From: Pedosphaera sp.
GTDB taxonomy: Bacteria; Verrucomicrobiota; Verrucomicrobiia; Limisphaerales; SIBH01
Length of the DNA: 21,953 bases
Reading direction: 5' to 3'
NCBI GenBank assembly: GCA_031414955.1
Contig: JANOQV010000153.1
Coordinates: 1-21,953, forward strand
The position numbers and the translations under genes were made by a program. The first letter of the stretch is position 1; every line of letters starts with the position of its first letter. The notes below the pieces were generated by a model that saw nothing but the letters and a program-made list of their open reading frames with translations, was not told the origin of the DNA and did no database searches. Shown one piece after another: positions 1-21,953 of the stretch.

Positions 1-423
1 CACAAAATCCATCACGAGAAAATGCTGCCCGTCGTGAACGCCGACTTCGTGAATGGCGACGATGTTTGGATGATGCAGGCTGCCAGCGGACACGGCCTCC
101 ATTTTGAACCGGCGAATCAAATCGTCGCCCGACAGCGATCCGGAGAGCAACAGCTTCACCGCCACGATGCGGTCGAGACTCTTCTGTCGTGCGCGATAGA
201 CGATGCCCATTCCGCCGCGCGCGATTTCCTCCAGCAGTTCGTAGTCGCCAAAATTCTGGCAGCCGCCGGTGTGAACCGGCGGCACTTCGGCACTGCTGTC
301 GCCGCCGCGATTACCCGCCGCCCTCGGCAGGTCACTCAACGCGCAGTGCGGACACAATCCTGCCGGCACATGGGGCGGAAGCTCGCTTCCGCACTCCGCA
401 CAGCGTTGGACAGAGGCATTCAT
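1..423 (-). CDS. Ser/Thr protein kinase (Hanks type), N-terminal part, with CxxC-x12-CxxC zinc ribbon; runs off the left edge
   Basis: Not in the ORF track. Manual minus-strand translation from ATG 423: [29 protein letters not shown]...[37 protein letters not shown]...[38 protein letters not shown] (Gly-rich loop, VAVK, HPNIV). Confidence 0.95.
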
Positions 424-436
424 TGGTTCTTACCCG

Positions 437-465
437 CTACAGGGACAAACGGCGGCAAAGGTTGC
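437..465 (-). promoter_or_regulatory. Possible ECF-type promoter between the sigma gene and the kinase gene
   Basis: Minus strand reads GCAACC-N17-CTGTAG, ending 13 nt before the kinase ATG; AAC-type -35 and GTA-type -10 geometry. Confidence 0.35.
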
Positions 466-478
466 TCTAATTCTGAAT

Positions 479-1228
479 TCAGCGCGCAAAAATCTGCATC
501 AGGTGCTGGACCTCAGCCTCGACTTCAGCGGGTTCGTCCACCGTTTGCGCGATTTCGTCCCGCAACAACTCACCATAGCGGCGGCGGAAACTATGCACCG
601 TGTTCTTCATGGCCTGTTCCGTCAGGCCGAGCGCCGCGCCAATCTCCGCGTAACTGCGCGCGCCGTGTTCGCCCGGTTGCAAGTCTTTGAGCTGCTCGAA
701 CAGTTCCGACTTGCCGCGCGCCGTGTATTCCTCGCGCAAGCGCCGCGCCGCCTCGTCCATGACCGCGCGCGCCCAGCGCCGGTCGTAGAGTTGATCGGCC
801 GAGAGTCCGTCCACTGGACCAAGCGCATCACGTTCCTCCGCCTCGCAGGCATCGAGAGAAATCAACTGCTGCCCGCCGCCGCGCTTTTGTGCGTTGGCGT
901 GGTCGCGCTGGTCAGAGAGAAAGTGTTTCAGGAACGTGAGCAGGAACGAGCGGAACTTGCCCCGCTGATCCTGCAAGTGGTCCAGCCCGTCCCGATGAAG
1001 AAACCGGCTGAGGAATTCCTGGGTGAGATCCTGCGCGTCATGCGCGCTGTGGCCCTCGCGGCGGAGGAAGTGATAGAGCGGCGGCCAGTAAGTGCGGCAG
1101 AGACGCTCGCGCGCCGCATCCGAGTCCGGCGAATCCTTGTCCCGCGCGCGCAACACCACGCTCCAGTGCGTGGTCACGAAGACGCGTCCGGCCGACTCGG
1201 AGGGAGGTGTTGGTTCCGTGGCAGACAT
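479..1228 (-). CDS. ECF sigma-70 factor of the Ser/Thr-kinase-associated type
   Basis: FVTTHWSVV N-terminus, sigma2 (YWPPLY...DAQDLTQEF...GKFRSFLL), AQKRGGG linker, sigma4 HTH (SYAEIGAALGLTEQAMK); directly upstream of the kinase, no anti-sigma gene nearby. Confidence 0.93.
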   Translation of the reverse strand: MSATEPTPPSESAGRVFVTTHWSVVLRARDKDSPDSDAARERLCRTYWPPLYHFLRREGHSAHDAQDLTQEFLSRFLHRDGLDHLQDQRGKFRSFLLTFLKHFLSDQRDHANAQKRGGGQQLISLDACEAEERDALGPVDGLSADQLYDRRWARAVMDEAARRLREEYTARGKSELFEQLKDLQPGEHGARSYAEIGAALGLTEQAMKNTVHSFRRRYGELLRDEIAQTVDEPAEVEAEVQHLMQIFAR

Positions 1229-1407
1229 GGCCGACGCGCAGACTGCCCCAGCCTGTGCTCAGACGCCAGCGAAACGATCGCCCGTCCGCAAGTCACAGCA
1301 GGATGGGCCGGCGGTGCTTGAGCTTGGCCAGATCGGAGGAATTGAATTGCCACGAGCAGGCTGAATCCGCCCCCAGCCGGAACTTCCGCCGGGGAGCGCT
1401 TTGCTGT

Positions 1408-1917
1408 TCAGATGCCGGTCAGATGCTTGATGACAATGGTCTTGTTCACGCCGTTCTGTCCCTTGAGAAACGCGCCCAGCTTGACCTTGTTCTCCACCTT
1501 GTTGACCACACCGGTGTAATGGACGCAGGCGCTGGGCAAGGTGATGGTCTCGTGGTGCAACGCCGGGCTGGGCGGCCACGCGGCGACAGCGCCAAAGGCA
1601 TCCGCCACCGCCGCCATGAGGTTCTGCAATTCGGCATCAGAGTCGAACTCGATGACGGTGTTGGTGTCCAGGGCGGCACCGCTGAAATTGAGGAACTCGC
1701 ACATCGCCTGGGCCTTCTCCCCGACCCCGCCCACGGTGCAGTCCCGCCGCGCCTTGCGCTCCGTCGCGCTCTCCTGGTTGGTGTTCAGCATGTGTTTCGC
1801 GCCGAACGCGGTATCACCGCTGACCAGTTGCAGGTGGATGACATTGCCGCCAATGGCATAGGTCATCATCCAGAACGAGATTTCATCACCTTGGGTTTTC
1901 GTGAAAATGGCAGGCAT
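1408..1917 (-). CDS. Hypothetical protein, 169 aa
   Basis: ATG 1917 (MPAIFTKTQG...) preceded by AAGGA RBS; GC-rich third positions and globular-looking composition. The track start at 1995 is probably too long. Confidence 0.8.
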   Translation of the reverse strand: MPAIFTKTQGDEISFWMMTYAIGGNVIHLQLVSGDTAFGAKHMLNTNQESATERKARRDCTVGGVGEKAQAMCEFLNFSGAALDTNTVIEFDSDAELQNLMAAVADAFGAVAAWPPSPALHHETITLPSACVHYTGVVNKVENKVKLGAFLKGQNGVNKTIVIKHLTGI

Positions 1918-2263
1918 GTGAATGGTCCTTACTTGTTGAGTGAGTTGCTTGAATCGTGTTCTTGAACGCCCCGCGCAGGCGAGCCCGTTGGCCATTCATC
2001 CGGGCGGTGCTTCGTGGGCGAGTCTTCACCGATTCCAGGCCAAGTCAAGATTGTGAACTGACCGTCTCGGAAAGCATGTCATCGATACCGCCCTGAGTCC
2101 GGTCGCTCGCCTCCTCCGCGTGAAGACTCCGGCCGAGGGTTGAGGCTCGGAGCAAAGCCCGATCACGACGGCCCAGCGGATCAAGATCGGGCCGGTCCTG
2201 TCCCCAGGCACCCTCGCCGTGGTCCGTTTTAACTTCCGCCCTGTTTCCGCCGACTACTGGGAC

Positions 2264-3694
2264 ATGCAGTGGTTGGCCCTGAGCCAGATTAAATCATCGG
2301 ATACCGGCCGACGCCTTCAAGCGATCGAGGCGCTCGGCCGAGTCAATGATCTCAAGGCCGTGGTCGCGCTCATCGGGGCCCTGGCCGATCCCGTGCCCCA
2401 GGTGCGCGTGGCGGCGGTGCAGGCCATCGGCGGGTTGCAGGATGAGCGTTGCGTGCAGCCGCTCCTCTCCACGCTGCGCGATGCTGACGCCCGAGTACGC
2501 GAGGCCGCCCTGATCGCGCTCAAAACCATTGGCCATATTTCGGCCGTGCCTTATCTGGTCCCGTTTCTCTCGGATCCGGCCCCGGCGGTGCGGGCCCGGG
2601 CCGCCGCCGCGCTCCAGCACTTCGGCTGGGTGCCGGCGAGCGAGGCCGAACGGGTGCATTACCATGTCGCGGCCGGGCAGTTCATGAAGGCCGCAGCCGT
2701 CGGCCCGGCCGCGCTGGAGCCGTTGCTGGCCGTCCTGTCGGATGAATCCGGCTCCCGCCGCCGCGCCGTGACCGAAGCCTTGTGCGAACTCGGCGACGCG
2801 CGGGCTCTCGCCGCCGTGGCCGGGATGCTTGAAGATCCGGACTCGGGCGTGCGCATTTCAGCCCTGAGCGCGCTGGGGCGCACTCACGATTCGACCTTTG
2901 CCCCGGTGCTGCTCAAACAACTCGAACATCCCGACAAAAATGTGCGGGCTTCGGTGCTCGATGCTCTGGCCAAGGTGGGCTACGACGACATTTTTCCCGT
3001 CCTCGTGAACGCGCTCAAGGACGCGCACTGGAATGTGCGCGTGGTGGCCGCCGCCGCGCTCGGGCGCAGCGACGATCCGCGCGCGTTGAATCCGCTGCTG
3101 GAAGTGCTCGGTGAATCCGACACCGACGTGCGCCAGGCCGCGGCCGAAGCCATTGGCAAGCTGCGCGATCAGCGTGCCATCGAGCCGCTGATTCTGGCCC
3201 TGCTCGATCCGGACAGCGCCGTGCGCCAGGCCATCAACAAGGCGCTAGCCCAACTCGACCCCGAGTGGACCAAATCCGAACCGGCCCGACGCACCCTGCC
3301 CGCATTGAAGACGGCCTTGAAGGATGGGGACTATTTTGTCCGCCAGACCGCCGCCCATTTGTTGAACCGCATTTTCAACATCCGCCAGTGCGAGCCTTCC
3401 CTGCTGGCCGACGTGAACGCGGAAACCACGCGGCGCGAGCGTGCGGTCGAGGTGTTCACCTCGATTCTTTGGGATAACGATCCGCTGTTGCGTTTCGCCG
3501 GCGTATGGGCGCTGCACCAGATCGGCGATGTTCGGGCCGTGACGCCCATCTCGGCCAAACTCCAAGACCTGGATTGCTGCGTGCGCCGAGCCGCCGAAAT
3601 CGCCGTGGCCGAACTGGGCGTGCGCGAGCAGGCCCGTGCCTTGGGGCAAGCGGCGGCCACGAGTGATACTTGGGGCACCGGGCCCGTGGTCTGA
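2264..3694 (+). CDS. HEAT/PBS-lyase-like repeat protein, 476 aa
   Basis: Many repeats of L..D....VR..AA.ALG (e.g. ALADPVPQVRVAAVQAIG, ALKDAHWNVRVVAAAALG); ATG 2264 preferred over GTG 2219. Confidence 0.93.
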   Translation: MQWLALSQIKSSDTGRRLQAIEALGRVNDLKAVVALIGALADPVPQVRVAAVQAIGGLQDERCVQPLLSTLRDADARVREAALIALKTIGHISAVPYLVPFLSDPAPAVRARAAAALQHFGWVPASEAERVHYHVAAGQFMKAAAVGPAALEPLLAVLSDESGSRRRAVTEALCELGDARALAAVAGMLEDPDSGVRISALSALGRTHDSTFAPVLLKQLEHPDKNVRASVLDALAKVGYDDIFPVLVNALKDAHWNVRVVAAAALGRSDDPRALNPLLEVLGESDTDVRQAAAEAIGKLRDQRAIEPLILALLDPDSAVRQAINKALAQLDPEWTKSEPARRTLPALKTALKDGDYFVRQTAAHLLNRIFNIRQCEPSLLADVNAETTRRERAVEVFTSILWDNDPLLRFAGVWALHQIGDVRAVTPISAKLQDLDCCVRRAAEIAVAELGVREQARALGQAAATSDTWGTGPVV

Positions 3695-3767
3695 AGTCCA
3701 AACCCTGGACTCCACATTCTTCCCGCCGGGCCGGGCAGTTTTTTCCCATGAACCAACCAGCGGGTGG

Positions 3768-5156
3768 CTACGGCCGGCGGCCAAGAAGCTTTGTGATTGC
3801 CGCCAGGAGCACGCGCTCCACTTCCGGCGCGACGTTCGAGGCTCCGGGACTCGTCTCATAACCACCCTGCTCGTAGGCGATGGCCGTGCCGATGTAGCCG
3901 GGGCCATAGTCCCCATAGCCCGCCACGGTCACGAACAGATCCGGCCGCGCCGCTTTCGCCGCCAGTTGATATTCCACAAACGGCTCCCCAGGAAGATGAA
4001 CGACCCGCGCCCGCCCCAGGGTGAGGCAACTGATGTCGATGCGGTGGCCCGCCTGGCAACGGCGCAACCAGGCGATCTTCGACGAGCCGCCTTGCAGGAA
4101 GAAGGACGCGTCACGGCCCCGCAACTGGTCCCGCATTTCCTCCAACACGAGATGTTTCGCCGGCGGCAGCGCGACCGGCTCCACGGCCCAATTGACGTCG
4201 GCGAGGGTGATGGGCTCGATCTTGGTGGACTCGAAGGCGCGCTTCATTCCGTCCGCCACGCGCTCCGCGAGCACGAGCCGGTTCTCCGGCGAGCCGTCGT
4301 TGTATTTTCCGGCGCCGATGTTGCCGCCCGCGCCGTTGAAGTGGACGTGCAGCGCCGTGGGCAGCGCGAGCTGGCGCAGGAAGCGCGCCACGCCGGGAAA
4401 GTCGGGATTGGGCACGCCGGTGCGGTAATAGCTTTGCGGATGCGTGGCGTAATGGCTGACCAACGCCACGGCCTGCGTGCCGTTCCAGAAACTGATGAGC
4501 GTAAGCATCGGATCGATGACCCCCGCCGGCTCCGCGCGCAGCACCGGGTCTTTGGTGGCAGTGAAGCGCGTCTTGATCTTGCCGTCCGCGCCGAGGATGC
4601 GCCGGTTCGACGCCACCTGGAAAACCTCCGCCTGCCCCAGCCCGAGATGGGTGACGGGCCGGGCGCGGTCGAGTGATTCCTGCACGGCTCGCTGCAACCG
4701 CGCGATGACTTGGCGGGGGAAATCCCCGTTGTAGTTCAACGTCTCGATCTTCGCCTCGTTCAGCACCTGTTCGGCTCCGAAGTCGCAATCCGGCGCGTCG
4801 TGCTGATGCAGGGCGTGGATCGCCACGCGGCTGATCTCCGTGCCGGCCGCTTCGGCCAGGGCGCGCCGGAAGGCGTCATGCCCTTCGTTCGCGATCCCGA
4901 TCCAATCCACCGCGCACAACACGATGGGCTTTTCCGCGCCGAGCAGCACGAAGCCTCTCGCCCGCAGGGTCAAATCCCACCCATTCGTCACCCGGTCGTA
5001 GGCCATGTGGCTGCCGATGGGCGGCGTGACATCAATGTCGAAGGTCGCGAGGCGCAGGCCAGCCGGGGCGGGATGGCGTGGAGCGGCGGCGGCGGCCGGG
5101 GCGTGGCTGGTGAGGAGCGCCACCAGCACGGTGCCGAGCAAAACTTGGGTGAACAT
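3768..5156 (-). CDS. Secreted neutral/alkaline ceramidase-like metallohydrolase (hypothetical)
   Basis: Sec signal peptide; DIDVTPPIG, L.ARGFVL, HALHQHDAP, YATHP, LPGEPFVEY and GGYE motifs typical of ceramidase-like proteins common in PVC bacteria. Confidence 0.8.
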   Translation of the reverse strand: MFTQVLLGTVLVALLTSHAPAAAAAPRHPAPAGLRLATFDIDVTPPIGSHMAYDRVTNGWDLTLRARGFVLLGAEKPIVLCAVDWIGIANEGHDAFRRALAEAAGTEISRVAIHALHQHDAPDCDFGAEQVLNEAKIETLNYNGDFPRQVIARLQRAVQESLDRARPVTHLGLGQAEVFQVASNRRILGADGKIKTRFTATKDPVLRAEPAGVIDPMLTLISFWNGTQAVALVSHYATHPQSYYRTGVPNPDFPGVARFLRQLALPTALHVHFNGAGGNIGAGKYNDGSPENRLVLAERVADGMKRAFESTKIEPITLADVNWAVEPVALPPAKHLVLEEMRDQLRGRDASFFLQGGSSKIAWLRRCQAGHRIDISCLTLGRARVVHLPGEPFVEYQLAAKAARPDLFVTVAGYGDYGPGYIGTAIAYEQGGYETSPGASNVAPEVERVLLAAITKLLGRRP

Positions 5157-5329
5157 GCGCGCACCCTAATTGAACTGTCCCGTTGGGAACAGCATGAAGC
5201 AGCGGATGGGGAAAGAGCGCGGTCACTCTCAACGGCGCGTCCTCCAGGAATAATCCCGTCGGGAACAGGCCCGGGCCGTGTCCTTGAAAACCCTCGCCTC
5301 GTCCGCCTCCGATTTCTAAAGTTGGCCCC

Positions 5330-5590
5330 ATGAACAAGGTGGTGCGAGCGGTGCTGTTGGTGCTGGCGTTGGCCGGCTTTCTCCTCTTCTTCACCTTCCA
5401 CATCCAGAAGCTCGGGCCGGCCCAGTCGGTGACGGTGGGCTTCAATCTCTCCCCCTGGCTGAAGTGGTCGCGCCTGAAGGGTTTCGAGCGCATGAGCGAG
5501 AAGACGGAATTCAACTTGATCTCCTGGTCGGTAGCCGGCCTCGGGGCGGGCCTCGTGCTGCTCGTCCTGCGCTCGCGCGTGAAGCCTTAG
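5330..5590 (+). CDS. Small two-TM membrane protein, 86 aa
   Basis: Two hydrophobic segments (VLLVLALAGFLLFFTF; ISWSVAGLGAGLVLLVL) with basic termini; plausible codon usage. Confidence 0.7.
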   Translation: MNKVVRAVLLVLALAGFLLFFTFHIQKLGPAQSVTVGFNLSPWLKWSRLKGFERMSEKTEFNLISWSVAGLGAGLVLLVLRSRVKP

Positions 5591-5786
5591 CCGGAGCGAT
5601 GCAGATGAAGCCTCACGCGCAGTCCGCCCAGGACGCAAAGGACGGAGCGAAGGACATGATTTCATTTGCCCAAGAGGCCTCACAAAAAGGTGAGGGTCCT
5701 ACAAGAACACGACGATGAATTCCTTTGCGCCCTGGGCGGACTTCGCGTGAGGCCCAACGGTTCTCGACTGCATGGTTCCGGCTAAG
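5586..5786. mobile_element. MITE-like non-autonomous element with terminal inverted repeats, TA duplication and a nested 33-bp inverted repeat
   Basis: 5586-5604 CTTAGCCGGAGCGATGCAG vs 5768-5786 reverse complement CTTAGCCGGAACCATGCAG (17/19); inner IR 5610-5642 / 5721-5753 (31/33); TA at 5588-5589 and 5783-5784. Confidence 0.75.
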
Positions 5787-5794
5787 ACGCAGCA

Positions 5795-7279
5795 TCAAAT
5801 AATTCTCCGAATCGCCTCCGCGCCTTCTACTCCGACGAGCTTCTGATCCAGCCCGCCGTAAAAGTAAGTCAGCTTGTCCGGATCAAGTCCCATCTGCGTG
5901 AGCGCGGTGGCGTGGAGATTTTTCACCTGGAGCCGATCGCTCACGGCGGCGGCGCCCAGTTCATCCGTCTCGCCCACGCTTGTGCCGCCCTTGATGCCGC
6001 CGCCGGCCATCCACATGGTGAAGCCGTAGGCATTGTGGTCGCGGCCGGTGCCGGCGGCGTTTTCCGCCGTGGGCTGGCGGCCAAATTCACCACCCCAGAT
6101 GACGAGCGTGCTGTCGAGCAGGCCGCGTTGCTTAAGATCCTTGAGCAGCGCGGCGATGGGCTTGTCCGTGCGGCCGGCGTGGTAATTGTGGTTCTTCACC
6201 AGATCGCCGTGCGCGTCCCAGTTGTCGTCGTTATGCGCGCCGCCCGCGTAGAGCTGGATGAAGCGCACCCCGCGCTCCACCAGACGGCGGGTGAGCAGGC
6301 AGCGTCGGCCGAAGTCTTCCGTGCGCTTGTCATTGAGCCCGTACAGCTCGCGCGTGGCGGCGCTCTCCTTGCTCAAGTCCACCGCGTCCGGCGCGTGGCG
6401 CTGCATGTTGAAAGCCAGCTCGTAGCTCGCGATGCGCGCGGCGAGCTGGCTGTTGTCGGCGCGATGCGACTGATGCTCGGTGTTGAATTCCTTGAGGGTA
6501 TCGAGGAAGCGGCGTTGCGCCGTCTCGCTTAACTGCGGGGGTCGCTGCAAATCCAGAATCGGATCACCCGCCGAGCGCATGAGCGTGGCTTGATAACTGG
6601 CCGGCATGTATCCGCTGGCCCAGTTCTTCGCGCCGCTGATCGGGCCGCCCGTCGGGTCGAGCATGACCACGAAGCCGGGCAGGTTCTCGTTCACGCTGCC
6701 CAGTCCGTAGTTCACCCACGAGCCAAGGCACGGGCTGCCGGAGAGGATTTTCCCCGTGTTCATCTGCAACATCGCCGAGCCATGCAGCGGCGAATCGGCC
6801 GTCATGGAATGCAGGAACGCGATGTCATCGACGCAGGTCGCGAGGTTCGGGAAGAGGTCGCTGACCCATTTGCCGCACTGGCCGTATTGCTTGAACTGCC
6901 ACTTCGGTCCGACCACGCGGCCTTCGTTCTTCTTGCCGCCGCGCCCAAACGTCTTCACCGGCACGGTCTGGCCATCGAGCGGATAGAGCGCGGGCTTGTA
7001 ATCGAAGGTGTCCACCTGGCTCGGCCCTCCATACATGAACAGGAAAATCACGCTCTTGGCCTTGGGCGCGAAATGCGGCGGCTTCGGGGCGAGCGGGTTG
7101 ATAAATTTTGAGGCGAGGGTGGCCGCGCTGGCTTCGCTCGCGAAAAACTGGTCAAGCGAAAGCAAGCCTGTCAGCGCCAGGCCGGTGAAGCCCGCGCCGG
7201 CCTGCCAAAGGAACTCGCGCCGGGTGCGCTGGCAGAATGGACCCGCACCGCCCGTCGTGGCTGACCATTGTTCGCTCAT
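5795..7279 (-). CDS. DUF1501 family (sulfatase-like) protein with Tat signal, 494 aa
   Basis: TRREFL twin-arginine motif; AKSVIFLFMYGGPSQVDTFDYKP, RRLVERGVRFIQLY, WDAH, WGGEFGRQP, GRDHN, WMAGGGIKGG. Start taken at ATG 7279 (MSEQW). Confidence 0.93.
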   Translation of the reverse strand: MSEQWSATTGGAGPFCQRTRREFLWQAGAGFTGLALTGLLSLDQFFASEASAATLASKFINPLAPKPPHFAPKAKSVIFLFMYGGPSQVDTFDYKPALYPLDGQTVPVKTFGRGGKKNEGRVVGPKWQFKQYGQCGKWVSDLFPNLATCVDDIAFLHSMTADSPLHGSAMLQMNTGKILSGSPCLGSWVNYGLGSVNENLPGFVVMLDPTGGPISGAKNWASGYMPASYQATLMRSAGDPILDLQRPPQLSETAQRRFLDTLKEFNTEHQSHRADNSQLAARIASYELAFNMQRHAPDAVDLSKESAATRELYGLNDKRTEDFGRRCLLTRRLVERGVRFIQLYAGGAHNDDNWDAHGDLVKNHNYHAGRTDKPIAALLKDLKQRGLLDSTLVIWGGEFGRQPTAENAAGTGRDHNAYGFTMWMAGGGIKGGTSVGETDELGAAAVSDRLQVKNLHATALTQMGLDPDKLTYFYGGLDQKLVGVEGAEAIRRII

Positions 7280-7809
7280 GCTGGGTTTGTGGACGCTCCA
7301 GGGCGGTGAACCCATTCGCTTAAAATAGAGGTTCCCGCTGCCTTTCCTCGCCGCCGCTCGCCGGAGGTTCATGCCTTTTCCGGTGGAAAGCGTCGGCGCT
7401 TCTTTGGATCGGCCCGTTTCGGCGGGCTGGCCAGGTTGTGCGGATTCACGAGCACGCGCCGATGTTGACCGGGCTGGTTGTGGAGTTGCAGGCCGGAACC
7501 GGGCCTCCGGTCAGGCGAACGTGTTGCCAATGGCACCGCGAGGACGATCAACGGGGCAGAAAAGTCTGGTTGAACGAGGCGGAAACAGGGATGAAATCCG
7601 GGCGGCATTTTTATGCGACACGCAACCATGTTCATCATTACCCGGTGCCTTGCGGTCCCGCGTGGATCGCGACGGATGCGCCCTTGGGCCGGGCGGCGGC
7701 CTGGCTCGAACGGGCCGGGCCGGGGCGGCGGCAGTATCCAGGGCTGGCTTAGGGACAGGATGGGGATAAGCCAGGCGGGTGCTTCTGCCACCAACGCACA
7801 AGCTGAAGC

Positions 7810-8403
7810 TTGAACTCCAACAAATACTTCAAGGCCATCGCCGCGATGAGCGAGAACCGTGTCATCGGGGACGGAAACAAAATCCCCTGGCATCTGCCCG
7901 AAGACTTCAAGTGGTTCAAAAAGATGACCACGGGGAACGTGGTGGTGATGGGGCGCAAGACCTTCGAGTCCATCGGCAAGCCCTTGCCCAATCGCAAGAG
8001 CCTGGTTCTGACCCGGCATCCGCAGCGGTTGATCAGCGCCCACCCGGAACTCTTCGGTCATTACCACGAGTGGCGCGGCGGCAAGCATCTCCAGCGCGCC
8101 TACCAGATTCATTTCACCAAGCTGGATGGCAATCCGGCCGATGACATCTTCATCTTTAACTCCCTCGACAAGCTGAACCCCGATGAATTCCCGACGGACA
8201 TCTTCATTTGTGGCGGCGCACAGATTTACGAGCAGACCCTGCCGCGCTGCTCGGACCTCTATCTGACGCGTGTGAAGCGGACCTGCGCCGGCGACGCCTT
8301 CCTTCCGCCGTTCGAAGATTCCTTTGAGCGCCAGGCCATCCTGCGGGACACGCCCGAGTTCGCCATTGAGCACTGGCGGCACAAGAATTTGCTCGCGGAC
8401 TAG
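7810..8403 (+). CDS. folA: Dihydrofolate reductase with internal insertion
   Basis: [66 protein letters not shown] start. Confidence 0.95.
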
Positions 8404-8418
8404 GCGACCGGTGCCGGC

Positions 8419-8970
8419 ATGGAAACATCCTCCGCCATGAATCACACCGTCGAGCCAGCCTGGTTCTGTTTGCGCAGCCAGGTGCGGCACGAGGCCGGGG
8501 CGGCGGCCCGACTGCGCCTGGAGGGCATCGAGGTGTTTCTGCCCCGCATCCGGTTCAAGCGCGCCACTGTGCGCGGTCCGGTCTGGGTGACGGAGGCGCT
8601 GTTCCCCGGCTATCTCTTCGCCCGGTTCGACTGGGTCGCGTCGCAACGACTGGTCCGGCACGCCCCGGGCGTGAGCACCATCGTGAGCTTCGGGCCGCAT
8701 GTGCCGAGCGTGCCGGCGGAGGTGATCGCCGCCCTGCGCACGACCATTGGCGCCCAGGAATTGCATGAGATTTCGCACGAGATGATTCCTGGCGACGCGG
8801 TGCAAATCTCGGGCGGGGTGCTGCACGGACTTTCGGCGGTCGTGACCCAGGTTCTGCCTGCGCGGGAACGAGTGCGGGTCTTGCTGGAGTTTCTGGGGCA
8901 GCAAACCAGTGTGGAAGTGGAGGCCTCAGCCGTGGTGGCGCAGGCCCAGCCTCGGCGCGGGATTCTTTAA
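8419..8970 (+). CDS. RfaH-like NusG-paralog transcription antiterminator
   Basis: NGN domain (WFCLRSQVRHE...EVFLP...ALFPGYLFARF) and KOW domain (PGDAVQISGGVLHGLSAVV...RVRVLLEFLG). The start could be 8437. Confidence 0.88.
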   Translation: METSSAMNHTVEPAWFCLRSQVRHEAGAAARLRLEGIEVFLPRIRFKRATVRGPVWVTEALFPGYLFARFDWVASQRLVRHAPGVSTIVSFGPHVPSVPAEVIAALRTTIGAQELHEISHEMIPGDAVQISGGVLHGLSAVVTQVLPARERVRVLLEFLGQQTSVEVEASAVVAQAQPRRGIL

Positions 8971-9104
8971 CCCGCGCGCCTGGGCCAGGCCACCGGCCGG
9001 GCTGAGGTTCGACCTCGGAATGCGGGTTTAACGCGGCCGGGCTGAAGCGGTGACGCGTGCCCTCCGTCGTGAATGACGGACCGCACCGTGGCCAGGGGCG
9101 CCAT

Positions 9105-11153
9105 CTATGGTCCCATCCGCGTGGATTCTCTCGCCAGGGCGGCATCCAATTCCACGAGCGCGGCGCGCATTTCAGTTACGCAGGCATACCGCAAACTCCG
9201 GTCGGGATGGCAGGCCTTGAAAATGATCGGACTCAGGCGGATGAAATCCGGGTGGCGGTTCCGATCCACGAGGGTGGTGGAGATTTCCGGGAAGGCCGCC
9301 GGTTTGTTCCCGGTGGTGATGACATAAAGCATCATGCCCAGACCATAGATGTCCGCCTGCGGTGTGCCGGGCGGCTCCGGATCAGGAGGCATGAACCCCG
9401 GCGTGCCCACCAGGCTGATCTCCTGCGCGGACCGGTAGGAATCTGTCACCAGCCCGACGTCGGCGAGCTTGGGCAGTCCGTTCACGAAGATGATGTTGCG
9501 CGGCTTGATGTCGCGGTGCGCGAGTCCTTGCTCGTGCAGGAACTGCAACGGCTCGCAAAGCTGCGCGCAGATGCGCAGGCACTCGCGCGCCGGCAAGCGG
9601 CCGCCGTGGGCCGCACACTTGGTCGCGAGATCAAGCGGCTGATACGGGATGGACTTCCTCTCCCAGTCCGGATCGGACGCGTCGCCCAGTTCCATGGCGT
9701 AATAGAAATAGCCCTGCGGTTTCATCCGGCTCACGAAGTCGATGCGCAACAGGCCGGGGTGCTTGTCGGCCACGCGCTTGTAATGCTCAATGCCGCGAAA
9801 CTCGCGTTCGTAGGGGGAAAGATCGCCCTCGAACTTCGCGCGGAAAATCATCTTGATGGCCTGCCATTGGCCGACGGCATTCCGCGCCAGCCACACCTGG
9901 CCGTAGGCACCTTTGCCGAAGGGCGGCTGGACCAGTTCGTAATCTGGCACTTCCACCGGTGCCTCTAGGGCGGGCACGGGGTGGGCGTGATCTCCCACCG
10001 CAGGCACCATGATCGTGCTTACGCGCGTGAACCCGGCGGCACGGCGACGCCATAACGCGAAGCCCAGCGCCAGCGGCACCTGGCCTCCGGCAATGATCAG
10101 CCACGGGAACCAGAAGTTACTGAAATAGGACAGGCTGGCCGCCCCGATCAAAACCAGCAACGCCGCTCCCGTGGCCAGGAGGCAGGCTGTCACCCGGCCC
10201 GTTCGCACGAGCCTTCCCAGCCCCAGGCCCGTGAGCAGCAGCAGCAGCCCTTCCGCCCACCACGGCGCGCGGCGAAGCCAGTCCTGATGCAGGAGATTCA
10301 GAAACTCGGTGGCCAGGATTTCCACCCCGCCCACCGCCCCCCTTGTCCCGGTGAAAGGCGTGGAGAACTCGTCGTGCTCGCCATTGGGCCGGTCGTCGGC
10401 CGGCTCGCTGCCAATGAAGACCATCTTGTCCCGGAAGAACCCCGCCGGTTGTTTCTTGGCCGTGAAATAACTGAGGTTGGTCCAGGCCCAGTCCGGCGCG
10501 TAGTAACGGATCCAGCGCTCCTTCGGCTGATTGCCCAAGCGCGCGCCGGCTCTTTGTGCCGCGACCCAGGCCAGGCTGTCGTAATTGCCCGGCGAGGGAA
10601 ACCGCCAGTGCTGTCGCACCACTCCGTCGCGATTCGTGGCCACGCTGCCCACGCCGTAATTCGTGGCCCCGACGGCCTGGATGAACAACTCCAGCGGCGG
10701 CAGCGGGCGGGCACTGGAGATTCCCGGCTGGTCGGGCTTGGGGGCGACGTATTCATTCGTCTGCTTGGCCATCAAGACCACGTTTGACATCCGTCGCAGG
10801 GCTGCGGCCAGCGCCAGGTCGTCGTCGGGACGGCCCGCCTGGCGGAAGAAGACATCGAAAACCACCAGCGGGCAGCCATCGGCGGCCAGCCGTTCCAGGA
10901 GCCGGGTGTGCGGCTTTCGATCCAGGGCGGACTCGCGGCTCTGTCCCGTGCGGGTGTAGAAATCTTCGTCCAGGCGGATGAGAACCACGCTGCTGGTGAT
11001 CGCGCGGGTGCCGAAGTGGCAGAGGGAGTCGTAGCTCGCGTTGCGCCATGGTTCACCCACGTCCAGGAACCAGAGCGCCAGCCCGAGGATCGCCGCCAGC
11101 CCGCCTGTGATCCAGGGCCGCCGATTTCGGGTGTTGAGTGGGGTGTCGCTCAA
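9105..11153 (-). CDS. CHASE2-domain membrane Ser/Thr protein kinase, about 682 aa
   Basis: N-terminal TM, CHASE2 (VVLIRLDED, LVVFDVFF, DDDLALAAAL, DGVVR, FRDKMVFIG, DEFSTP, GVEILATEFLNLL), 3 TMs, then kinase (FGKGAYGQVW, AIK, HRDIKPRN, LADVGL, GTPGFMPP, ADIYGLG). Start placed at TTG 11153 because the track start overlaps the divergent lipoprotein gene. Confidence 0.9.
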   Translation of the reverse strand: MSDTPLNTRNRRPWITGGLAAILGLALWFLDVGEPWRNASYDSLCHFGTRAITSSVVLIRLDEDFYTRTGQSRESALDRKPHTRLLERLAADGCPLVVFDVFFRQAGRPDDDLALAAALRRMSNVVLMAKQTNEYVAPKPDQPGISSARPLPPLELFIQAVGATNYGVGSVATNRDGVVRQHWRFPSPGNYDSLAWVAAQRAGARLGNQPKERWIRYYAPDWAWTNLSYFTAKKQPAGFFRDKMVFIGSEPADDRPNGEHDEFSTPFTGTRGAVGGVEILATEFLNLLHQDWLRRAPWWAEGLLLLLTGLGLGRLVRTGRVTACLLATGAALLVLIGAASLSYFSNFWFPWLIIAGGQVPLALGFALWRRRAAGFTRVSTIMVPAVGDHAHPVPALEAPVEVPDYELVQPPFGKGAYGQVWLARNAVGQWQAIKMIFRAKFEGDLSPYEREFRGIEHYKRVADKHPGLLRIDFVSRMKPQGYFYYAMELGDASDPDWERKSIPYQPLDLATKCAAHGGRLPARECLRICAQLCEPLQFLHEQGLAHRDIKPRNIIFVNGLPKLADVGLVTDSYRSAQEISLVGTPGFMPPDPEPPGTPQADIYGLGMMLYVITTGNKPAAFPEISTTLVDRNRHPDFIRLSPIIFKACHPDRSLRYACVTEMRAALVELDAALARESTRMGP

Positions 11154-11307
11154 AGTGACCGCGCGGTGATGCCGCAAATTTTCCAAATTTTTGCGCTTTA
11201 CCCCGCGCCGGCACAAGTGGCAAACACGGGTCGAACAGCAACCGCTTCGGGCATCCGGGAACGCAGCCAGCCAAGTCCCAGGGCCGGGGCAAAACAAAAC
11301 AAAGCCG

Positions 11308-12108
11308 ATGAAAACAAAATTCCTCTCCCAACTGTTTGTGCCCCTGATGGTCGTCGTGTTGGTGGGATGCGTCCACGACAAGCCCCCCGGCCCCGCCGCG
11401 GCGAAAGTCGGGATAAAGTCCGCGTGGCCCAAGCCAGACAAGGGCGTGAAGGTCTATTCCCATCCCGAGGATCAGGTGGTGCATAGCAACGAGGTGGCGT
11501 GTTTCACGGTGTTGGCCGATCCGGATGACACGAAGAAACACAAATCACTCGCCTACCAGTGGTTGAGAGATGAAGTCCCTCTGACCAATGATATCCGGAT
11601 CAGTGGGGTCACCAATGCCACGCTGGTTCTCAGCAATGTGACGCTTTCCGACATAGCCTTCTACTCCTGTAAAGTCTCCACCGTGGATGACACGGGAAAG
11701 CTAGGCCCGGCGGTGAATGTGACCAGCGTGGATCGGGAATTTCCGGGCGCACAACTGTTTGTCTTTGTCGGAACCAACACCACCTACAGCGGTCCTTATG
11801 CGTCCGGCACCGGCACCAAGCCCTGCGTGGGCAGCTATCTTGGGAAGACGACGTTCAAGTCAACAACCACGAGCACCTGGTTTTCCCGCCCCAGCGGGAC
11901 TACCCAATGCACCGCCACGTATATTCCTGGAACCAATACGTGCGGCGTCATGATTCAGGTGGTTGATACGGCACTTTGGAGCAGGTGCGGCTCGGAGGCG
12001 ATTACCTTCACCACCAAAGCACCGCCGACCTACAAGTATCAATTCACCGCCTACGTCACAAACGGCCCGGTGCCGGCGACGCTCACGCTTGACCTTAACT
12101 GGTTCTGA
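11308..12108 (+). CDS. Lipoprotein with immunoglobulin-like domain and Cys/Thr-rich C-terminal beta domain, 266 aa
   Basis: MKTKFLSQLFVPLMVVVLVG-C21 lipobox; Ig motif YQWLRD...ISGVTNATLVLSNVTLSDIAFYSCKV. Confidence 0.85.
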   Translation: MKTKFLSQLFVPLMVVVLVGCVHDKPPGPAAAKVGIKSAWPKPDKGVKVYSHPEDQVVHSNEVACFTVLADPDDTKKHKSLAYQWLRDEVPLTNDIRISGVTNATLVLSNVTLSDIAFYSCKVSTVDDTGKLGPAVNVTSVDREFPGAQLFVFVGTNTTYSGPYASGTGTKPCVGSYLGKTTFKSTTTSTWFSRPSGTTQCTATYIPGTNTCGVMIQVVDTALWSRCGSEAITFTTKAPPTYKYQFTAYVTNGPVPATLTLDLNWF

Positions 12109-12123
12109 GGAAGGAATTCCGGA

Positions 12124-15100
12124 TCAGAAATCAAACTGGAGGCGGGCCAGGAATGTCCTCTCCCGGGGGAGCGCTTGATGATAATTGAGCGGGTTCAAGT
12201 GGTAGTTTTGGTCAGTCAGGTTTAGCATACCCACCGTCAGTTGCATTTTGCGTCGCGGAAACCTGTAGCCCGCAAACACATCGAATTGCCACAACTCGGT
12301 GTCCGGCCGGGTGCCTGAGTATCCGCCGTTCTGCTGCCCGTGCCAGCGTGTTTGAAACTGGCCGAAGAAACCGCTGGGATGATTGTAGATGACGTGAAGT
12401 TTCAAGTCATGCAGCAGCGCGGACTGGCGTTGGCGGGCATGAAAAGGAGCATAGGTCGCCGTGGTCGGCGTCACTTCGGGAAATTCATCCTCGAGCGTGG
12501 CCTCACTCAGTCGATAGCGCGCGCCGAAGACCCACTCGTCCGCGACCAATTGATCCAAGCTGACCAGCAACGATCGCTCCTCATAGTCCAGATTTTCCCG
12601 GATGCGGGAGGGGAAGACAAAGTCGCTCACGGACACGTCCAGGGTGTAAGCACCGAAATGTCGCGGCACTTTGGAGTTCAGCCATTGACCGGCCAGGCCG
12701 AAATACGTCTCGGTCGCCAACCGCTGTTCCCATGAAAATGAGTAGGTCTCGAACTGGGCTCCAGCATTGGCTCCAGCGATGGCCTCCGGAATCAGGCTGC
12801 GGAAAGATTGGTTGATTCCCGCGACGTGGGTCGGCTCGAGACTCAGTCCCTGATCAACACCTGCACCGCCCAGGGATTGCGTGTAGGCGGCTCGCACCGC
12901 CGAGCCGGCCGTGGGGCTCCAGACCAATCCGGCCTTGGGCAGAATTTTGTCGATCTTTTTTTCGCGTTCGGAGAACGGCGTGGCGCGAAAGTTCTCCGGG
13001 TAGCGAAGCCAGTCGTAACTGATCCCACCGACCAGCAGCAAGTGGTCGCCCAGGTGGAGGCTCTCGTAGCCATAAACACTCCAGCGCTCGAAACCGACCC
13101 GGATGTCCTGGAAGGTGCCTTGCTCGGAAAAAATACCGACGAGATCGGACGGGTTCACATTGGCGTTTTGGATCCGGAAATTACCCGACTGAAACCTTCC
13201 GCCGATCACCGCGCTTTGGAGCGGCGTCTGCCAAATTTGCTGCGCTTCCGCCGTGTAAAGTTCAAGCCGGGTGCGCGAGAATTGCTCAATGTTGACCGGA
13301 CGGACGCCAAGCAGATTGCCGGCTGATACTCCTTTGATGATGATATACGCCTGTGGATCGGCCACCTGGTAGGTGTCATCGAAACGGCCGCCGAGCAGGA
13401 GCGTGTGGGAACCGGGCGCCCATTCGCGGTGATAGCCCAGGGCCAGCGTTGGCTCCTGCGTTTCACGTGTGCGCAGTTTCAAGTTTGGGCCACCCTGGTC
13501 ATACCTGAGTTCGGGATCGTAGCGTGGGGAACGATCCCCTCCCTCCACCTCGTCGGTGCCCACCCGGAAATACAGGCTGTCCTGCCTGGTGAGGGCCTGT
13601 TTCAAATGCAGGCGGAGTTCAGTCTCTTCAACATCTCCGTTCCGCTCCTGTCCGGCGTCTGAGCGGTACAGCCCCTCCAGCAGGAAGGCGCTGTTTTGAT
13701 ACGTGGCATGCACCGCTCCTTGCTCGGTCCAAGTGCCACGGCTGAGGTATTCCGCCGACGCAGTCACGCCGACGCGGTCTTTCTCAAACAGGCGCGAGTA
13801 CTCCTGCTGGGAAACGCTTTGGGCGAGCAATCCGCCGCCCACGGGAGCCAGCAGATTGGCAATCAGATACTCGCTCTCGGCTACCGAGTCGTAGCGGAGG
13901 TTGATGCGGTTTGGATCGCGCATCGCATCGTAGCTGTTGGCCAGGAACAGGTGGGCGGCGTGGTTGCCGTAATCCGCGCTCACCGCCCGCCCAGCTTCGC
14001 TCAGACTCCACTCGGTCAAGCCCGCGTCGCCGTAGATGCGGGCGAGGTTGGCGCTTTGCACGGCTTCATCCTGATCCAGCAGGAACCGGGACCGGTAAAC
14101 ACTGCGGTTGTCATTCAACGCCTGGGCTTGCTCCAGATCACGGATGGCCTCGTTGATGCGGTTGTGGTCGGCCTTCAGGAGTGCGGAGTAAAGCCAGACG
14201 GTTGGATCTTTTTCATCGAGTCCCTGGGCCAGTTCGAGTTCATGCAAAGCGCGAACTTTGTTGCCAGCGTCCCCAAAGGCCTTGCCCAGATAGCTGCGCA
14301 GTTGGGCGCGGCGTGGCTCGAGCGAGGCGGCGATGAGCAGGTCTTCACGACCGCCGGCCGCGTCGCCCCGGCGGATGCGGCAGAGGCCGCGGCCCAGCCA
14401 GGCGTTGCCCAGGGCGGCGTCGAGGGTGATGGCCTCGTCAAAGCGTGCGGTGGCCTCGCGCGGCTGGTTCTGCGCGGCGAGCAGGAATCCTTGCAATGCC
14501 ACGGCCTGGGCGTTGCGGGGCGCGACGGCCAGGCTTTGCTCCAGCGCGGCGCTGGCTTGGGCGGTGCGGCCGAAGCTGAACTCGAGCTCGGCCACACGCG
14601 CGGAGGCGAATCCAAACAACGGCGAGTTCGTCGCCGCACGTTTTGCGAAATCCAAAGCGCGATTCAGGGTCGCGTCACCGCCGGCGCGAGATTGTTCGTA
14701 GTAGGAGGCGGCCAGTAATTCGGTGGTCAGCTCCGGCGGGCCGGAGGGCAGAGCGGATTCGAGTCGGACGGCTGCGATCTGTCGTCGCAACGCGGAGGCG
14801 AGCCGCCGCCCGCGCTCCGAGGCGTTGGCTTGTTCGATTTGCCCAAGCGCCGCCTCCGCCTGTTCCACCTCGCCGACCGAGAGCAGCAGGGCCGCTTGAT
14901 AAACTCGTTCGGCCTCGGATCCCGGCTGGCGCAGGCCATAAGCCGCCAGTGCCGCCAGCAGGTCGCCCTGGCGATAGGCGGCGAGTGATGGCGCGAGGGC
15001 CGTTTGCTCGGCGGGCGTGAACGGGAGTTCTCCCGGATCGAGCACGGCCGGATAATAAAGCGCCCATTGCAACAGGTTGTTGGCCAAGAACCCGGCCGTG

Positions 15101-15678
15101 CGCGCCGGGGCCGCGCCTGGTGCGGCCACGGCTTGCTGGCCATTAGTCAGGGGCAACGCGCCCAAGGCGTTGGTGAAACGAACCACACCGTCGATCACCG
15201 AGATGGTGGTGCCGGGCGGCTCCCCCGCCACATCGACGGCGATGACGAATTCCGTTCCCTCCACACCGGCATCGGCATCCCGGCTCGTGGCTCGCGTGCT
15301 TCCCGGATCGCCGCGATGAACAAAGGAAAGGATGCCCTTGAAGATATGCAGGCCGGGCTGCGCGCGGGGCCGGGCCAGCGGTAGAATTTCCACTTCCGAC
15401 TGGGCGCGCATCCTCCAAGTGGTGTTGTCCGCCCAGCGCAGCGTGGCCCGGCTGCTCGGGCCGGTGCGGAGCCGGTCGCCGACCCGCACCACCTGGTCCG
15501 TTTGCGTGCGAATCCAGCGGGCGCCGCGATCGGTGGAGATTTCCATCGTGCCCTGGAGTTGGACCACGCGAATCTCGCCGGCACCTTCCTGGGCCTGGGC
15601 CGTGGGCGGGACCAGCGCGAGCCACGCGGTGACGGAGAGCAGCGTCCACCAAGCAGGTCTCTGAAGAAATAGGTGCAT
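12124..15678 (-). CDS. FecR-domain / TPR / TonB-receptor-like beta-barrel outer-membrane protein (NsrA-like architecture), about 1184 aa
   Basis: Signal peptide (...TAQA), FecR motifs (VRVGDRLRTGPSSRATL, AGVEGTEF, ISVIDGVVRF), TPR helices (PRNAQAVALQGFLL, AWLGRGL, LRSYLGKA), amphipathic beta strands, terminal NLTDQNY...ARLQFDF with C-terminal Phe. Start uncertain (several upstream ATGs). Confidence 0.9.
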   Translation of the reverse strand: MHLFLQRPAWWTLLSVTAWLALVPPTAQAQEGAGEIRVVQLQGTMEISTDRGARWIRTQTDQVVRVGDRLRTGPSSRATLRWADNTTWRMRAQSEVEILPLARPRAQPGLHIFKGILSFVHRGDPGSTRATSRDADAGVEGTEFVIAVDVAGEPPGTTISVIDGVVRFTNALGALPLTNGQQAVAAPGAAPARTAGFLANNLLQWALYYPAVLDPGELPFTPAEQTALAPSLAAYRQGDLLAALAAYGLRQPGSEAERVYQAALLLSVGEVEQAEAALGQIEQANASERGRRLASALRRQIAAVRLESALPSGPPELTTELLAASYYEQSRAGGDATLNRALDFAKRAATNSPLFGFASARVAELEFSFGRTAQASAALEQSLAVAPRNAQAVALQGFLLAAQNQPREATARFDEAITLDAALGNAWLGRGLCRIRRGDAAGGREDLLIAASLEPRRAQLRSYLGKAFGDAGNKVRALHELELAQGLDEKDPTVWLYSALLKADHNRINEAIRDLEQAQALNDNRSVYRSRFLLDQDEAVQSANLARIYGDAGLTEWSLSEAGRAVSADYGNHAAHLFLANSYDAMRDPNRINLRYDSVAESEYLIANLLAPVGGGLLAQSVSQQEYSRLFEKDRVGVTASAEYLSRGTWTEQGAVHATYQNSAFLLEGLYRSDAGQERNGDVEETELRLHLKQALTRQDSLYFRVGTDEVEGGDRSPRYDPELRYDQGGPNLKLRTRETQEPTLALGYHREWAPGSHTLLLGGRFDDTYQVADPQAYIIIKGVSAGNLLGVRPVNIEQFSRTRLELYTAEAQQIWQTPLQSAVIGGRFQSGNFRIQNANVNPSDLVGIFSEQGTFQDIRVGFERWSVYGYESLHLGDHLLLVGGISYDWLRYPENFRATPFSEREKKIDKILPKAGLVWSPTAGSAVRAAYTQSLGGAGVDQGLSLEPTHVAGINQSFRSLIPEAIAGANAGAQFETYSFSWEQRLATETYFGLAGQWLNSKVPRHFGAYTLDVSVSDFVFPSRIRENLDYEERSLLVSLDQLVADEWVFGARYRLSEATLEDEFPEVTPTTATYAPFHARQRQSALLHDLKLHVIYNHPSGFFGQFQTRWHGQQNGGYSGTRPDTELWQFDVFAGYRFPRRKMQLTVGMLNLTDQNYHLNPLNYHQALPRERTFLARLQFDF

Positions 15679-15788
15679 AGGAATTACCCCAAGATTCATC
15701 CGCTTCGACATATTGGTACCAAATGCTCTCATTCCTGGGCAAGGCTGCCGGCGGACGATCCTCGCGCGACCCAACTCACCCAAGATCA

Positions 15789-15816
15789 ATACGGGGAACA
15801 CCGCCAAATCTTTCAC
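15789..15816 (-). promoter_or_regulatory. ECF-type promoter candidate facing the outer-membrane receptor gene
   Basis: Minus strand GTGAAAGATTT-GGCGGTGTTCCC-CGTAT; same boxes and spacing as the plus-strand copy at 15850. Confidence 0.7.
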
Positions 15817-15849
15817 CAAAAATTTCCTTCCATAAAATGTGGAGCCGTC

Positions 15850-15877
15850 GTGAAAGATTTTCCCCCGGCCTCCGTAT
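15850..15877 (+). promoter_or_regulatory. ECF-type promoter candidate facing the small ORF and ECF sigma gene
   Basis: GTGAAAGATTT-TCCCCCGGCCTC-CGTAT; twin of the minus-strand motif 33 nt away. Confidence 0.7.
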
Positions 15878-15910
15878 GGTTAGCAGAGGGCCAGGACTCT
15901 CGAAGACAAC

Positions 15911-16087
15911 ATGACCACGATCGAAACATCGGGTTCCCGCCGCGCAGCGCGCCGTCTGGCGCTGCAACCGACTCCCACCCCGCACGTCCTGGAACGATCA
16001 CGCGCCGCCACCACGCTCACTCCCGCCCAGGCGATCCAGGTGGCGGCGCGCGCCTTCTCCCGCCGGGGGCATCCGGCGGAGAACTGA
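15911..16087 (+). CDS. Putative small Thr/Ser-rich protein, 58 aa
   Basis: MTTIETSGSRRAARRLALQPTPTPHVLERSRAATTLTPAQAIQVAARAFSRRGHPAEN*. First in-range ATG after the promoter motif, purine-rich leader, fills the gap before the sigma gene; absent from the ORF track (shorter than any ORF listed). Confidence 0.45.
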   Translation: MTTIETSGSRRAARRLALQPTPTPHVLERSRAATTLTPAQAIQVAARAFSRRGHPAEN

Positions 16088-16143
16088 CTTGGAAGCCGGG
16101 GTCCGACGGGCTATCAAGGCGGCGGCGGAAATTCTCCGCCGGA

Positions 16144-16773
16144 ATGCGAGGCCAAGCTGAAGAAATAATTCCAACCCGCGCGAGCCTGCTGCTGCGCCTG
16201 AAGGACTGGCGCGATCAGGCGAGCTGGCAGAAATTTTTCGACACTTACTGGCAGTTGATCTACGGCGTGGCCCGCCAGGCCGGTCTCAATGAAACGGAGG
16301 CGCAGGATGTGGTTCAGGAAACCATGCTGGCCGTGGCCAAGCACCTTCCCGGATTCACCTACAATGCCGAGGGCAGCTTCAAGGCCTGGCTGCTCAACAT
16401 GACCCGCTGGCGGATCGTCGATGAAATCCGCCAACGGCCCAAAGCCGACCTGGCCGAATTGGCGGAGCGCGCCGAGGGCGACGGTCCCACCCAGACCCCC
16501 GACTCAGGAATCGACCCGGCGGGCAGCGCGCTGGACACCTTGTGGGAGGCCGAATGGAAGGACGCTCTTTTGAACGCCGCCGTGGCCAGCGTGAAACGCC
16601 GCGTCGAGCCGCGCACTTATCAACTGTTTGATTTCTATGCCAACAAGGACTGGCCGGTGGAGAAAGTCGCTTTGACCTTTGCGGTGTCCGTGGATCAAGT
16701 CTATCTCGCCAAGCATCGCGTCACCGCCCTGCTCAAAGCCGAGGTCGCCCGGCTGGAACGCGAGGCCATTTAG
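16144..16773 (+). CDS. ECF sigma-70 factor of the Ser/Thr-kinase-associated type, 209 aa
   Basis: PTRASLLLRLKD, SWQKFFDTYWQLIY, EAQDVVQET, GSFKAWLLNMTRWRIVD, WEAEW, sigma4 (VEKVALTFAVSVDQVYLAKHRV). ATG 16144 is the likely start, not 15673. Confidence 0.92.
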   Translation: MRGQAEEIIPTRASLLLRLKDWRDQASWQKFFDTYWQLIYGVARQAGLNETEAQDVVQETMLAVAKHLPGFTYNAEGSFKAWLLNMTRWRIVDEIRQRPKADLAELAERAEGDGPTQTPDSGIDPAGSALDTLWEAEWKDALLNAAVASVKRRVEPRTYQLFDFYANKDWPVEKVALTFAVSVDQVYLAKHRVTALLKAEVARLEREAI

Positions 16774-17335
16774 CGCAACTCCACCAGCTCACGGCCAGTC
16801 CGCCAATGACTCCGCCCGCGTGGCACGCAGCCACCGGCACGCCCATCAGTCCGAAATGCAGGAAGGCCAGCGCGACATCGCCCGTGGCGGCCTCGAAGGC
16901 GGCCTTGGCGACCACCACTACGAGCGCGCACCAGCCCGCCCGGCGTTCCCACTGTGCGCCGCTCCGGATCATTTCCACGGCCGAGATCGCCATCAATCCA
17001 TGCGCGACGCCGGACAGTCCGCCGTAGCCTTTTGAGTAAACGACGGACGAAGTGAGCGCGGCCAGCAAACTGCCCAGCGCGCTCGCGGCCACGGCAACCA
17101 GCCTGCGCCGCGAGGACCAGTCCCGCAGTTCCGCGTAGAGCATGAAGAACGCGGCCCCATCGAGCAGCAGGTGGTACCAGGAGACATGGACGAACGGATG
17201 CGTGACCACGCGCCACCACTGGCCTTGGGCCACACGCTTGGGGAAGAAGGCAAACTGTGCGCTCCACGCACCGTGGAACAGCGGCGCGTTCACGAGGGCG
17301 AGAATCACCGCGAAGAGGAGGAGTTCAATCCGCAC
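16733..17335 (-). CDS. rrtA: Rhombosortase (rhomboid-family intramembrane serine protease)
   Basis: GQWWRVVTHPFVHVSWYHLLLD, YGGLSGVAHG (catalytic Ser), K..FE, VAACHAGGVIGG (catalytic His); directly downstream of a GlyGly-CTERM gene. Start is GTG 17335 or GTG 17464; 3' end overlaps the convergent ECF gene by 41 nt. Confidence 0.85.
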   Translation of the reverse strand: MRIELLLFAVILALVNAPLFHGAWSAQFAFFPKRVAQGQWWRVVTHPFVHVSWYHLLLDGAAFFMLYAELRDWSSRRRLVAVAASALGSLLAALTSSVVYSKGYGGLSGVAHGLMAISAVEMIRSGAQWERRAGWCALVVVVAKAAFEAATGDVALAFLHFGLMGVPVAACHAGGVIGGLAVSWWSCAKWPRVPAGRPRL

Positions 17336-17350
17336 CGATGCGCCCTTTCG

Positions 17351-17421
17351 CGGAGCGCCGGACTCCGACCCGGCCGAGTCGCGCGCCGGCTCCACACGCC
17401 GGGTCGGAGACTGGCGCTCCG
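17351..17421. repeat. REP-like palindromic element
   Basis: CGGAGCGCCGGACTCCGACCCGGC (17351-17374) and GCCGGGTCGGAGACTGGCGCTCCG (17398-17421), 22/24 complementary, 23-nt loop. Confidence 0.75.
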
Positions 17422-17472
17422 TTGGAACCGAGCCGGCGAACTGAGTCGTGCGGGTTATCGGCACAAAGCGTG

Positions 17473-17505
17473 GGCCGGGATGGCAGCAACGCCGCCATCC
17501 CGGCC
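17473..17505 (-). terminator. Strong intercistronic stem-loop after the VIT-vWA stop codon (leaky terminator or mRNA stabiliser)
   Basis: Perfect 12-bp stem GGCCGGGATGGC/GCCATCCCGGCC, extendable to 15 bp with one G-U on the minus-strand RNA; 11 nt after the stop; only a weak U tract. Confidence 0.6.
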
Positions 17506-17516
17506 ATTGAGGTTGG

Positions 17517-19619
17517 TTACTGTTTGCGGCGTGAAGAGCGGAACACTCGCATCGCCGCGATCAGGCCGAGCATCAACGGGCCAACCGGTCCGGAGCCGCC
17601 GCCGCCGAAGTTGAAGTCCACACTCCGACTGGGTGAACTGGATGAAGGGGCAGGTGCGGGCGTCGCGCTGCGCTGCGCCGGTGTTGAGGGCGTGCCGGGC
17701 GCAAACGTCTGCGTCGGAGTCGCCGAGGCGAGCTTCATCTCCTTCGCCTGCGGCCCGAGGTCGGCCACGGCCTTGCCGCGGATCTTCTCGAACTCCACGC
17801 GCACCACCTCCTGCGCCTTCCGGTCCCGGTCGCTGCGCAGCACGTTGTTGCGCGCGATTTTCCAGCGTTGGAACTCGGCGTCGTTCTCCAGCACGAGGAA
17901 CGAGGTGTATTCGGTCACGATGGAATACGCCTCGCCGAGGCGCACGATCTCGGGAGCCACGCTCTCGCGACTGCCCGCGCGGTCGGCGTCCTTGAGCAGC
18001 GCGTCGATGCGATGCCAGGCCCACATGCGCTCCAGTTCCGGGTTGGCGGATTCGTTCTTCGGGAACTCCAGTTGCGCCGTCTTCTTGAACTCCATCCCGT
18101 TGATGCTGCCGCGAATTTTCACGTCCGCCACCCCGCCACTTTTGTAGCGGCCATAGACGCGCACCGGCGTGCCGTGAAACAGATTCGGCAGGGTCTTCGG
18201 TTCCAACTCGCTGACCTCGATCCCGGCGAGCTCGAACTTCAAATCCGACGCCACCGGGCGCGTGAGCTTGCGGCGGAACGCCTTGGCCTGGCGGGCGAAG
18301 TTGTCATCGGGCGAAAGAAACGCGGCCAGCCCGCCCGAATCCTGCGCCATCTGCTCGAGCAACGGGCGGTTCACGTCGTTGCCCACGCCGATGCAGAAGA
18401 CGCGCGCGCTGCGCGGCCGTTCGCCGATCAGTTGCAGCAAGGTCCGGCGCTCCTGTTGCTCGGTGAGTCCGTCGCTGAAGATAATGACGTTCAACGGACG
18501 ATCGGCGCTGGCGTATTTGTAAGCAGTCGTCACGGCGGGATTCAGCACCGTGCCTCCGCGCGCCTGCTGCGAGGAAAGAAACGCCTGCGCTGCTTCCTTG
18601 GTTTGCGCATGGGCGGCGCGCAGTTCCTTGAAGGCCAGGTTCGGCTGCACGTTAAAGGTGATGATCTCGACACGATCCTGTTCGCCCAGTTCGTTGATGA
18701 ACGAGCCGATGGAATCCTTCGAGAGCAGCAGCTTGCCGTCCTGAGCCATGCTGCCGGAGATATCGAGCAGGAACACGTAGTCCATGCCGGTGTCGAGCTT
18801 GGCCAGGTCTTCGCCCGCCGTGAGGGTGAGCGAGAAGTAACCGTCCTCACCGGCGCGCTTCGTCGCCACGAGATCGAATCCAGTTTTCGGCCGCGCCAGT
18901 TGATACGAGATCACGATGTCGCGGGCGAGGCTGCCCTCCTTCGTCTCCAGGCTGGCCTGGTGCAGCGTGTCGGTGTGTTTCGCCACCACGAAGTCCTTCG
19001 CGTGACTCGGGCTTTCCACGAGGCTGAGCGGGATGGCCGACTTCACCTCGACGTTGAAGGCAAAGCGCCCGGTGGTCCTGGAGTCCAGCCCCTTCCGCGT
19101 CGCCGTCGCGAGCGGATAAACGTAGGTGGCCGTGTCGTGGTCCACGTCGAGTTCCTGATAGTAGGTGAGCTGGACCTTCTGATCCGCGTTCGGCGCGATG
19201 GGAAAAATGCGCATCTCGAAGGTCTTGAAATCCACCTGCTCCAGCAGGCCCGGATCCCGGCGCGTCTGTTTGTAGCTCTCGTAGATTTCCCGGGCGCGCT
19301 TCTTCTCCAGGACTTCGCCCACCATCTCCTTGCCGTTGATCCACATGGTGAAGTTCGCCACCGACGCGCCCTTGGGCACCGGGAAGGTGTAGAGCGCCTC
19401 GACCTGCCGGCTCTCGGTGTTGTGGAAGACCTGGGTGATCTTCGTCACTGCGATGCCGTTGTTGATGGTGACCTGCACGTCGTGCTCCTTCACTTCGAGC
19501 ACGCCGCCGAATCCGCCGTCCGCGATGAGCAATCCGGCGGCCCGTGTGGACGGAGCCACCAGCACGCCGACGGCGAGGAGCGCCGCGGCCAGTGTCTTTC
19601 GAATCATTCCAAGTTTCAT
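17517..19619 (-). CDS. VIT + von Willebrand A domain surface protein with GlyGly-CTERM sorting signal, 700 aa
   Basis: Signal peptide; VIT (TQVFHN...EALYTFPVPKGASVANFTMWING); vWA MIDAS (FLLDISGSM, GGT, IFSDG); Pro/Ser/Thr linker; tail NFGGGGSGPVGPLMLGLIAAMRVFRSSRRKQ. Confidence 0.92.
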   Translation of the reverse strand: MKLGMIRKTLAAALLAVGVLVAPSTRAAGLLIADGGFGGVLEVKEHDVQVTINNGIAVTKITQVFHNTESRQVEALYTFPVPKGASVANFTMWINGKEMVGEVLEKKRAREIYESYKQTRRDPGLLEQVDFKTFEMRIFPIAPNADQKVQLTYYQELDVDHDTATYVYPLATATRKGLDSRTTGRFAFNVEVKSAIPLSLVESPSHAKDFVVAKHTDTLHQASLETKEGSLARDIVISYQLARPKTGFDLVATKRAGEDGYFSLTLTAGEDLAKLDTGMDYVFLLDISGSMAQDGKLLLSKDSIGSFINELGEQDRVEIITFNVQPNLAFKELRAAHAQTKEAAQAFLSSQQARGGTVLNPAVTTAYKYASADRPLNVIIFSDGLTEQQERRTLLQLIGERPRSARVFCIGVGNDVNRPLLEQMAQDSGGLAAFLSPDDNFARQAKAFRRKLTRPVASDLKFELAGIEVSELEPKTLPNLFHGTPVRVYGRYKSGGVADVKIRGSINGMEFKKTAQLEFPKNESANPELERMWAWHRIDALLKDADRAGSRESVAPEIVRLGEAYSIVTEYTSFLVLENDAEFQRWKIARNNVLRSDRDRKAQEVVRVEFEKIRGKAVADLGPQAKEMKLASATPTQTFAPGTPSTPAQRSATPAPAPSSSSPSRSVDFNFGGGGSGPVGPLMLGLIAAMRVFRSSRRKQ

Positions 19620-19669
19620 AATTTCTCGTTTGCAGGCGGCTGGTTGATTCCAGCGCGCCGCAAAACACA

Positions 19670-19686
19670 TCCACATCTCGTGCCAA
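19670..19686 (-). promoter_or_regulatory. sigma54 (-24/-12) promoter candidate for the VIT-vWA/rhombosortase operon
   Basis: TTGGCACGAGATGTGGA vs consensus YTGGCACGrNNNTTGCW: perfect -24 box, deviant -12 (GTGGA); 50 nt upstream of ATG; divergent sigma54 activator next door. Confidence 0.65.
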
Positions 19687-19778
19687 GCCAGCGTTTGCGG
19701 CCCGGCGCTCGGAATCGCGACCAAAACCAGGGGAATCAGAGGTGGAAGCCGTTGCCAGGAAAAGCTGGGCGGAACAGC

Positions 19779-19809
19779 CATCGACATTTTATGCCGATGC
19801 TGACAGCAT
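19779..19809. promoter_or_regulatory. Overlapping palindromes; candidate enhancer (UAS) sites for the sigma54 activator
   Basis: CATCGACAT-TTT-ATGCCGATG (8/9) at 19779-19799 and perfect ATGCTG-A-CAGCAT at 19797-19809, about 95-125 nt upstream of the -24 box. Confidence 0.5.
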
Positions 19810-19816
19810 TAATTGC

Positions 19817-21313
19817 ATGGCAACTAACCTGACCGCCACCGAGCGGCAATTCTTCCGGGAAGTCTCGGCGGCGGCTTTTGCCAATCCCTTCAGCTCGCAG
19901 CGTCTGGAACTCGACCGGAAGATTGCCGGCACCAGCCTGGGCGAGCCGGAACGCATTCACCGGCTCCGGGATGCGGTCAGTTCACGGGTGGCCAAGCTGG
20001 AACAGTCGGGCCGCGCCCATTTGAAGCACTACGGCGGTGAGGAAGCCCTCGTGATGCGCAACGTGTTTCTCTTCGAGTGTTACCACTGCCAGTGCGATGC
20101 CCTGGACGAGTTGATCGAGGATCAACTCAAGGCCGGCGACCAGCCCTGCGCCGTGCGGTTCGGGCGCGAGGCGCTCGGCCAGCTCGCGCAGCGCGGTTTT
20201 GCCGAGGAGGAGGCGTTGCGGTTCTTCGGCATCTTCTTCCAACTGCGCCGCGCGTATCACTTCATCATCCATGGACTGACCGGCGACAGCGCCTCAATGC
20301 ACGAACTGCGGCGTCATCTCTGGAACAACGTCTTCACCCACGAGATTCGCTGGTACGAACGCCACCTCTGGAACCGGCTCGAAGATTTCTCCACGCTGCT
20401 GCTCGGCGAAACCGGCACCGGCAAGGGCACCGCCGCCGCCGCCATCGGCCGCGCCGGGTTCATTCCCTTCGATGCGGGGCGCAACCGCTTCGTCGAGAGC
20501 TTCACGCGCAGCTTCGTCTCGCTGAACCTCTCGCAATTTCCCGAGACGCTCATCGAGTCCGAGCTGTTTGGCCACAAGCGCGGCGCCTTCACCGGCGCGG
20601 TCGAGGCCCACGAAGGCGCGCTCGCGCGGTGCAGCACGCATGGCTCGATCTTCCTCGATGAGATTGGCGACGCCTCGGTGCCGGTGCAGATCAAGCTGCT
20701 CCAGGTGTTGCAGGAGCGGACATTTTCCCCCGTGGGCGGCCACGACAAATTGCGCTTTCGCGGACGCGTGATCGCCGCGACCAACCATCCCCTCGAACGG
20801 CTCCGCGCCGAGAAGCTGTTCCGCGATGATTTCTTCTACCGGCTCTGCTCCGACGTCATCACCCTGCCGCCGTTGCGCCAGCGGCTGCGCGAATCACCGG
20901 GCGAACTGGACGCGCTGCTCCAAAGCGTGATCGAGCGCATGACCGGCGGCACGGCGATCGAGCTGGTGGAGTTTGTGCGCGAGCGGTTGCTCAAGTCGGT
21001 TGGGCGGGACTACGACTGGCCCGGCAACGTGCGCGAACTGGAACAGGCCCTCCGCCGCATTCTCGTGACCGGAAGCTACGAGCCGCAACGGGTTCATTCC
21101 CACGACGCCCTCTCCGCTCTGCCGCAACGCATCCGTGCAGGAAACATCGACGCGGATGAACTGCTCGCGACCTTTTGCGCGGCGCTTCACGAGCGCTTCG
21201 GCACCTTCGAGGAAGTCGCGCGTCGGGCCAACCTCGACGCCCGCACCGTGAAGCGTTACCTCGCGCAGCATGGCGAACGGAAAGGCGGGACCGCACCGGC
21301 GCGTGCCGGCTAG
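19817..21313 (+). CDS. sigma54-dependent transcriptional activator (bEBP AAA+) with unrecognised N-terminal domain, 498 aa
   Basis: Walker A GETGTGKG, ESELFGHKRGAFTGA, IFLDEIG, QIKLLQVLQE, RVIAATN, FRDDFFYRL, YDWPGNVRELE, C-terminal HTH (FEEVARRANLDARTVKRY). Confidence 0.95.
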   Translation: MATNLTATERQFFREVSAAAFANPFSSQRLELDRKIAGTSLGEPERIHRLRDAVSSRVAKLEQSGRAHLKHYGGEEALVMRNVFLFECYHCQCDALDELIEDQLKAGDQPCAVRFGREALGQLAQRGFAEEEALRFFGIFFQLRRAYHFIIHGLTGDSASMHELRRHLWNNVFTHEIRWYERHLWNRLEDFSTLLLGETGTGKGTAAAAIGRAGFIPFDAGRNRFVESFTRSFVSLNLSQFPETLIESELFGHKRGAFTGAVEAHEGALARCSTHGSIFLDEIGDASVPVQIKLLQVLQERTFSPVGGHDKLRFRGRVIAATNHPLERLRAEKLFRDDFFYRLCSDVITLPPLRQRLRESPGELDALLQSVIERMTGGTAIELVEFVRERLLKSVGRDYDWPGNVRELEQALRRILVTGSYEPQRVHSHDALSALPQRIRAGNIDADELLATFCAALHERFGTFEEVARRANLDARTVKRYLAQHGERKGGTAPARAG

Positions 21314-21369
21314 TTCCAGGTGGCTGGCCGGCCGATGCGTCGGTCGTCACCACGGGGCGGCGGGCGCGA

Positions 21370-21759
21370 CTAAGACTCCGCGTCCATCTCAAATTTCGGA
21401 ATCCGCGTCAGCACGCGGCGGCCCTGCTCGTCCAGGCCGATGTAGCTGCCTTCCGCCTCGGCCGTGGTGGTGTCATTCAGATGAGCGCTGTTATAGGAAA
21501 AGGTGTCGCCCGGCTCGATACGCGGGAACTGTCCCACCACGCCGTCTCCCTCCAAGGCCATGATTTCGCCGCGCGAATTGCGCACCACCCATTTGCGCCC
21601 CTTGATGGTCACGGCCACGTCGCTGTCGTTGTGAATGGTGATGAAATAGGCAAAGCAATGCGGCCGGTCCGGCGGCGTCTGCGCGTCGCGCAGATGCACT
21701 ACGCGATCCACCGTCACATGCAGTCCGGGCAGTTCGAGGAAGTCTGTTTTCACGTTCAC
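21370..21759 (-). CDS. apaG: ApaG family protein
   Basis: FAYFITIHN, GRKWVV, EGDGVVGQFPRIEPGDTFSYNS, EGSY, IPKF; start GTG 21759 or 21753. Confidence 0.9.
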   Translation of the reverse strand: MNVKTDFLELPGLHVTVDRVVHLRDAQTPPDRPHCFAYFITIHNDSDVAVTIKGRKWVVRNSRGEIMALEGDGVVGQFPRIEPGDTFSYNSAHLNDTTTAEAEGSYIGLDEQGRRVLTRIPKFEMDAES

Positions 21760-21847
21760 GCCGGCAATGTAGCCGGAGTGCGGGCGCGGCTTCACGCGCT
21801 AATCCCGAATTCCGAGACCGGAAGGGCGGGCCAGGCCACTGGCCGTG

Positions 21848-21953
21848 CTAAGAGCCTGTCTGAAAAGTAGGAGGCGGAGTGCGCCCGTCCTCGGGCGCAG
21901 CAAGGTGATGACTGGGAGCGCGTCGGAAAAACCCATACCCGCTGAGGTTCGCA
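21848..21953. repeat. Left end of a repeat/MITE-like element with a REP-like hairpin (runs off the right edge)
   Basis: CTAAGAGCCTGTCTGAAAA resembles an IS-type terminal repeat after a TAA site; perfect hairpin TGCGCCCG-TCCT-CGGGCGCA at 21880-21899. Confidence 0.5.

Follow-up and report, generated by a model that had tools for sequence, protein, structure and literature searches.

Within a 21,953-nucleotide stretch of a Pedosphaera sp. genome (the window), an outer-membrane receptor, a CHASE2-containing Ser/Thr kinase and an ECF sigma factor are encoded close together, and the three proteins probably let an external signal control gene expression with no anti-sigma factor involved. It is likely that receptor, kinase and ECF form a functional triad, and the evidence leans towards a three-protein trans-envelope relay running from receptor to kinase to sigma.

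Architecture of the locus and its proteins

The features of the window, with coordinates and strand, are as follows.

9105-11153, minus strand: CHASE2 kinase, 682 aa, with a transmembrane helix, periplasmic CHASE2, three transmembrane helices and a cytoplasmic HRD Hanks-type Ser/Thr kinase
11308-12108, plus strand: Ig-domain protein, 266 aa, secreted, with an unnamed Cys-containing C-terminal domain
12124-15678, minus strand: receptor, 1184 aa, an NsrA-like outer-membrane protein
15253-15258, minus strand: codons of receptor G141-T142, a Gly-Thr pair invariant in the FecR domain
15789-15816, minus strand: predicted ECF promoter toward the receptor, GTGAAAGATTT-N11-CCGTAT, inverted repeat I1
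15850-15877, plus strand: predicted ECF promoter toward the ECF gene, second copy, predicted autoregulation
16144-16773, plus strand: ECF sigma factor, 209 aa, no extension, of a kinase-associated clade (here clade A)

All four genes that the first-pass annotation had placed in 9105-16773 are present, as judged from open reading frames, Pfam and gene calls. Their clustering goes beyond chance, the exact gene order of the window being found again in six other loci, and a single operon is ruled out by the alternating strands (kinase minus, lipoprotein plus, receptor minus, ECF plus). The kinase and receptor genes share a strand and lie about 1 kb apart. The earlier statement that no anti-sigma gene is present was borne out by Pfam, in which the anti-sigma families had no match among the 17 window proteins scanned.

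The kinase gene likely starts with TTG, and the 682-aa length agrees with the protein database call. The proposed order of CHASE2, three transmembrane helices and Hanks kinase was likewise recovered: Pfam matches CHASE2 at E 2.8e-29 and Pkinase at E 3.8e-23, and the structure model (pLDDT 92.7) places one helix at the N-terminus and three after CHASE2; hydropathy detects three segments. The Gly-rich loop, the Lys-Glu pair, HRDxKxxN, DxG and the P+1 loop are all present in the window kinase, none of the 12 homologues aligned shows any variation in the Hanks motifs, and the best PDB matches are PknB and StkP. For CHASE2 there was no solved relative by sequence and no structural match at a Z of at least 8, which does not imply a new fold. 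In a midpoint-rooted FastTree phylogeny, the CHASE2 kinases cluster with a clade-A-paired WD40 kinase and apart from the clade-B-paired kinases.

The receptor consists of a signal peptide, a FecR domain (Pfam, residues 68-167), a TPR solenoid, a TonB-receptor barrel and a C-terminal Phe, and the FecR domain is thus carried, as had been claimed, by the 1184-aa barrel protein itself. Its AlphaFold model (pLDDT 90) has 22 barrel strands, and a Foldseek search places TonB-dependent transporters on top (E ~1e-15, TM ~0.5 to target). No Pfam match to a plug domain or STN was found at E 0.01, and the model shows helices, with no mixed sheet, before the barrel. The suggested NsrA-like build was confirmed as homology by profile comparison (HHalign 99.7%, E 3.6e-26, 983 columns, identity ~20%) with the gene upstream of Sinorhizobium meliloti cyaK, which from its position we take to be NsrA (SMb20775); a tblastn search of plasmids with the single receptor protein gave no match, and the homology needed a profile.

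Within the FecR domain, G141-T142 is invariant in 65 of 65 sequences and aligns with G181-T182 of Escherichia coli FecR, in an alignment that is weak (prob 9%, E 0.0036) but motif-exact; G181-T182 is described as the self-cleavage site of that protein (PMC12036975). The receptor's domain follows a signal peptide, has no transmembrane segment and shows no match to FecR_C or an anti-sigma family in Pfam, and therefore it cannot reach the cytoplasm. An anti-sigma role for it was rejected on this topology.

Co-occurrence and co-divergence of the components

CHASE2-kinases are present in 86 of the 401 genomes of this order, and the neighbourhood survey found receptor, CHASE2-kinase and ECF widely together, so that the absence of joint conservation, which the first-pass annotation had named as a refutation, was not observed. 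Within 7 kb of the 94 kinase genes examined there was a receptor in 52 cases, an ECF in 41 and both in 30; for the 49 kinases flanked by 5 kb or more in both directions, the figures over the same distance were 31 (receptor), 31 (kinase-type ECF) and 24 (both), and since the genomes are related none of these counts are independent. An ECF lies beside 0 of 26 CHASE2-cyclases and 0 of 7 other CHASE2 proteins. When loci were chosen by their receptor instead (43 loci), an ECF was found in 3/3 with a kinase, 0/19 with a cyclase, 0/4 with another CHASE2 protein and 4/17 without CHASE2. The ECF joins the receptor-CHASE2 pair only where the CHASE2 protein has a Ser/Thr kinase as its output. The same division is seen inside this genome, where each of four receptors stands beside a CHASE2 protein: the two with kinase output (the window and contig C12, the latter a co-directional receptor>kinase>ECF series) both have an ECF, and the two with cyclase output (contigs C305 and C137) have none. 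A search of genome contigs with the single kinase returned eight distant loci, one of which, in Syntrophorhabdaceae, is a pair of FecR-TPR-barrel protein and CHASE2-cyclase.

Linkage is loose: among the 49 well-flanked kinases, 11 lack both receptor and ECF in the 7-kb range, and no CHASE2 gene lies near the receptor in 17 of the 43 receptor loci. Ten genomes have a kinase with neither a receptor nor a clade-A ECF close by; all ten nevertheless retain both genes, and in five of them these form a divergent pair less than 400 nt apart. One genome that is 96% complete (G042) encodes the receptor, the Ig protein and a window-type kinase followed by a canonical ECF, and a profile search found no clade-A ECF in it.

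Among 60 pairs, the distances of the FecR domain correlate with those of CHASE2 at rho 0.59, as against 0.29-0.36 for length-matched segments of the TPR and 0.17-0.32 for those of the barrel, and this gap persists after the window's clade is left out. A nearest-neighbour test does not favour FecR and is uninformative (FecR 28/60, TPR 30/60, barrel 29/60). Across 21 triads the ECF correlates with FecR at 0.78 and with the kinase at 0.63; it tracks FecR at least as well as the kinase, and co-divergence therefore does not single out the kinase-sigma pair. A complex prediction for FecR domain and CHASE2, run without controls and not counted as evidence, scored 0.00. Judging from sequence divergence, we lean slightly towards a direct contact between FecR and CHASE2. 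The dozens of paired FecR and CHASE2 domains suggest a protein partner for CHASE2 instead of a small ligand, which bears on what CHASE2 domains sense and on how NsrA signals to CyaK.

Predicted promoter and candidate phosphosites

Two back-to-back ECF-type promoters of the form GTGAAAGATTT-N11-CCGTAT point toward the receptor and toward the sigma, respectively. Scored with a matrix trained on sites of other genomes, the pattern itself having been seeded on the window's two sites, the receptor-side site has the top score in the 6.5-Mb genome and the ECF-side site ranks fourth. In other genomes, too, the motif stands before genes for ECFs, receptors and Ig proteins, and 23 sites (two of them the window seeds) occur in 437 kb of loci with kinase and clade-A ECF, with none in 392 kb of cyclase loci. 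Among 79 related ECF genes, 7 have the exact motif upstream and 72 lack it, and counts at the genome level separate poorly (76 sites in 34 clade-A genomes versus 35 in 27 genomes lacking clade A; the control counts were 31 and 21). There is no site in the gap of the window's kinase and lipoprotein genes (best 3.2 bits, not above background), a scan for a promoter of the C12 operon gave nothing above background, and a gapped-word search upstream of eight clade-B-linked receptors gave no shared promoter. We consider it very likely that the motif is the promoter of this sigma. Regulator genes are often found downstream of the sites.

The Ig protein matches Ig_3 in Pfam under the curated cut-off (E 2.4e-5), and an atlas search with its C-terminal part returned unnamed clusters only (best 0.86). 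Its description as a lipoprotein held in part: the window member has a lipobox-like LVG-C, but its homologues have mostly plain signal peptides, both read by eye. The promoter motif lies upstream of seven of the 13 members of the family, the window's own not among them. The Ig protein seems to belong to the output of the sigma rather than to the relay itself, and is a probable sigma target in relatives.

These arrangements could also be read as kinase and sigma alone forming the signalling unit, with CHASE2 sensing its own periplasmic ligand and the receptor being mainly an output, a barrel for the export, assembly or anchoring of the neighbouring large secreted Ig/repeat proteins. The sigma's predicted promoter precedes the receptor gene, the receptor-ECF linkage persists when the kinase moves away, and large secreted Ig/RCC1/GEVED proteins flank many receptors, some of them without a CHASE2 neighbour; export proteins such as PgaA and Slam likewise combine TPR with a barrel. 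We regard this reading as unlikely. Receptors pair alike with cyclase, histidine-kinase and Ser/Thr-kinase CHASE2 proteins, and the co-divergence with CHASE2 is greater for FecR than for the barrel, although it is the barrel end that usually adjoins the CHASE2 gene. The homologue NsrA, moreover, is reported to be required for CyaK-dependent signal perception (PMC7529298).

For the relay from receptor through kinase to sigma, the last step concerns the ECF itself, which matches Sigma70_r2 and not Sigma70_ECF in Pfam and is placed by NCBIfam at superfamily level only. It has an invariant N-terminal motif, T11-R12-x-S/T14, and keeps an acidic E-A-Q-D in region 2.2 (across clade A, E in 24/28 and D in 25/28). 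Because the acidic motif is kept, the proven EcfP mechanism does not transfer, and an EcfP-type STTA phosphosite was rejected. T-x-x-S/T is found in 28/28 clade A and 22/22 clade B ECFs; in this genome it is seen by eye in all 22 kinase-adjacent ECFs with a visible N-terminus and in none of the 26 remaining ECF rows, several without an aligned N-terminus. At the T11/S14 positions, the genome's ordinary ECFs carry acidic residues. This pattern makes T11 and S14 candidate phosphosites; the two clades, which are related, may simply have inherited T-x-x-S/T as a helix cap. On the whole, we moderately favour direct phosphorylation of the sigma by the kinase.

The relay might instead stop at the kinase, with an unlinked anti-sigma, RNA polymerase or a response regulator as substrate and the ECF controlled indirectly or transcriptionally. 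The acidic core-binding motif kept in the sigma would fit this, as would the occurrence of the same kinase clade beside two ECF clades and a canonical ECF (in G042), and the promoter sites that often precede regulator genes. We nonetheless find it improbable, given the 22-of-22 against 0-of-26 distribution of T-x-x-S/T, with its several unaligned rows, and given published descriptions of EcfP as directly phosphorylated and of the same mechanism as proposed for five further kinase-linked groups.

Proposed relay and known systems

In the relay that we propose, a cue at the cell surface, probably a macromolecule as has been suggested for NsrA, would alter the barrel, the periplasmic TPR-FecR arm would engage CHASE2, and the kinase would be turned on. 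It would then phosphorylate the ECF, with T11 or S14 as the most likely site, and the sigma would transcribe TGAAAGA(T/A)-N14/15-CGTA promoters. These would serve the sigma gene itself, the receptor gene, giving positive feedback, some regulator genes and, in many relatives, the gene of the Ig protein. More tentatively, a self-cleaving FecR arm on a barrel that docks on CHASE2 could be a general protein-protein relay whose output is exchangeable between cyclase, histidine kinase, TIR and Ser/Thr kinase, and in the kinase version the sigma could be activated by phosphorylation at a new first-helix site (T11/S14), different from that of EcfP, without an anti-sigma and perhaps without TonB; we hold this wider proposal to be possible, if doubtful. 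If the relay is true, it constitutes a route from surface to transcription without anti-sigma proteolysis or second messenger, common in one Verrucomicrobiota order. Since the kinase-linked ECF comes with both a predicted promoter and a pair of candidate residues, a laboratory strain could be used to reconstitute kinase, sigma and reporter.

The locus joins an NsrA-CHASE2 input to a kinase-ECF output, each half being known elsewhere. The first-pass annotation knew of no characterised system with this combination; its parts are less new than implied, since FecR/CHASE2 and FecR-TPR/kinase/ECF267 arrangements are described in the reports cited below. In the NsrA-CyaK (CyaD1/D2)-Clr system of S. 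meliloti, a homologous FecR-TPR-barrel protein of ~1190 aa is encoded directly upstream of the CHASE2 transducer, and the CHASE2-cyclase paralogue of the present genome has 31% identity to CyaK (E 1e-50). The output there is a class III cyclase, cAMP and Clr, whereas the window has a Hanks kinase with an ECF sigma in that place.

On the output side, EcfP/PknT, EcfK/PknS (ECF43) and the predicted groups ECF59, 61, 62, 217 and 283 are likewise described as an ECF without anti-sigma beside a membrane Ser/Thr kinase; the kinase studied here differs in having an N-terminal CHASE2 and in being tied to an outer-membrane receptor, and a conserved promoter was found. ECF43 sigmas have a Sigma70_ECF domain and an uncharged S/T motif in place of DAED, and the window sigma has neither. 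As described in the reviews, kinase-associated ECF groups are planctomycetal, proteobacterial or actinobacterial, and the demonstrated phosphosite they present is that of ECF43 sigmas only. ECF267 of Sorangium and Chondromyces combines an ECF with a FecR-TPR protein and nearby protein kinases, with 0 occurrences of CHASE2 in the portion of its supplement covered and, in the account of the group, no conserved promoter reported (PMC7826278). FecR/CHASE2 pairing is also described for Burkholderiales, as LysM-FecR with a CHASE2 histidine kinase and two-component output, and for Campylobacterota, as a FecR outer-membrane protein with a TPR protein and a CHASE2 cyclase with cAMP output; these clusters, unlike the window, are presented with no Ser/Thr kinase and no ECF (PMC5192318, PMC9239204).

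FecA-FecR-FecI shares with the window a 22-strand barrel, a FecR domain with the Gly-Thr self-cleavage motif, an ECF output and a receptor that is probably in the sigma's regulon. Its FecR, however, spans the inner membrane once and has its anti-sigma domain in the cytoplasm, whereas here the FecR domain is fused to TPR and barrel, with no anti-sigma domain, no Pfam plug match and a kinase in between. Control of this classical type with the FecR domain as anti-sigma, for which the Pfam FecR domain with its conserved Gly-Thr, the barrel fold resembling TonB-dependent transducers and the published interpretation of ECF267 (PMC7826278) could be adduced, is largely refuted by the signal peptide and missing transmembrane helix that keep the domain from the cytoplasm and by the contingency of ECF on kinase (26 cyclase-type loci have the same receptor family with no ECF beside them), and, together with a chance cluster, against which the conserved gene order speaks, it is very improbable. 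CHASE2 and ECF are also mentioned together in PMC8195603, in an unrelated system.

A conserved cluster of receptor, kinase and sigma factor

The triad of an NsrA-like receptor, a CHASE2 Ser/Thr kinase and an ECF sigma factor is a real, conserved and uncharacterised module. The ORF list, translations and Pfam matches recovered all four genes of the cluster proposed in the first-pass annotation:

9105-11153 (-), CHASE2-Pkinase protein (kinase), 682 aa, with the same length in the protein database
11308-12108 (+), Ig-domain protein, lipoprotein-like
12124-15678 (-), FecR/TPR/barrel protein (receptor), 1184 aa
16144-16773 (+), ECF sigma, 209 aa

Their strands alternate, so the four genes do not form one operon, and the proposed lack of an anti-sigma gene holds, with no family match among the 17 window proteins scanned. 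Elsewhere in the window, a clade-B ECF gene (479-1228; clade B is a second kinase-associated ECF clade) precedes a Ser/Thr kinase gene cut by the contig end (pair 1-1228, -); the genome holds about 25 clade-B ECFs, mostly adjoining kinases. A dihydrofolate reductase with an internal insertion, then a NusG/RfaH-like protein, occupy 7810-8970 (+). Rhomboid and VIT-vWA proteins and a divergent sigma-54 activator lie at 16733-21313; the VIT-vWA C-terminus carries a Gly-rich linker, a hydrophobic helix and a basic tail, and the first two resemble a rhombosortase with its substrate.

Conservation was surveyed in 80 further kinase loci, the best-ranked matches among 401 genomes of the order with the weakest excluded, and in about 60 loci from 61 relatives picked by kinase, CHASE2 or receptor matches, all annotated with profiles built here and a partner limit of 7 kb. 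Of 94 CHASE2-kinase genes, 52 have a receptor less than 7 kb away, 23 a clade-A ECF (the clade of the window's sigma), 18 a clade-B ECF (two, at loci L056 and L121, adjoin other kinases and may be incidental), 30 a receptor and an ECF, and 31 neither. Where 5 kb is available on both sides (49 kinases), 31 have a receptor, 31 an ECF, 24 both and 11 neither, which bears out the joint conservation that the first-pass annotation had proposed to check. No ECF was found beside CHASE2-cyclases (0/26) or other CHASE2 proteins (0/7, including two hybrid histidine kinases, one CHASE2-TIR and one split kinase), even at low threshold; the receptor count of the cyclase loci is by construction, as these were mostly chosen by receptor. 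Across 43 receptor-chosen loci, an ECF is present in 3/3 with a kinase, 0/19 with a cyclase, 0/4 with another CHASE2 protein and 4/17 without CHASE2. The window's own genome has four such receptors: those of the window and contig C12 with kinase and ECF, those of C305 and C137 with a cyclase and no ECF.

Six other loci repeat the arrangement seen in the window, with the ECF and receptor genes divergent, then the Ig gene in opposition and the kinase; five more show it minus a detectable Ig gene. Ten genomes whose kinase lacks both partners nearby all encode a receptor and a clade-A ECF, in five as a divergent pair, which in one genome lies 1.04 Mb away from the kinase. Genome G042 counts against the triad: no clade-A ECF was found there, and a canonical ECF lies behind its kinase. 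Two receptors lie directly behind WD40 Ser/Thr kinases with no CHASE2 gene (L100:738-8138, also with a clade-B ECF; L095:9227-15614), a second wiring of receptor to kinase.

Architecture and ancestry of the components

In the receptor model (82 sequences, pLDDT 90, pTM 0.88), a FecR domain rich in beta structure is followed by a helical TPR region and then by 22 strands matching TonB-dependent transporters (Foldseek). The protein lacks a transmembrane helix, and Pfam found in it neither a plug nor an STN or anti-sigma family, so its FecR domain would, by inference, be periplasmic and unable to hold a sigma. The CHASE2-cyclase paralogue of the window's genome matches Sinorhizobium meliloti CyaK, and the gene that immediately precedes cyaK, which encodes a FecR-domain protein and is by position probably NsrA, aligns with the receptor profile (99.7%, 983 columns), upholding the proposed likeness. 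G141-T142, invariant in 65/65 FecR domains, aligns weakly overall, with the motif exact, with E. coli FecR G181-T182, described as the self-cleavage site (PMC12036975). The receptor family is strongly expanded, with tandem genes (L073:10221-17226) and nine receptor matches in genomes G292 and G016.

One helix precedes CHASE2 and three follow it, an arrangement that places the kinase domain on the cytoplasmic side. Its catalytic residues do not vary among aligned homologues. The best homologue of the kinase in the protein database is named as coming from a Verrucomicrobia bacterium. The CHASE2-kinase fusion hardly occurs outside a single order: it is present in 86/401 genomes there (a few being partial matches), against 4/401 of a phylum-wide sample, two of which are the window's genome and another member of the order. 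In the kinase tree, every CHASE2 kinase falls with a WD40 kinase encoded behind a clade-A ECF, and the clade-B-paired kinases lie elsewhere; this suggests that the receptor-CHASE2 module may have captured the kinase of a pre-existing kinase-ECF pair. Other CHASE2 outputs include TIR (L102:8470-10125), a cyclase-CHASE2-kinase triple fusion (L056:8037-10925) and hybrid histidine kinases (L074, L081).

Among 60 receptor-CHASE2 pairs, CHASE2 distances correlate most closely with those of the FecR domain (rho 0.59), against 0.38 for TPR and 0.31 for the barrel. The FecR domain in turn is less closely tied to the barrel of its own protein (0.23) than to its CHASE2 partner. The lead of FecR over TPR and barrel persists when segments of matched length are compared, when the window's clade is left out, and in 99-100% of subsamples; a nearest-neighbour test on the same pairs found no difference between FecR, TPR and barrel. 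The co-divergence hints at FecR-CHASE2 pairing.

Relation to known systems

Joint action of NsrA with CyaK/CyaD has genetic support (PMC7529298, PMC13001267), and FecR-domain proteins adjoining CHASE2 sensors have been noted in Burkholderiales and Campylobacterota (PMC5192318, PMC9239204). The input side of the window's module is alike, but the cyclase is absent. Its output side resembles kinase-activated ECFs; however, EcfP carries STTA according to reviews, whereas the window's sigma keeps E-A-Q-D in region 2.2. Kinase-linked ECF groups are in print, as is ECF267 with FecR-TPR proteins and kinases but no outer-membrane transporter (PMC7826278). The window's sigma has an invariant T11-R12-x-S/T14, a spacing that clade B shares, and many ordinary ECFs of the genome have S/T-D-x-x-L where clades A and B carry T-x-x-S/T; phosphorylation at T11/S14 would restore negative charge. 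From FecA-FecR-FecI the module departs in a feature that defines that system. No description of the whole combination was found in the literature searched, which covers few subscription titles. We consider the full relay, from receptor through kinase to sigma, somewhat more probable than its failure.

A predicted promoter

The receptor-ECF gap contains an inverted pair of sites (15789-15816 and 15850-15877), each GTGAAAGATTT-N11-CCGTAT; such spacing and a CGTA box are typical of ECF promoters. A relaxed pattern gave 23 sites (two the window's own) in 24 kinase loci with a clade-A ECF, 14 in 51 kinase loci without an ECF, one in 18 clade-B loci and none in 26 cyclase loci. With a matrix trained on 40 sites from other genomes and scanned over 6.5 Mb, the window's sites rank first and fourth, a ranking that is partly circular because the pattern was seeded on them; six sites reach 22 bits, against none with the reversed matrix. 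Independent support comes from 111 exact sites in 61 genomes against 52 controls, and from exact sites within 650 nt upstream of 7/79 clade-A genes (matched by eye), five in loci new to the analysis.

Genes behind the sites encode ECFs, receptors, receiver/PAS-kinase proteins and large secreted proteins, and 7/13 members of the Ig-protein family are preceded by one; in the window, neither the Ig gene nor the kinase has a site. In the window's genome (G000), they also include two AraC-like helix-turn-helix ORFs (labelled by eye) and a membrane protein; top-scoring sites precede such short ORFs on C61 near 6757 and C132 near 47314, and the C30 site abuts an ATG, as in a leaderless transcript. 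Two kinase-adjacent ECF genes there appear split into two ORFs (L006:6961-7710 on C47; C98 11376-12206).

Two paralogous clade-A loci carry the -35 of this motif combined with other -10 boxes, which suggests that the promoters are insulated; the sites (L004, 8174 and 4418; L005, 6209 and 9504) lie in front of an ECF or kinase gene and of the adjacent gene for a large secreted protein. Right behind the kinase genes of L114 (8818, 8658) and L125 (10993, 11286), two sites lead into a short conserved ORF (about 60 aa, two cysteines). At several further kinase loci a site occupies the same position with no clear ORF, possibly serving small RNAs or peptides.
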